Part shown: piece by piece, positions 1 through 64,000 of the stretch
Layout: every line of letters starts with the position of its first letter
How positions within the stretch are numbered: the stretch's first letter is position 1
Assembly: GCF_006345805.1 (NCBI RefSeq)
Contig: NC_043013.1
Coordinates: 50,902,001-50,966,000 of the forward strand
Reading direction: 5' to 3'
Source of the DNA: Octopus sinensis
Taxonomy: Eukaryota
Length of the DNA: 64,000 nt
Notes under the pieces: model-generated
Databases searched by the model: none
The model's input: only the letters and a program-made list of their open reading frames with translations
Told to the model about the DNA's origin: nothing
Program-made: the position numbers and the translations under genes

Positions 1-156
1 CTTCTTTCAGTTTCCGTCTACCAAATCCACTCACAAGGCATTGGTCGGCCCGGGGCTATAGTAGAAGACACTTGCCCAAGATGCCACGCAGTGGGACTGA
101 ACCCGGAACCATGTGGTTGGTTAGCAAGCTACTTACCACACAGCCACTCCTGCGCC
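1..156 (-). mobile_element. tRNA-derived CORE-like SINE (family A here), 5' half
   Basis: Reverse strand reads ggcgcaggagtggctgtgtggtaag (A box) ... ggttccgggttcagtccc (B box) ... gcatcttgggcaagtgtcttct (CORE-like). The same text recurs about 20 times in the window. Confidence 0.9.
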
Positions 157-515
157 TATGTATGTATTTATCTATCCATTGATGACAGTGTTTATACCTG
201 TCTGTGTCTGTCTGTATATCTGCCCACCTGTCTCTCAAATTATGTCTGTTTGTCTGCCTTTCCGTCTATGACCCATCCTCCTACAACCCATCCCCTTTTT
301 CATCTTCATGATTTTTTCATCTCGTTACATACATGCTCACATACACACATACACTGTGGCCTAACTACCTAACTACCTACCTACATACATATATAAATGC
401 ATATGTACGCATGCACACACACAGAATCGTGCATGCATGTATCAATACATATGCATATACATACATTGAATAATATATACGTACACACCACACACACACT
501 GATACATGTATATAT

Positions 516-663
516 GTGGTTGTGTAGTAAGTACCTTGCTTATCAACCACATGGTTCCGAGTTCAGTCCCACTGCGTGGCACCTTGGACAAGTGTCTTCT
601 ACTATAGCCTCGAGCCAATTGAAGCCTTCTGAGTGGTAGATGGAAACTGAAAGAAGCCTGACG

Positions 664-700
<37 letters not shown>

Positions 701-890
701 CTCCATATAACTTGACAACCAATGCTGCTGTGTTTACGTTTTTGCAACTTAGCAGTTTGGCAAAAGAGACTGATAGAATAAGTACTAGGCTTACAAAGAA
801 TAAGTCCTGGGGTCGATTTGTTCGACTGAGGGTGGTGCTCCAGCATGGCTGCAGTGAAATGACTGAAACAAGTAAAAGAATATAAGAATA
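516..890 (+). mobile_element. SINE family A, full length with internal (TA)/(TG) microsatellite
   Basis: Head, CORE-like accttggacaagtgtcttct, central microsatellite and tail ccagcatggctgcagtgaaatgactgaaacaagtaaaaga. Further copies near 3310-3718, 4973-5130, 8443-8810, 11184-11345, 14405-14575, 14660-14810(-), 20640-20850, 23085-23290(-), 36645-37040, 37147-37545, 39155-39560, 44790-44930, 55510-55862(-), 56415-56790(-), 57300-57590. Confidence 0.9.
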
Positions 891-1701
891 CACACACAAC
901 GCTCATGCATATATATATATACACACACACATTTATATATCCATATATTCATTAATGCATACATAAATACACACATAGAAAGATGTATGCATACATACAT
1001 AGATAATGCATTCATACAAATGTATATAAATACACACACACATTGACGCATATGTGCATGAATACACTCACACATACAGACACTCACGTACACACATAGA
1101 TATATATACATACATACATACATATATAAATGCACACATACATAAATATGCAGGCACGTACACACACACTCTCTCTCACAAATACACGCAAACTTATACA
1201 TACATACACACACATACAAACACACTTACAAATACATATATACTTATACATACACACACACACATGTATGTATATATGATACATACACATATATGCACTC
1301 ACATACACACACATACACACACTCACAAATACATACATATATATATAAATTTATACATGTACATATACACACACAAGCAATCAGAAATATACATCCATAT
1401 AGACACACACTCACACAGACACACACACACATTCAGTCCCACTGTCACATACACACTTGCCAAAAATATGTAATACATGGATAATGTGCATGTTATACAT
1501 ACACACATAATACATACATGTATATATATATATATATATACACACACATACGCACATCCATATATATATGTAGACACACACACACACACACATACATACA
1601 GTCATTCACACACACACACACACTGATGCACACACAGTCAATCACACTTATACACACACACAGAGTCACTTACAGTCTCACATACACACAGCTGTGTATA
1701 T

Positions 1702-1733
<32 letters not shown>

Positions 1734-2438
1734 GACAAATACATACACACACACACATATACAGGCAGTCACTTACACACACGCATACACACACAGTCAC
1801 ACATTCTCGTATGCACATTAGCAAATACATACATAATGCATACATACATATATAAACATACACGTATAGCTAAGTATGCAGACACACACACACACACGTA
1901 CAGAAGCATACATACATAGAAACACACTTACACAGACACACACACACACACACACACAAGCATGCCTCCACACAGACGCTGTCTTTCCATTCATGCCATG
2001 GCTGATGTGTAAGGGTACATGTATGGAAGATGGTTCCATAGAAGACATGTGAAAGAGCTTAGCCGACTTCTGTCTTTCTCTGCCAATGTCACACTGACAC
2101 CAAGAATTAACCTACTGTCTGCCTAATTCTAAACATAGAACACACACACACACACACACACTCTCTCTCTCTCTCTACTATTGCAAAGACGTTTTCCATT
2201 CAATAGAAGCAAGAATTACAGGTCACAAAATGTTCTTTGCATTTCTGTTTTATTTATTTATTTTTTATTATTTTTTTTTCAACAAATCTACAAATTAAAT
2301 AAAACGGTGGAAATATAACAAGTAGATGTGTATACATGTGCTTGTGTGTGTGTGTGTGTGATATAAGTATGGATGTTCTGTATGTCTGTGTGTGGTATGT
2401 ATGTGTGTATGAGTATACATACATCTATATATATATAT

Positions 2439-2469
<31 letters not shown>

Positions 2470-2900
2470 ATGAGTATACATACATATATATATATATTAT
2501 ATGTATCTATGTATGTGTATGTATATAAATATGTAGTATATATAATGTACATATGTATATTTATAAACACACACACACACACACTCACATATATATATAT
2601 ATACATATACATATATATATATATAATACATACACACACACATATATATAGTACATACTTATATACACGTATATACATGTACTGGCAAATACATATACAC
2701 ACACACTTTCACATGTACGCATACATACATCTATCTTTCTATCTATCTATCTATCTATTTATCTATCTATATACATATATATATATATATATGCCTTCAT
2801 GTATATGCATATACATATATAACTACATATATCTGTAGATAAACACATATATATGTGAATATATGTATATATATTTATGTGTGTGTATATATATGTGTGT

Positions 2901-2942
<42 letters not shown>

Positions 2943-3451
2943 TATACACATAATATTTGGGTGCGTTAATACTCATGCTTACACAAACACACACACGCGC
3001 ACACACACACACATATAGACACAGATATTTACACCTGTGTATTTATGTGTAAAATGAGAATTAGAGTGAAATTGGAATTTTTTTCCCATAAAATTATTAA
3101 ATTCAAATATTGGAATTCCTCTTGATTACAGTTGCTTTTCACTTTTATTTCCAAACTTTTAATCCAATTATTCAAAGAAATAACAGAAATCGGTCTTTAT
3201 CTTTTTTTCATTTTTATCTTTCTTTTGTTTATATATTTCACTTTTGACTTTTCGAGATGTCTTTTATCAGACTGGTGGATTTTTCCTGATATACATGTAT
3301 ACATATATATGTGGTAAGTGCCTTACTTACTAACCGCATGGTTCTGGGTTCAGTCCCACTGTGTGGAAACTTGAGCAAATGTCTTCTTCTATAGCTTCAC
3401 GCTGACCAAAGCCTTGTGAATAGATCTCGTAGACAGAAACTGAAAGAAGTC

Positions 3452-3482
<31 letters not shown>

Positions 3483-4244
3483 TATGTATGTATGTATATG
3501 TTTGTGTGACTGTGTTTGCCTCCCCACCATCACTTGACAACTTGACAACCGATGCTGGTGTTTACATCTTTGTTCTCTAGCGGTTCAGCAAAAGAGATTG
3601 ATAGAATAAGCACTAGGCTTACAAAGACTAAGTCCTGGGGTTGATTTGTTTGACTAAAGGTGATGCTCCAGCATGGCCGCAATCAAATGACTGAAGCAAA
3701 TAAACGAGTAAAAGAATACACACACACACACACCTACACACATACATACACACACACACGCATATATATGTATATATATTTATATATTGCATTCTATCTG
3801 TTATGACGACGAGGGTTCCAGTTGATCCGATCAATGGAACATCCTGCTCGTGAAATTAACATGCAAGTGGCTGAGCACTCCACAGACACGTGTACCCTTA
3901 ACGTAGTTCTCAGGAGATTCAGTGAGTCACAGGGTGTGACAAGGCTGGCCAGTCAGGCGGCTCTGACATCGACACATTCGTATGGTGCTTTTTACATTTA
4001 TGTATGTGTGTGTATGTGTTAGTGTTTGTCCACCGCACTGCTTGGTAGCCAGTGTTTGTTTGTTTATGTCCTTGTAACTTAGTGGTTTGGCAAAGAGACT
4101 GATTCATTTAACTAAACTCTTCAAGGCAGTACCCCAGCATGTTTGCAGTCATGTGACTGAAGTAGATTAAAGACAAAAGGCAAAAGATTTGAAATTATAA
4201 AGAAGAGGAACAAGAATTCAATACAGAAGAATAGTGTAAATATT

Positions 4245-4430
4245 CTTTTCTGCTCTGGGCACAAGGCCCGAAATTTTAGGGGAGAAGTCCAATTGATTAG
4301 ATCAACCCCAGTACGCAACTGGTACTTAATTTCTCAACCCAGAAAAAATAAAAAGCAAAGTCAAGTCAACCTTGGCAGAATTTGAACTCGGAACGTAAAG
4401 ACAGACGAAATCCCGCTACGCATTTTGCTG
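4245..4430 (-). mobile_element. tRNA-derived SINE family B, tail variant 2
   Basis: B box gagttcaaatt, body gttgactt...ctggggttgatctaatcaat, tail aaatttcgggccttgtgcccagagcagaaaagaat. Similar copies near 7272-7490(-), 14826-15035(-), 15160-15300(-), 22165-22555(-), 36377-36552(-), 52700-53300(-), 55062-55275(+), 59645-59760(-). Confidence 0.85.
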
Positions 4431-4812
4431 CTTTGAAGTGTGTAAATATTGTATTGTTATGCTGCGTGTAGTCTCTGTTGATACTCTGAGTTTGTGTAAT
4501 AAGTCTTTGCTGTTAGAACATAGTAAACCATTAAAACTGAAAATCAAATGATGAAAAACCTCCATATTGCACAAACGTATATCTTGTGTATATTCTTGCT
4601 TTATACATTTTCTCCTTCTCTCCCTATCTCTCTCTCTCTCTCTTTCTCTCTCTCTCACCACATACACACACACACACACCACATGCATGCACACCACACA
4701 TGCATGCACACACACACACACTGGATGACTAAAATCCAGTTGGAATGTTCAATGGCAAGCTGCCTTCATCAAAACCAAAACCATAGAAGACCAATTTGTG
4801 TTTCATTAACTC

Positions 4813-4972
4813 TTTAGCATTTAAACTGACCATATCCAGCCCAAATATTCTATCTGTTTTATGTCTAAAATGGCCACATCTGACCTCTCCTGACAACCCT
4901 ACAATATCATTCTAAAAATAAAGAACTACGTAACGGGAATGCATGATTAAATTCAAAGCAATATGAATAAAT
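4813..4972 (-). mobile_element. Fragment of a short TTAA-ended dispersed element (MITE-like)
   Basis: Homologous to 15930-16322 and 34533-35659; ends in ...tttaaatgctaaag. Confidence 0.55.
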
Positions 4973-5580
4973 AGGCGCAGTAGTGACTGTGTGGTAAGTA
5001 GCTTGCTTACCAACCACATGGTTCCGGGTTCAGTGGCACTGTGTGGCACTTTGGCAAGTGTCTTCTATTATAGCCTCGGTCCGACCAAAGCCTTGAGAGT
5101 GGATTTGGTGGATGGAAACTGAAAAAGCCTGGAATATATATATATATATATATATATATATCTTATTATAAAAGGCAGATTTTCTGCCTCCGTTGTCCTT
5201 ATAGAAATCTACAATATAGGATTTCTTCAATTACAAGTACCTAGCATTTTTAAGAGTAGAATGCATCGGGTCTTGCCAGGTCCACTTTTTAAAATTTCAA
5301 CCCCAATAAGCAAATTTATAGAAAACTCACATTGTTGTATAAGTCAAATGCTTTCTTAGTGTGGGCTACAGCACACGCAAACACACACACCAGTGTGCAA
5401 CGTAAAGTGAAAGTAATTCACTTTTTGTAGTGAGTGACTCCTTCACTCTGCATTCCCACTTCCTCTTTACACACATAGACACGCAAATATATAAATAAAA
5501 TTGTAAGCTAACGTGTGTGTGTGAGTGTGTGTGTGTGTGTGTGCATGTGTGTGTGCGTGTGACGTGAGGGTGTGACAGGA

Positions 5581-6420
5581 AAGTTTTTTAGGACGAATAT
5601 AAGACCTATATCCAAGTAGCAGAAAGATCGCCCAAAAGTGTATATAGATATTTAAATGTATTTATATATTCATCTATACACAGATGTATGTATAATGTGT
5701 GTGTATATATTTCCATAGAGGTAACCTTTCACTCCATACAAAGTTTTTTAGGACGAATATAAGATCTAAAGTATATACAAGTAGCAGAAAGATCGCCCAA
5801 AAGTGTATATAGATATTTAAATGTATTTATATATTCATCTATACACAGATGTATGTATAATGTGTGTGTATATATTTCCATAGACGTAACCATTCACTCC
5901 GCACAAAGTTTTTTAGGACGAAAATAAGATCTAAAGTTATCTCTAAGTAGCACAAAGATCGCCAAAAGTGTATATAGATATATAAATGTATTTATATATT
6001 CATCTATGCACACATGTATGTATAACGTGTGTGTATATATTTCCATAGAGGTAACCATTCACTCCATACAAAGTTTTTTAGGACGAAAATAAGATCTAAA
6101 GTTATCTCTAAGAAACAGAAAGATCGCCCAAAAGTGTATATAGATATATAAATGTATTTATATATTCATCTATGCACACATGTATGTATAACGTGTGTGT
6201 ATATATTTCCATAGAGGTAACCATTCACTCCATACAATGTTTTTTAGCACGAAAATAAGATCTAAAGTTATCTCTAAGAAACAGAAAGATCGCCCAAAAG
6301 TGTATATAAATATATAAATGTATTTATATATTCATCTATACACACATGTATGTATAATGTGCGTGTATATATTTCCATAGAGGTAACCATTCAATCCATA
6401 CAAAGTTTTTTAGGACGAAA
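5581..6420 (+). repeat. ~165-bp tandem array, about 5 units
   Basis: The motif aagttttttaggacgaa recurs at about 5581, 5741, 5906, 6071, 6237 and 6403. Confidence 0.95.
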
Positions 6421-6826
6421 ATATTTATATATAAAAGAAAGGTTGTGTGTCTGTCTACTCCGATTTAGATTCCTAACTACTCCCACATTTTGCGATGCAG
6501 TTTAACCAAAACCGGGTATCTTATAGTCGTGATTCATATCGAGCCCTTCTGGGTATTAGCGCGTGTCTACGATGAGTCTACGATTTTACAAATAATTTAC
6601 CATCATTTTTTTCCATTTTAATGCATATTTTTTTAAATAAAAAGGGAAGTAACTCTCAACTTCACACCAATATGCGTGCTCATATGCGACGTAATATCAC
6701 ATCAGCAGCATTTCCTCACACCTCCTTGCACTGGGCGAAGGAAAAATACCAGGGGATGAAAATGGTAATATTGCCATCGATTCCATTTGTACCATTGTTA
6801 AGACACCTTCTGATCTCAGATATGCA

Positions 6827-7140
6827 GTGTTCCCAGATCTACAAGCTAATCAGAATATGGATTGGATTGGCAAAAAGGCTATACTGGCCCCGAGGAATAA
6901 GACTGTTCACCATATTAATGATGAAATGCTAAAACTCATTCCTGGGGAAGTCTATGTATATCAGTCTATCGATACAACTCCTGACCCAGAGGACGTCATC
7001 AACTATCCAATAGAGGTACTCAATTCCTTTGAGCACCCCGGCCTACCACCACACTTTCTCAAACTTAAAGTTGGTGCCCTATAATGCTCATCAGAAATTT
7101 GGTTCCCCAAAACAAGCAATGCTGGCACACGTTTGATCGT
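6827..7140 (+). pseudogene. Helitron RepHel PIF1-family helicase fragment
   Basis: KAILAPRNKTVHHIN...YQSID...YPIEVLNSFEHPGLPPHFLKLKVGA, then (frameshift) IMLIRNL. Matches the RAILAPxN / YPxEFLNSL..GLPPH.L.LKVG.PIMLLRNL motifs of Helitron helicases. Confidence 0.9.
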
Positions 7141-7539
7141 TAAGTCCTTATCTCCCACCATAAACTTATATCAATATTTGCCTGAATAATCATCATAATT
7201 CAGTGCAATCATTAACAGTACTTTCAAGCAATTCAGCCCCGAGCAACGCCGGGAAATTCTGCTAGTAAAGAATATTCTTTTCTACTCTAGGCACAAGGCT
7301 CCAAATTTTGAGGGAGGGGGCTAGTTGATTAGATCGACCCCATTATGCAACTGGTACTTAATTTATCAACCCCAAAAGGATGAAAAGCAAAGTCAACCTC
7401 GGCAGAATTTGAACTCGGAATGTAAAGACAGACGAAATACCACTAAGCATTTTGCCCAGCATGCTAACAATTCTGCCAGCTCACCACCTTTGAGTAATAA
7501 AAATATGTAACAAAAAGTAGTGTAAAAAATTACCGTTAT

Positions 7540-7880
7540 CTAAGTCTCTGAGACCCCCTTCGGTCATGACTGACCTTGAGATTGCACCTAGAAAGTTACC
7601 CTCCTAGGCACAAGTCTGCGCAAGGTTGGTTATGGAAGACCAGCAGTTGCCCATGGATACTGCCCCCCCCCTCTCCATGCCACTTGTGTTGTCCAAGGGA
7701 AGGCAAAGGGGCTGATACAGCTTGGCACCTGTGACGTTGCAACTCATTTCTACAGCTGAGTTAACTGGAGCAACATAAAATAAAGTTTCTTGCTCATGAA
7801 CACAACATGCAGCCCGGTCCGGGATTTGAACTCACAACCTCATGATCGTAAGCTCGACACTCTATCCACTGAGCCATGCA
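7540..7880 (-). mobile_element. tRNA-derived SINE family C
   Basis: Reverse strand: tggctcagtggatagagtg (A box), gagttcaaatccc (B box), then tgttgtgttcatgagcaagaaactt and ctcagctgtagaaatgagttgc. Second copy at 22745-23075(+). Confidence 0.85.
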
Positions 7881-8819
7881 TTATATAAGTAATTGTGTAA
7901 AAATATACTAAAGATATGAGAATATAAATCATCATCATCATCATTGTTTAACATCCATCTTCCATGCATGCATGCATGGGTAAGATGGTTGATAGGAACC
8001 AGCCAGGTGGAAGACTACTCCAGGCTTCTGTGCCTGTTTTTTGTAGGGTTTTTATGGCTGAATGCCCTTCCTAACACCAACCACTCCCCAAAGTGGGCTG
8101 AGTGCTTTTTACGTGGCACCAGCACCAGCAAAGCCTGTTTTAGCATGATTTTTACAGCTGGATGCCCTTTCAAATGCCAACCAACTAGAATTTAAAAAAA
8201 ACAACAGTCAATTAAATCAGAATTGATTTTAAAAGTGAATGGAAATGAATTGGATTAGAAAGAAGTTGGAAACAGAATAAGAAAACAACCAGGCCCCAGT
8301 TTTAGAGTGAGACATTTTGTGGGAGTAGAAAGCCCTGACAAAGCTGACAAGAGATGCAAACACCTGATGAGACATCAATAAGGCTTGAAAATCAGTTAAA
8401 TCTGTTCATTTTTTCATTTTTCAGAGAATGAAGTAAACTTGATGCATGGCTGTGTGGTTAAGAAGTTTTTTGCTCAATCACTTGGTTCCAGGTTCAATCT
8501 TGCTGTGTGGCACCTTGGGCATGTATCTTCTACTGAAGCCTTGGGCTGGCCAAAGCCTTGTTAATGGGTTTGGTAGATGGAAACTGAAAGAAACCTATAG
8601 TATGTGTGTGTCTTTGCGTCTGTCTTTGTGTCTGTTTTTGTTCCCCACAACCACTTGACAACTGGTATTGGTGTGTTTACATAACATAGCAGTTCAGCAA
8701 AAGAGACTGATGGAATAAGTATCAGGCTTTAAAAGAATAAGTATTTGGGGTTGATTCATTTGACTAAAATTACTCAAGGTGGTGCCCCAGCATGGCCAGT
8801 CTTGTACCAAAATTTGAAA

Positions 8820-9900
8820 TCATTATCATTATCATCCTTCTTCTTCTTCATCATCTTCTCTTCTTCTTCTTCTTCTTCTTCTTCTTCTCTTCTTCTTCTT
8901 CTTCTTCTTCTTCTTCCTCCTCCTTCTTACCTTGATATCCTCCACCCCCACATCATTTATCGCCATCATCTGCCTCCTCCCCTCCATCCTCCTCTCCTCC
9001 ACTACAACATTGCATTCACATTCTTCACCGTCATCATGGTAACATCATGAATGCCACCACATCCAATACCACTACCACCATCACCACCACCGTCATCATC
9101 ATCATCATCATCATCATGTAAGACAAATGAAATGCTAAACTCAACCTCCCCACCCCCTCTCATCGACTGTCAGTCCCTCCCTCCTCACCCACGCACCTGC
9201 CCCAGTCCACTGCACTACCCACCACTCTCTTACTAAGCGTCTCCTCCTCCTCCCCCCTCCTCCTCCTCCTCCTTCCCCCTCACTGCTTCATTCACATCCA
9301 AAAACTTCCTTTGAATGATGAGGTCTCTACTCAGAAATAACATCTGGTTAGTTCAGCTATGAACACAGAGTTGCAGTGGTGGTGGTGGTAGTGGTAGAAA
9401 TAGTGGAGGTGACAGTACAGATATATCAGTAGTGTTGATGATAGGAACAGTGGTGGTAATGGTGGCAGTGGTGGTGATGATGATGGTGGTAGTGGTGGTG
9501 GTGGTGGTGGTAATGGTGGTGGTGGTAATGGTAGTGGTGATGATGGGGTTGGTGGTGGTGATGATGGTGGTAGTAATGGTAACGGTGGTGGTAGTGGTAG
9601 TGGTGGTGATGATGGTGGTGGAAGTAGTGGTGGTGGTGGTGATGATGATGGTGGTGGTGGTGATGATGGTAATGGTAGTGGTGATGATTGTATTGATGGT
9701 GGTGGTGATGATGATGATGATGGCGGTGCTGGTGGTGATGGTAGTAATGGTAACGGTGGTGGTGATGGTGATGTTAATGACGGTGGTGGTGGCGATAGTG
9801 ATGGTGGTGTTGGTGGTGCTGATGACAGTGTCGAGGCCGTAGTACCTATAATGGTAGTGGTAGCGTATGTCTGTCTGCTTTGTACTTTTTTCTCTGTACT
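8820..9900. repeat. Compound trinucleotide low-complexity field (TTC, CAT, CCT, GGT/GAT)
   Basis: Visible triplet runs; the ORFs over it are poly-T/V/M. Confidence 0.9.
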
Positions 9901-10061
9901 TTAACAACAACAACTACAACATCCCATGTAATCCATGAAACATGGAAATGTTGAACCGTTTCTGTGATGGAAGGCATCACACCAAATTACACTCACTCAC
10001 TAGCACTTCAGTGCACACTCACACTCACACTCGCATGTATATATATATATATATATATATA

Positions 10062-10440
10062 CTAGCATTATCGCCTGGCGTTGCTCGGGTTTCTAAAGGA
10101 AATAACTATAAAGCATTTTTAGAGAGTTATAGCCAAAAAATAGAAAAAAATGGAAAAAAAATTATGGTAAATTTATTTTTGAGAGTTAAAAAGGTCGAGT
10201 TGCGTCCCCTAGACAGTCTGTGGTTTGTGTTTCTGATTCTCGACCCCATGTCGAATTTATCGATTATTTTCAGAACTGGGGGAACTTTTCAAAATTTTTG
10301 CTGCGTTAGTTTTGAATTATGACATTGGGCTATGTGTGTGTCAAGTTTCATCAGAATCGGTTGAAAGCCGTGGTCAGGGTGAGGGTACAACCTGACAGAC
10401 ACACAGACACACACACAGACAAACTGCCGTTTATATATAG
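10062..10440 (-). mobile_element. Non-autonomous Helitron
   Basis: Reverse strand begins atctatatataaacggcag and ends aacccgagcaacgccaggcgataatgctag|t. Confidence 0.8.
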
Positions 10441-10457
10441 ATATATATATATATATA

Positions 10458-10971
10458 TCTATATATATAAAACTCTAGTTGTGTGAGTGTCTGTCCCCTT
10501 CGATTTAGATTCCTAACTCCTCCCACATTTTGCGGTGCAGTTTAACCAAATTCGGGTATCTTATAGTCGTGATTCATATCGAGCCCGTCTGGCTATTAGC
10601 GCGCGTCAACGATGAGTCTACGATTTTAAAAATAATTTAACATAATTTTTTATTCCATTTTAATGCATAAAATGCATCGTATGTCGATGGCGGCGGAGTT
10701 GGCGTCCACGCTCACAGCTGCACCTGTTTGCTTCTCCCCCTTCTTCCCTCCCTCGTGAAGCTGTGGGGAAGGGAGTGTAAAGAAATCAACGTCGTAATGC
10801 GTTGTGAAGGAGACCAGCGTTCTTTTAGAACAACGACTTCATGGCTTGAAGACACCAAAACAAAAATGGCTAAGAAAGCCCGAATTGGCATCTATAAGGG
10901 AAGTAACTCTCTAAAAATGCTTATATAGTTATTTCCCTTACAAACCCGAGCAACGCCGGGCAATACTGCTA

Positions 10972-10972
<1 letters not shown>
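10458..10972 (+). mobile_element. Non-autonomous Helitron
   Basis: a|tctatatatataaaa...gatttagattcctaact...; 3' caaacccgagcaacgccgggcaatactgCTAG|t. Confidence 0.85.
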
Positions 10973-11022
<50 letters not shown>

Positions 11023-11034
11023 ATTATATATATA

Positions 11035-11118
<84 letters not shown>

Positions 11119-11365
11119 ATTTATCATTCTTAAATGGGAACATTGTTGACAGTGACTTCGAAGTTTTCCTGTCTTTATACAGGTGCAGGTGTGGCTCTGT
11201 GGTAAGAAGCTTGCTTCCGAGCCACATGGTTCTAGGTTCAGTCCCACTGCATGGCACCTTGAGCAGATGTCTCCTACTATAGCCTCTGGTTGACCAAAGC
11301 CCTGTGAGTGGATTTGGTAAATAGAAACTGGAAGAAGTCTGTTGTATATATATATATATATATAT

Positions 11366-11706
11366 ACAGTGCCGCGCTGACTGGCTTCCGTGCCGGTGGC
11401 ACGTAAAAAGCACCATCCGATCATGGCCGTTGCCAGCCTCGCCTGGCCTCCGTGCCAGTGGCACGTAAAAGCACCATCCGACCGTGGCTGTTTGCCAGAC
11501 TTGTCTGGCACCTGTGCAGGTGGCACGTAAAAAGCACCCACTACACTCACGGAGTGGTTGGCGTTAGGAAGGGCATCCAGCCGTAGAAACATTGCCAGAT
11601 CAGACTGGGCCTGATGCGGCTTCCTGGCTTCCCAGACCCCAGTTGCACCGGCCAACCCATGCTAGCATGGAAAGCGGATGCTAAACGATGATGATGATGA
11701 TGATGA
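11366..11706 (+). mobile_element. RTE 3'-UTR-derived short element (truncated LINE or LINE-tailed SINE)
   Basis: Tandem ggtggcacgtaaaaagcacc units, then ggagtggttggcgttaggaagggcatccagc...ggaaagcggatgctaaacgatgatgatg, the same tail as the RTE at 48280-48540. Other copies near 7930-8175(-), 15385-15640, 16322-16755, 24270-24455(-), 35095-35560, 37700-38030, 48915-49070(-). Confidence 0.85.
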
Positions 11707-11741
11707 TATATATAGGTGCAGGTGTGGCTGTGTGTTAAGAA

Positions 11742-11965
11742 GCTGGCAGAAATTTTAGCACGCAGGGCGAAATGCTTAGCGGTATTTCGTCCGCGATTAC
11801 GTTCTGAGTTCAAATTCTGCCGAGGTCGACTTTGCCTTTCATCCTTTAGGGGGTCGATAAATTAAGTACAGTTATGCACTGGGGTCGATATAATCGACTT
11901 AATCCCTTTTTCAGTCCTTGTTTGTCCCCTCTATGTTTAGCCCCTTGTGGGCAATAAAGAAATAA
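11742..11965 (+). mobile_element. SINE family B, tail variant 1, nested in a family A SINE
   Basis: ctggcagaaattttagc...gagttcaaattc...gccccttgtgggcaataaagaaat, flanked by the direct repeat taagaagct. The host SINE A continues at 11966-12320. Confidence 0.85.
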
Positions 11966-12359
11966 GAAGCTTGCTTCCCAACCACATAGTTCCGGATTCA
12001 GTCCCACTTCATGGGACCTTGGGCAAGTGTCTTCTACTATCGTCTTGGGCTGGTCAAAGCCTTGTGAGTGGATTCGGTAGACAGAAACTGAAAGAAGCCT
12101 GTGGTAGATATGTATGTGTGTCTGTGAGTGTGTGTGTTTGTGTGTATATTTGTTCCTCATCGTCACTTGACAACTGGTGGGTGTTGGTTTGTTTACGTCA
12201 CTGTAACTTAGCGGTTCAGTAATAGAAATTGATAGAATAAGTATGAAAAATGCTTCGAGACGGTGTTCCAGTATGGCCACAGTATAATGACTGAAACAAG
12301 TAAAAGATAATAGATAAAAGATGCATCTTAATTGCAAAGGATGTACGTTTTAATTAAAA

Positions 12360-13590
12360 ACATCCTAATTACAATTTATACTAATTGCAAACAATATACG
12401 AATTACAAAATATCTACTAATTACAAACACATACTAATTAAAAAAATATATATGAATTATAAAATATATAATTATAATTTGCAGACTAATTAATAAATAT
12501 ATACTAATTACAAAACATGTTCTAGTTACAAAGCAAAATTTAATTACTAAATATCTCCTAATTGTAAATGATGTCCTAATGACTAATGATGGACATATTA
12601 CAAGATGCACTAATTAAGGAAAATATAATGAATATAAAAGATATTCTAATTGTGATAGATACAAGTTACGAAACCTATACTAATTATATAAGATATACTA
12701 ATTAGATATATTCTAAGATATACTAATTACAAAAATCCTATAATAATTTTATAAGATATGCTAATTAGGAAAAGATGCTAAATATAAGATACACTAATTA
12801 CAATATAAATATACTAATTATGAAAATAGTACTTACTATAATGGATCAGCTAATTACCAAGGATTTGCTAATTATGAATTTTATACTAACTACAGAAAAT
12901 ATTCTGGTTATAAAAGATACACTAATTAGAAAAGACATACTAATTGCAAAAGCTATGTTAATTACAAAAGATATAGTAATTACATTAAGTGTAGTAATTA
13001 GAGAAAGATGTTAATTGTAAAAGCTATACGAATTACGAAACATAACTTATTTCTAAAGATTTACTAATTACAAAAGATACACTAATTAAAATAGATATAT
13101 TAATTACAAATATAGTACCTACCACTAAAGATAAGCTAATTACAAAAGATGTACTAAATATGAATGTTACACTAATTATGAAAGATACAGTGATTACAAA
13201 TGACATATTAATTATAAAAGACATGCTAATAGCAAAATATACTAATTACAACAGCTCTGTTAATTACAAAAGATATAATTATATAAGATGTACTAATTTG
13301 AGAAAGACACTAATTACAAGATTTTACTTATTGTAAAAGATATACTGATCACAAAAGTTATACTAATTACAATAGGTTATTAATTATAAAAGATGCTAAT
13401 TATAGAAGACATTAATTATAGAAAACTAATTTTAATACACCTATTACAAAAATGTACTACTTATGACAGGTGATCTGATAATTAGGTAAGACATGCTAAT
13501 TACATTTGTTACACTAATTACAATAATTCTCTAATTACAAATGACATACTAATTATGAATGTTACACTAATTACAAAAGATGTCATCAAT
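12360..13590. repeat. Degenerate AT-rich minisatellite built on (t)actaattacaaaagata
   Basis: Dozens of ctaatta/taatta cores roughly every 18-25 bp. Confidence 0.85.
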
Positions 13591-13780
13591 GTTGATTTTA
13601 ATGTCCACTTTTCCATGCTTACTTACCTGAGTCTGACAGAATTTGATGAGGTAGACTTTCTACAACCAGATGCTCTTCCTGTCATCAACCTGCACTTGTT
13701 TCCAAGCTAAATCATATTTTCCACATGACTGAACATGTCGTAGAAGATTGGAAACGAATGACACCACCTTTATGATGTAC

Positions 13781-13790
<10 letters not shown>
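13590..13790 (-). mobile_element. Second RTE-type tail family ending in (ATG)n
   Basis: Reverse strand aggaagagcatctggttgtagaaagtctacctcatcaaattctgtcagac...gcatggaaaagtggacattaaaa. Homologues at 23715-23840(+), 57095-57330(-), 59330-59620(-). Confidence 0.6.
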
Positions 13791-13835
<45 letters not shown>

Positions 13836-13916
13836 ATGTATATGTATATATATATGTGCATGTATATGTATATATGTATATATCTAGCAGTTCTCTGCGT
13901 CAGGATGATCAAGGCT

Positions 13917-13988
13917 GTCCCACTGAAGAAACTTGACTTCGGTGAATATTTTTTTGCTGGAAATAGTTAGAAACCGTCATTCTGGGAT
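13917..13988 (+). ncRNA. Degenerate type I hammerhead ribozyme motif in a Penelope-like terminal fragment
   Basis: gtccca-CTGAAGA-aact..(loop)..agtt-a-GAAA-ccgtcat-TC-tgggat. Stem I and the core are intact; stem III is imperfect. Confidence 0.45.
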
Positions 13989-14177
13989 GTAGTTGAGATG
14001 GTAAACGTTTTTAATTTTCATTCCTTTCGTGAATTTATCCCTTTTTTGTGTTCTAGCACAACGCTTCGTTATTTGGAAGCCTCTTATTGTATTTCTATAT
14101 GAATAATATATAGTCTAATGACTAATTCGTTTTTTGTGCTAGGCCACTGGTAACAATAATTTATTATTACCCTATTT

Positions 14178-14225
<48 letters not shown>

Positions 14226-14357
14226 ATTTGTATGTATACGTATTTGTATATACATGTATATGTATATATATATGTATATATATATATATAATATATATAT
14301 ATATGTATGTGTGTATTTGTATGTATACGTATTTGTATATACATGTATATGTATATA

Positions 14358-14410
<53 letters not shown>

Positions 14411-15089
14411 CAGTTTGTCCCCATCACCATTGCTTGACAAATGGTTTATGTCCCTGTCACTTAGCGGTTTGGCAAAAGAGACCAATAGAATAAGTACCCG
14501 GCTCACAAAGAATAAGTCCTGGGGTTGATTCGTTTGACTAAAGGTGATGCTCCAGCTTGGACATAGTCAAATGACACTTGTTTACAGCTATTATGCAGTG
14601 TCCTGATGAAGAGGTAAACACACACACATACACACTCACACACAGACACACACATGCAGCATGGTTCTTTTAGTTTCCATCTACCAGATCCATTCGCAAG
14701 GGTATGATCAACCCATGGCTATAGTAAAAGACACTTGCCCAAGGTGCAGTACATTGGGACTGAACCCAGGACCATGTGGTTGAGAGGCAAGCTTCTTTAC
14801 CACACAGCCATTACAAAAGATATAACCCTTTCTACTATAAGTACAAAGCCTGAAATTGTTTGTAAGGAGGGAGCAGGTCAATGACATCGACCCCAATGTG
14901 TAAGTGGTACTTATTTCATGGACCCTTGAAAGGATGAAAGCAAAGTTGACCTTGCCGGAATTTGAACTCAGAACCTAAAGGAGGACGAAATGCAGCTAAG
15001 CATTTTGCCTGGCGAGGTAACAGTTCTGCTAGCTCACTGCCTTAATAATAATAATGATAATAATAATAATAATAATGATAATAATGATG

Positions 15090-15131
<42 letters not shown>

Positions 15132-15132
15132 G

Positions 15133-15164
<32 letters not shown>

Positions 15165-15929
15165 TCTACTATAGGTACAAAGCCTGAAATATTTTGTAGG
15201 GAGGGAGCAAGTCAATTATATTGACCCCCAATGTGTAAGTGGTACTCATTTCATCAACCTCTGAAGGGTGAAAGCAAAGTCGACCGCACTGGAATTTGAA
15301 CTCCAAAGAGGCCCACTTGAAAGGAACTCAGCCACTTTGCTTCCATATATATGTGCATATATATATATATATATATATATAGGCTGGTGCAATGTAAAAT
15401 GCACTCATGGTAGTGCAACGTAAAATGCATTCATGCCACTGTCATGTAGATGCAGCTGTTGTGGTAGCACATAAGAAGCAGCCATCACACTCTGTAGAGT
15501 AGATGTTAGGAAGGCTCATCCAGCCATAGGAACCTTGCCAAAACAGACAGTTGGAGCCTGGACAGCTCTCAGGCTGGCCATCTCCTGTCAAACTGTCCAA
15601 TCCAAGCCTGCATAGAAAACAGACATTAAACGATGATGATATATATATATTTGGACTGAAGTGGAAAATCCACTCACAAGACAGGATGTTGCTAATTCCT
15701 CATCAGTTATCATCCAAAAATTTCACACCTTTACACACTCTCAAGTGTTTCATCACTACAAACAAATCATGTGTGTAGATTGTTCAGCAAGAAACACTGT
15801 GGAGCCCTCATCTGTCATTTACTTCAAGAAAGTGCACAATATCCACCTGACAGTTTTCATCCAAATTCTCTCTCTACCAAATCCGGTCACTTGGCTTTTG
15901 GGTCGACCCATGGCTACACAGCAGAAATC

Positions 15930-16322
15930 ATTTAGCGTTCTGATCATTCTGTCAAATTCACTGCTTATTTATTCACATTGTTTTGAATTAGTCACGCATC
16001 ATCTTGCAGTTTTGAGATTTTCACGATGTAATTGTTTATTTTTAGAAGGACATTGTAGGGTAGGTGTAAGAGGCTGGATCTGGCCAGTTTGAACATGAAA
16101 CAGAATATTTGCAGGATATGACTGGTTTAACCTTTTAGCAATCAGATTACTCTGTACGAATGTAATGCTTGCTTATTCACATTGCTTTGAATTAATCATA
16201 CATTATCTCAGAGCTTTGAGATTTTCATGATGTGACTGTTTAGTTTTAGAAGCGCATTGTAGGGTAGGTGTAAGAGGCTGAATATGGCAGGTTGAACCTA
16301 AAACAGGTACGATATTTTGGCC
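15930..16322 (+). mobile_element. Two tandem copies of the TTAA-ended MITE-like element
   Basis: Two ~195-bp units (tttagc..tcagattactctg...tgtagggtaggtgtaagaggctg...) joined at ggtttaaccttttagca (about 16127). Confidence 0.7.
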
Positions 16323-17169
16323 TGGCACCATTCGAGTGTGATTATTACCAGTGTCGCCTTACTGACTCTTGTGCCCATGTTAGTAGGGTGCCAAAAGCAC
16401 CATCCGAGCATGATTGTTGCCAGAGCAGCCAACTGGCTTCCGTACCCGTGGCACGTAAAAGGGCACCATTCGAGTGTGATCGTTACCAACATTGCCGTTT
16501 ACACATGCTGGTGGCATGTGTAAAAAGATTCGAGCGAGGTCATTGCCTGTATCGCCTGACTGGCCCCCATGCCGGTGGCACGTAAAAAGCACCCACTACA
16601 CTCTCGGAGTTGTTGGCGTTAGGAAGGGCATCCAGCTGTAGAAACTCTGCCAGATCAAGATTGGAGCCTGGTGCAGCCCTCTGGTTCACCAGCCCTCAGT
16701 CAAAATCGTCCAACCCATGCTAGCATGGAAAGCGGACGTTAAACGATGATGATGGGCAGTTTGAATGTTAAATGGTTAAGGCGCTTTGCAGCAAAACTGA
16801 GACAATTCTCATAGTTCCCAACATTCTTGAGATACAAACTACTTCTCAAACTGGTACAGCTACGATGATTTAAAACAATAAAATAAAATAAAATGAAATA
16901 AAATAAAATTTAAAACAAAACAAAACAAAACGAAAACAAAACAGAGCCTCGCAAATGTATAAAATCAAGCGGATGTTGAAATAGTTGTTAGTGACGACAT
17001 ATAAAAGTCAACATCCACCCGCAATTATCAAAACACCCCAACAATGTTCTCTCCTGCTTGGAAAGATCAACCAATGTTATTGTATTTACCCGTTCGACTT
17101 CCATTTCGGTTTAACGGCTGTAATGGTTTGATGTGCAGTTTATACTGTTTCTTTTGAGGTGATGTAATC

Positions 17170-17173
17170 AGTA

Positions 17174-17204
<31 letters not shown>

Positions 17205-17860
17205 AGTGGTGGCGGTGGTGGTGGTGGTGTTCTCGTTGTTGTTGCTGTTGTTGTTGTGGTCTCTCGACAGATCACTACCAGCTGCTTGTAGTGTTTACTC
17301 TGAAGAACATGGACATTCATATTGAGACATGGTAACCGGGATGAGGATGATGATGGCAGCGGTGGTGGTGATGGTGGTAGTGGTTGAGAGGGGAGGTAGT
17401 AATATGGTGATAGTGGCAGTAGTGGTAGTGGTGGTAGTGACGGTGATAATCGTGGTAGTAATGGTTGTGGTGGTTGAATTGGTGTTGAGGTAGTGGTGGA
17501 GTGGTAGTAATGGTTGTGGTGGTTGAATTGGTGTTGGAGGTAGTGGTGGAGTGTAATGTTGGTAATAGTATTGTTGTTGTGGTGGTGTTGGTAGTAGTAG
17601 AGTTATCGGTCTTGGTGGTAGTGGTGGTGGTGATAGTATTGGCTGTAGTGGTTCAGTGATGGAGGAGGCAGTGGTGATGATAATTATTGTAGTGGTACTA
17701 GTGTTAGTGGTGATGACAGGGGTGGGGAATGTCAAGCTGGTAGAGATTCTTTGTACGATGATGATGGTGATGTCTGTAGCAATACATGTGATGCTGAAAC
17801 TAATGATGGTGGTGGTGGTAGTGGTGGTGGTGGTGGTGATGGGGCTGCTGGTTGTAGTAA
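17170..17860. repeat. (GGT/GTA/GTT)n low-complexity field
   Basis: Visible triplet runs. Confidence 0.9.
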
Positions 17861-18150
17861 AGGTAGCGTAAGTATAAAAATGTTAAATAAACAAAACCTG
17901 GGTACTTTCGATGTTGTTGCTGTCGTTGTTGATGTTGTATCTGCTCCAGATGCGGAGTAATTTCAACTGGGACTGAAATGGTTTTGATCAATTAACACAT
18001 GAACATATGCATGTGTATATATGTATATATATATATATATAAACGCACACACAAATATGCTGTAGAATGTATGGGTTTATGTGGGGTAGGCTCTATTTCT
18101 TCTGTATGCCAGAATACACATATACACACGCATACATATATGAATAATTA

Positions 18151-18682
18151 CGAGGTTGAGGAAAAAGTTTGTACGCCTTGTTAAAATAATGATTTTTTTT
18201 TTTTATGCAAGAATTTATCCAAAAACATCAACAACTATTCTTCAAATTGAAGGGCATCATGTTCCACGACCTTCTGCCAACGATCTGCAAGTTTTGGGAT
18301 TTGGTCAAAGTACCAATCCTTCAACTTTGAATTGAAAAATTCTTTCTAGGCTTCTTCAACTTCATTGAATGACTCAGATTGGTGACCTTTCATAAAGTGA
18401 TGCATTGATCGGAAGAGATCGTAGTCAGATGGAGCAACATCTGGACTATAGGCTGGATGCAGCAGAACTTCTACACCGTCCAATTCTTCAATCTTGCTGC
18501 TGACCTTTCTGGTTTGCTGCTTTGCATTGTCTTGTTGAAACAAAGCGCATTTTTGATGAACAAGTCTTGGGTACTTTTCAACCAGCACGTTGTAGACTCA
18601 ATCAAGTTCTTCGCAGTAAAGTTCAGCGTTGATGGTGCAACCATTCAGCACAAGTTCAGGGCACAAACTTTTTCCTTAAGCG
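18151..18682 (-). mobile_element. Internally deleted mariner with transposase C-terminal half
   Basis: Minus strand ELVLNGCTINAELYCEELD*VYNVL...LFQQDNAK...HPAYSPDVAPSDYDLF (second and third Asp of D,D34D). TA|cgaggttgaggaaaaagtttgtac TIR at 18151 and a degenerate inverted copy at about 18661-18682. Confidence 0.85.
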
Positions 18683-19335
18683 ACAGAAACAGTGTCAGTA
18701 TCAAAAAGCAATCTTTATATCCAACTTAACATGGACGTTGCATTAGAACAAAGAATACTGCATTATATACCTTGAGTGGACCTTTCATCTATATGCATGA
18801 TGCATAAAAGCACTCATATTTGTTGTTTTGTTGTGTTGGCAGATAAAAATCGTCTGCTATGGGCCCCAGACCTGTGATTTCAATGTGGACTGCCCCAGAT
18901 CATGTGATTTCAATGTTGACTGTCTCCTCAGCCAAACCTCACTGCCTGGGATTATATAGAATTTCAGTGTCTATTCAGTCACTGATGTCACAAATAGCTA
19001 ACGAGCTTATTAAAAAATAATTATCAGTAATAGAAGTGGTATAAGTGTCAAAGGACAATCTTGATATCCAACTTAACATGGATGTCGCTAATGAATATTT
19101 TTTAATGAGCTTATTGGTTAATTGTGACATGAATGAGATTCCCTATATCATTGGCAGGGAGGTTTGACTGTATGCAGTTATTATTGGATATCTGCCACTG
19201 ACGGGGTGGGACATGTTGAAATCATGTGATCTGGTAGCTCTGACGCTCATAACAGGCAATTCTTCTCTGCCAGCAACATCATCATCATCATCAACATCAT
19301 AACGTAAGATGAATAATGATAATGTGCTCAGATAA

Positions 19336-19728
19336 TCTCTATGTATATAAAGCTGAAGTTGTCTGTGTATGACAGGTTTGGTAGCCTTCAACTAATGCTA
19401 TCTCCTCTGAGACCCTGCGGCGCAAGTTGACCAAAATTGAGAGTATGATAGAAGAAGGCTTGCTCTTCCTTCCATAGAAGAATAAATTCAAATCGGACCA
19501 TGTTAAGACCAAAAATTATTGACATCAAAAAGGTGCTTTTTTTCTATGAAAATCCCTATTTTTTTAACGATTTTTTGACTGCTGTGTCGCTAATTTTCAG
19601 TGTATTTCAACCAGAAAATGTTCACTTAAAGAGATTAACAAGCTACATAATGCAAAATTTTTACTTTTCAAAAATTCCAATTCTAAAGGGTCGAAACAAA
19701 CCTGAGCAACGCCGGGCAATACTGCTAG
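19336..19728 (+). mobile_element. Non-autonomous Helitron (different body, same 3' end)
   Basis: a|tctctatgtatataaagctgaagttgtctg ... aaacctgagcaacgccgggcaatactgCTAG|t. Confidence 0.8.
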
Positions 19729-19744
19729 TAACTTTATAAACGAA

Positions 19745-20139
19745 CTAGCAGTATCGCCCGGCGTTGCTCGGGTTTGTAAGGGAAATAATTATATAAGCAT
19801 TTTTAGAGATGTAAAGTATAATAGCCATCTCAATATGGCTAACCACAAAGGGGGAGGGGTGTTACTGTAGCTTTTTACGTTCTGAGATTTAATAATAAAT
19901 TTTAGAGAGTTACTTCCCTTATATATGTCAAAAATGGATTAAAAATGGGAAAAATTGATGGTAAATTTTTTTTTAAATCGTAGACTCATCGTAGACGCGC
20001 GCTAATACCCTGACGGTCTCGATATGAATCACGACTATAAGATACCCGGTTTTGGTTAAACTGCACCGCAAAATGTGGGAGTAGTTAGGAATCTAAATTG
20101 TAGGAGACAGACACACAACCTCACTTTTATATATAAAGA
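19745..20139 (-). mobile_element. Non-autonomous Helitron
   Basis: Reverse strand a|tctttatatataaaagtgaggttgtgtgtctgtc ... aaacccgagcaacgccgggcgatactgCTAG|t. Confidence 0.85.
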
Positions 20140-20140
20140 T

Positions 20141-20558
20141 TTCCTCTATTTACATAATATTGAGGTCTCTTTCTTTCTTTTTTTATCTTACTGTTTTTAC
20201 CAATATACATATATATATATATAAATATATATATAGTTACAGAGATGTACTTGCATAGCAAGTGACTTGATCTGAGATCGTGTGCTGGAACGAAAACAGT
20301 TGCAGCGTTGAAGGTGTTTATAAGCCATTTAAGAAACACACAAAAACCGTTAGATTCACTTCAACATTTAAATTTAATTTGTGAAAATATTTTCGTCGCT
20401 TTGAGACCGCGACCTGTTAGCACGATATTTTTGTCAGTGAACAGGTCGCGGTCTGAAAGCGACGAAAATATTTTGGCAAATTAAATTTAAATGTTGAAGT
20501 TAATGTAACGGTTTTTGTGTGTTTCTTAAATGGCTTACAAACACCTTCCACGCTGCAA
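20141..20558. mobile_element. Penelope-like terminal (pLTR-type) fragment forming a long inverted repeat
   Basis: Arms 20300-20418 and 20440-20558 are near-perfect reverse complements with a 21-nt loop, and contain a hammerhead fold. The Penelope assignment is inference from that fold and the inverted architecture. Confidence 0.55.
20430..20480 (+). ncRNA. Minimal type I hammerhead ribozyme candidate with G3-C8 core variant
   Basis: tttgtca / GTGAACA / g / gtcgc-ggtctgaaa-gcgac / GAA / AATATT / T / tggcaaa: 7-bp stem I, 5-bp stem II, palindromic stem III. Confidence 0.6.
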
Positions 20559-20914
20559 TATATATATACACACATATATATATATGTATGTATGTATGTG
20601 TGTATATGTGTATGCATGTATGTGTGTGTGTGTCTGTGCTTGTGATTGTCCTCCACCACTGCTTGACAACGAATGTTGGTTTGTTTACATCCCTGTCAAC
20701 TAGTGGTTTGACAAAGGAAACAGATAGAATAAGTACAATGCTTACAAAAATAAAACTGGAGTTGATTCATTAAACTACAATTCTTCAAGGCATTGCCCCA
20801 GCATGGCCACAGACCAATGGCTGGAAAAAGCAGAAGAATAAAAGAATACATTCTCTGCTTTGGTCATATGTTGAAGGCATGAGAAAGCTTGAGTTTACAT
20901 GAGAAGGCCTAACA

Positions 20915-21180
20915 GACCTGGTAGAAACAGCAGCCAAATCTCCCTCAAATCACACCTTACTGTCTTATGTATGTATATATATATGAGCCAATGAGGGGGA
21001 CCTCTACATGGTAGCTAGACCTGGTAGAAATAGCAGCCAAATTTCCCCCAAATCACACCTTACTGTCTTATCTATGTATATATGTATGTATGAGCCTATG
21101 AGGGAGACCCCTACATGGCAGCTAGACATGGTAGAAATAGCAGCCAAATCTCCCTCAAATCACACCTTACTGTCTTATCT
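20915..21180 (+). repeat. ~100-bp tandem repeat, 3 copies
   Basis: gacctggtagaaa..gcagccaaatctccctcaaatcacaccttactgtctt at about 20917, 21018 and 21125. Confidence 0.9.
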
Positions 21181-21690
21181 TTCTGCTACTTGGATATAGG
21201 TGTTATATTCGTCGTAAAAAAACTTTCCTGTCACACACTCACGCACACGCACACACACACACACACACGCACCCTCACACACACACACGCGCACACCCAC
21301 ACACACCCACTCACACACACGCACGTTAGCTTACAATTTTATTTATATATTTGCGTGTCTATGTGTGGAAAGAGGAAGTGGGAGGCAGAGTGAAAGAATC
21401 ACTCACTACAGTAAGTCAATTACTTTCATTTTATTCGTTGCCCACTGTGTGTGTGCGTTTGCGTGTGCTGTAAACCAGACTAAGAAAAGCATTTGACACA
21501 CACACCAGAATGTGAGTTTTCTGTAAATTTTGCTTAACTGGAGTTTAAATTTTAAAAACTGGACCTGGCATGACGCGATGCATTGTACTCTTAAAAATGC
21601 AAGGTAAATTGTAATTGAAGAAATCCTATATTGTAGATTTGTATAACTCCCAAAGGGAGGCAGATAAAATCTGCCTTTTATAATAAGAGA
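21177..21690 (-). mobile_element. 5' module of the Helitron at 5161, truncated at the first array unit
   Basis: The reverse complement is colinear with about 5161-5625 (tcttattataaaaggcagatttt ... cctatatccaagtagcagaaagat). Confidence 0.85.
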
Positions 21691-24679
21691 TAAAGAAAAC
21701 AGTGTGACAATTCCAACCTGAAGTGTAAAATGGCAACCTGCAACTTCCATTGTCCATGATGCAACATGAACCATCTGTCTGTACTACAGCAAGCAAGCTA
21801 AGGTGAAAGGTGTCAATTCATAATGATGACTCGATGTATATGTAATGTCACCTGGTATAGTCCCCTCCAGACAAATTAACGTAAGCTTAAATATAAATGA
21901 TGTGGGAATGAAAGACATCACTTGGTAGAATCGTGTCCTCTGATTGGATGACACTTAATAAACAATGTTTTGTGCCGAAACAATTGGAGTTGTCTCAATC
22001 ATCAGTTAACATCCATTTGCAATCATAAGAAATCCCCTCAAGATAAATGATGCAATATTTGGTGCTCTAGCATTGCGTCTGTATATAAACATGGGCTTAT
22101 GTGTATTTTCATGTATAGAGATACACGTCTATGAGATGATTATATAATCATTTCTAATCTAAGCCCAAGGCCTGAAATTCTGAAGAAGTGGGTGTAGTTG
22201 AGTAGATTGACCCCAGTACACAACTGGTACTTAATTTATTGACCCCGAAAGGATGAAAGGCAAAGTTGACCTCAGCGGAATTTGAACTCAGAACGTAAAA
22301 ACAGACGGAATACCTATTCTTTTACTACCCACAAGGGGCTAAACACAGAGAGGACAAACAAGGACAGACAAACGGATTAAGTCGATTATATCGATTATAT
22401 CGATCCCAGTACGCAACTAGTACTTAATTTATCGACCCTGAAAGGATGAAAGGCAAAGTCAACCTCGGCGGAATTTGAATTCAGAATGTAAAGACAGACG
22501 AAATACTGCTAAGCATTTCACCCAGCATACTAATGATTCTGCCAGCTTGCCACCTTGTAATGCTTATATAATACATCTACTATGTATGTATTTATACATA
22601 CTCTCATACACACAGATGTATTTGCATAAATTAGTATGTGTCTGTATTATTTTTACATAAACTGATGTGTGTATCTCTATGTGGGGGGATATATATCTTT
22701 TATGCTTTACCTATTTTATCACTGAGCTATGCATCTGTGAAAGTTCATGGCTCGGTGGTTTGAGCATTGAGCTCACAATCATGAGGTAGTGGGTTTGATT
22801 CCTGAACCAGGCCATGTGTTGTGTTCTTGAGCAAGACACTTTATTTCATACTGCTGCAATTCACTCAGCTGTAGAAATGAGTTGTGATGACACTGGTGCC
22901 AAGGCTGTATCGGCCTTTGGCATTCCATTGGATAATATCAGTGGCATGGACAAGGGAAGCTGATATGCATGGATGACCGCTGGTCTTCCATAAACAACCT
23001 TGCCAAGACTTTTGCCTCAGACGGGAACTTTCCAGGTGCAATCCCATGGTCATTCATGACCGAAGTGGGTCATTACCCTTTCTGTTTTATCTGTTTTAGT
23101 TATTGGACTGTGGCCATGCGGGAGCACTGTCTTGAAGGTTTTAGTTGAACAAATCAATTCCAATACTTATTTGTCGTTTTCTAAAGTTTGGTACTTAGTC
23201 TGTGATTCACTTTTGCAGAACCCCTAATTTATAGGGACGTAAACAAACCAACATTTGTTGTCAAGCTGTAGTGGGATATAAATGCAAGCACACACCTGTC
23301 CCACACATTTCAGTGAAACTGAGATTCTGCATGCAAATTGTGTATATGTACACACACACACACACACACACACACATGCACACAGCTCCCTTCACCCCAT
23401 TTCCTACTCCCATTATCCCCACCACCCATCATCTATCTAACCGTAGTATTTTGCTTCTGTAATTAAATGTGAGAAGAACCCTATATCTCACCAGCCTTTC
23501 CCTGATACTGCATTTATTTCTCTCTATCCAGAACTATTACCCCTGACAGCCATCCTTCATTCTTAAACTGTCCTCTCCATCGACATTTCACACTGATCAC
23601 CCACCTGGGGTACCAAATTATCTCTTCTTCTTCACCACCATGTACATCTCTTCCCACACTTTACACCTGCCTGTCTCCCAATATTCTTGCAGCTTTCTCA
23701 ACCCTTACTTGAAAATGGGTGAGGGTTGGTAACAGGAAAGGGATCTGGCTGCCACAGAAAACTGACCTTAGCAAATTCTGTCTGACCCAAACAAGCATGG
23801 AAAAGTGAATGTTAAAATTATGATGACGATGATGATGATTATATGTGCGTGTGTGTGTGTGTGTATTTATATTGTTGATTCTGCTTAATTGGATAACTTT
23901 TCAAATCATAGAACTATTTAGCAGTGTCAAATATACATAAAATTGATCAGTTAATTGCATATGCAAATAAAGTCAATTTTAATTGATTGCACAGAGATCT
24001 GTTGTGATTTTTTTTTTTTTTTGGTTCTAGTAAAAAAATAATAAATTGGTGAAATGTAGCATGAAATTACGTATGATTACTACAAATAATGAATTAAAAT
24101 GACAGTCTTTAGTACTTTGTGTTTACTAACAACCAACGTAAAAAAAAATAATTCAAATATATTCAATATACTTTTACCATTTCAATGAATTCAGAAACTA
24201 TCAAAGATAATATTCCAGTGGAGTGATTTTTAATTGTGTAATAAAATTCTTCAATAAATTAAATCTCTTTTCATCATCATCATCATCACTGCTCATATTT
24301 GATATTTTTTTCTTCCCTGCTGGCATGGGTTGGACAATTTGACAAGAGCTGTGCCAAGCTCCATTGTCAACTTTGGCTTGTCTTCTATAGCTGGATGTCT
24401 CTTTCCTGACATCAACCACTTTACAGGGTGAACTGGGTGTTTTTTACATGGCACAGGCATTTGTGGGGTCATGAAGTAATTTGCAAGACAGACCCTTAAC
24501 TAAGTCGAATAGGGAGTAGCTTTGAGGGAGGTGGTTTTCTGCCAAGTAATGAATAGAGGGGATAGATATGAATGTCTTGCTGTGGATGAAATACATGGCT
24601 ACTCCTGTTGGAAAAGGGAGATGGAAGGGGAGTGAGAGACAAAAAAAAAAGAGAGAAGATGGGGGTAAAGATATGTTGG

Positions 24680-25060
24680 GGCATGTCTTCAAGTTACAGA
24701 AAGGTAAATTGGGTGCCAAAGACTCCAAATTTGCCATCAAGATGTAGGTCAAGATACTGCAATAGCCTGGGCTTCAGAGGTCCACAACTCTTCAATATCC
24801 TCCCGAAGGAACCTGAGAGACCTGCACGGGGTGGATGCAGATGTCTTTAAAATGAAGCTGGACCTCTTCCTGTCAGGTGTCCCAGATGAACCAACTTCGG
24901 GGCAGGAGGTGCAGATGAGGGCAGCTGCATCAAACTCTCTCAGGCACCAGATGTCAATTTCTAAAAAGCATTCGTGAAGTAAAATCATGTAGCAACACCG
25001 AATAGCAGTGCCCCAGCATGGCCACAGCTCATGAACTGAAACTAGATGAAATAAAAAAAT
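24680..25060 (+). mobile_element. CR1/L2-group LINE 3' fragment
   Basis: YCNSLGFRGPQLFNILPK (frameshift) LRDLHGVDADVFKMKLDLFLSGVPDEP...RAAASNSLRHQ, then a 3' UTR ending ccagcatggccacagctcatgaactgaaactagatgaaataaaa. A shorter 3' copy is at about 48555-48640. Confidence 0.75.
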
Positions 25061-26580
25061 AAAATAACATAAATAAATGAGATGGTACAAAAGCTTGGGC
25101 AGGGTGAGAAGATCAGCAAGTTCACAAATGTATGAAAGGAAAATGTAAGGCAAAGGGGAGAGAAAGGCAAACATTTGTCAAAAGTTAACTGCCAAGGTTG
25201 ACTTGGCCTTTAATCCATTTGGGGTCGATAAGAATTAGTACCAGTCAAGTACTGGGGTCAATCATGTCTGTACCAGGACAGCTACCCATCAGGACAATTA
25301 CTCCCCCCATAGAACAATTACTACCTCTATAGGACAATTACTATCCCCATAAGACAATTACTACCCCCATAGGACAATTCTTCCCCAACAACAACTAACC
25401 CCAGGACAATTCCCCCCACCCCCATTGGTTAATTACCCGTTCTCTAATATATTAAGAAGTTTTAAATCCTCATCTGTTGTCCTCAGGGGTAACTGTCCTT
25501 GGTGGTGGGGTGATATTTTCAATGGGTGGTAAATGTCCTAGACTCATTACATCGACTAGTCCTGTCTTGCTAAATTTCAGGCTGTGTGCCCATAGAAGGA
25601 AGGATTATTTCATTCAGCGAGGAGTAGTGGGTTGGCAGAATTGTTAATACACCAGACAAAATACTGCTAAGCAAGGATTAGGGTTGATGTAATCAACCCA
25701 CCCTCTGAGCATTTTGTCTAGTGCATCAACAATTTTGCCAGTTCATTGTTATCCCCTGATGAAATAATCCTTTCTTTTATGGGTACAAGGCCTGAAATTT
25801 AGCAAGTGAGGACTAGTCAATTCCATCGACCCCAATACTTATGTTCGCTATGTTCTGAGTTCAAATTTCACCAAGATCATCTTTGCCCTTCATCCTTTTG
25901 GGGTTGATAAAATAAATATCAGCTGAGCACTGGCGTCAGTATAATAGGCTTACTCCCTACCCCAAAATTGCTTGCTTTGTACCAAAATTCGAAACCAGCA
26001 AAGCAAGGTGCCACTAATAAGATGTAAAGGAATGGCACAAAAAAATACGAGTGAATTCACTTATCGTTATGGGGTGCCAGGAATTTAAAGTAATCTGAAA
26101 GGATAACTCTACCCTACATGGCTTAACATTGGGGCCAAGGAAGGACAAACTGGGTACTGTGATGACTGCAAAGGAGGAGTGAGTACTAGGAGTACCTAGG
26201 GGTACCTACATAAGAAATGACAAATAAGGATTATGCTAATAATCTTCTAATTGCTAAGGAACTACATCCAAGAGAGGGGTTGAATGGCTCCATGGTTTGG
26301 TTAAAAGTCAAAATGCTTGCAGGAAATTTTAGTGAAGTGATAAGAGCAGAATGTGGTTAGTGTCTTAAGGTACCCTAAGCCTTCCTAAATGGCAGCCTCT
26401 CACTATTGCTCTTCTTTGTTTTATTTGTATTTTAGTTTCAATTTATGTGTATTTGTTTTGTTTTATTTGTTTTTATACATTTATTATTCACATATAAATC
26501 TTTTAATACAATATATCTATCATATACAATATATATACACATATATGCATATATAAATACACACACACACACATATATGA

Positions 26581-26614
<34 letters not shown>

Positions 26615-26774
26615 GCACATATACATACATACCCACACACACTGTTATAACTTTTGCAATATGCTTTGTATTAAATGTACAAGTCCTTGTGGCAAATCAA
26701 CGAAAGAATTCTTCTACTACTACTACTACTGCTGCGGCTCCTACCACCACCACCAACACCACCAACACCACCAA

Positions 26775-26806
<32 letters not shown>

Positions 26807-27041
26807 TCATCAGTTGAATTTTCCAAATAGCCATCAGTTTCCCTCACGAAGAAATAGAGAAATGAAATGTCAGAGAATTAGAATGTCATTCTCAATATTT
26901 CTATAAATTCTAAAGACTAACCATTTCTGTCTGGCGTAACCATGACGGCACCGCAGACCTCAGGTTAAATCTTCTGTTCACCATTCACCTTTAACGAAAT
27001 GATGTAAGAATATTAATGATCACGCTATTCACTTGCCTATC

Positions 27042-27089
<48 letters not shown>

Positions 27090-27169
27090 CATACACACAC
27101 ATATGTATACTCACACACACACACATGCTATCTACTTATCTGTGTACCTGTAAATGGTACCTATGTACT

Positions 27170-28103
27170 TTCTCGTGATCTACCTGGCTGTATTAACTGT
27201 GTAACAAAACCTCTTTAACATCTTCACATGTGTGTGTGTCCTTATCTATCTATCTATCTGTCTGTCTGTCTGTCTATTTGTCTATCTATCAACTGCACAT
27301 TCATACTTTCTCATGATCTACCTGGTCATATTACCTGGGTAGCAAAACTGCTTTAACCTTTTCAGCGGTCTGTCTATCTCTCTCCCTCTCCCTCTCTCCC
27401 TACCTATCTATCTACCTATCAACAGCCTCTATATGATATCTCATTATCTACCTGGTTGTATTACCTTGGTAGTAAAACTGCTCTAACTTCTGTCTGTCTG
27501 GCTGTCTGACTCTCTCTCTCCCTACCTATCTATCTACCTATCAACAGCCTCTACACTACCGTCAGAAATTAATTAGCACCCTTGATTTGCTCTTCACTCA
27601 AGGTATGTGCTGTCACCTAGTGGCCATATCTCAAACTATTGCTTTGTTGCGAGTTCACTGTTGCGCAGAACGATGACGTAACTTTGTTTGCAGAGCAGTT
27701 TGAGAGTCTACAGCCTTATGATGTTGACATAGCAGTGCAACAACTTGGAGTGCGGATGCAGACAAATCTTTCTTTGTTTAATAGATATAGGTAGTGCCTC
27801 GCAAGGACCGAAATCACACCATACTAAGTTTTCTCATCACGTAAGACGTTTTGAACAGCTCATAGGTTAATTGATTTAACCTATTTAATGTAGAAATTTG
27901 AGAAGTGCTAATTAATTTCTGACGCAAGTGTATATGCTATCTCGTTATCTACCTGGTTGTATTGCCTTGGTAGCAAATCTGCTCTAACTTCTGACTGTCT
28001 CACTCTCTCTCTCCCTACCTATCTATCTACCTATCCATAGCACCTATATACTTTCCCATTATCTACCTGATTGTATTATCTTGGTAGTAAAACTGCTCTA
28101 ACT

Positions 28104-28174
<71 letters not shown>

Positions 28175-28410
28175 ACCTACCTACCTACCTATCTACCTAT
28201 CAACAGCACCTATATGCTTTCTCGTGATCTACCTGGTTGTATTACCTTGGTAGCAAAACTGCTCCAACTTCTTCAGCTGTCTGTCTGTCTAACTGCCCCT
28301 CTCTCTCTCTAGCCCTCCCTCTCCCCACCTGTCTACCTATCATAGCACCTATATGCTTTCTCGTGATCTACCTGGTTGTATTTCCTGGGTAGCCAAACCG
28401 CTTTAACAAA
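27170..28410 (+). repeat. ~120-150-bp minisatellite, about 7 units with variable internal microsatellites
   Basis: tctcgtgatctacctggttgtattaccttggtagcaaaactgctctaact recurs near 27170, 27310, 27440, 27940, 28065, 28220 and 28355. Confidence 0.9.
27554..27930. mobile_element. Tc1/mariner-type MITE (377 bp)
   Basis: 26-bp TIRs cactaccgtcagaaattaattagcac / gtgctaattaatttctgacgcaagtg (24/26 match) with TA on both sides. The neighbouring tandem unit shows the empty site. Confidence 0.9.
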
Positions 28411-28798
28411 TATTTCCTATATTTGGAATTTAAATATCTGTCAAAACAACAAAAAAAAAAAAACATGAGGAATTCTTGCCAGTCATTCAAAGGACTGTTT
28501 AGGTAATATTCTTGTATCAGGCTCCCAAATGGAATATTATTCTTGTTTTTCTTTCTTGAGCTGAAAATTCTAGAAAACATTATTTACATTATTTACATAT
28601 AATATTATATATAATTCTTCAGAAACTGTCACGCAGGGTTTCACGCATCTTGATCATCGGACAGGCATGAGTATTTACTCACACTGAGTGTCAACCAAGA
28701 GCTCCCCACTCATATACAGTACCCATGGGCACATGGAGTGTGTGTGTGTGTCTGTAAATATATGTATATATATGTAAATCATCAGACTCATCATGTAA

Positions 28799-28844
<46 letters not shown>

Positions 28845-28985
28845 ATAATATATGTATATATATATAACACACATATATATATATACACACACACACACAT
28901 ATTATATATATATATATTATATGTATATATATATATACATATATATATAATTTACATGATGATGATGATTTACACACACACATAT

Positions 28986-29019
<34 letters not shown>

Positions 29020-29852
29020 TATACATACACACGCACCCCCCTCCCCTTTGTGAAAGGTAGGAGTGATTTACAGTGAAATCTTGCTAAACAACCAATCAAC
29101 CATAAAAACACATCATGGGCCCTGCTCATCAAATCATTGCTGACCCCTGAAATAAATAAGTAAATAAATGAACAGATAGATAAATAAATAAAGAATGATG
29201 ATGATGACAACAATGATGACGATGATGTTGATGATGATGATGATAATGCTTCCATCAAATGTCTAAACATGCCGAATTTTCTCTTTGCCTGCCATTCAAG
29301 CAAATTCTAACACGGAATAAGAGGAGAGGGCAAAAATGAAAGAAGAGAGAAAGCTGAGAGATAAAAGGAAAACCTTTTGACTTCATCATAAATTCCGTTT
29401 TATTTCTTAGAAACATGGTCTTTGGAAAATTTCTCTACTTACTTTAGCACCGAGTTCTTCTCCAAATTGATTTAAAGGAAAGAAAAAAAACCCCCAAAAA
29501 ATAATGTCAATAGAAAGAATCGCAAGTAAAAAGAGAGATGCAAACTTAAATATATCTTAAGACTTAAATTCGTGTGTATGTGTGTGTGTGTATATATATA
29601 TGTATATATGTGTGTGTGTGTATGTGTATGTATGTGTGCGCGTGTGTATACATGAATGTATACATATGTATATGTAAGTTAAATATATATGTGTATGATT
29701 GTGTGTATATGAATGTATACATATATGTATGTGTGTGTGTATATATATATATATATATGTATGCATACATATGTGTATGTAGGCGCGCACCTATATATAT
29801 ACATACATAAACACACATGTATACATACATATATATGCATACATATATATGT

Positions 29853-29895
<43 letters not shown>

Positions 29896-31139
29896 TATAT
29901 ATCATATAACACACACACATATATATATATGTATTCATACACATACACACACACACACTCACACACATATATAGGTTGATAGATAGATATGCATGTATGT
30001 ATACATATATGGATACCTATGTGTTCGTGCATAAATACATTTATATAGATATATATGCATGCATACATGTATGTACGCATATATGTGTGTGTGTGTGTGT
30101 ATGTATGAAGAATGAAAGTTAAAATAAGAAAATAGTTGAATATTCCAAATTACCTGTTTTGGAGGGAAAAAGTGAAGAAAGGAGGGAAAATGTGGTGGGG
30201 TGGAGGGTGTTTTTTTTAAAATGTTTTTTATGTTTTTTAGTGGTTTTAAAAATGTCAAAATAAAGATTTAACTCCCCCCCCCCAATAAACAAACAATATA
30301 AGACATCAAATAAAATAAAAAAGAAAAGAAGGAGAAAAAGAAAAAAAATGGGTAAAGACTTTTGTTTTGTATTTTGCAAGATTTGAAGAATCCAGAAATA
30401 TTGCCAATTCCTTGAAGAGTTAGTTTTTGTAGGAGGTAGGTGAGGATGCTACAATGGCAAAACTATGTTAAGGTTCCTTTAGTACTGTAGGGCCACTTAT
30501 ACCACCACCAGCACCGCTACTACCACCACCAGTACCACTACCCTCGTCATTACCACCACCAAAACAACAACAACATTACTTTCACCATCACCACCACTAC
30601 CTTCATCAACAACACCACCAAGGCTACCTTCATCACCACCACCACCACCACCAAAACTACCTTCACCATCACCACCACCACCACCAACACCTGCATCACT
30701 AACATCACCACCAGCACCAGAACTATCTCCATGACCTCCACTACACTGCCCGTTCCATGACTACTACTACTACGACTACTACTACAACTACAACTACGAC
30801 TACTACTACTGCTGCTGCTGCTACTACTACTACTAACTTTTGTACTCCACTACCACCATCATCACTATAATGCCTCCATTTATATGTGTGTACATACATA
30901 TATATATATATATTATATATATATATGCACACACACACACACGTGCGTAGGGAGGTGCAAAACAGGGGTGGGGAAAAGAAATCCTACTCAAGTGCCAAAA
31001 GTAGAGTAAGGTTTTGTATTGAAGTTGAAAATTCTTCACAAACTGTCAGGCAGAGTTTCATGTATTTTGATCATCAGACAACCATGAGTATTTACTCACA
31101 CTGAGTGTCAACGAAGAGCCCCCACTCATATACTGTGCC

Positions 31140-31220
31140 CATGGGCACATGGTGTAGTGGTTAAGAGCATGGGCTACTAACCCCAAGATTCCGAGTTCGA
31201 TGCCAGGCAGTGACCGGAAT
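31140..31220 (+). mobile_element. tRNA-like SINE head (family D)
   Basis: gcacatggtgtagtggttaagagcatgggctactaaccccaagattccgagttcgatgccaggc: A and B boxes present, no clean acceptor stem. Confidence 0.65.
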
Positions 31221-31266
31221 AATAATGATGACAATGACGACGATGATGACGACAAAATACCTCAGT

Positions 31267-31297
<31 letters not shown>

Positions 31298-31319
31298 GCA
31301 GACAGTCAGGCAGGCAGGT

Positions 31320-31401
<82 letters not shown>

Positions 31402-31787
31402 ATAGAGTTATGGACATACTGGTGGTTTGTAAGGTGCTTGGAGAGAAGCAACTTGACCAAGAGGAGGCTGAGAGAGAAAGAGAGAGAGAGAAAGGAATAG
31501 AGGAGGGAGAATGATGAAAGAAAGAGACAAGGGCAGGGAGAGAGAGAAGTTGAGGAGGTAGAGAGAGAGAGAGAGAGAGAGAGCAATGGCGTGTGAGGAA
31601 ATGGAATTAGAGTGAGATGGTGATAGAGAGGAAATAATTGTATACGTGATAGTAGTCTGCAAGGAGATGGGAGAGGAGAGACTTGACCAAGACAACGGCA
31701 CAGAGAAAGAGAAGAGAGAGAGATGAAAGAAAATTAGAGCAGGACAGTGATAGAAGAGAAAGAATAAATGAAAAAAATCTAAAAATA

Positions 31788-31966
31788 GGCGCAGGAGTGG
31801 CTGTGTGGTAAGTAGCTTGCTAACCAACCACATGGTTCCGGGTTCAGTCCCACTGCATGGCATCTTGGGCAAGTGTTTTCTGCTATAGCCGCGGGCCGAC
31901 CATTGCCTTGTGAGTGGATTTGGTAGACGGAAACTGAAAGAAGCCTGTCGTATATATATGTGTATA

Positions 31967-32015
<49 letters not shown>

Positions 32016-32230
32016 ATGTGTTTGTGTGTCTGTCTTTGTACACCTAGCATTGCTTGACAACCGATGCTGGTGTGTTTACGTCCCCGTCACTTAGTGGTTC
32101 GGCAAAAGAGACTGATAGAATAAGTACTGGGCTTACAAAGAATAAGTCCTGGGGTCGATTTGCTCTACTAAAGGCGGTGCTCCAGCATGGCCGCAGTCAA
32201 ATGACTGAAACAAGTGAAAGGAGTAAAAGA
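31788..32230 (+). mobile_element. SINE family A, best-preserved copy
   Basis: Complete head, CORE-like block, (TA)n(TG)n core and tail ggcggtgctccagcatggccgcagtcaaatgactgaaacaag. Confidence 0.92.
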
Positions 32231-33036
32231 GAGAGTAATGACAAAACTCCGAAATTCTTTTTAGCTTCGTCTATCTTATGAAGTATACCAAACAATGGCA
32301 ATCTTTTGAACCACTCTTAGACCAGAATATTTGCCAATTATTACAACATTGGCATTTAAAAAAAAAAAAAAAAAAGAAAAGAAAAATTCTTTATTTATTT
32401 TCTAAAAATTATATAAAATTATTAACTGAAAGAAGGAATTTTATTCAGATGTGTTCAGATGATATTATTGTTAATATTTTGTGATAAGCAGAATTATACA
32501 GATCCGTCTGTTAGTCTCTTACACTTGTTAGTCTACGGTAATTATTCTGGAAATTAGTAAGATAGTTCCCAGACTCAAGTGAAGCACTACTGCCGCATCC
32601 ATTGTTGTGTGGAAGAATAAAGAACTCATCTTTTCAAATTTTTATTTTTTTCTTATTCTATTTTATTTTATTTCATTTTATTTTATTTTATTTTATCTTA
32701 TTTATCTATTGGGTGGGGTAGGGTGAAGGAATAGAGAATTTTGTTTTTTCATTTAGTTTCATTAATATTAAAATTTGAGATGTATAAGTGTGAACATGTC
32801 TATGCATGTTACACACACACACATATATATATATATACATATACATATATGGGCATATATCAATGCACACATAGATGCATACATATATACATATATTCTA
32901 TATACATACAAACATATTTATATATGTACACATATGTGCATACATACATACATACATACGTTCATGCATTATTGTGTGTGTATATATATATATATGTATA
33001 TGTGTGTGTATGTGTATATGTATATATATATATATG

Positions 33037-33077
<41 letters not shown>

Positions 33078-33320
33078 GTGTGTGTGTGTATATATATATA
33101 TAAATACAGGTGTGTGTGTGTGTGTATATATATATGTCTTTCCTTTCTTCCGTGCTGTAATTACATCAACTCTGTCCAATTGTTCCTTGTTTTTGCCATT
33201 TTCTTTTTTCTTTTTTTTTTTATTTTTATCCCTCTTTTCATTTTATTCCCCTCTCTTAGCAGGTTTCTTACCTGGATATTAATTACCTGGATTATTAATT
33301 AGAATACTTAGTTAAATTAA

Positions 33321-34340
33321 TTGCTCTCTACTCTTCCACCCCCCACCCCGCATTGCAACATTACTCTTCCTTCCTCTCTCTCTCTCTCGTCATCTCTTTC
33401 ACTCTCTCTCCTGCTCCCCCTCTCTCTCCATATATATACACACTGTTCCTTCCCCTTTATAGATACTCTCCCTCTCTTTATCCTTCTTACTTTCTCTCTC
33501 ACTCTCATTCCCTCTCCCCCTCTCCCTTTATTTTTATTCATTGCTTTTTCCTCTTTCCTTCCTTTCTTCTTTTCAGTTTTTTTATTTGTCATTTCTTCTT
33601 TGTTTTTCTTTCATTTTTCGCTTTATTTTGTTCCTTCTTTTTCTTCTTCTCTTTTTAGTTTTGCTTTCCTTTTCTTTCTTTGTCGGTGCATCTGTCTCTG
33701 CTTTACCAAATTTATTGATCAATTCCTCCGTCCCCACCTTTACAACTCTCCCCTCCCCCACACACTCCGCATTTCATTTTCACTCACCCCACCACCCCCT
33801 TTTACATTTCTCCCTCTGCATCTCTCTTGTTCTCTCTCACTCTGTCTTTCTCTTCTTCTTCTCTCTCTCTGTCGTTCTCTTCTCTCTCACTGACTCTTTT
33901 CTCTCCCTCTCTTCTCTCTCACTCTGTCTCTCTCACTCTCTCTTCATTCTCCTCTCTTCTCTCTCACTCTCTCACTCTGTCTTTCTCTTCTTCTCTCACT
34001 CTTCTCTCTCACTCACTCTTTTCTCTCCTCTCTTCTCTCTCACTCTGTCTCTCTCACTCTCTCTTCATTCTCCCTCTCTTCTCTCTCACTCTCTCACTCT
34101 GTCTTTCTCTTCTTCTCTCACTCTTCTCTCTCACTCACTCTTTTCTCTCCCTCTCTTCTCTCTCACTCTGTCTCTTTCACCCTGTCTTTCTTGCTCTCTT
34201 TTCTCTCTTTCTCTCACTCTGTCTGTCTCTCTCTCTTTGTCTCTCTCACTCTCTCTTCTCTCTCCATTTCTTCTCTCTCTCTTTCTTCTCACTCTGTCTT
34301 TCTTGCTCTCTTCTCTTCTCTCTCACTCTCTCATACATAT
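33321..34340 (+). repeat. ~1-kb homopyrimidine (CT-rich) tract with ~90-bp higher-order duplications
   Basis: Almost exclusively C/T on the + strand; ctctcactctgtctttctcttcttctctc recurs. Confidence 0.9.
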
Positions 34341-34532
34341 ATTTCTTAACTCAAACTCATATACAAACATCCACTTTACACGTTTCCACACCTCTTCACA
34401 ATGCTTTCTATAAACCATAAACGCTTTCAACATCATCACACCTGTGTGAGGCTAAATATACATTTTATGGTGAAGAATTTATTCCTTGAATCAAAGAAAC
34501 AGGCAAAAAAATGGTCTGCTAGATTGATTTCC

Positions 34533-35659
34533 TTAACCCTTCTGCATTCAGATTACTCTGTCAAATGCAGTAATTATTTATTCTTTTATCCTTTCAGTTA
34601 TGTAAGTGTGGCCATGCTGGAGCACTGCCTTTTGCCCTTTAGTTGAAGAAATTGACCCCAGGACTTATTCTTTGTATCAGTCTGTTTTGCCAAATTGCTA
34701 AGTCATGGCGACATAGACACACCAACGTCGGTTGTCAAGCGATGATGGGGAGACAGACACAAAGACACACACACACACATATGAGAGGCTTCTTTCAGTT
34801 TCCGTCTACCAAATCCACTTACAAGACTTTGGTCAGTCGGAGGCTATAGTAGAAGAGACTTGCCCAAGGTGCCACACAGTAGGACTGAAACTCGAACCAT
34901 GTGGCTGTGAAGCAAGCTTCTTACCACACAGTCACACTTGCATCTATTTATTCACATTATGTTAAATTAATCATATATTAATATTTCAATATTAATATTT
35001 TAAATTAATCATGGTTCATCTCATAGCTTGGAGATTTTAATGATGTGATTGTTTAGTCTTTAAATGACATTTTGCTTGAGATGACCCTTCAAGCTAAGTG
35101 ATGCTGGTGTCCCGTAACTGGCACCCATGCTGGTGGCATATAAAAAGCACCTTTCAAGTATTGGGCCTCACCGAAACAAAGTGACTGAATTCCCTTCATG
35201 TGTCAGGCCTCACAGAGGCAATGACCAAGACCTTTGGCATTATGTTGTGCTTGAGAAGAAGACCCATTAAGCCGAGCAAAACCTCAGTCATGGCAGATAC
35301 CAGTGTCACGCAAACTGGCACCCATGCCACTGGCACATAAACACCCCCCTCAGTGTCACACAAATGGCACCCATGTCAGTGGCACGTAAAAGCACCCATT
35401 ACACTCTCAGAGTGGTTGGCATTAAGAAGGGCATCCGGTCATAGAAAAACTATGCTGAATCAGACTGGAGTCTGTTGCAGCCTTCCAACTTACTAGCCAT
35501 GGTCAAACCGTCCAACCCATGCCAGCTTGGACAACAAACATTAGCTGACGGTCATGATGATTTTAGAGCAGGTATGAGAGGTGAGATCAGGTCGTTTGTA
35601 GCATAAAACAGATTGAGAATTGGAGCCGGATATAACCGGTTTGTATGTTGAAAAGTTAA
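34533..35659 (+). mobile_element. TTAA-ended MITE-like element split by a SINE A (about 34575-34940, minus) and an RTE-tail element (about 35095-35560)
   Basis: Begins ttaacccttctgcattcagattactctg, resumes at about 34945, and ends ggatataaccggtttgtatgttgaaaagttaa. Confidence 0.6.
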
Positions 35660-35929
35660 ACCATGCCTGAAATGTCATGCCATCGCCAATTCTACCAAGG
35701 ACATTCATCAAAATAAATTCTTTAGTTTGGTTATCTATGAACACTCCTTAACTGCTGTTTTTAAGACCCCTCTGCAGCTCTTTTATAAGTGGTTCTTACA
35801 AAACATCAAAGAGATTTCAGATCTGTAATTAAAACTTGAACTACTTCCCAGCACTTCTCCACCATAATTACCTTTTGCCATTAATGCATGCTACTATAAT
35901 CAAATACTTCTTCTTTAAGCATCTTATTA

Positions 35930-36620
35930 TGATGCCACATCAGCAGTCTCTCTCCATTAGCTTTGCTTTGTCATCAGTTCCATGTTGTGTTTCACTGCCA
36001 ATAACATCAATGTAGATGAGTGGTTGCTTTCTGATAGAGTACAGAGGCTTCCAAACTATAACATCCAATATGCCCTGTTGTTCAGCTCGGTAGCATTGGC
36101 CAGCAAAGAGTGGCAAGCTGGCAGAATCGTTAGCATGCCGGGCGAAATGCTTAGCAGTATTTTGTTTGTCGCTACGTTCTGAGTTCAAATTCTGCCAAGG
36201 TCGACTTTGCCTTTCATCCTTTCGGGGTCGATAAATTAAGTACCATTTATGCACTGGGGTCGATATAAGCGACTTAATCTGTTTGTCTGTCCTTGTTTGT
36301 CCTCTCTGTGTTTAGCCCCTTGTGGGTAGTAAAGAAATAAGCATTGGCCAGCAAAGCCTACCCTGCATTGAATAATCCTTTCTACTGGAGGCACAAGGCC
36401 TCAAATTTGTGGGTTGGCGACTAGTCAATTTTATCAACCCCAGTGTTTCACTGGTACTTGATTTATCAACCCCCAAAAGGATGAAAGACAAAGTGGACCT
36501 CTGTGGAATTTGAACTCTGAACGTAGCGATGGGTGAAATACCACTAAGCATACCTGCATTGAATAATAACATTAAGAGAAGAGTAGAAAGTGTCAAATCT
36601 CCTTTTTGGGGCCCATGTGA
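35930..36620 (-). pseudogene. Degenerate RTE-X-like LINE C-terminal relic interrupted by two SINE B copies
   Basis: After removing the SINEs the minus strand reads RVGFAGQCYRAEQQGILDVIVWKP...PLIYIDVIGSETQ...KLMERD, homologous to the RRxxFAGHC..LLLWxP..YxDxI..M.DR tail at 62419-62769. Confidence 0.6.
36110..36340 (+). mobile_element. SINE family B, tail variant 1, with 17-bp TSD
   Basis: TSD agcattggccagcaaag at 36092-36108 and 36340-36356. Confidence 0.9.
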
Positions 36621-37326
36621 TCTTGACGGTCCTTTTTCATGGGTGTAGGTGCAGCTGTGTGGTTAGAAATTTGCTTCTCAACCACATGGTTCTGGGTTCA
36701 ATTCCATTGTGTGGCACCTGAACAAGTGACTTCTACTATAAGCCTGTAGCTGCCTAAAGCTTTGTGAGTGGAGTTGGTTGACAGGAACTGAAAGAAGCCT
36801 GTTGCATATTGATGTGTGTGTGTGTGTGTGTGTGCTTGTGTTAGTCTCCTACCTCTGTTTAATGTGTTTACATCCCCATAACTTAGCGGTTTGGCAAAAA
36901 ATAAACAGTTATTAAAAAGAAGTACAAGGCTTAAAAAAAGTACTGGGGTTAATTTATTTGACTAAAATTCTCTATGTGGTGCCCCAGCATGGCCACAGTC
37001 CAATGACTGAAACAATTAAAGGATAAAAAATAAAAGATAGTCCCAGTATTGCTTTCATAAGGAAGAATGTTGTTCGAGCCCTGAAGAAAACAAGTATTGC
37101 TGACTTTTATCTATTTGGTTGCTAGACATTTTGAAGATTGTTACATAGGCGCAGGAGTGGCTGTGTGGTAAGTAGCTTGCCTACCAACCACATGGTTCCA
37201 AGTTCAGTCCCACTGCGTGGTACCTTGGGCAAGTGTCTTCTGCTATATCCACGGGCCGACCAATGCCTTGTGAGTGGATTTGGTAGACGGAAACTGAAAC
37301 AAGCTCTTTGTATATATATGTATGTA

Positions 37327-37373
<47 letters not shown>

Positions 37374-38309
37374 ATGTTTGTGTTTGTCCCCCCAACATCG
37401 CTTGACAACTAATGTTGGTGTGTTTCCCTGTAACTTAGTGGTTTGGCATAAGAGACCGATAGAATAAGTCCTGGGGTTGATTTGCTTGACTAAAGGCAGT
37501 GCTCCTGCATGGCCACAGTCAAATGACTGAAACGAGTAAAAGAAGTGTTGTGCTGGCATTGTGGATATTGTTGGCTGCTGTTAAGTTTAGCTGTATTATG
37601 TTGTCTCGTGACAAACCAATCACAAACATTTTACTTTATTGAGATGAATAACAATATTTACATACGGAAATTGTTGTTGTGGCTGATGTTAATGCCGTCT
37701 AACAGGCACCTGGCAGCATATAAAAAGCACCATTCGAGCACTGGGCCACATGGAGGTAGTGACAGGTGACCAAGACCCTTGGTGATGTGCTGTTCTTGTG
37801 TTGACCTGTCAAGCCATGTGAGATCATAGTTGTGGCTGATGCTGGTGTTGGGTCAGTGGCACCCATGTTTGTGGCGTGTAAAATGCATCCACTACACTCT
37901 TGGAGCATCCAGCCATAGAAACCTTGCCAAATCAGACTGGAACCTGGTGCGGCCCCTCACCCCTGGTTTACCAGTTTTCAGTCAAACTGTCCAACTCATG
38001 CCAGCATGGAAAGCGGATGTTAAACAATGAACTAACAATGGTATAGTTCCAATTTTCTTGCCAGTCGCATAATGTAGAGCACTGGAACCAAATCTAGTTG
38101 GAATTAAACTATAAACAATTGAGAAAAAGTAGCTTCATGTGAGGGGTGGGTATAATGCTTGTCCATCTTAGTTGAAGGATCCCTTTGAACTCAGGGTTAA
38201 ACTTCAGTTGAGGAAAATTTGTTGAAGTAAGGACTTCACTTTCTGGTGCCAATTTCTGGTTTTCTTACATGTGCTGAGCTTATGTAACTAGAAAAGCAAA
38301 GGGACATAT

Positions 38310-38540
38310 TCATTTCTTTATTGCCCACAGGGGGCCAAATATAGAGGGGGCAAACAAGGACAGACAAAGGGATTAAGTCAATTATATCGACCCCAGTGTG
38401 TAACTGTTACTTATTCAATCGACCCTGAAAGGATGAAAGGTAAAGTCGACTTCGGCGGAATTTGAACTCAGAACGTAACGGCAGACGAAATACCGCTCGA
38501 CATTTCACCCGGCATGCTATCGATTCTGCCAGCCCACTGC
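38310..38540 (-). mobile_element. SINE family B, tail variant 1, with 16-bp TSD
   Basis: Flanked by agcaaagggacatatt / agcaaaggaacatatt. Confidence 0.85.
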
Positions 38541-38599
38541 CATAGCAAAGGAACATATTATAATATGGGGTAATATATGTACAAGCTGAATGTTTGGTA

Positions 38600-38900
38600 A
38601 TCAGGGCAGGTCTCCTGACTCAAGTGTGGACTGGACCCAGTTATCAAAGCTGCGAGGTTTCAGTCCTAAGCCTAGTTACATAAGCACATCAGACTTGTCT
38701 CTTCCAAGCAAGGAAGTCTTATTGTCAATAACACAGGACTCTTAAGCATTTGAAGTCACTTTCTCAAGTTGTATGCCATCATTGGAACAAATTGGCAGAC
38801 GTCTTTTATCTTCATTGTTGGTCATGCATTCAATCTTCTTTCTATTGAGGAAGAGATTGACTTTAGTTGCTGTGTTCTCAGGGGATGTTTATATGCCTTG
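38600..38900 (-). pseudogene. Highly decayed RTE-type reverse transcriptase fragment
   Basis: Minus strand ATKVNLFLNRKKIECMTNN ... ICSNDGIQLEKV(T)..., resembling A.KVGL.IN.KKTE.M and LE.V..F.YLG. Confidence 0.5.
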
Positions 38901-39559
38901 CACCTCACACATCAACAAGCTGTCACAGCAAGATGATTAGGACAATCAAGACTAGGGAGATTTATGCTCTGTTGATATCTTCATTGTTTCTGCCGCTTAC
39001 CAATGCTACCATAACCGTATTGGCCATAATAATAATAAATGTGTCACATATAAATTTCTTTAGATTCAAAGGAAACACTAATTTGCCCATTCTCTTCCAG
39101 CTAATATCACTGACAAACACAACAACCAAACAAATCCTATGACCAGCATCACAGACACAGGAGTGGCTATGTGGTAAGAAGCTTGCTTACCAACCACATA
39201 CTCTCAGGTTCAGTCTCACAGCGTGGCACCTTGGGCAAGTGTCTTCTACCATAGTCTCGGGCCAACCAGAGCCTTGTGAGTGGATTTGGTAGATGGAAAC
39301 TGAAAGAAGCCTATTGTCTATATGAGTGAGTGTGTGGGTGGATGTGTCTCTTTGTCGCTGTTTATCCTCCACCACTGCTTGACAACCGATGTTGGTGTGT
39401 TTACGTCTCTTTAACTTAGCAGTCCAGTAAAAGACTCCGATAGAATAAGTACTAGACTTTAAAAATACAACACTGTATTAAGTCAATTCATTCAACTAAA
39501 AATTTTTCAAGGCGGCGCTCCAGCATGGCCACAGTCTAATGACAGAAACAAATAAATGG

Positions 39560-39792
39560 AAGGCGGCGAGCTGGCAGAATCGTTAGTACGCTGGGCGAAA
39601 TGCTTAGCAGTGTTTTGTCTGCCGTTACATTCTGAGTTCAAATTCCGCCGAGGTCAACTTTGCCTTTCATCCTTTCAGGGTCGATAAATTAAGTACCAGT
39701 TATGCACTGGGGTTGATGTAATCGACTTAATCCCTTTGCCTGTCCTTGTTTGTCCCCTCTATGTTTAGCCCCTTGCGGGTAGTAAAGAAATA
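39560..39792 (+). mobile_element. SINE family B nested in the tail of a SINE A
   Basis: aaggcggcgagctggcagaatcg...agtaaagaaat, TSD gaaacaa(a/g)taaatggaa. Confidence 0.88.
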
Positions 39793-40259
39793 AGAAACAA
39801 GTAAATGGAAATAAAAGAAATACATAGAGGCCCCACTGTTGCTATTTAACCATTTCTCATAGATCTGACTCGAACCCTTCCACAGAACCACAGTTACTAT
39901 ACCTTGGCCCAAAATTCATCATAACTTGATGGCTTAATGACAACGGTATGGAAACTAATATTTTTAGAAAAGGCTAAAATTAGCATCAGATCTGAAACTC
40001 ACTTTTTCCTCATTATATTAGAAGACCCTTACCCGAGGTACCATGAAATGGAACTGAACCCAAAACCCCACTTACTAGATCAAACGGTTACTATATTTCA
40101 CTCAATATTCTTCTAGTCATTGCTCATCGTCTCTGTTTAACCAAATCCAGTAGCTTGTCTTCTCTACTGTAGCCTGGATGTCGCTCAGGATGGTATTTGC
40201 TCTACGATGAGTTAGGCCAAGCAACAACTACTATATATATATATATATATTTATATATA

Positions 40260-40657
40260 TCTTTATATATAAAAGAAAAGTTGTGTGGTGTCTGTCTCCT
40301 ACGATTTAGATTCCTAACTACTCCCACATTTTGCGGTGCAGTTTAACCAAAACCGGGTATCTTATAGTCGTGATTCATATCGAGCCCTTCTTAGTATTAG
40401 CGCGTGTCTATGATGAGTCTACGATTTAAAAAAAAATTTACCATCAATTTTTCACATTTTTAATGCATTTTTGGCATATATAAGGGAAGTAACTCTCTAA
40501 AAATTTATTATTAAATCTCAGAACGTAAAAAGCTACAGTAACCCCCCCCCCCCTTGTGGTTAGCCATATTGAGATGGCTATTATACTTTACATCTCTAAA
40601 AATGCTTATATAGTTATTTCCCTTACAAACCTGAGCAACGCCGGGCGATACTGCTAG
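40260..40657 (+). mobile_element. Non-autonomous Helitron
   Basis: a|tctttatatataaaagaaaagttgtg ... aaacctgagcaacgccgggcgatactgCTAG|t. Confidence 0.85.
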
Positions 40658-40749
40658 TATATATATATTCATATATATACACACACACACACACATATAT
40701 GTATATATATATAGGAGTGCAGTCAGTTGACTGAAGTAAATAAAAGAAT

Positions 40750-40925
40750 ACACAAGGGGGGGGGGGCAGGTTGCAAACATCCTGGCTTTGGTTAAAAGAA
40801 AATAACAGGAGGATCAGTTAATTAAGGATTTTATTCAACACATCTCCCTCTCAGATTCACACCCTTATTGCTGCACCCTTCACTTTTTATCCGCCCTGTA
40901 AAAGAACTCAGAATGCTGGGCCTTT
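40750..40925 (-). mobile_element. Mariner 3'-terminal fragment
   Basis: Minus strand ...FFYRA..(frameshift) CSNKGVNLRGRCVE*, resembling the WxKCVxxxGxYVE* transposase end. Confidence 0.55.
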
Positions 40926-41847
40926 CTTGATACCCTTAGAGCAACGAACTTTTCAGTACCCCTTCGTATAAAAACACACACACAGATACACATATTTGTG
41001 GGTCTTGTGTGAAGTATTAAAAAAATATGTATACAAAATGTCCTGTCATAATACAGGTTTTTAGATGTTTATCATTGACTTCATAATAAGCAAATATTTC
41101 AGTGTTTTGACTAGGTGTGGGCTTGAAACATTTGTCACTTGGTCAACTTCAGCTTTTCACTCACACGCACACACACGCACACACACACACACACCCGCAC
41201 ACACACACACACACACACACACACGAACATGGGGTGACGTATATACAAACGCATACAGTGACACATACATACATCCACGCCCTCACACACGCATACACTT
41301 TTGTATACATTCTTGTTTTTTGTACTTGTTTACAGTAGAAGTGTATTTACAGTCCCCCCTTCTCCCTTTTTATACACACATATGTGTGTATACATGTATA
41401 TAAGTATATCTGTGTGTGTATATGTGTGTATATATCATGTATGCATTCATAGACATATATGTGTATATATACATGTATATTTGTATGTTATATGCACACA
41501 CGTGTGTGTTGCATGTTTGTGCGTATATATGTATGTGTATACACTTACACACACACATATAAAAATGAAATACACTTATATACATATGTGTGTGTATGTG
41601 TGTGTATCATGTATATATATTCATAGATATATATGAGTATGTATTCATGTATATATGTATATTATACACCTACACGTATGTGTTACATGTTTATATGTGT
41701 ATGTATGTATGCGTATACACAGATACAGACACACACACACACGTAAAAGTGCAATACACTTATGCACATATGTGTGTGTATGTGTGTATATATGTATGTG
41801 TATACACTTACACACACACATATAAAAATGGAATACACATATACATA

Positions 41848-43121
41848 CGAGGGGCGTTCAATAAGTAATGCCCCTGACCCACTTCCCATAGCAGTAGAGC
41901 AATGAAATTTGGCACAGTTATTAGTCTTTTTCTACATAAAAACCACCCAGAGTTACACATTTCTCCCATCGTTTGATGCAGCTCTGGAGACCGTTTTTGT
42001 TGAAGACTCCAGCTTGGTCCTCCAACCACGACGTGACTTCAGAAATCAAGGCTGCATCATCTGGGAAACGCTTTCCTTTCAAAAACAACTTCATGGCTGG
42101 GAAGAGGTGAAAATAAGAGGGTGCAAGGCCAGGAGAGTAGGGGGAAGGGGGAGGATTTCATAGCCGCACGCCTGTGCTTCTGATCTGGTGACAAGCGAGT
42201 TGTGGACCAGAGCGTTGTCCTGCAGGAGGAGGATGCCTTTGCTGATCTTGCCCCGCCTCTTGATTTTGATAGCTTCTCTTAATTTCCTCAAAAGTGAAGC
42301 ATAATAGGCTCCTGTAATTGTGGTGCCCTTTGCCAGGAAATCTGTCTTCACTACTCCGTCCTGGTCCCAGAAGACTGTGAGCATGACCTTACCAGCGGAG
42401 GGCTGCACCCTTGCCTTCTTTGGAGGAGGTGAGTCACGGTGCTTCCACTGCATTGACTGGGCTTTTGTCTCTGGATCATAGTGATGGACCCAGGTTTCAT
42501 CCTGTGTAATCAGACTTTTGAAAAATTTTGACTCATCTTCTTGGCACATCTCCAAATTCATCTTCGAGCACTCGACGCGTTCTTGCTTCTGGAAAGGTGT
42601 GAGCAACCTGGGAATCCATTTGGCAGACACTTTTTGCATGTGCAGATGGTCATGAATGATAGTTTCCACAGACCCGGTATTAATCTTGACCTCATGGGCT
42701 ATTTGGCAAATAGTTATGCGTCGATCTTCCAAAATGGCAGCCTCAACTTGACGGACAGATGCCTCATCAATGGTAGAAGGGGGTGACCAGATCTGAGAGC
42801 TGTTTCCACCAAGTTCCGACCATGTTTGAATTCACGATGCCAGCGTTTTACAAGGTCATATGATGGGGCATCATCACCATAAGTTACTTTCATTTCATCA
42901 AAAGTCTTCCGTGGTGTGCGTCCTTTCAAATACAAAAACCGGATCACTGCTCGACACTCAACAGGCTCCATTTCACACTTGACTCGGTTCAAACACCTGT
43001 AAATCAGAAACCACAATTATTTCAGAGCTGTAATTTGCCACTTAATTTATAGAGATATAAATAATTGCACATGCAAACAACTGCAAGTAGGTCAGAGGCA
43101 TTACTTATTGAATGTCCCTCG
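41848..43121 (-). mobile_element. Full-length mariner (1274 bp), irritans-like TIRs
   Basis: 32-bp TIRs cgaggggcgttcaataagtaatgcccctgacc / ggtcagaggcattacttattgaatgtccctcg (29/32 match), TA on both sides. Confidence 0.95.
41921..42971 (-). pseudogene. Mariner D,D34D transposase, frameshifted
   Basis: MEPVECRAVIRFLYLKG (HTH)...KWIPRLL...ITQDETWVHHYDPE...LLLQDNA...PYSPGLAPSYFHLF...WEKCVTLGGFYVEKD*. Frameshifts near 42725 and 42150; the third catalytic Asp reads Tyr. Confidence 0.92.
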
Positions 43122-43379
43122 TATGTGTGTGTGTATGTGTATATATCATGTATATATCCATAGATATATATGAGTATGTATTCATGTATATATATTTATT
43201 ATACACCCACATGTGACTTGTATGTTTATATGTGTATGCATGTATACACACACACATAAAAAGTGCTATACACTTATGCAAATATGTGTGTGTATGTGTG
43301 TATATATGTAAATGTGTATTCATATCTATGTGTGTATCATCATCATCATCATTTTACATGCTGGCATGGGTTGCACAAT

Positions 43380-43682
43380 ATACAAATACACACACACACA
43401 TATACACACATACTCATTCATACATGCATACACACACACACATATATGTATTATCAGTGTGTGTGTGACTGTGTATGTATATATATATATATATATATAT
43501 GTTATACACACACTAATATATGTATTATATATATGTATATATGTAGTCTACTATGTACTACATGTATGTATATATATGTAAATATATATATGTGTGTGTG
43601 TATATATATATATATATGCATATATATATGTATATGTGTATATATGTATATATATATATATATATATATGTATATGTATATA

Positions 43683-43739
<57 letters not shown>

Positions 43740-44142
43740 TCAAGGCTTGGTCCATGGTTGTTTTGGGTTAGTAACAGTGGTAATAGCAATAGCAGCTGCA
43801 GAAGCATCGTCATCATCATCATCATCAGCAGCAGCAGGAGAAGCGGCAAAGCTGGTGGGGGTGGTGGTGGTGTCATTGGTGTAAGAGAACAAATTAACAT
43901 GTTAAAAAATCTATCTACCTACATATATACACAAGGCACACCGCACCTACATATACACACAGCTTATAGAAATTCCCCAAACATTTTGTACTCATGTTTC
44001 TCCCTAGTTGCACATTTGATGACATTTCATGTACAGTGGTGCTCCTGTTGTCATTGCATACAGACACGGGAGAGGTACCGTATGAATGTATGTATGTATG
44101 TATATATATATGCATTTTTGTATATATATATGTGTATGTGTG

Positions 44143-44184
<42 letters not shown>

Positions 44185-44186
44185 GC

Positions 44187-44234
<48 letters not shown>

Positions 44235-44639
44235 GTGTGTATATATATATATATATGTATGTGTATATATATATATATATATATATACACATAGATATAT
44301 ATGTGTTATGTATATATATATATACATATGTATATATATATATATGTGTGTGTATTTATGTATGTGTATATATATGTATATGTGTGTATATATATATGTA
44401 TATATATGTGTATATATATGTATATATATATATATGTGTATATATATATATATACATATATATATATGTGTGTATATGTATGTATATATGTATATATATG
44501 TATGTATATTTATATGTGTATATATGTATGTATATATATATGTGTATGTATGTATATATGTATGTATATATATATATGTGTGTATATGTGTGTAGGTATA
44601 TATGTATGTATATATATATATGTGTGTATATGTGTGTAG

Positions 44640-44681
<42 letters not shown>

Positions 44682-44705
44682 TTGTATGTATGTATGTGTG
44701 TGTAT
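43380..44705. repeat. Large (TA)/(TG)/(TATG) microsatellite field
   Basis: Visible dinucleotide runs. Similar fields near 890-1960, 2340-3040, 28760-30110, 32800-33140, 54420-54640 and 63640-64000, plus (GATA)/(GACA) at 57620-58400. Confidence 0.95.
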
Positions 44706-44965
44706 TTAGGCCTGTGAGAAAAGTTAATAGATTCTGTATTGTGTCATATCACGAATACCAAGAACATTGTAAAACATCCAATATCTTAGGTGTGGCCGTG
44801 TGGTTGAGAAATTTGATGCCAAACCATGTGGTTTTGGGTTCAGTCTCACTGTATGACATCTTAGGCAAGTGTCTGCTACTGCAGCCTCAAAGCTGTGTGA
44901 GTGGATCTGATCGAACCCAAATAAGCCTGTGATGTTGTGTGTGAGTGAATGTATGTATATTTTTA

Positions 44966-45012
<47 letters not shown>

Positions 45013-45014
<2 letters not shown>

Positions 45015-48000
45015 CTCCTGCCCACGGCGTGGTCAGGTTGGAAGAGAGATCAAAAGAAAAATACCACGAAAACTATCACCACCACAACAACCTCCTCTTC
45101 TCAGGCGCCGAATCCCCCCCGTCCCCCCCACATCTCCTTCCCAGTTTTCAGAGTTGGCACTATCAATGTTGGTACATTGACAGGCAAGTCTAGTGAGATT
45201 GTAGAGATGCTAGAGAGAAGACAGGTTGATGTATGCTGCATACAAGAGGTAAGATGGAGAGATGCTTCGGCTAGGGTCCTCACGGGCAAGGCACTTAGGT
45301 ACAAACTCTACTGGCAAGGTAACGCGGAAGGTGTAGGGGGTGTAGGCATTCTCCTTGCGGAGGAATGGGTGGGATAAGGTCATAGAGGTTGTCAGGGTTT
45401 GTGATAGAGTGCTTAAGCTCAGGTTGGTCCTACAGAGTGGCACAGCTATGATTATCTCAGCCTATGCCCCACAAGCGGGACTACCAAATGATCAGAAGGA
45501 CAACTTTTATGATACCCTTCTGCAGGCTACTTCAAAGACTAGTAACAAGGACCTCATCTTTGTAGGTGGAGATTTTAATGGGCATGTTGGGCGGGAATCG
45601 GGTATCTTCACTGGGGTACATGGTGGCTATGGTATTGGCACCAGAAATGATGAGGGAACTAGACTGCTGGAATTCTGTGATGCATGTAACCTTTCAATCT
45701 GCAACACTAACTTCAAGAAGCCAGTCTGCCACCTTATAACTTATCAGTCAGGAGACTCCGCTAGCCAAATAGACTTCATCCTCACCAGACAACGGGATGC
45801 AGGGTTGCTCTTGAATACAAAGACCCTCCCGGGTGAAGAATGTATCCCTCAGCATAGACTAATCATCAGTGACTTTAAGCTTGAGGCCAGAAGGACTCCA
45901 AGAAACAAACCAATCCAGAAAAGAAGGATTTGGAGGCTAAAGAACCCTTCGCATGGTCAGAAATTTAGGGACATACTCATCAAGAAATTTGATGAGAGGG
46001 AGGAGGAGCTTCAGACGTCAGACATAGAAGGTAGCTGGGAAATCCTACGGGACAGCTTGTTGAGTGCCACAGACCAAGTCTGTGGATGGTGCAAAGTCCT
46101 TCCAGACCTAGAATTACGTGGTGGTGGAATAGTGCAGTAGATAAAGCCATCTGTGAAAAGAGACGGGCCTGGAAAGCCTGGAAGGATGGGGGCAGCAGGG
46201 AACTGTACCAGATAGCCAAAAGGGAGGCTGGGCGGCAGGTATACATTGCCAAAGATGTAGCAGAAAAGAAGAAGTTTGCCAATGTCCAGCGTCGCGAGGA
46301 TCAAGAGCTGAAGTATTCGGATTGCCAGACAGTGTGTCAGAGAAAATAGCGATGTTATAGGAGAGAAATGTGTCCGCATGGATGATGGGGCACTTGCTTT
46401 TACTACTAGTGAAAAGAAGAGGCTTGGAGAAGCCATTATGAAAGACTGCTAAATGAGGAGAATGAATGGGAGGAGGAGAGCCTGCCAAATGTTGACCCAG
46501 TAGAGGGACCAGCTACCCGAATAGACAGCTCCCTTGTAGATAAGGCAATTAAGGATATGAAACCAGGCAAAGCCCCTGGCCTATCAGGAATCACTGCTGA
46601 GATGCTTAAAACAGCTGGCTATGTGGGCTATGCCATAGTCACCCGCATTGTAAACCAGGTAGTTCACAATGGAGTCATACCCAATGACTGGTGCAGCAGC
46701 ACCATAGTCAACTGCTACAAGGGTAAGGGTGATGCTCTAGATAGAAATAACTACAGAGGTATCAAACTGTTGGACCAGGTGATGAAGGTCTCAGAGAAGG
46801 TCATAACCAATCTCATTAGGGAGAGAATTTGTTTAGATGAAATGCAGTTCGGTTTTGTACCAGGTAGAAGCACCACTGATGCTATATTCCTGGTCCGACA
46901 ACTGCAGGAGAAGTACCTAGCTAAAGATAAACCCCTCTACATAGCTTTTGTAGACTTGGAGAAAGCCTTTGACAGGGTTCCCCGTTCCCTTATCTGGTGG
47001 TCGATGCGGAAACTGGAGATTGAAGAATGGCTAATAAGGGCTGTACAGGCTCTATACAGAGAGGCTGTCAGCAAGGTTAGGATTGGCAACGAATATAGTG
47101 AAGAATTCCGGGTAGAAGTAGGTGTGCACCAGGGCTCAGCCCTCAGTCCCCTTTTATTCATCATAGTCCTTCAGGCAATAACAGAGGAATTCAAAACGGG
47201 ATGCCCCTGGGAGCTCCTCTATGCCGATGACCTAGCTCTCATAGCAGAATCACTACCGGAACTAGAAGAGAAATTTCGGGTGTGGAAGCAAGGGTTGGAA
47301 TCAAAGGGCCTTAGAATAAATGTAGCAAAGACCAAAGTATTAGTAAGCAGCAAGAGGTACTCAGCACACATCCCCTCGGGTAGGTGGCCCTGCTCAACCT
47401 GTAGGAAAGGTACAGGTAGAAACTCCATAAGATGCACCCAATGTAAGTTATGGACACATAAGAGGTGCAGCAACATTAAAGGGAAATTAACAGATAAGAT
47501 AGCTTTCATGTGCGGCAGATGCACAGGGACAATAGACACAACAGACACTCAGAAAACAGATTCCATCACACTCCAGGGAGAGAAACTAGAAGTAGTTGAT
47601 AGTTTCCGCTACCTGGGTGACCAAGTTAGTAGCGGAGGTGGATGCACAGAGAGTATCACCACTAGAATACGAATAGCCTGGGCAAAGTTCAGAAAGCTCC
47701 TACCCCTACTGGCAACAAAAGGTCTCTCCCTCAGAGCAAAAGGTAGATTGCATGATGCATGTGTGCGAACTGCCATGCTCCACGGTAATGAAACATGGGC
47801 TGTGACTGCAGAAGACATGCGTAGACTTGAAAGAAATGAAGCTAGCATGATCCGCTGGATGTGTAGTGTCAGTGTGCACGCAAAACAGAGTGTAAGTATC
47901 CTGAGAGAAATGCTGGATATAAGAAGCATCAGATGTGGTGTGCAAGAGCGACGCTTGCGATGGTATGGTCATGTGCTGCGGATGGATGAAGAGAGATGTG

Positions 48001-48205
48001 TGAAGAAGTGCCACTCCCAACAGTTGAAGGTATCAGGGGGAGAGGTAGACCCAGGAAGACATGGGATGAGGTGGTCAAGCATGACCTCAGAGCATTGGGC
48101 CTCACTGAGGCAATGGCGAAGGACCGAGATCTCTGGAGATATGCTGTGACTACAAAGACCCGGGCTGCTTTCTGCAGCAATTCCACATACCCCTACCCAT
48201 TCTAA
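45013..48205 (+). pseudogene. RTE endonuclease-reverse transcriptase ORF broken by about 5 frameshifts
   Basis: Pieces at 44949-45377, 45355-46140, 46086-46349, about 46310-46556, 46557-48149 (530 aa) and 47996-48205 join into one polypeptide; shifts near 45372, 46097, 46310, 46418 and 48017. Confidence 0.93.
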
Positions 48206-48268
48206 GTACCCCGGATCCCCAAAGTACCCTGGATCCCCAAAGTACCCCGATCCCCAAAGTACCCCGGA
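48204..48268 (+). repeat. 18-bp tandem repeat (about 3.5 copies) at the start of the RTE 3' UTR
   Basis: aaagtaccccggatcccc units. Confidence 0.9.
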
Positions 48269-48637
48269 CCTCGTTGCCCCCGTGCCGCTGACACGTTAAA
48301 ATGCTCGAACCGATCGTGACGATGCCGGACCCTCCGGCCCCTGTGCAGGTGGCACGTAAAAAGCACCCAATCCACTCACGGAGTGGTTGGCGTTAGGAAG
48401 GGCATCCAGCCGTAGAAACTCTGCCAGATTCAGACTGGAGCCTGGAGCGGCCCCAGGCTTCCCAGACCCGGTCGAACCGTCCAACCCGTGCTAGCGCGGA
48501 AAGCGGACGTTAAACGATGATGATGATGATGATGATGATGATATACTAAATGGCAATTGCTAAAAAGCATTCGTGAAGTAAAATCAAATGGCAGTGCACC
48601 AGCATGGCCACAGCTCGTGAGCTGAAACTAGATAAAG

Positions 48638-48676
<39 letters not shown>

Positions 48677-49151
48677 ATTCAATTAGATGTTATGTTGGCC
48701 TCATGAAAGAATGGTGTCATCCAAGGAAATAATGGTTTAATACTGAATATTTTTTGGGGTGATATTAATATCCATAAAATGATAAGTTTATATATAAACC
48801 ATGGTTTATAATCATACGATTGAAAAATAAGAAAATGGAGATATTGAAGTTAATAGTAGATTATTATCAGCAAAAGTTTGATCATTATCCCTAAAAGTGA
48901 CCATTATACCATATATCATCATTGTTTAACGTCCGTTTTCCATGCTGGAGTCTGGGAAGCCAGGAAGCTGCACCAGACCCCAGTCTGATCTGGCAATGTT
49001 TCTACAGCTGAATGCCCTTCCTAATGCCTAACCACTCTGAGAGTGTAGTGGGTGCTTTTTACATTTCAAGTCTTAATGTAGAGATGTTCGTCTAATACAT
49101 CTAGCTCTCCACATTTAATCGTTCCACCTTTGGACTTCTCAAATTAGTAAG

Positions 49152-49500
49152 ATGTGCAACATGGCAACACTGGAATGTGCAACATGTTGATGCTGAGATG
49201 TGCCGAATAGCAGTATCAAGATGTGCAGCATAGCAGTATTGAGGTGTGCAACACATTTATACATAGGGACGTGTAGTTTGAGAATCCTGGCTTGTGCAAT
49301 ATATCAATAATGCGATATGCAACATGGCCATATTGCAATGTGCTGCATGCCAATATTGTGATGTGCACCATGTCGATATTGAGACATGCAATGCTGCAGT
49401 GCTGATATATGCAACAGGTCAATATTGGAAATGCAGCATTTCACTCGTGGCATTGTGCAGTATGTCAGTTTCAGAATGTGCAGCATACCAGCATCAGAAT
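49152..49500 (+). repeat. Degenerate 23-bp minisatellite
   Basis: tgtgcaacatggcaacactggaa / tgtgcaacatgttgatgctgaga / tgtgccgaatagcagtatcaaga / tgtgcagcatagcagtattgagg. Confidence 0.8.
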
Positions 49501-49734
49501 ATGCTTCAGCCACGTAGGTGCTTTGCTACAGTTGACAAAATCTTAATTAGTATTAAATTAAATTGATTGAGTCTTGATTAATATTAAATCGATATTCCTA
49601 TATACTTCTCTAATCATCTCAGTCTTGCAGTAATAATTAGCTGATACTTTGCTGATAATTTCTAAGAATCAACTAAAAGACTCCACTTGCAAATTGCTGG
49701 CCTTGCGCCAAACGGTTTGAAACCTCCTCCTCCT

Positions 49735-49828
49735 CCTTCTTCTTCTTCTTCTTCTTCTTCTTCTTCTTCTTCTTCTTCTTCTTCTTCTTCTTCTTCTTCT
49801 TCTTCTTCTTCTTCTTCTTCTTCTTCTT

Positions 49829-49888
<60 letters not shown>
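49735..49888 (+). repeat. Perfect (TTC)n of about 40 units followed by (TAT)n
   Basis: Directly visible. Confidence 0.98.
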
Positions 49889-50306
49889 GCCTCCACCTTA
49901 AGGAATGCAGAGTTACTGTTTTTCAGTCATGTTTGTTTGTCCATGGACAAGATATCTCAAGAACCACAGGATAGATTCGGATGAAACTTTCAGAGATGTT
50001 TGGCCTCATAACTGGTACAAACTGATTAGATTTTGGGCTCGATTTGGACAAGGATTCTGGATTATTTGTTATATTTACTTTACTTTCATTATTACGATCT
50101 TACTTTCACTTTCAAGTCTTTCTCAATTATCTCCCTTTAGGATGTTTCCAAAGTTTTATTTTTGTTTCTCTATTATTAATTTTATTTGTGTCTCTATCTG
50201 AGTAGAAACTGATGGATAAAGAAATCAAACTACATAAACAAACGGCAGCAAAACTGTTCAGAAATTAACTGACACTACCATATCTATATAATATACATAT
50301 TATATT

Positions 50307-50702
50307 TCTTTATATATAAAAGTGAAGTTGTGTGTCTGTCTCCTACGATTTAGATTCCTAACTACTCCCACATTTTGCGGTGCAGTTTAACCAAAGCCGG
50401 GTATCTTATAGTCGTGATTCATATCGAGCCCTTCTGGGTATTAGCGCACGTCTACGATGAGTCTACGATCTAAAAAAAAATTTACCATCATTTTTTTCCA
50501 TTTTAATGCATTTTTTCGCTATTATATAAGGGAAGTAACTCTCTAAAAATGTCTACGATAAGTCAACGATTTAAAAAATAATTTACCATCATTTTTTTCC
50601 ATTTTTAATGCATTTTTTGCTATTTTTTGGCTATAACTCTCTAAAAATGCTTATATAGTTATTTCCCTTACAAACCCGAGCAACGCCGGGCGATACTGCT
50701 AG
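50307..50702 (+). mobile_element. Non-autonomous Helitron with internal ~80-bp duplication
   Basis: tctttatatataaaagtgaagttgtgtgtctgtc ... caaacccgagcaacgccgggcgatactgCTAG|t. Confidence 0.85.
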
Positions 50703-50944
50703 TTATACATACATATTAACACTTTACAGTATCCTTACATATATACACACATCTATACATCGATATATACAACAGGAATACTAAAGGAAGGTCGGAATTA
50801 AAGAGAAGAAAAACCAAAAGGTCTCTTGCTATTTTCATTTAAAAATTCCTGAGTAGAACTTATCATTATTACCTCCGCCTTTGCAACTGTTTTGAATGGA
50901 GGATTTGTTAAGATTGGCTCGTATTAGATAAGGATAAACCATTT

Positions 50945-51357
50945 ATTACAATATTGCATTTGTACAAGTTGGCTCCAGGTCTCATCCTGAGACCTCAAGA
51001 GACAACATGTTAGAAGTCCATGCTGGTGTTATGCCTAGGGTGCCATATATTTGGTTTCACACAAAGTATCGTTCTAGAGAATGTTTAAGAAACCATAAGA
51101 AAATTATGAGTTTATCTTAAAATTTAACATAACATAGACAGTATTTTACGTAGGATATGGGCAGTTCCCATGAGCACTATCTTATGAATTTCTGCCATTT
51201 TGGGGTTTCCTGGTATCTGAGCTAGGTAACAATCAAACCCTTTTGCTATCATTCCTTGGGCACCTATAACAACAGGTATTGTTTTAGTCTTCAGGTTCTA
51301 AATTTTGCTAATTTCTATTTCAAGATCTTTATACTTGCTCAGTTTTTGGTAGGTCTT
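50945..51357 (-). mobile_element. 5'-truncated R4/Dong-like (REL endonuclease) LINE 3' fragment
   Basis: Minus strand 51357-51124: KTYQKLSKYKDLEIEISKI*NLKTKTIPVVIGAQG...IHKIVLMGTAHILRKILS, matching the K..KY.DL..EI..LW / PIVIGALG / LGTA.ILRK C-terminus. Abuts a (TAA)n run. Confidence 0.8.
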
Positions 51358-51363
51358 ATTATT

Positions 51364-51417
<54 letters not shown>

Positions 51418-51943
51418 TTGTACTTATGTAAGTTGTTGCCATAGAGTATATATGATTAAAAAATTAGAACAATATAAAAAAAAACTGGAAAAGTCTGAAG
51501 GTGATACATATAATTGTTTTAAGCTCAATAAATGTCAGAATCTCAGACACAGTGCTGCAAGAGAACCGAGTGCAGGCGTAAACAATAATTTCTCTTGATT
51601 AATAGCAGGAGTTAGTTAGTGCTTCTGTTTGAAGTTGGTTAATGAATAACGGCAGGAATTCACAGAATTGCATTGAGTGGATAGGTTTGCTTTGAAGTCT
51701 TGCAGTCAAGAACATTTGACAATATCTCGTTGCAGTGGCATAAACAGAGACAGGAAGTAGGAAATTGCAAAGAACTAACTTGGTATCGGAAAATATCTGA
51801 AATGACTGATCGGAGGTTTAGTCTGTGATTGTCTCAGCAAATTTTCTCTGTTGCAGGAATGGTTTATGTAGATTCTTTAGGGAAGTGGCACAGTTTGGTG
51901 ATTGTGTAATTACTGCAGCGTTGCCTTGTAATCTTTTTCCAAA

Positions 51944-52424
51944 TCAGATGTCATCACCATCATCGTCTTCACTGTTATTATCATCATTTTTATCATCATC
52001 ATCATCGTTTTCATTATCAGCATTTTCATTATCATCATCATTAGCATCACCCTCAACATCATTATCATCATCATCTTCGTCATTATCATCATCGTCATCC
52101 GCATCATCCTGAACATCATCATCATCATCATCGTCGTCATCCGCATCATCCTGAACATCATCATCATCACCACCATCATCATCATCACCCTCAACATCAT
52201 TATCCTCATCATCTCTGTCATCATCATCATCATCATCATCATCATTGTCATTGTCGTCATCATCAGCATCACCCTCGACATCATCATCATCATCCCCATC
52301 ATCATCTTCACCTTCATCATTATCTGCTCTCCCTCCCATCTCCCGCTCAATGCATTTCCTTTTAGGACCTAGAACAACTGATTGAAAATACCAATTCCTC
52401 TGGCAGATGTAATGATAATCTTCA
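51944..52424 (-). CDS. Candidate exon: short unique segment plus Asp-rich tract (unconfirmed)
   Basis: Long polypyrimidine tract then ccacag acceptor at 52425-52426; reads EDYHYICQRNWYFQSVVLGPKRKCIERE then about 130 mostly acidic residues to TGA. An open GAT frame is expected from a (GAT)n repeat, so support is weak. Confidence 0.3.
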
Positions 52425-52816
52425 CTGTGGTGGTAACAATACAAGAGGAAGAGAGAAAGCGAGAGAGAGAGAGAAGGCGAGAGAGAGAGAGCTGACAGTT
52501 AATCATTAGAGATCAGTGACTCGGACATAATACACTTGACAATATTATTTGTAAGCTTAATGCCATGGCTGCTGTATTTTCCAATCTTGTTAAACCTTTA
52601 AGGAATTCTTGATTTTGGAAATGGCATCGTGTTTATAGAGATTTAGCTTCAAAACTTACTGACAAAAAACAAACCAGAATGATGATAATAATAATAATAA
52701 TCCTTTCTACTATAGGCAAAAGGCTTTAAAGTTTGGGGGAAAGGGACTAGTTGATTACATTGACTCCAGTGTATAACTGATATTTAATTTATTGACACCA
52801 AAAGGATGAAAGGTAG

Positions 52817-52854
<38 letters not shown>

Positions 52855-53304
52855 CCATTCTGCTTTAGGTACATGGCCTGAAATTTGGTGGGGAGGGGGC
52901 TAGTCAACCCCAATACTCAAATGGTCATTATGCTATCGACTCCAAAAATGATGAAAGACAAATTTGACCCCAGTGAAACTTGAACTCAGAATGTAAGACC
53001 AGAAGAAATGTCACTCTGCAATACTCCAGCCTGCAAACAATTCTGTTAGCTTGCTACAGTAGTAGTAGCAGTAGCAGCTTCAGCAGCTACAACAGTAGTA
53101 GTAGTAGTCTTTTCTGTGAAAAGCAGTCATTCTGGAGTAGGGGTAAGACAATTACATTGGCCCCAGTGCTTAACTGGTACTTATTTTATAGACTTCACTC
53201 CACCGAAAGGATGAAGGGCGAAGTTGACCTTGGCGGAATTTGAACACAAAACATTAAGCCAGAAGAAATGTTGCTAAGCATTTCACCTCACATGCTAACG
53301 ATTC

Positions 53305-53720
53305 TTATTTCTTTACTGCCCACAGGGGGCTAAACATAGAGGGGACGAACAAGGACAGATAAAGGGATTAAGTCCATTACATCAACCCCAGTGCATAACT
53401 GGTACTTAATTTATTGACCCCGAAAGGATGAAAGGCAAAGTCGACCTCGGAGGAATTTGAACTCAGAACGTAACGGCAGACAAAATACGTATTTCTTTAC
53501 TACCCACAAGGGGCTAAACACAGAAGGGACAAACAAGGACAGACAAACGGATTAAGTCGATTATATCGATCCCAGTGCATAACTGGTACTTATTTAATCG
53601 ACCCTGAAAGGATGAAAGGCAAAGTGGACCTTGGTGGAAGTTGAACTCAGAACCTTACGGCAGAGGAAATACCACTAAGCATTTCGCCTGGCGTGCTAAC
53701 ATTTCTGCCAGCTTGCTGCC
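53305..53720 (-). mobile_element. Two tandem SINE B copies inserted in a third
   Basis: Two complete units, flanked by gctaacgattct at about 53293 and 53738. Confidence 0.8.
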
Positions 53721-54426
53721 TTAATGTTGCCATCAGGCTAACGATTCTGCTAGATTACTACATTAGTAGTAGTAGTGGGGGGGGGGGGGGTAATAATAAT
53801 GAAAATAAAATACGGTAGATATGCGAAAACAAGCATTACCAGCAGTCTTGCAAATATCAATTAAACACCTCATAATACCCAGATATAAATGATTAATGTT
53901 GATGGAAATCATATTTTCATCTTTATTTATTTATTTCTGTAGGCATGGCAGTAAGCTGCTGTTATCTCGGTGTTAGAAATATGAAAATGGAACAGCTCAG
54001 TTCTTTATAATCCATATAAAAGTGTACCCGATTCTGTAAGAGAATACCCGATTCTAAATGGATTTATTGGCCATCTGCAATAAACTGCAATAAATCGCAG
54101 TAAATTCATAACTTGCATTTCGAAAGTCTTAAAGTTCTTTTACAGTTAGATTTTAATAACTTTAGAAATAACGAAATATTTTAGAAATTTTAATCATTTT
54201 TTAATCCTCTGTATTTTGATTACTTTTTGATTATTTTTTTGTTCATTTTGTATGTATTTATATTTTAAATATTTTTTTATGTTATTTATTCTGCTGTAGG
54301 TTAATTTATTATTTTCTTCCTTTTTGTTTGGTGTGGTGAGTGCAACGGTGTAATTATAGATGAGAGATGTATATCAGGTTATATAGTGAAGAAATTAAAG
54401 TACTTTATTTAAATTTGATATATATA

Positions 54427-54464
<38 letters not shown>

Positions 54465-54523
54465 ATATATATGTATATGTGTGTGTGTATACATATATAT
54501 GTGTATATGCATATGTCTGTATA

Positions 54524-54564
<41 letters not shown>

Positions 54565-55633
54565 GTGTGTGTTTGTGAACATGTATATACATATGTATGT
54601 ATATATATTTGTATACATGTGTATGTGTGTCTATAAATAATTATATGTATGCATTAATGACCTGTAGACACTTGGTATTTCGTTATGTAACCATAATACA
54701 CCACAAATTATATTAAACGTTTTGTGTCCTGCTGTGTTAGCAGTGCTATTAAATCACATCTCTATGGTCATCTCTATGGATTTTCAATAAAAATCAAAGC
54801 CAGAACCGATTTTTGTTTGATGTTTCATATCTGAGTATGCCTAATGCAAACAACAACGAGATCAAAATAGGTAATGAGCATATATGCCATGTTTTGGGAG
54901 TTTTTGACCTGTCATCAGCACCCACCTAACCCCTTAATCATCCACAAAGCTCATTGCTTAAATAGCCATTAAATACAGCAGTGTAACATTATTGGATATA
55001 CCAATTTACATATTAAACACATTCCTGGAAGCTGGTATGCAAATATTAACGACTTATTGAGAAGGCGGTGAGCTGGCGGAATCGTTAGCATGCCAGGTGA
55101 ACTACTGAGCTGTATTTCACCCGTTGCTACATTCTGAGTTCAAATTCTGCCGAGGTTGACTTTGCCTTTCAACCTTTTGGGGTCGATAAATTAAGTACCA
55201 GTTATGCACTGGGGTCAACCTAATCAAGAAATCCCCTCCCCTCAAAATTCCAGGCCTTGTGCCTACAGTAGAAAGGAATAATGACTTCTAGGGACACAGT
55301 ATTTCGTTAAGCAAACATAATATACAACGATGTATATTAAATGTTTTCTACAAGTCAATACCGTGTACTACTGTGTTAGCAGTGCTATTAAATCACGTGT
55401 TAAGGTTGTTTCTACAGAATTACTATAGAAGTTATAGCCAGAACTGATTTTGTTAGGATGTTTTGTATCCAGGACATCAGATGCAAACGAACAATGAGAT
55501 CGAAGATCGGTCTCTTTTGCTGAACAGCTAAGTTATGGGGATGTAAACGCACCACCATTGGTTGTCAACTTATGGTGGTGGTGGTGGTGGGGGACATACA
55601 CAGACGCACAAACATATACATATATATGCATAC

Positions 55634-55676
<43 letters not shown>

Positions 55677-56005
55677 CATATATACATATACATATATATG
55701 ATGGCTTTCTTTCAGTTTCCGTCTACCAGATCCACTCACATGGCTTTGGTCAGCCTGAGGCTATAGTAGAAGACACTTGCCCAAGGTGCTATGCAAGGGA
55801 CTGAACCTGGAACCATGAGGTGGGTAAGCAAGCTACTTACCACACAGCCACTCCTGCGCCTATGTATATATAATTAATTATATATGTATATATAATCAAA
55901 AGTATTTACTTCTCCAAGAGATCATAACCGTGAAGGAGTGTTGTAATATTCAAAAGGAAACATTTAATGACTCTAGGAATCTGAGAAAGGATGTCGATAA
56001 GGATA

Positions 56006-56043
<38 letters not shown>

Positions 56044-58011
56044 GATTATTATTATTATTAGTTTGCCACATGTTGCATTCGTTTTATAAGGAACAAGGAT
56101 TTATGACTTGATCACTTTGCAGTAATGGAGGAAGTCATTGGGGGTCAATTCCTGTTTGCTTTCTGTGGTAAAGTTCCCTCCCTGCTACTGGCTATTATCA
56201 AGACGTACAGAAGGAGGATAGTGGACAATGGAAACGAGAGGTCTTCAGTTGAAGTCTCCTGTACTGCTTATGTGTTCTTCTGTAATCTAATTTTGAATCT
56301 CATGGGTTCTGGGTATTGCCCTTCGTCCTACTGGAGTCGGCAAAACAATGTAATATCTGAGTGGAACTTCACAGTAAGAAGTTGCACCTGTTATGTATAT
56401 ATATATATATATATCTTTTTACTTGTTCCAGTCATTAGACTGTGGCCATGCTGGGGCACTGCCTTGAAGAAGGATTTTTAGTCAAACGAACCGATCCCAG
56501 TACTTTTTGTTCTCAAAGTCTGATCTTTGTGTTTTTTGCCAAACTTCTAGGTTATGGAGACGTAAACACACCAACACTGGTTGTCAAGCGGTGGTGGTGG
56601 TGGGGGGGGGGACAAACACAGGCTCAAAGACACACACACACACACACATGCATACATTTATTTGACAGACTTCTTTTGAGTTCTCTCCTCCAAATCTACT
56701 CACAAGGCTTTGGTCAACCCAAGATGTCCATGCAGTGGGGATGAACCTGGAACTCTATGGTTAGGGAGCAAACTTGTTATGACACAGCTACACTTAATGA
56801 TGATGATGATGATGATGTATATATATATAATATATATATATATATATAAATTAGAAGAAAAAACAGCTTTTATCAATTCAAAATGAAAAATTAAATTACA
56901 CCATCTAGAAAATTACATATAATAGAAATATTAAATATAAGATAAAATATATAATGATGATTAAATAATGTACAAAATAATTTCTAATTTATATATATTA
57001 TATTTTGTGAAATTTGATTTAGTATTTCTAAACTGAATTTTTCCCTGTAAGTTTGGAATAATATTCCCTCATATTATATATATATATATATATATATATC
57101 ATCATCGACTTAATCTTCACTTCACCATGCTTGCATGGGTCAGATGGAATTCATTGAAGCTGATATTTTTTTTAAGGTTGGGTACCTTTCCTCTCACCAA
57201 CCCTCATCCATTTCCAAGCAAAATTATCCATCCTTATAGCCAGACATGTTTTCTAGAAGATTGGAAATGCACAGCACTGCTTCTATAATGGTGGTACATG
57301 TTTATTTTCAACTACTACCTGGTGTTAAGACAATATGGCACAAACACACACACACACACACACTTAACAGGCTTCTTTCAGTTTCTGTCTGCAAAATCTC
57401 TCTCTTACCTCTTGACGACTGGTTTTAGTTTGACCACATCCCCATTACTTAGCAGTTCAACAGAAAGGAACCAATAAAATAAGTACCGGACTTTAAAGAA
57501 AGTACAAGAGTCAGTGTGATTGATGAAATCCTTCAAAGTGGTACTCCAGCATGGTCGCAACCAGTGATCAAAATAACTGAAAGAATAAATGTCTTTTCTC
57601 TAATGTGTTTGTGTGAGGGCATGAGAGATAAATAGACAGGCAGACAGTCAGATAGGCAGGCAGACGGACAGATAGATAGCTAGGTGAATAGATAAAGAGA
57701 CAGATAGACAGACAGACAGACAGACAGATGGATGGATGGATGGATGGATGGATGGATGGATGGATGGATGGATATGTTTCTTTATTAGCCACACAGGGCT
57801 GAACATATGGGGGACAAATTACAAAGTAGAGCTTTTCTTTTTGGGGAGGGAAAAAAAGGAGGGGCTTTCAATCAAAAGGGATCGTAAAAAAAAAATAGAT
57901 AGATAGATAGATAGTTAGATAGACAGTCAGATACACAGACGGACAGACAGACAGAGAGCCAAATAGATATATAGATAGACAGATAGATAGATAGACAGAT
58001 GGATAGATAGA

Positions 58012-58106
<95 letters not shown>

Positions 58107-58188
58107 GTAGATACATGCATACAAAGATAGATAAAGATATATATATATATATAGTTAAATAGATAGAGAGACAGACAGATAAATAGAC

Positions 58189-58230
<42 letters not shown>

Positions 58231-59319
58231 TTAAATAGCTAGCTAGGTAGATAGATAGATAAATACTTAGTTAAATAGATCAACAGACAGAAAGACAGAT
58301 AAATAAATAGACAGATAGATAGATTCATAGACAGATAGATAGATAGATACTTAGTTAAATAGAGAGACAGAGAGAAAGAGAGATAGGCAGACAGAGAGAA
58401 AGAGATATTTACAACCCAGTATTCTTGTTGCTTCTTCAACATTTCCACCCAGTTTCATGTTTCCTGTAAATAAATCCATAATATTCACAGATTTAAAGAA
58501 TTTGAAATATATTTTTATAAAACCAAGTTATGAACTCTTAACACGACACTAATCCTTCCCCTGCTGAGTGTGTGTCGTTAATAAAGATATTTTCTCTCAT
58601 TTACCAATTAAAAAGAAACAATCGACTCTCATTTATTGAATTTTCTCTTTCATTATGTTCTCCATCGTTAACTCATAAATTGCAGGTTTAGCAGAACCAG
58701 AGCAAACATGACAGAACGTAAACATGTGGCACTGCATCAAACCCTGACATGTTATATTGAAATTATATTGAAACAGAAAACCGATGTAAAGATTTACTTT
58801 GCCATGTCAGAGCTGGCCATTGTTCTGTTCCTATCCTCCATTTTGCAAAGACATTGGGTGGGATCTGGAATCGTATGTGTTGCAGACTTCACTAAGATAA
58901 ACAAATTAATATTTGTTTATTTTTGCAACACAGAAATGTGCAATGCAAAAAATGAAACAACAACAACAACAAAAAAAAAAAAAAAAAAGAGGCTGAGCGT
59001 TAAATAAGCGACTAATTAACATGAGAAACTCTTAATTAAAAAAAAAATTTCGTTTAATTTTTTTTTTTCTTCTTATTTTTCTAAATTTAAACATTGTGTT
59101 TTAAGCAGAGCGCCACCTGCTATTCAGCTTTGTCAAGCAACATACTGCATGTAATGCATTTTAGCTGAAGAATTTACTTAGGTGCACATGCTGCATAAAT
59201 CATGATATGTCAAGATTCTTCCCAAGTTGCACCGAAAGAAGTGTCTTTAATGATTCAAGCCTGCAAATGTTAGAACTTTTTTTTTTCTTATGCACACACA
59301 CACACACACACACAATTAT

Positions 59320-59353
<34 letters not shown>

Positions 59354-59789
59354 ACGTCATTGTCATCATCATCATCATTTTAGTATTTACACTTGCATAC
59401 CAGTATTGAGTCGGATGGAATTTGTCGAGGCAGATTTTCTATGACTGGGTGCCCTTCCTGTCACCAACCTTCACCTGTTTCCAGGCGAAGTAATATTTCC
59501 CCTGAGATTGGACATGTTTTCACAGAAGACTGGAAATGCATGGCACTGCTTCTTATGATGGAGACGCTTTGCTTACAACTAACGCACACTGTTAAGACAC
59601 CATGATCCCACCACCACCACCACCACCACCATCCCCACCTCCTCCAAAGGATGGAAAGCAAAGTTGACCTTGGCGGAATTTGAACTCAGAATATAAGCCG
59701 GACAAAATGCTTAAGCATCATTTTGTCCAGCATCTTAATGATTCTGCCATCTTGCTGCTTTACTACTACTACTACTACTACCACCACCA

Positions 59790-59950
59790 CGCACACATGG
59801 TTGTGATGCATGTTGCCTAGTATACCCTTATCAGACGGGTAGTCATGATGGGTATACTGGGCTTCGTGTATTTTACCCCAGTGTCACTTTGATGGCATGC
59901 ACTGCTCTCTCACTCAATAACAACAACAATAATAATAATAATAATAATAA
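59790..59950 (+). mobile_element. Probable LINE 3' end with stem-loop and (AAT)n tail
   Basis: Stem cctagtataccc/gggtatactggg, then ctctctcactcaataa(caa)n(aat)n. Confidence 0.45.
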
Positions 59951-60819
59951 TCATGCAGTGTTTTAAATCTGCATTTGTCCCTGTTATCGGGGGTGGCTGG
60001 ATTTACCTCAATGCCATAGCAACTGAGGTAGGCAGGTGCAGCCCACTCCAACTTTTTGGCTGGCTGGCTGGTGCCCATTCTCCTTTGCTATCATGAGACT
60101 TTTTTGGAGCTGGGTTTTCTACAGGGAGCATGCCCTTGCTTACCACTCAACCTCAGTTTCTAAACATGAATGGTCCTGAGACCAAGGCCTCTACCACAAT
60201 TTTTAAGAAATGTGGTGGAAAACTAGCTCAGGAAGGTAGGGACGCTATTCCCTGAGACCCCTTTCAGAGCCCCGAACCTATAATAATAATAATAATAAAA
60301 ATTGTTTTTAATTTATGCAGATGGCTAGCAGCATTTTTAAGGGGAGAGCATTAGATAACTGTATCACTCTCAGTATTTGTCAGGTACTTTCTTTTCTTTC
60401 CCCCAAGTGACTAAAGGGCAAAGTTGACCTCAGCAGGGATTTTAACTCAGAGGGTCAATAGATAGAGCATATGCCAGAAAGCATTTTTTCCCAATGCCTT
60501 AATAGTTCTGCCAGATTAAGACATCACAGAATAGCAGGTGATTTGTGCGACCTTTAACTATGGAAAAAAAAGTCAATAAACATTTTGCCAACATCAAGTA
60601 CAAAATATGTGTACACGTAACCTTAGACACCAAACACAAAATTGCTTTAAACAAATTTATGGACAACAATTAACAATACAGGGAACCTTATTCAGGATTA
60701 GATTTCAGCTGTTAACACATAAATCTATTCTTAGATTGTGATCTATCCAAAGCTCTAAGATATCCTTTTCTCCAGAAATTAAACAAGTCTGTGTCTTTGT
60801 GGGTTCCTAAGACTTCATT

Positions 60820-61255
60820 GAGCTGGTACTTTGCACACTCATCAATCCAGTTTGAGTAATTTATTCAAGAAACAGATCTCTGTAGTGTAAACCAATAAAT
60901 TAGTTATTGATTTCACCTTGCAGTTTGTGCTAACATTGGTGAAGGGTACCACTCTGAGGTACCTATGAGCTGGTTCTTTGCACACTCATCAATCCAGTTT
61001 GAGTAATTTATTCAAGAAACGGATCTCTGTTGTGTAAACCAATAAATTAGTTATTGATTTCACCTTGCAGTTTGTGCTAACATTGGTGAAGGGTACCACT
61101 CTGAGGTACCTATGAGCTGGTTCTTTGCACACTCATCAATCCAGTTTGAGTAATTTATTCAAGAAACGGATCTCTGTTGTGTAAACCAAATAAATTAGTC
61201 ATTGATTTCACTTTGCAGTTTGTGCTAACATTGGTACCACTCTGAGGTACCTATG
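60820..61255 (+). repeat. 147-bp tandem repeat, 3 near-identical copies
   Basis: gagctgg starts at 60820, 60967 and 61114. Confidence 0.95.
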
Positions 61256-61800
61256 ACAAACTAGGTACATATGGAACCATTGAGCATTAGGTCCCATGGA
61301 AATAAAACCAGCATGGAGCTGTGGATAGGACATGAGCTACTGGCCACGCTATTATTGGTCTGTAACTTAATCAACTCAGTTATCTCAGTCCTCTTGCTCA
61401 ATCCTTCATTGAGGTCAGCCAGTGCTCATCATGCAAGAAGTAACAGGTAAATTTCTTTCAAACAACACTATCCTTTTTTTAAAAAAAGAAGGGCACATTG
61501 GATAGTGTAGTCCTTCATAACTTTGTGGCACTATCAATGTTGATGCCTGTCATAAAGAAATTGAAAACATATCTTATCATTGAATAGTTTGCCATTTGAA
61601 AGTTTGAAGCAAGGGTCGACAACTAGAAGAGGATCTATGGTTAAGGATCAGTGCCTCAAGAAGTCACTTCAAACCCATGCTGGCAGTCTTCTCCATTGCA
61701 AGACTCCAGATGAGATCTCAAGTTTGAATACACCATATTTAATGGTGTTTATGGTGTTTCTATATTTTAAAATGTATCAAAAACTTGCCCTGTATATAAT

Positions 61801-62060
61801 AACCTGACGCACCGCTCTACAAGCACCATATCGGTATCTCCAGACAAGCCTATTCCACGGACGTGGTCCTTTACGAAGAAGAGAGAACTCTTCTCGGGGC
61901 TCCCGGTAATGTCTCCGGGCTCACTTGCACTGCTGCTGCTTTGCCCGGTTGCTGGCTTCGATGACGGACGTGCTGCTAGGAGCACGCCACATTCCTGCCA
62001 CCGGACAGGTGCTCTCTGAGTTCGGGAATATTAACCCAATTCCCTTTCGATGCAAGGCCG
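61801..62060 (-). pseudogene. Retroposed 28S rRNA fragment (D7 region, 260 nt) with 11-bp TSD
   Basis: Reverse strand has tcgaaagggaattgggttaatattcccgaac and cccggaga...cgggagccccgagaagagttctctcttcttcgtaaagg, conserved LSU rRNA motifs. ctgtatataat flanks it at 61790-61800 and 62061-62071. Confidence 0.88.
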
Positions 62061-62407
62061 CTGTATATAATGGGTGTTGTAGACTCGGGGGCCAGACAAG
62101 CATAAGTCAGCTAGACCCAATAATTATTATTGATTATAAAATATTGCAAACAAATGAAAATACCACAGTCTCTTAGCACAAACTTATGAAGAATTGCTTC
62201 TGTTATGATGGCAGTTATGCAGAGAGATCATGTCATCTCGTTACACCACCTTAATGAGCATACATTACCCATACCTGATATATGTCTACCATTATTTAAT
62301 GGTTGTGTTACCTTTATGAAACATTTTAAGAATTATCTAAATGGAAAAATTCTAGAAAGATGAAAGGAATGGTGAACTTTCATCTGCTTGTCAGTTAGTT
62401 GAAAGGG

Positions 62408-62800
62408 TGACATCATCATCACCATTGTTCGACCGTGGTCGAGACAATGGAATTTACCATGCTACGCCAGACTTCACGGTCCATCATGGCATTACGGAGG
62501 CCCTGTTGCTGGATGCCTGTATCCCGGGAGATTACATCAGGGTAGGAGAGTGTGCGCCCTCTGGTATCGCGAGTAGATGGCTTCCAGAGGAGAAGAGTAG
62601 AAATTACCTCTTTTTCAGCTCTACAACAATGTCCAGCAAACTGGACTCTCCTACCTTTCACAAGAGATGACACAGGTGGTAGTTTCCCATATATTTGTAC
62701 TTTGGTTGGATGACGCTTCCACGAGAGATTTTGAGCTCTCATAAGGAGGCGAGTGTAGGTTCCATCCAACCGCCTCTCAAGCTTCTTTGATAACTAGAAA
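62408..62800 (-). mobile_element. RTE-X-like LINE 3' fragment with open C-terminal ORF
   Basis: KKLERRLDGTYTRLLMRAQNLSW...YGKLPPVS...RRVQFAGHC...LLLWKP...YPDVISRDTG...MMDREVWR, then a (TGA)n tail. Confidence 0.85.
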
Positions 62801-63159
62801 GGGTATGGCCTGGTCAGCCTGTAATGACATGCATAAGATCTGGTCATCAAATCTAAGAAAGGGTGACAAGGAAACCATTGAGGAACTGCACCAATTTGGT
62901 GGCTGATTCTTGAGACACAAAACATGACAACCAGAAACACAAGTTCTTACATCCTGCACAGTAATTCTCTGGAACCAAAATATAAACAGCTCTTCAACTG
63001 ATCTGAGAGAAGATAAAGTTGAAAACATGACACTTGTATATAACTTAGTTTATTTATGATAAATTAATGGTTTCATACTTTATTCCAGTATACTGTTACA
63101 GCATTATATTTGCATGTTATTTACATTATTTACATTTGATGGATATTTGACCTCATCTT

Positions 63160-63375
63160 AGAGTGGTTGTATACTGTCAAATTAATGTGACAGTAAGGGA
63201 ATTAAACCACCGCTGTTTAGCCCTAGGAAGCATATATATAAATATATAAATATAAGTATATAAGGACGCAGGAAATGTATCAAGGCCAACAGGAGGCGTC
63301 GATGCTTCCTAGGGCTAAACAGCGGTGGTGTAATTCCCTTACTGTCACATTAAGTTTAGAGTATACAACCACTCT
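63160..63375. repeat. 74-bp inverted repeat with 68-nt spacer, next to Penelope-like sequence
   Basis: 63160-63233 versus 63302-63375; the inner 52 bp have a single mismatch. Confidence 0.9.
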
Positions 63376-63450
63376 ATTGACCCACCACCGTACATATCTC
63401 TATGAGATATTTAGAAATTTAATATTTCTGACCTCATCTTGTTTGTTGTT

Positions 63451-63493
63451 AACACATTTCGGCTGATATACCCCCCAGCCTTCATCAGGTGTC
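63451..63493 (-). ncRNA. Minimal type I hammerhead relic in a Penelope-like terminal fragment
   Basis: Reverse strand gacac-CTGATGA-a-ggctg(gggggtatat)cagcc-GAAA-t-gtgtt. Stems I and II and the core are present; stem III and the cleavage triplet are too short. Confidence 0.65.
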
Positions 63494-63647
63494 TTGGGGA
63501 AATTTCGAACCTCAGTCCTCATTCCTAAGGGAGTGACCATACCAACGCAAACGTCTCTCTTGCATGCCACATCCGATGCTTCGAGATCAGAGTTGTTCGA
63601 AAACCGACGTACTACTATACATGCGTATTAATTTATCTTTAAATGTG

Positions 63648-63706
<59 letters not shown>

Positions 63707-63891
63707 GTATATCCATACAGACTTGACAGCATTAATACACATACAAACACTGTATCTGTTTCTGTATGTGTGTATGCATGTTTGTACTTCGATATATACA
63801 CAGTCATAGATAAGGGGATGTATCCTATATATTTATGTGTTCATGTACTTTGATATACACAGCCATATATATATTTATTTATACATACATG

Positions 63892-63932
<41 letters not shown>

Positions 63933-64000
63933 ATATATGTATATACATATATATATGTATGTTATATATATATATGTATGTATATATATATATATGTATG

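What the first reader, a model, noticed from the sequence alone, without database searches (positions are those of the whole stretch)
61790..62071. 28S rRNA retrocopy whose 5' end may record the hidden-break site
Seen: 260 nt of LSU rRNA on the minus strand between perfect 11-bp direct repeats (ctgtatataat), with no poly(A). The 5' junction lies 11 nt upstream of CGAAAGGG. Known: protostome 28S is cleaved in D7 into alpha and beta halves, and the beta 5' end lies shortly upstream of the conserved CGAAAGGG motif; TSDs indicate LINE-mediated target-primed reverse transcription. Inference: RT primed internally and ran off the natural 5' end of 28S-beta, so the insertion is a genomic record of the cephalopod processing site and of LINE machinery copying mature rRNA.
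Basis: partly seen in the sequence, partly recalled or inferred. Interest (0 to 1): 0.7.

Follow-up and report, generated by a model that had tools for sequence, protein, structure and literature searches.

The report
28S rRNA retrocopy with target duplications
A 260-base piece of large-subunit ribosomal RNA was copied back into this animal genome by retrotransposon machinery; such copies are a known kind, and the idea that its start marks the natural "hidden break" of the rRNA is plausible but could not be tested here.

Summary
Positions 61801-62060 (minus strand) are 260 nt of eukaryotic 28S rRNA. They run from 11 nt upstream of CGAAAGGG (the end of expansion segment D7a) into D7b. An exact 11-bp repeat, CTGTATATAAT, flanks them and occurs nowhere else in the window. 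There is no A-tail and no LINE sequence inside.

High CpG retention and stem-preserving differences from other 28S genes indicate a young, faithful copy of a functional rRNA. A 5'-truncated LINE 340 bp away has its own exact 10-bp duplication and a (GAT)n tail. This shows that the local machinery makes duplications of this size without poly(A).

The best reading is a "tailless" rRNA retropseudogene made by target-primed reverse transcription with internal priming. That is a known kind, described mostly in mammals.

The hidden-break claim is only positionally consistent. In the nearest 28S genes I could fetch (73-75% identical, unidentified marine animals), the 5' end lies 1-5 nt from the 3' border of the hypervariable D7a loop. 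I could not obtain the host's own 28S, a mapped 28S-beta end, or other copies. Ordinary 5' truncation or a reverse-transcriptase stall at the GC-rich D7a stem fits equally well. Cephalopod origin was not verified.

The parts
62061..62071 (.). Target-site duplication, the copy at the 5' side of the insert in RNA sense (ATTATATACAG on the minus strand)
   Evidence: Exact 11-mer, one of only two in the window. It abuts the first rRNA-homologous base at 62060.
61801..62060 (-). 260-nt 28S rRNA-derived insert, colinear with 28S from the end of D7a to within D7b
   Evidence: Rfam RF02543 E 7.6e-6. Colinear alignment to eight 28S genes at 73-75% identity, with conserved blocks at 88-90%. G+C 56% against 39% in the flanks. 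CpG observed/expected 0.89 against 0.33 in the flanks.
62050..62060 (-). First 11 nt of the insert, CGGCCUUGCAU: the 3' strand of the D7a helix plus the linker
   Evidence: Aligns to CGGCCUCCCGU (right-anchored) or to the first CGGCC (left-anchored) of the comparators' ACGAGCGGCCGGCCUCCCGU. In folds of the comparators this segment pairs with GCCGG..CCGU on the other side of the hypervariable loop.
62042..62049 (-). Conserved CGAAAGGG motif that closes D7a
   Evidence: Sequence. Used as the marker of the break region in PMC6925239 and PMC4671170.
62020..62042 (-). Conserved hairpin GAAUUGGGUUAAUAUUCCCGAAC
   Evidence: Matches the Rfam consensus with high posterior probability. It differs in one base from all comparators (C to U, giving a G-U pair).
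61874..61895 (-). Conserved D7b hairpin GAGAAGAGUUCUCUCUUCUUCG
   Evidence: Rfam alignment. Near-identical in all comparators.
61801..61820 (-). 3' end of the insert, GUAGAGCGGUGCGUCAGGUU, an internal 28S position where cDNA synthesis began
   Evidence: Comparators continue with ...GGUGCGCUUUCGGCGGCCCUGGAAAAUCC, whereas the insert stops and the duplication follows. There is no A-run.
61790..61800 (.). Target-site duplication, the copy at the 3' side in RNA sense. The plus-strand 3' end ...TATATAAT is the inferred primer for first-strand synthesis.
   Evidence: Exact 11-mer. The joined flanks give the empty site ...cttgccCTGTATATAAT|gggtgttg....

Best explanation
This is a tailless retropseudogene of 28S rRNA. 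Shown: a 260-nt stretch, colinear with 28S from the last 11 nt of D7a into D7b, sits between exact 11-bp target-site duplications. It has no tail, no inverted ends and no LINE sequence. Inferred mechanism: a LINE endonuclease nicked the plus strand after ...CTGTATATAAT. The freed 3'-OH primed reverse transcription at an internal position of an rRNA molecule (...GCGUCAGGUU) with little or no base pairing. The cDNA ran 260 nt towards the RNA 5' end. A second nick 11 bp away on the other strand, followed by fill-in, produced the duplication. The enzyme was probably one of this genome's LINE families with an AP-type endonuclease (APE) and microsatellite tails, not a poly(A)-dependent one. The template was probably mature 28S (the beta half if the host is a protostome), because the copy is confined to mature sequence and looks like a functional rRNA. 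I rate this core (an RNA-mediated, LINE-made copy) at 0.8. The last step is much less certain: that cDNA synthesis stopped because it reached the natural 5' end of 28S-beta. I put that at about 0.4, because the position fits but nothing tests it.
For: 28S identity and exact boundaries. Duplication: (two occurrences in 64 kb; chance at most 5e-5). No tail. No terminal inverted repeats at the boundaries. Young, faithful copy of a functional rRNA: CpG observed/expected 0.89 against 0.33 in the flanks. Differences from the comparators keep pairs in stems through changes on both sides (GC to AU at columns 136:159, CG to UA at 138:157, and others). In-window control: the ORF at 62422-62793 (-) has 6020 relatives, and where the relative is long the match lies at its C-terminus, downstream of RVT_1 and the AP-type endonuclease domain. 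That element ends in (TGA/GAT)n and is flanked by an exact 10-bp TCACCCTTTC that occurs only twice in the window (expected 0.06). So a resident LINE makes 10-12 bp duplications, is often 5'-truncated and uses no poly(A). A second LINE (44949-48543) and about 8 SINE or LINE 3' ends carry the same (GAT)n tail. In 5 of 9 of them the duplication side starts ATAT, ATAC or TTAT, like ATTATATACAG here. Position of the 5' end at the 3' border of the hypervariable D7a loop. Literature places the break in D7a just before CGAAAGGG (PMC6925239, PMC4671170, PMC12880105). The class is known: tailless retropseudogenes with 8-35 nt duplications, made by internal priming, include 10 from 28S in human (PMC5322556).
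Against: The host's own 28S was not available. So the exact junctions, any microhomology or untemplated bases, and the age could not be measured. No complementarity between the target and the rRNA downstream of the priming site is visible in the comparators, whereas the mammalian class shows such complementarity. The target TATAAT^GGG is not the L1 TT/AAAA site. Which LINE did it is not shown. For the hidden-break step, in the comparators the 3' strand of the D7a stem starts 16 nt before CGAAAGGG. If the host is built the same way and beta keeps the whole strand, the insert starts 5 nt too late. In insects the gap lies in the loop tip and beta keeps part of the variable hairpin.
Confidence: 0.8

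Rival explanations
1. The same LINE-mediated retrocopy, but the 5' end is an ordinary 5' truncation. Reverse transcription stopped or fell off inside a longer template (pre-rRNA, or beta with more 5' sequence), for example on entering the GC-rich D7a helix (GCCGG/CCGGC, still paired to the alpha half in mature rRNA). The end was then joined by microhomology. On this view the coincidence with D7a carries no information about processing.
For: 5' truncation is the rule for LINE-made copies, and the LINE 340 bp away is itself cut to about 446 bp. Right-anchored alignment puts the first base 5 nt inside the 3' strand of a 9-bp GC-rich stem, a typical place for a polymerase stop. With left-anchoring, the last two bases of the duplication (AG) equal the bases before CGGCC in L001 and L004 (ACGAG|CGGCC), which would be a 2-nt joining microhomology.
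Against: The end lies within 1-5 nt of the loop border out of 260 or more possible positions. Mature rRNA of protostomes is split, so a template ending near here was by far the most abundant. A 2-nt match has a 1 in 16 chance and is absent in six of the eight comparators.
Confidence: 0.4
2. A DNA-level event: a piece of rDNA (an orphon or an extrachromosomal rDNA fragment) was captured during double-strand-break repair or by a DNA transposon, and the 11-bp repeat comes from a staggered break.
For: rDNA orphons and filler DNA exist. Nothing in the sequence itself proves an RNA intermediate, since there are no introns and no tail.
Against: An exact 11-bp duplication with the fragment fitting precisely between the copies is the signature of a staggered endonuclease cut. 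There are no terminal inverted repeats. There is no spacer sequence, and only the mature rRNA region is present. The length of the duplication matches the neighbouring LINE's.
Confidence: 0.07
3. One member of a multicopy rRNA-derived SINE-like family, comparable to the mammalian 28S-derived SINE. Its fixed 5' end would reflect the family's founder, not rRNA processing.
For: 28S-derived SINEs are described (PMC4994717, listed; cited). This genome is rich in SINEs.
Against: There is only one copy in 64 kb. There is no LINE-derived 3' module or (GAT)n tail, which the local SINEs carry. CpG retention and stem-preserving differences fit a direct copy of functional rRNA.
Confidence: 0.05
4. Chance: an rRNA-like sequence and an unrelated 11-mer repeat.
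For: Another unrelated exact 11-mer pair occurs within 900 bp (D3).
Against: Colinear homology to 28S runs over 248-260 nt. The repeat sits exactly at both homology boundaries, with chance at most 5e-5.
Confidence: 0.01

Closest known systems
Tailless retropseudogenes (Schmitz 2004; Noll et al. 2015, PMC5322556)
   Same: A copy of a non-polyadenylated cellular RNA, truncated at the 3' end, with no oligo(A) and a target-site duplication within the 8-35 nt range, explained by internal priming during TPRT. 28S-derived cases exist in human.
   Different: That class is L1-dependent. It was found only in therian mammals and anole lizard. It uses a TT/WAAAA-like target with complementarity to the source RNA. 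Here the host is a non-mammalian animal whose visible LINEs have (GAT)n tails, the target is TATAAT^GGG, and no complementarity could be seen.
Human 28S rRNA retropseudogenes and 28S/LINE-1 chimeric insertions (Wang 1997; bioRxiv 10.1101/2025.02.02.635956)
   Same: Fragments of 28S a few hundred nt long (median 269 nt in chimeras), integrated by LINE machinery, with recurrent start positions discussed as possible signs of RNA processing.
   Different: The chimeras carry a LINE-1 3' part and poly(A) inside the same duplication. This insert has neither.
28S-derived SINE of mammals (PMC4994717) and 5S-derived SINEs
   Same: The body is derived from rRNA and is mobilised by LINEs.
   Different: Those are multicopy families with a tail or a LINE-related 3' end. 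Here there is a single tailless copy.
Protostome 28S hidden break / gap deletion in D7a (PMC6925239, PMC4671170, PMC12880105)
   Same: The insert starts at the 3' edge of D7a, 11 nt before CGAAAGGG, inside the interval in which the break is always found.
   Different: The break is an RNA processing event mapped by RNA methods. Here there is only a DNA copy whose 5' end may or may not coincide with it. The octopus-specific H88 break (PMC13321053) lies far downstream of the insert and is not touched by it.

Membership tests
Eukaryotic LSU (28S) rRNA, Rfam RF02543 | Sequence and structure match to the covariance model | tested here: met
   32.1 bits, E 7.6e-6, model positions about 1594-1775. Below the gathering score of 50 because only 260 of about 3400 positions are present. 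Conserved blocks are 88-90% identical to complete 28S genes.
Eukaryotic LSU (28S) rRNA, Rfam RF02543 | A complete gene within an rDNA unit (18S-5.8S-28S) | tested here: not met
   Only 61813-62060 matches any part of three complete rDNA units. The flanks are AT-rich unique DNA.
Tailless retropseudogene | Flanked by a target-site duplication of 8-35 nt | tested here: met
   Exact 11 nt, present only twice in the window.
Tailless retropseudogene | 3'-truncated relative to the source RNA, with no oligo(A) | tested here: met
   Ends at ...GCGUCAGGUU inside D7b, while the comparators continue. No A-run.
Tailless retropseudogene | 5' end complete relative to the source RNA | tested here: inconclusive
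   Truncated relative to whole 28S. It would be complete only if the source was 28S-beta starting at this base. The position is 1-5 nt from the border of the variable D7a loop in distant comparators. The host 28S and the beta end are unavailable.
Tailless retropseudogene | The target site is complementary to the source RNA at the priming site, with a TT/WAAAA-type L1 target | tested here: not met
   The target is TATAAT^GGG. The comparators' sequence after the priming point (GCGCUUUCGG...) does not resemble ATTATATACAG. The host sequence is unknown, so complementarity is not finally excluded.
Tailless retropseudogene | Dependence on a relaxed L1-type LINE | not testable with these tools
   The LINEs seen in the window are of the APE + RT type with (GAT)n tails. 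L1-Tx1 families are reported as active in Octopus vulgaris (PMC13282606), but the host was not identified.
LINE chimeric retrocopy (U6/L1 or 28S/L1 type) | A LINE 3' segment and tail inside the same pair of duplications | tested here: not met
   All 260 nt are colinear with 28S. The nearby LINE fragment has its own 10-bp duplication and lies 340 bp away.
rRNA-derived SINE family | Many copies sharing both ends, with a LINE-related or A-rich 3' end | tested here: inconclusive
   A single copy in 64 kb and no tail. Genome-wide copy number could not be tested.
   No mapped cephalopod D7a break was found. The host 28S was not retrievable.
   There is only one 28S fragment in the window, and no eukaryotic genome collection is searchable by DNA.

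The most novel reading that the evidence does not exclude
The first base of the insert is the true 5' end of mature 28S-beta, trimmed back to the D7a helix. On that reading, non-L1 LINEs with microsatellite tails in this lineage copy mature ribosomal RNA by primer-independent or internal initiation and run off at natural RNA ends. 28S retrocopies across the genome would then form a datable fossil record of rRNA fragmentation. In incirrate octopuses this should show a second pile-up at the recently described H88 break, allowing its origin to be dated from genomes alone.
Probability: 0.35. Interest if true: 0.55.

Novelty: new member of a known kind. Interest (0 to 1): 0.33.

Why it matters
The locus is a clean single example of a known process, LINE machinery copying a non-polyadenylated housekeeping RNA. 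It occurs outside the mammals in which "tailless" retrocopies were catalogued, in a genome whose visible LINEs do not use poly(A). Its wider value lies only in the proposed use. If retrocopy 5' ends mark natural RNA ends, a genome assembly alone would report where, and by dating the copies since when, a lineage splits its 28S rRNA. That is topical because octopus ribosomes were recently reported to carry an extra functional break. RNA-based mapping answers the "where" question more directly, so the gain is modest unless the census and the dating are done.

Tried and rejected
1. The Rfam gathering scan of the window gave no hit. The fragment is too short for the threshold, and the E-value scan of the locus recovered it.
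2. The whole-window E-value scan gave about 150 sub-threshold "miRNA" hits. All are TA/TG microsatellite, so they are noise.
3. To get the host 28S I searched a concatenation of all six reading frames of the insert against the protein collection, hoping for spurious ORFs called on rDNA. Only six ENA clusters came back. Their contigs (L001-L008; Tara Oceans and one other assembly) are 28S genes of unidentified marine eukaryotes, 73-75% identical. They are useful as comparators but are not the host. L001 lacks the incirrate-octopus H88 motif inside its 28S.
4. Exact-pattern scans gave 0 hits in metagenome contigs and viral contigs. In prokaryotic genome contigs, one scan gave 0 hits. The other gave 5 hits of 19-26 nt, about the roughly 4 I estimate by chance for a 19-mer in that collection, and they show no further 28S similarity.
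5. Organism identification failed. The exact LINE ORF is not on record. RT homologues reach at most 73% identity and the named ones come from several phyla. The mariner remnant is 88-93% identical to unnamed Logan/ENA contigs. The accession numbers are in no held paper. The abundant SINE looks to me like the common octopus SINE, but that is memory, not a test.
6. The classic mapping papers (PMC311653, PMC341260) are not held. The Natsidis supplements hold no cephalopod. The octopus ribosome preprint maps only the H88 break.
7. I considered that the insert belongs to the adjacent LINE, as its 3' UTR or as a chimera. I rejected this because the LINE ends in its own (TGA)n tail at about 62413 and has its own 10-bp duplication.
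8. The two ends of the insert can pair with each other (-13.8 kcal/mol). However, 3-9% of controls do as well, so I do not build on it.
9. An empty-site paralogue was sought in the window and none was found.
10. An empirical count of 11-mer repeats at this spacing is swamped by microsatellites, so I used the analytic estimate.

Full report
**What is there**

The plus strand reads ...cttgcc CTGTATATAAT | aacctgacgcaccgc ... cgatgcaaggccg | CTGTATATAAT gggtgttg.... The 11-mer lies at 61790-61800 and 62061-62071 and is exact. It occurs nowhere else in the window on either strand. With the local base composition, an 11-nt match at a fixed pair of offsets has probability about 4e-7. Allowing each boundary to slip by 5 nt raises it to about 5e-5.

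The 260 nt in between have 56% G+C against 39% in the flanks. Their reverse complement is large-subunit rRNA. The default Rfam scan is silent because the piece is short. The E-value scan gives LSU_rRNA_eukarya at 32 bits, E 7.6e-6, model positions about 1594-1775. Its apparent extension into the flanks is an alignment artefact without identity.

BLAST of three complete rDNA units against the whole window hits only 61813-62060. Homology begins at the very base that abuts the repeat.

In RNA sense the insert starts CGGCCUUGCAU-CGAAAGGG-AAUUGGGUUAAUAUUCCCGAAC. It runs through the D7b hairpin GAGAAGAGUUCUCUCUUCUUCG and ends ...GUAGAGCGGUGCGUCAGGUU, directly followed by the repeat. There is no A-run and no LINE sequence inside, and there are no inverted termini.

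**Is it a faithful, recent copy?**

I could not obtain the host's own 28S. The nearest sequences I could reach are 28S genes on ENA contigs from marine metagenomes (L001-L008). I found them by searching the six-frame translation of the insert for spurious ORFs called on rDNA. They are 73-75% identical to the insert and colinear with it over its whole length.

Two features argue that the insert has hardly decayed:
- It keeps 18 CpGs, with observed/expected 0.89, while the surrounding DNA is at 0.33.
- Several of its differences from the comparators keep pairs in predicted stems through changes on both sides, such as GACG/CGUC to AGUG/CAUU and GCG/CGC to GCA/UGC. This is what divergence between functional rRNAs looks like, not random decay.

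The perfect duplication agrees with this.

**Mechanism**

An exact duplication that brackets a precisely delimited piece of a cellular RNA is the mark of target-primed reverse transcription. The window supplies its own control:
- 340 bp away on the same strand, an ORF (62422-62793) has 6020 relatives. Wherever the relative is long, the match is at its C-terminus, downstream of a reverse-transcriptase domain and an AP-endonuclease domain.
- That element ends ...CAATGG(TGA)3TG and is bracketed by TCACCCTTTC at 62401-62410 and 62857-62866. These are the only two copies in the window, against 0.06 expected.

So a resident LINE family produces 10-12 bp duplications, is readily 5'-truncated (here to about 446 bp) and carries a microsatellite tail rather than poly(A).

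A longer LINE at 44949-48543 (endonuclease, RT, PHD finger) ends in (GAT)9. About eight SINE or LINE 3' ends share that tail. In five of nine cases the flank after the tail begins ATAT, ATAC or TTAT, as does the duplication here (ATTATATACAG in RNA sense). This is a weak hint that the same endonuclease preference was at work.

The absence of poly(A) is therefore not odd in this genome. The plus-strand 3' end ...TATATAAT served as primer, and cDNA synthesis started at an internal rRNA position. Whether the primer annealed there cannot be judged. In the comparators the rRNA continues GCGCUUUCGG, which does not resemble the target, but the host sequence is unknown.

I considered whether the insert belongs to the neighbouring LINE, as a 3' UTR or a chimera. 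I rejected this because that LINE has its own tail and its own duplication.

**The hidden-break claim**

The literature supports the background. The protostome break lies in D7a between two conserved markers, the downstream one being CGAAAGGGAAUCGGG. Most molluscs have the break (PMC6925239). CGAAAGGG sits at the 3' end of the AU-rich D7a, and a UAAU about 10 nt upstream of the beta 5' end has been proposed as a signal (PMC4671170, PMC12880105). Octopus RNA shows the protostome gap plus a newly described break in helix 88, but only the latter was mapped to the nucleotide (PMC13321053).

In all eight comparators D7a has the same plan: GCCGG-AU-CCGU, then a hypervariable stretch of about 35-60 nt in the three I folded (longer in L001, by my count of the sequence), then ACGA(G/A)CGGCCGGCCUCCCGU-CGAAAGGG. 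The two conserved sides form a 9-bp GC-rich stem.

The insert's CGGCCUUGCAU aligns in one of two ways:
- Right-anchored (as in the BLAST), the first base lies 5 nt inside the 3' strand of the stem.
- Left-anchored, the first base is 1 nt after the variable stretch.

Either way the 5' end is within 1-5 nt of the 3' border of the region in which the gap must lie. That is what one expects if the loop is cut and the new 5' end is trimmed back to the helix, and if the reverse transcriptase then ran off the end of mature 28S-beta. Mature 28S-beta is by far the most abundant 28S species in a protostome cell.

It is equally what one expects if the enzyme stalled on entering a stable GC helix (still paired with the alpha half in mature rRNA), followed by ordinary 5' truncation. 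In insects, beta retains part of the variable hairpin. If that holds here, the true end lies further upstream than the insert's start. A possible 2-nt joining microhomology (AG) appears only with two of the comparators.

One copy cannot decide between these. I put run-off at the natural end at about 0.35-0.4 and ordinary truncation or stall at about 0.4.

**What could not be done**

- No collection of eukaryotic genomes is searchable by DNA. Pattern scans of metagenome and viral contigs found nothing. Scans of prokaryotic genome contigs found nothing or only chance 19-mers.
- The window holds no second rRNA fragment and no empty-site paralogue.
- The organism was not identified. The SINE-rich and microsatellite-rich landscape, and LINE types like those reported for Octopus vulgaris (PMC13282606), are compatible with an octopus. 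That is all that can be said.
- The classic papers that map the break at nucleotide level are not held.

**Comparison and verdict**

The closest known class is the tailless retropseudogene: 3'-truncated, without oligo(A), flanked by duplications of 8-35 nt, made by internal priming. Ten 28S-derived cases are known in human (PMC5322556). 28S pseudogenes and 28S/L1 chimeras are also documented.

This locus meets the structural criteria. It fails or cannot be tested on the L1-specific ones (target motif, target-RNA complementarity, L1 dependence). So it works like a member of that class but was probably made by a different LINE clade. It is not a chimera, and nothing suggests a SINE family.

I file it as a new member of a known kind. 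The hidden-break reading is a reasonable, cheaply testable hypothesis rather than a finding. Its most interesting extension is a genome-wide census of retrocopy 5' ends, which in octopuses should also report the helix-88 break and allow it to be dated.

Noticed in passing
window 62401-62866 (minus strand): A 5'-truncated LINE of about 446 bp. It holds an ORF2 C-terminus (62422-62793) and ends in a (TGA/GAT)3 tail at about 62413-62423. It is flanked by an exact 10-bp duplication TCACCCTTTC (62401-62410 and 62857-62866), whose only two occurrences in the window are these.
   Followed up: yes
window 44949-48543 (plus strand): A near full-length LINE. Its AP-endonuclease is split by a frameshift (44949-45377 and 45355-46140). 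The RT carries a PHD finger (46557-48149). The 3' UTR ends in (GAT)9 at 48517-48543. No target-site duplication was found. The best protein relatives are at most 73% identical.
   Followed up: partly
window 7928-8125, 11450-11707, 15463-15640, 16562-16754, 35379-35561, 37905-38030, 48915-49062, 59323-59469: SINE or LINE 3'-end copies sharing the last 100-250 nt and the (GAT)n tail of the LINE at 44949-48543 (72-86% identical), a stringent LINE-SINE pair. In 5 of 9 elements the flank after the tail starts ATAT, ATAC or TTAT.
   Followed up: partly
window 60819-61235: A tandem repeat of a 147-bp unit, 2.8 copies, 97% matches, about 550 bp from the rRNA insert.
   Followed up: no
window 42094-43016 (minus strand): A mariner/Mos1-type transposase remnant (frameshifted). 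It is 91-93% identical at the DNA level to short Logan contigs (SRR31412027, SRR31412068) and to a 218-kb ENA contig (ERZ25067889) that shares no other repeat with the window. This means either related species or horizontal spread of the element.
   Followed up: partly
window 6695-7081 (plus strand): An ORF with a weak match to the Pif1 helicase 2B domain (E 1.8e-4, below Pfam's cut-off). It is possibly a Helitron-type remnant.
   Followed up: no
window 61801-62060 (minus strand): The first 13 and the last 14 nt of the insert can pair with each other (12 bp with a 2-nt bulge, -13.8 kcal/mol). Only 1-9% of controls do as well, so the significance is weak and the meaning unknown.
   Followed up: partly
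L001 5880-6040; L002-L008 equivalent: In the marine 28S comparators, the D7a loop between the conserved CCGU and ACGA differs completely in sequence and length between otherwise near-identical 28S genes. It is longest in L001, where it is a pyrimidine-rich/purine-rich hairpin. This is the behaviour expected of a segment that is excised from the mature rRNA.
   Followed up: partly
whole window: The Rfam E-value scan lists more than 150 sub-threshold matches to mir-297, mir-466, mir-3149 and others. All lie on TA/TG microsatellites, which fill much of the window. They are composition artefacts.
   Followed up: yes
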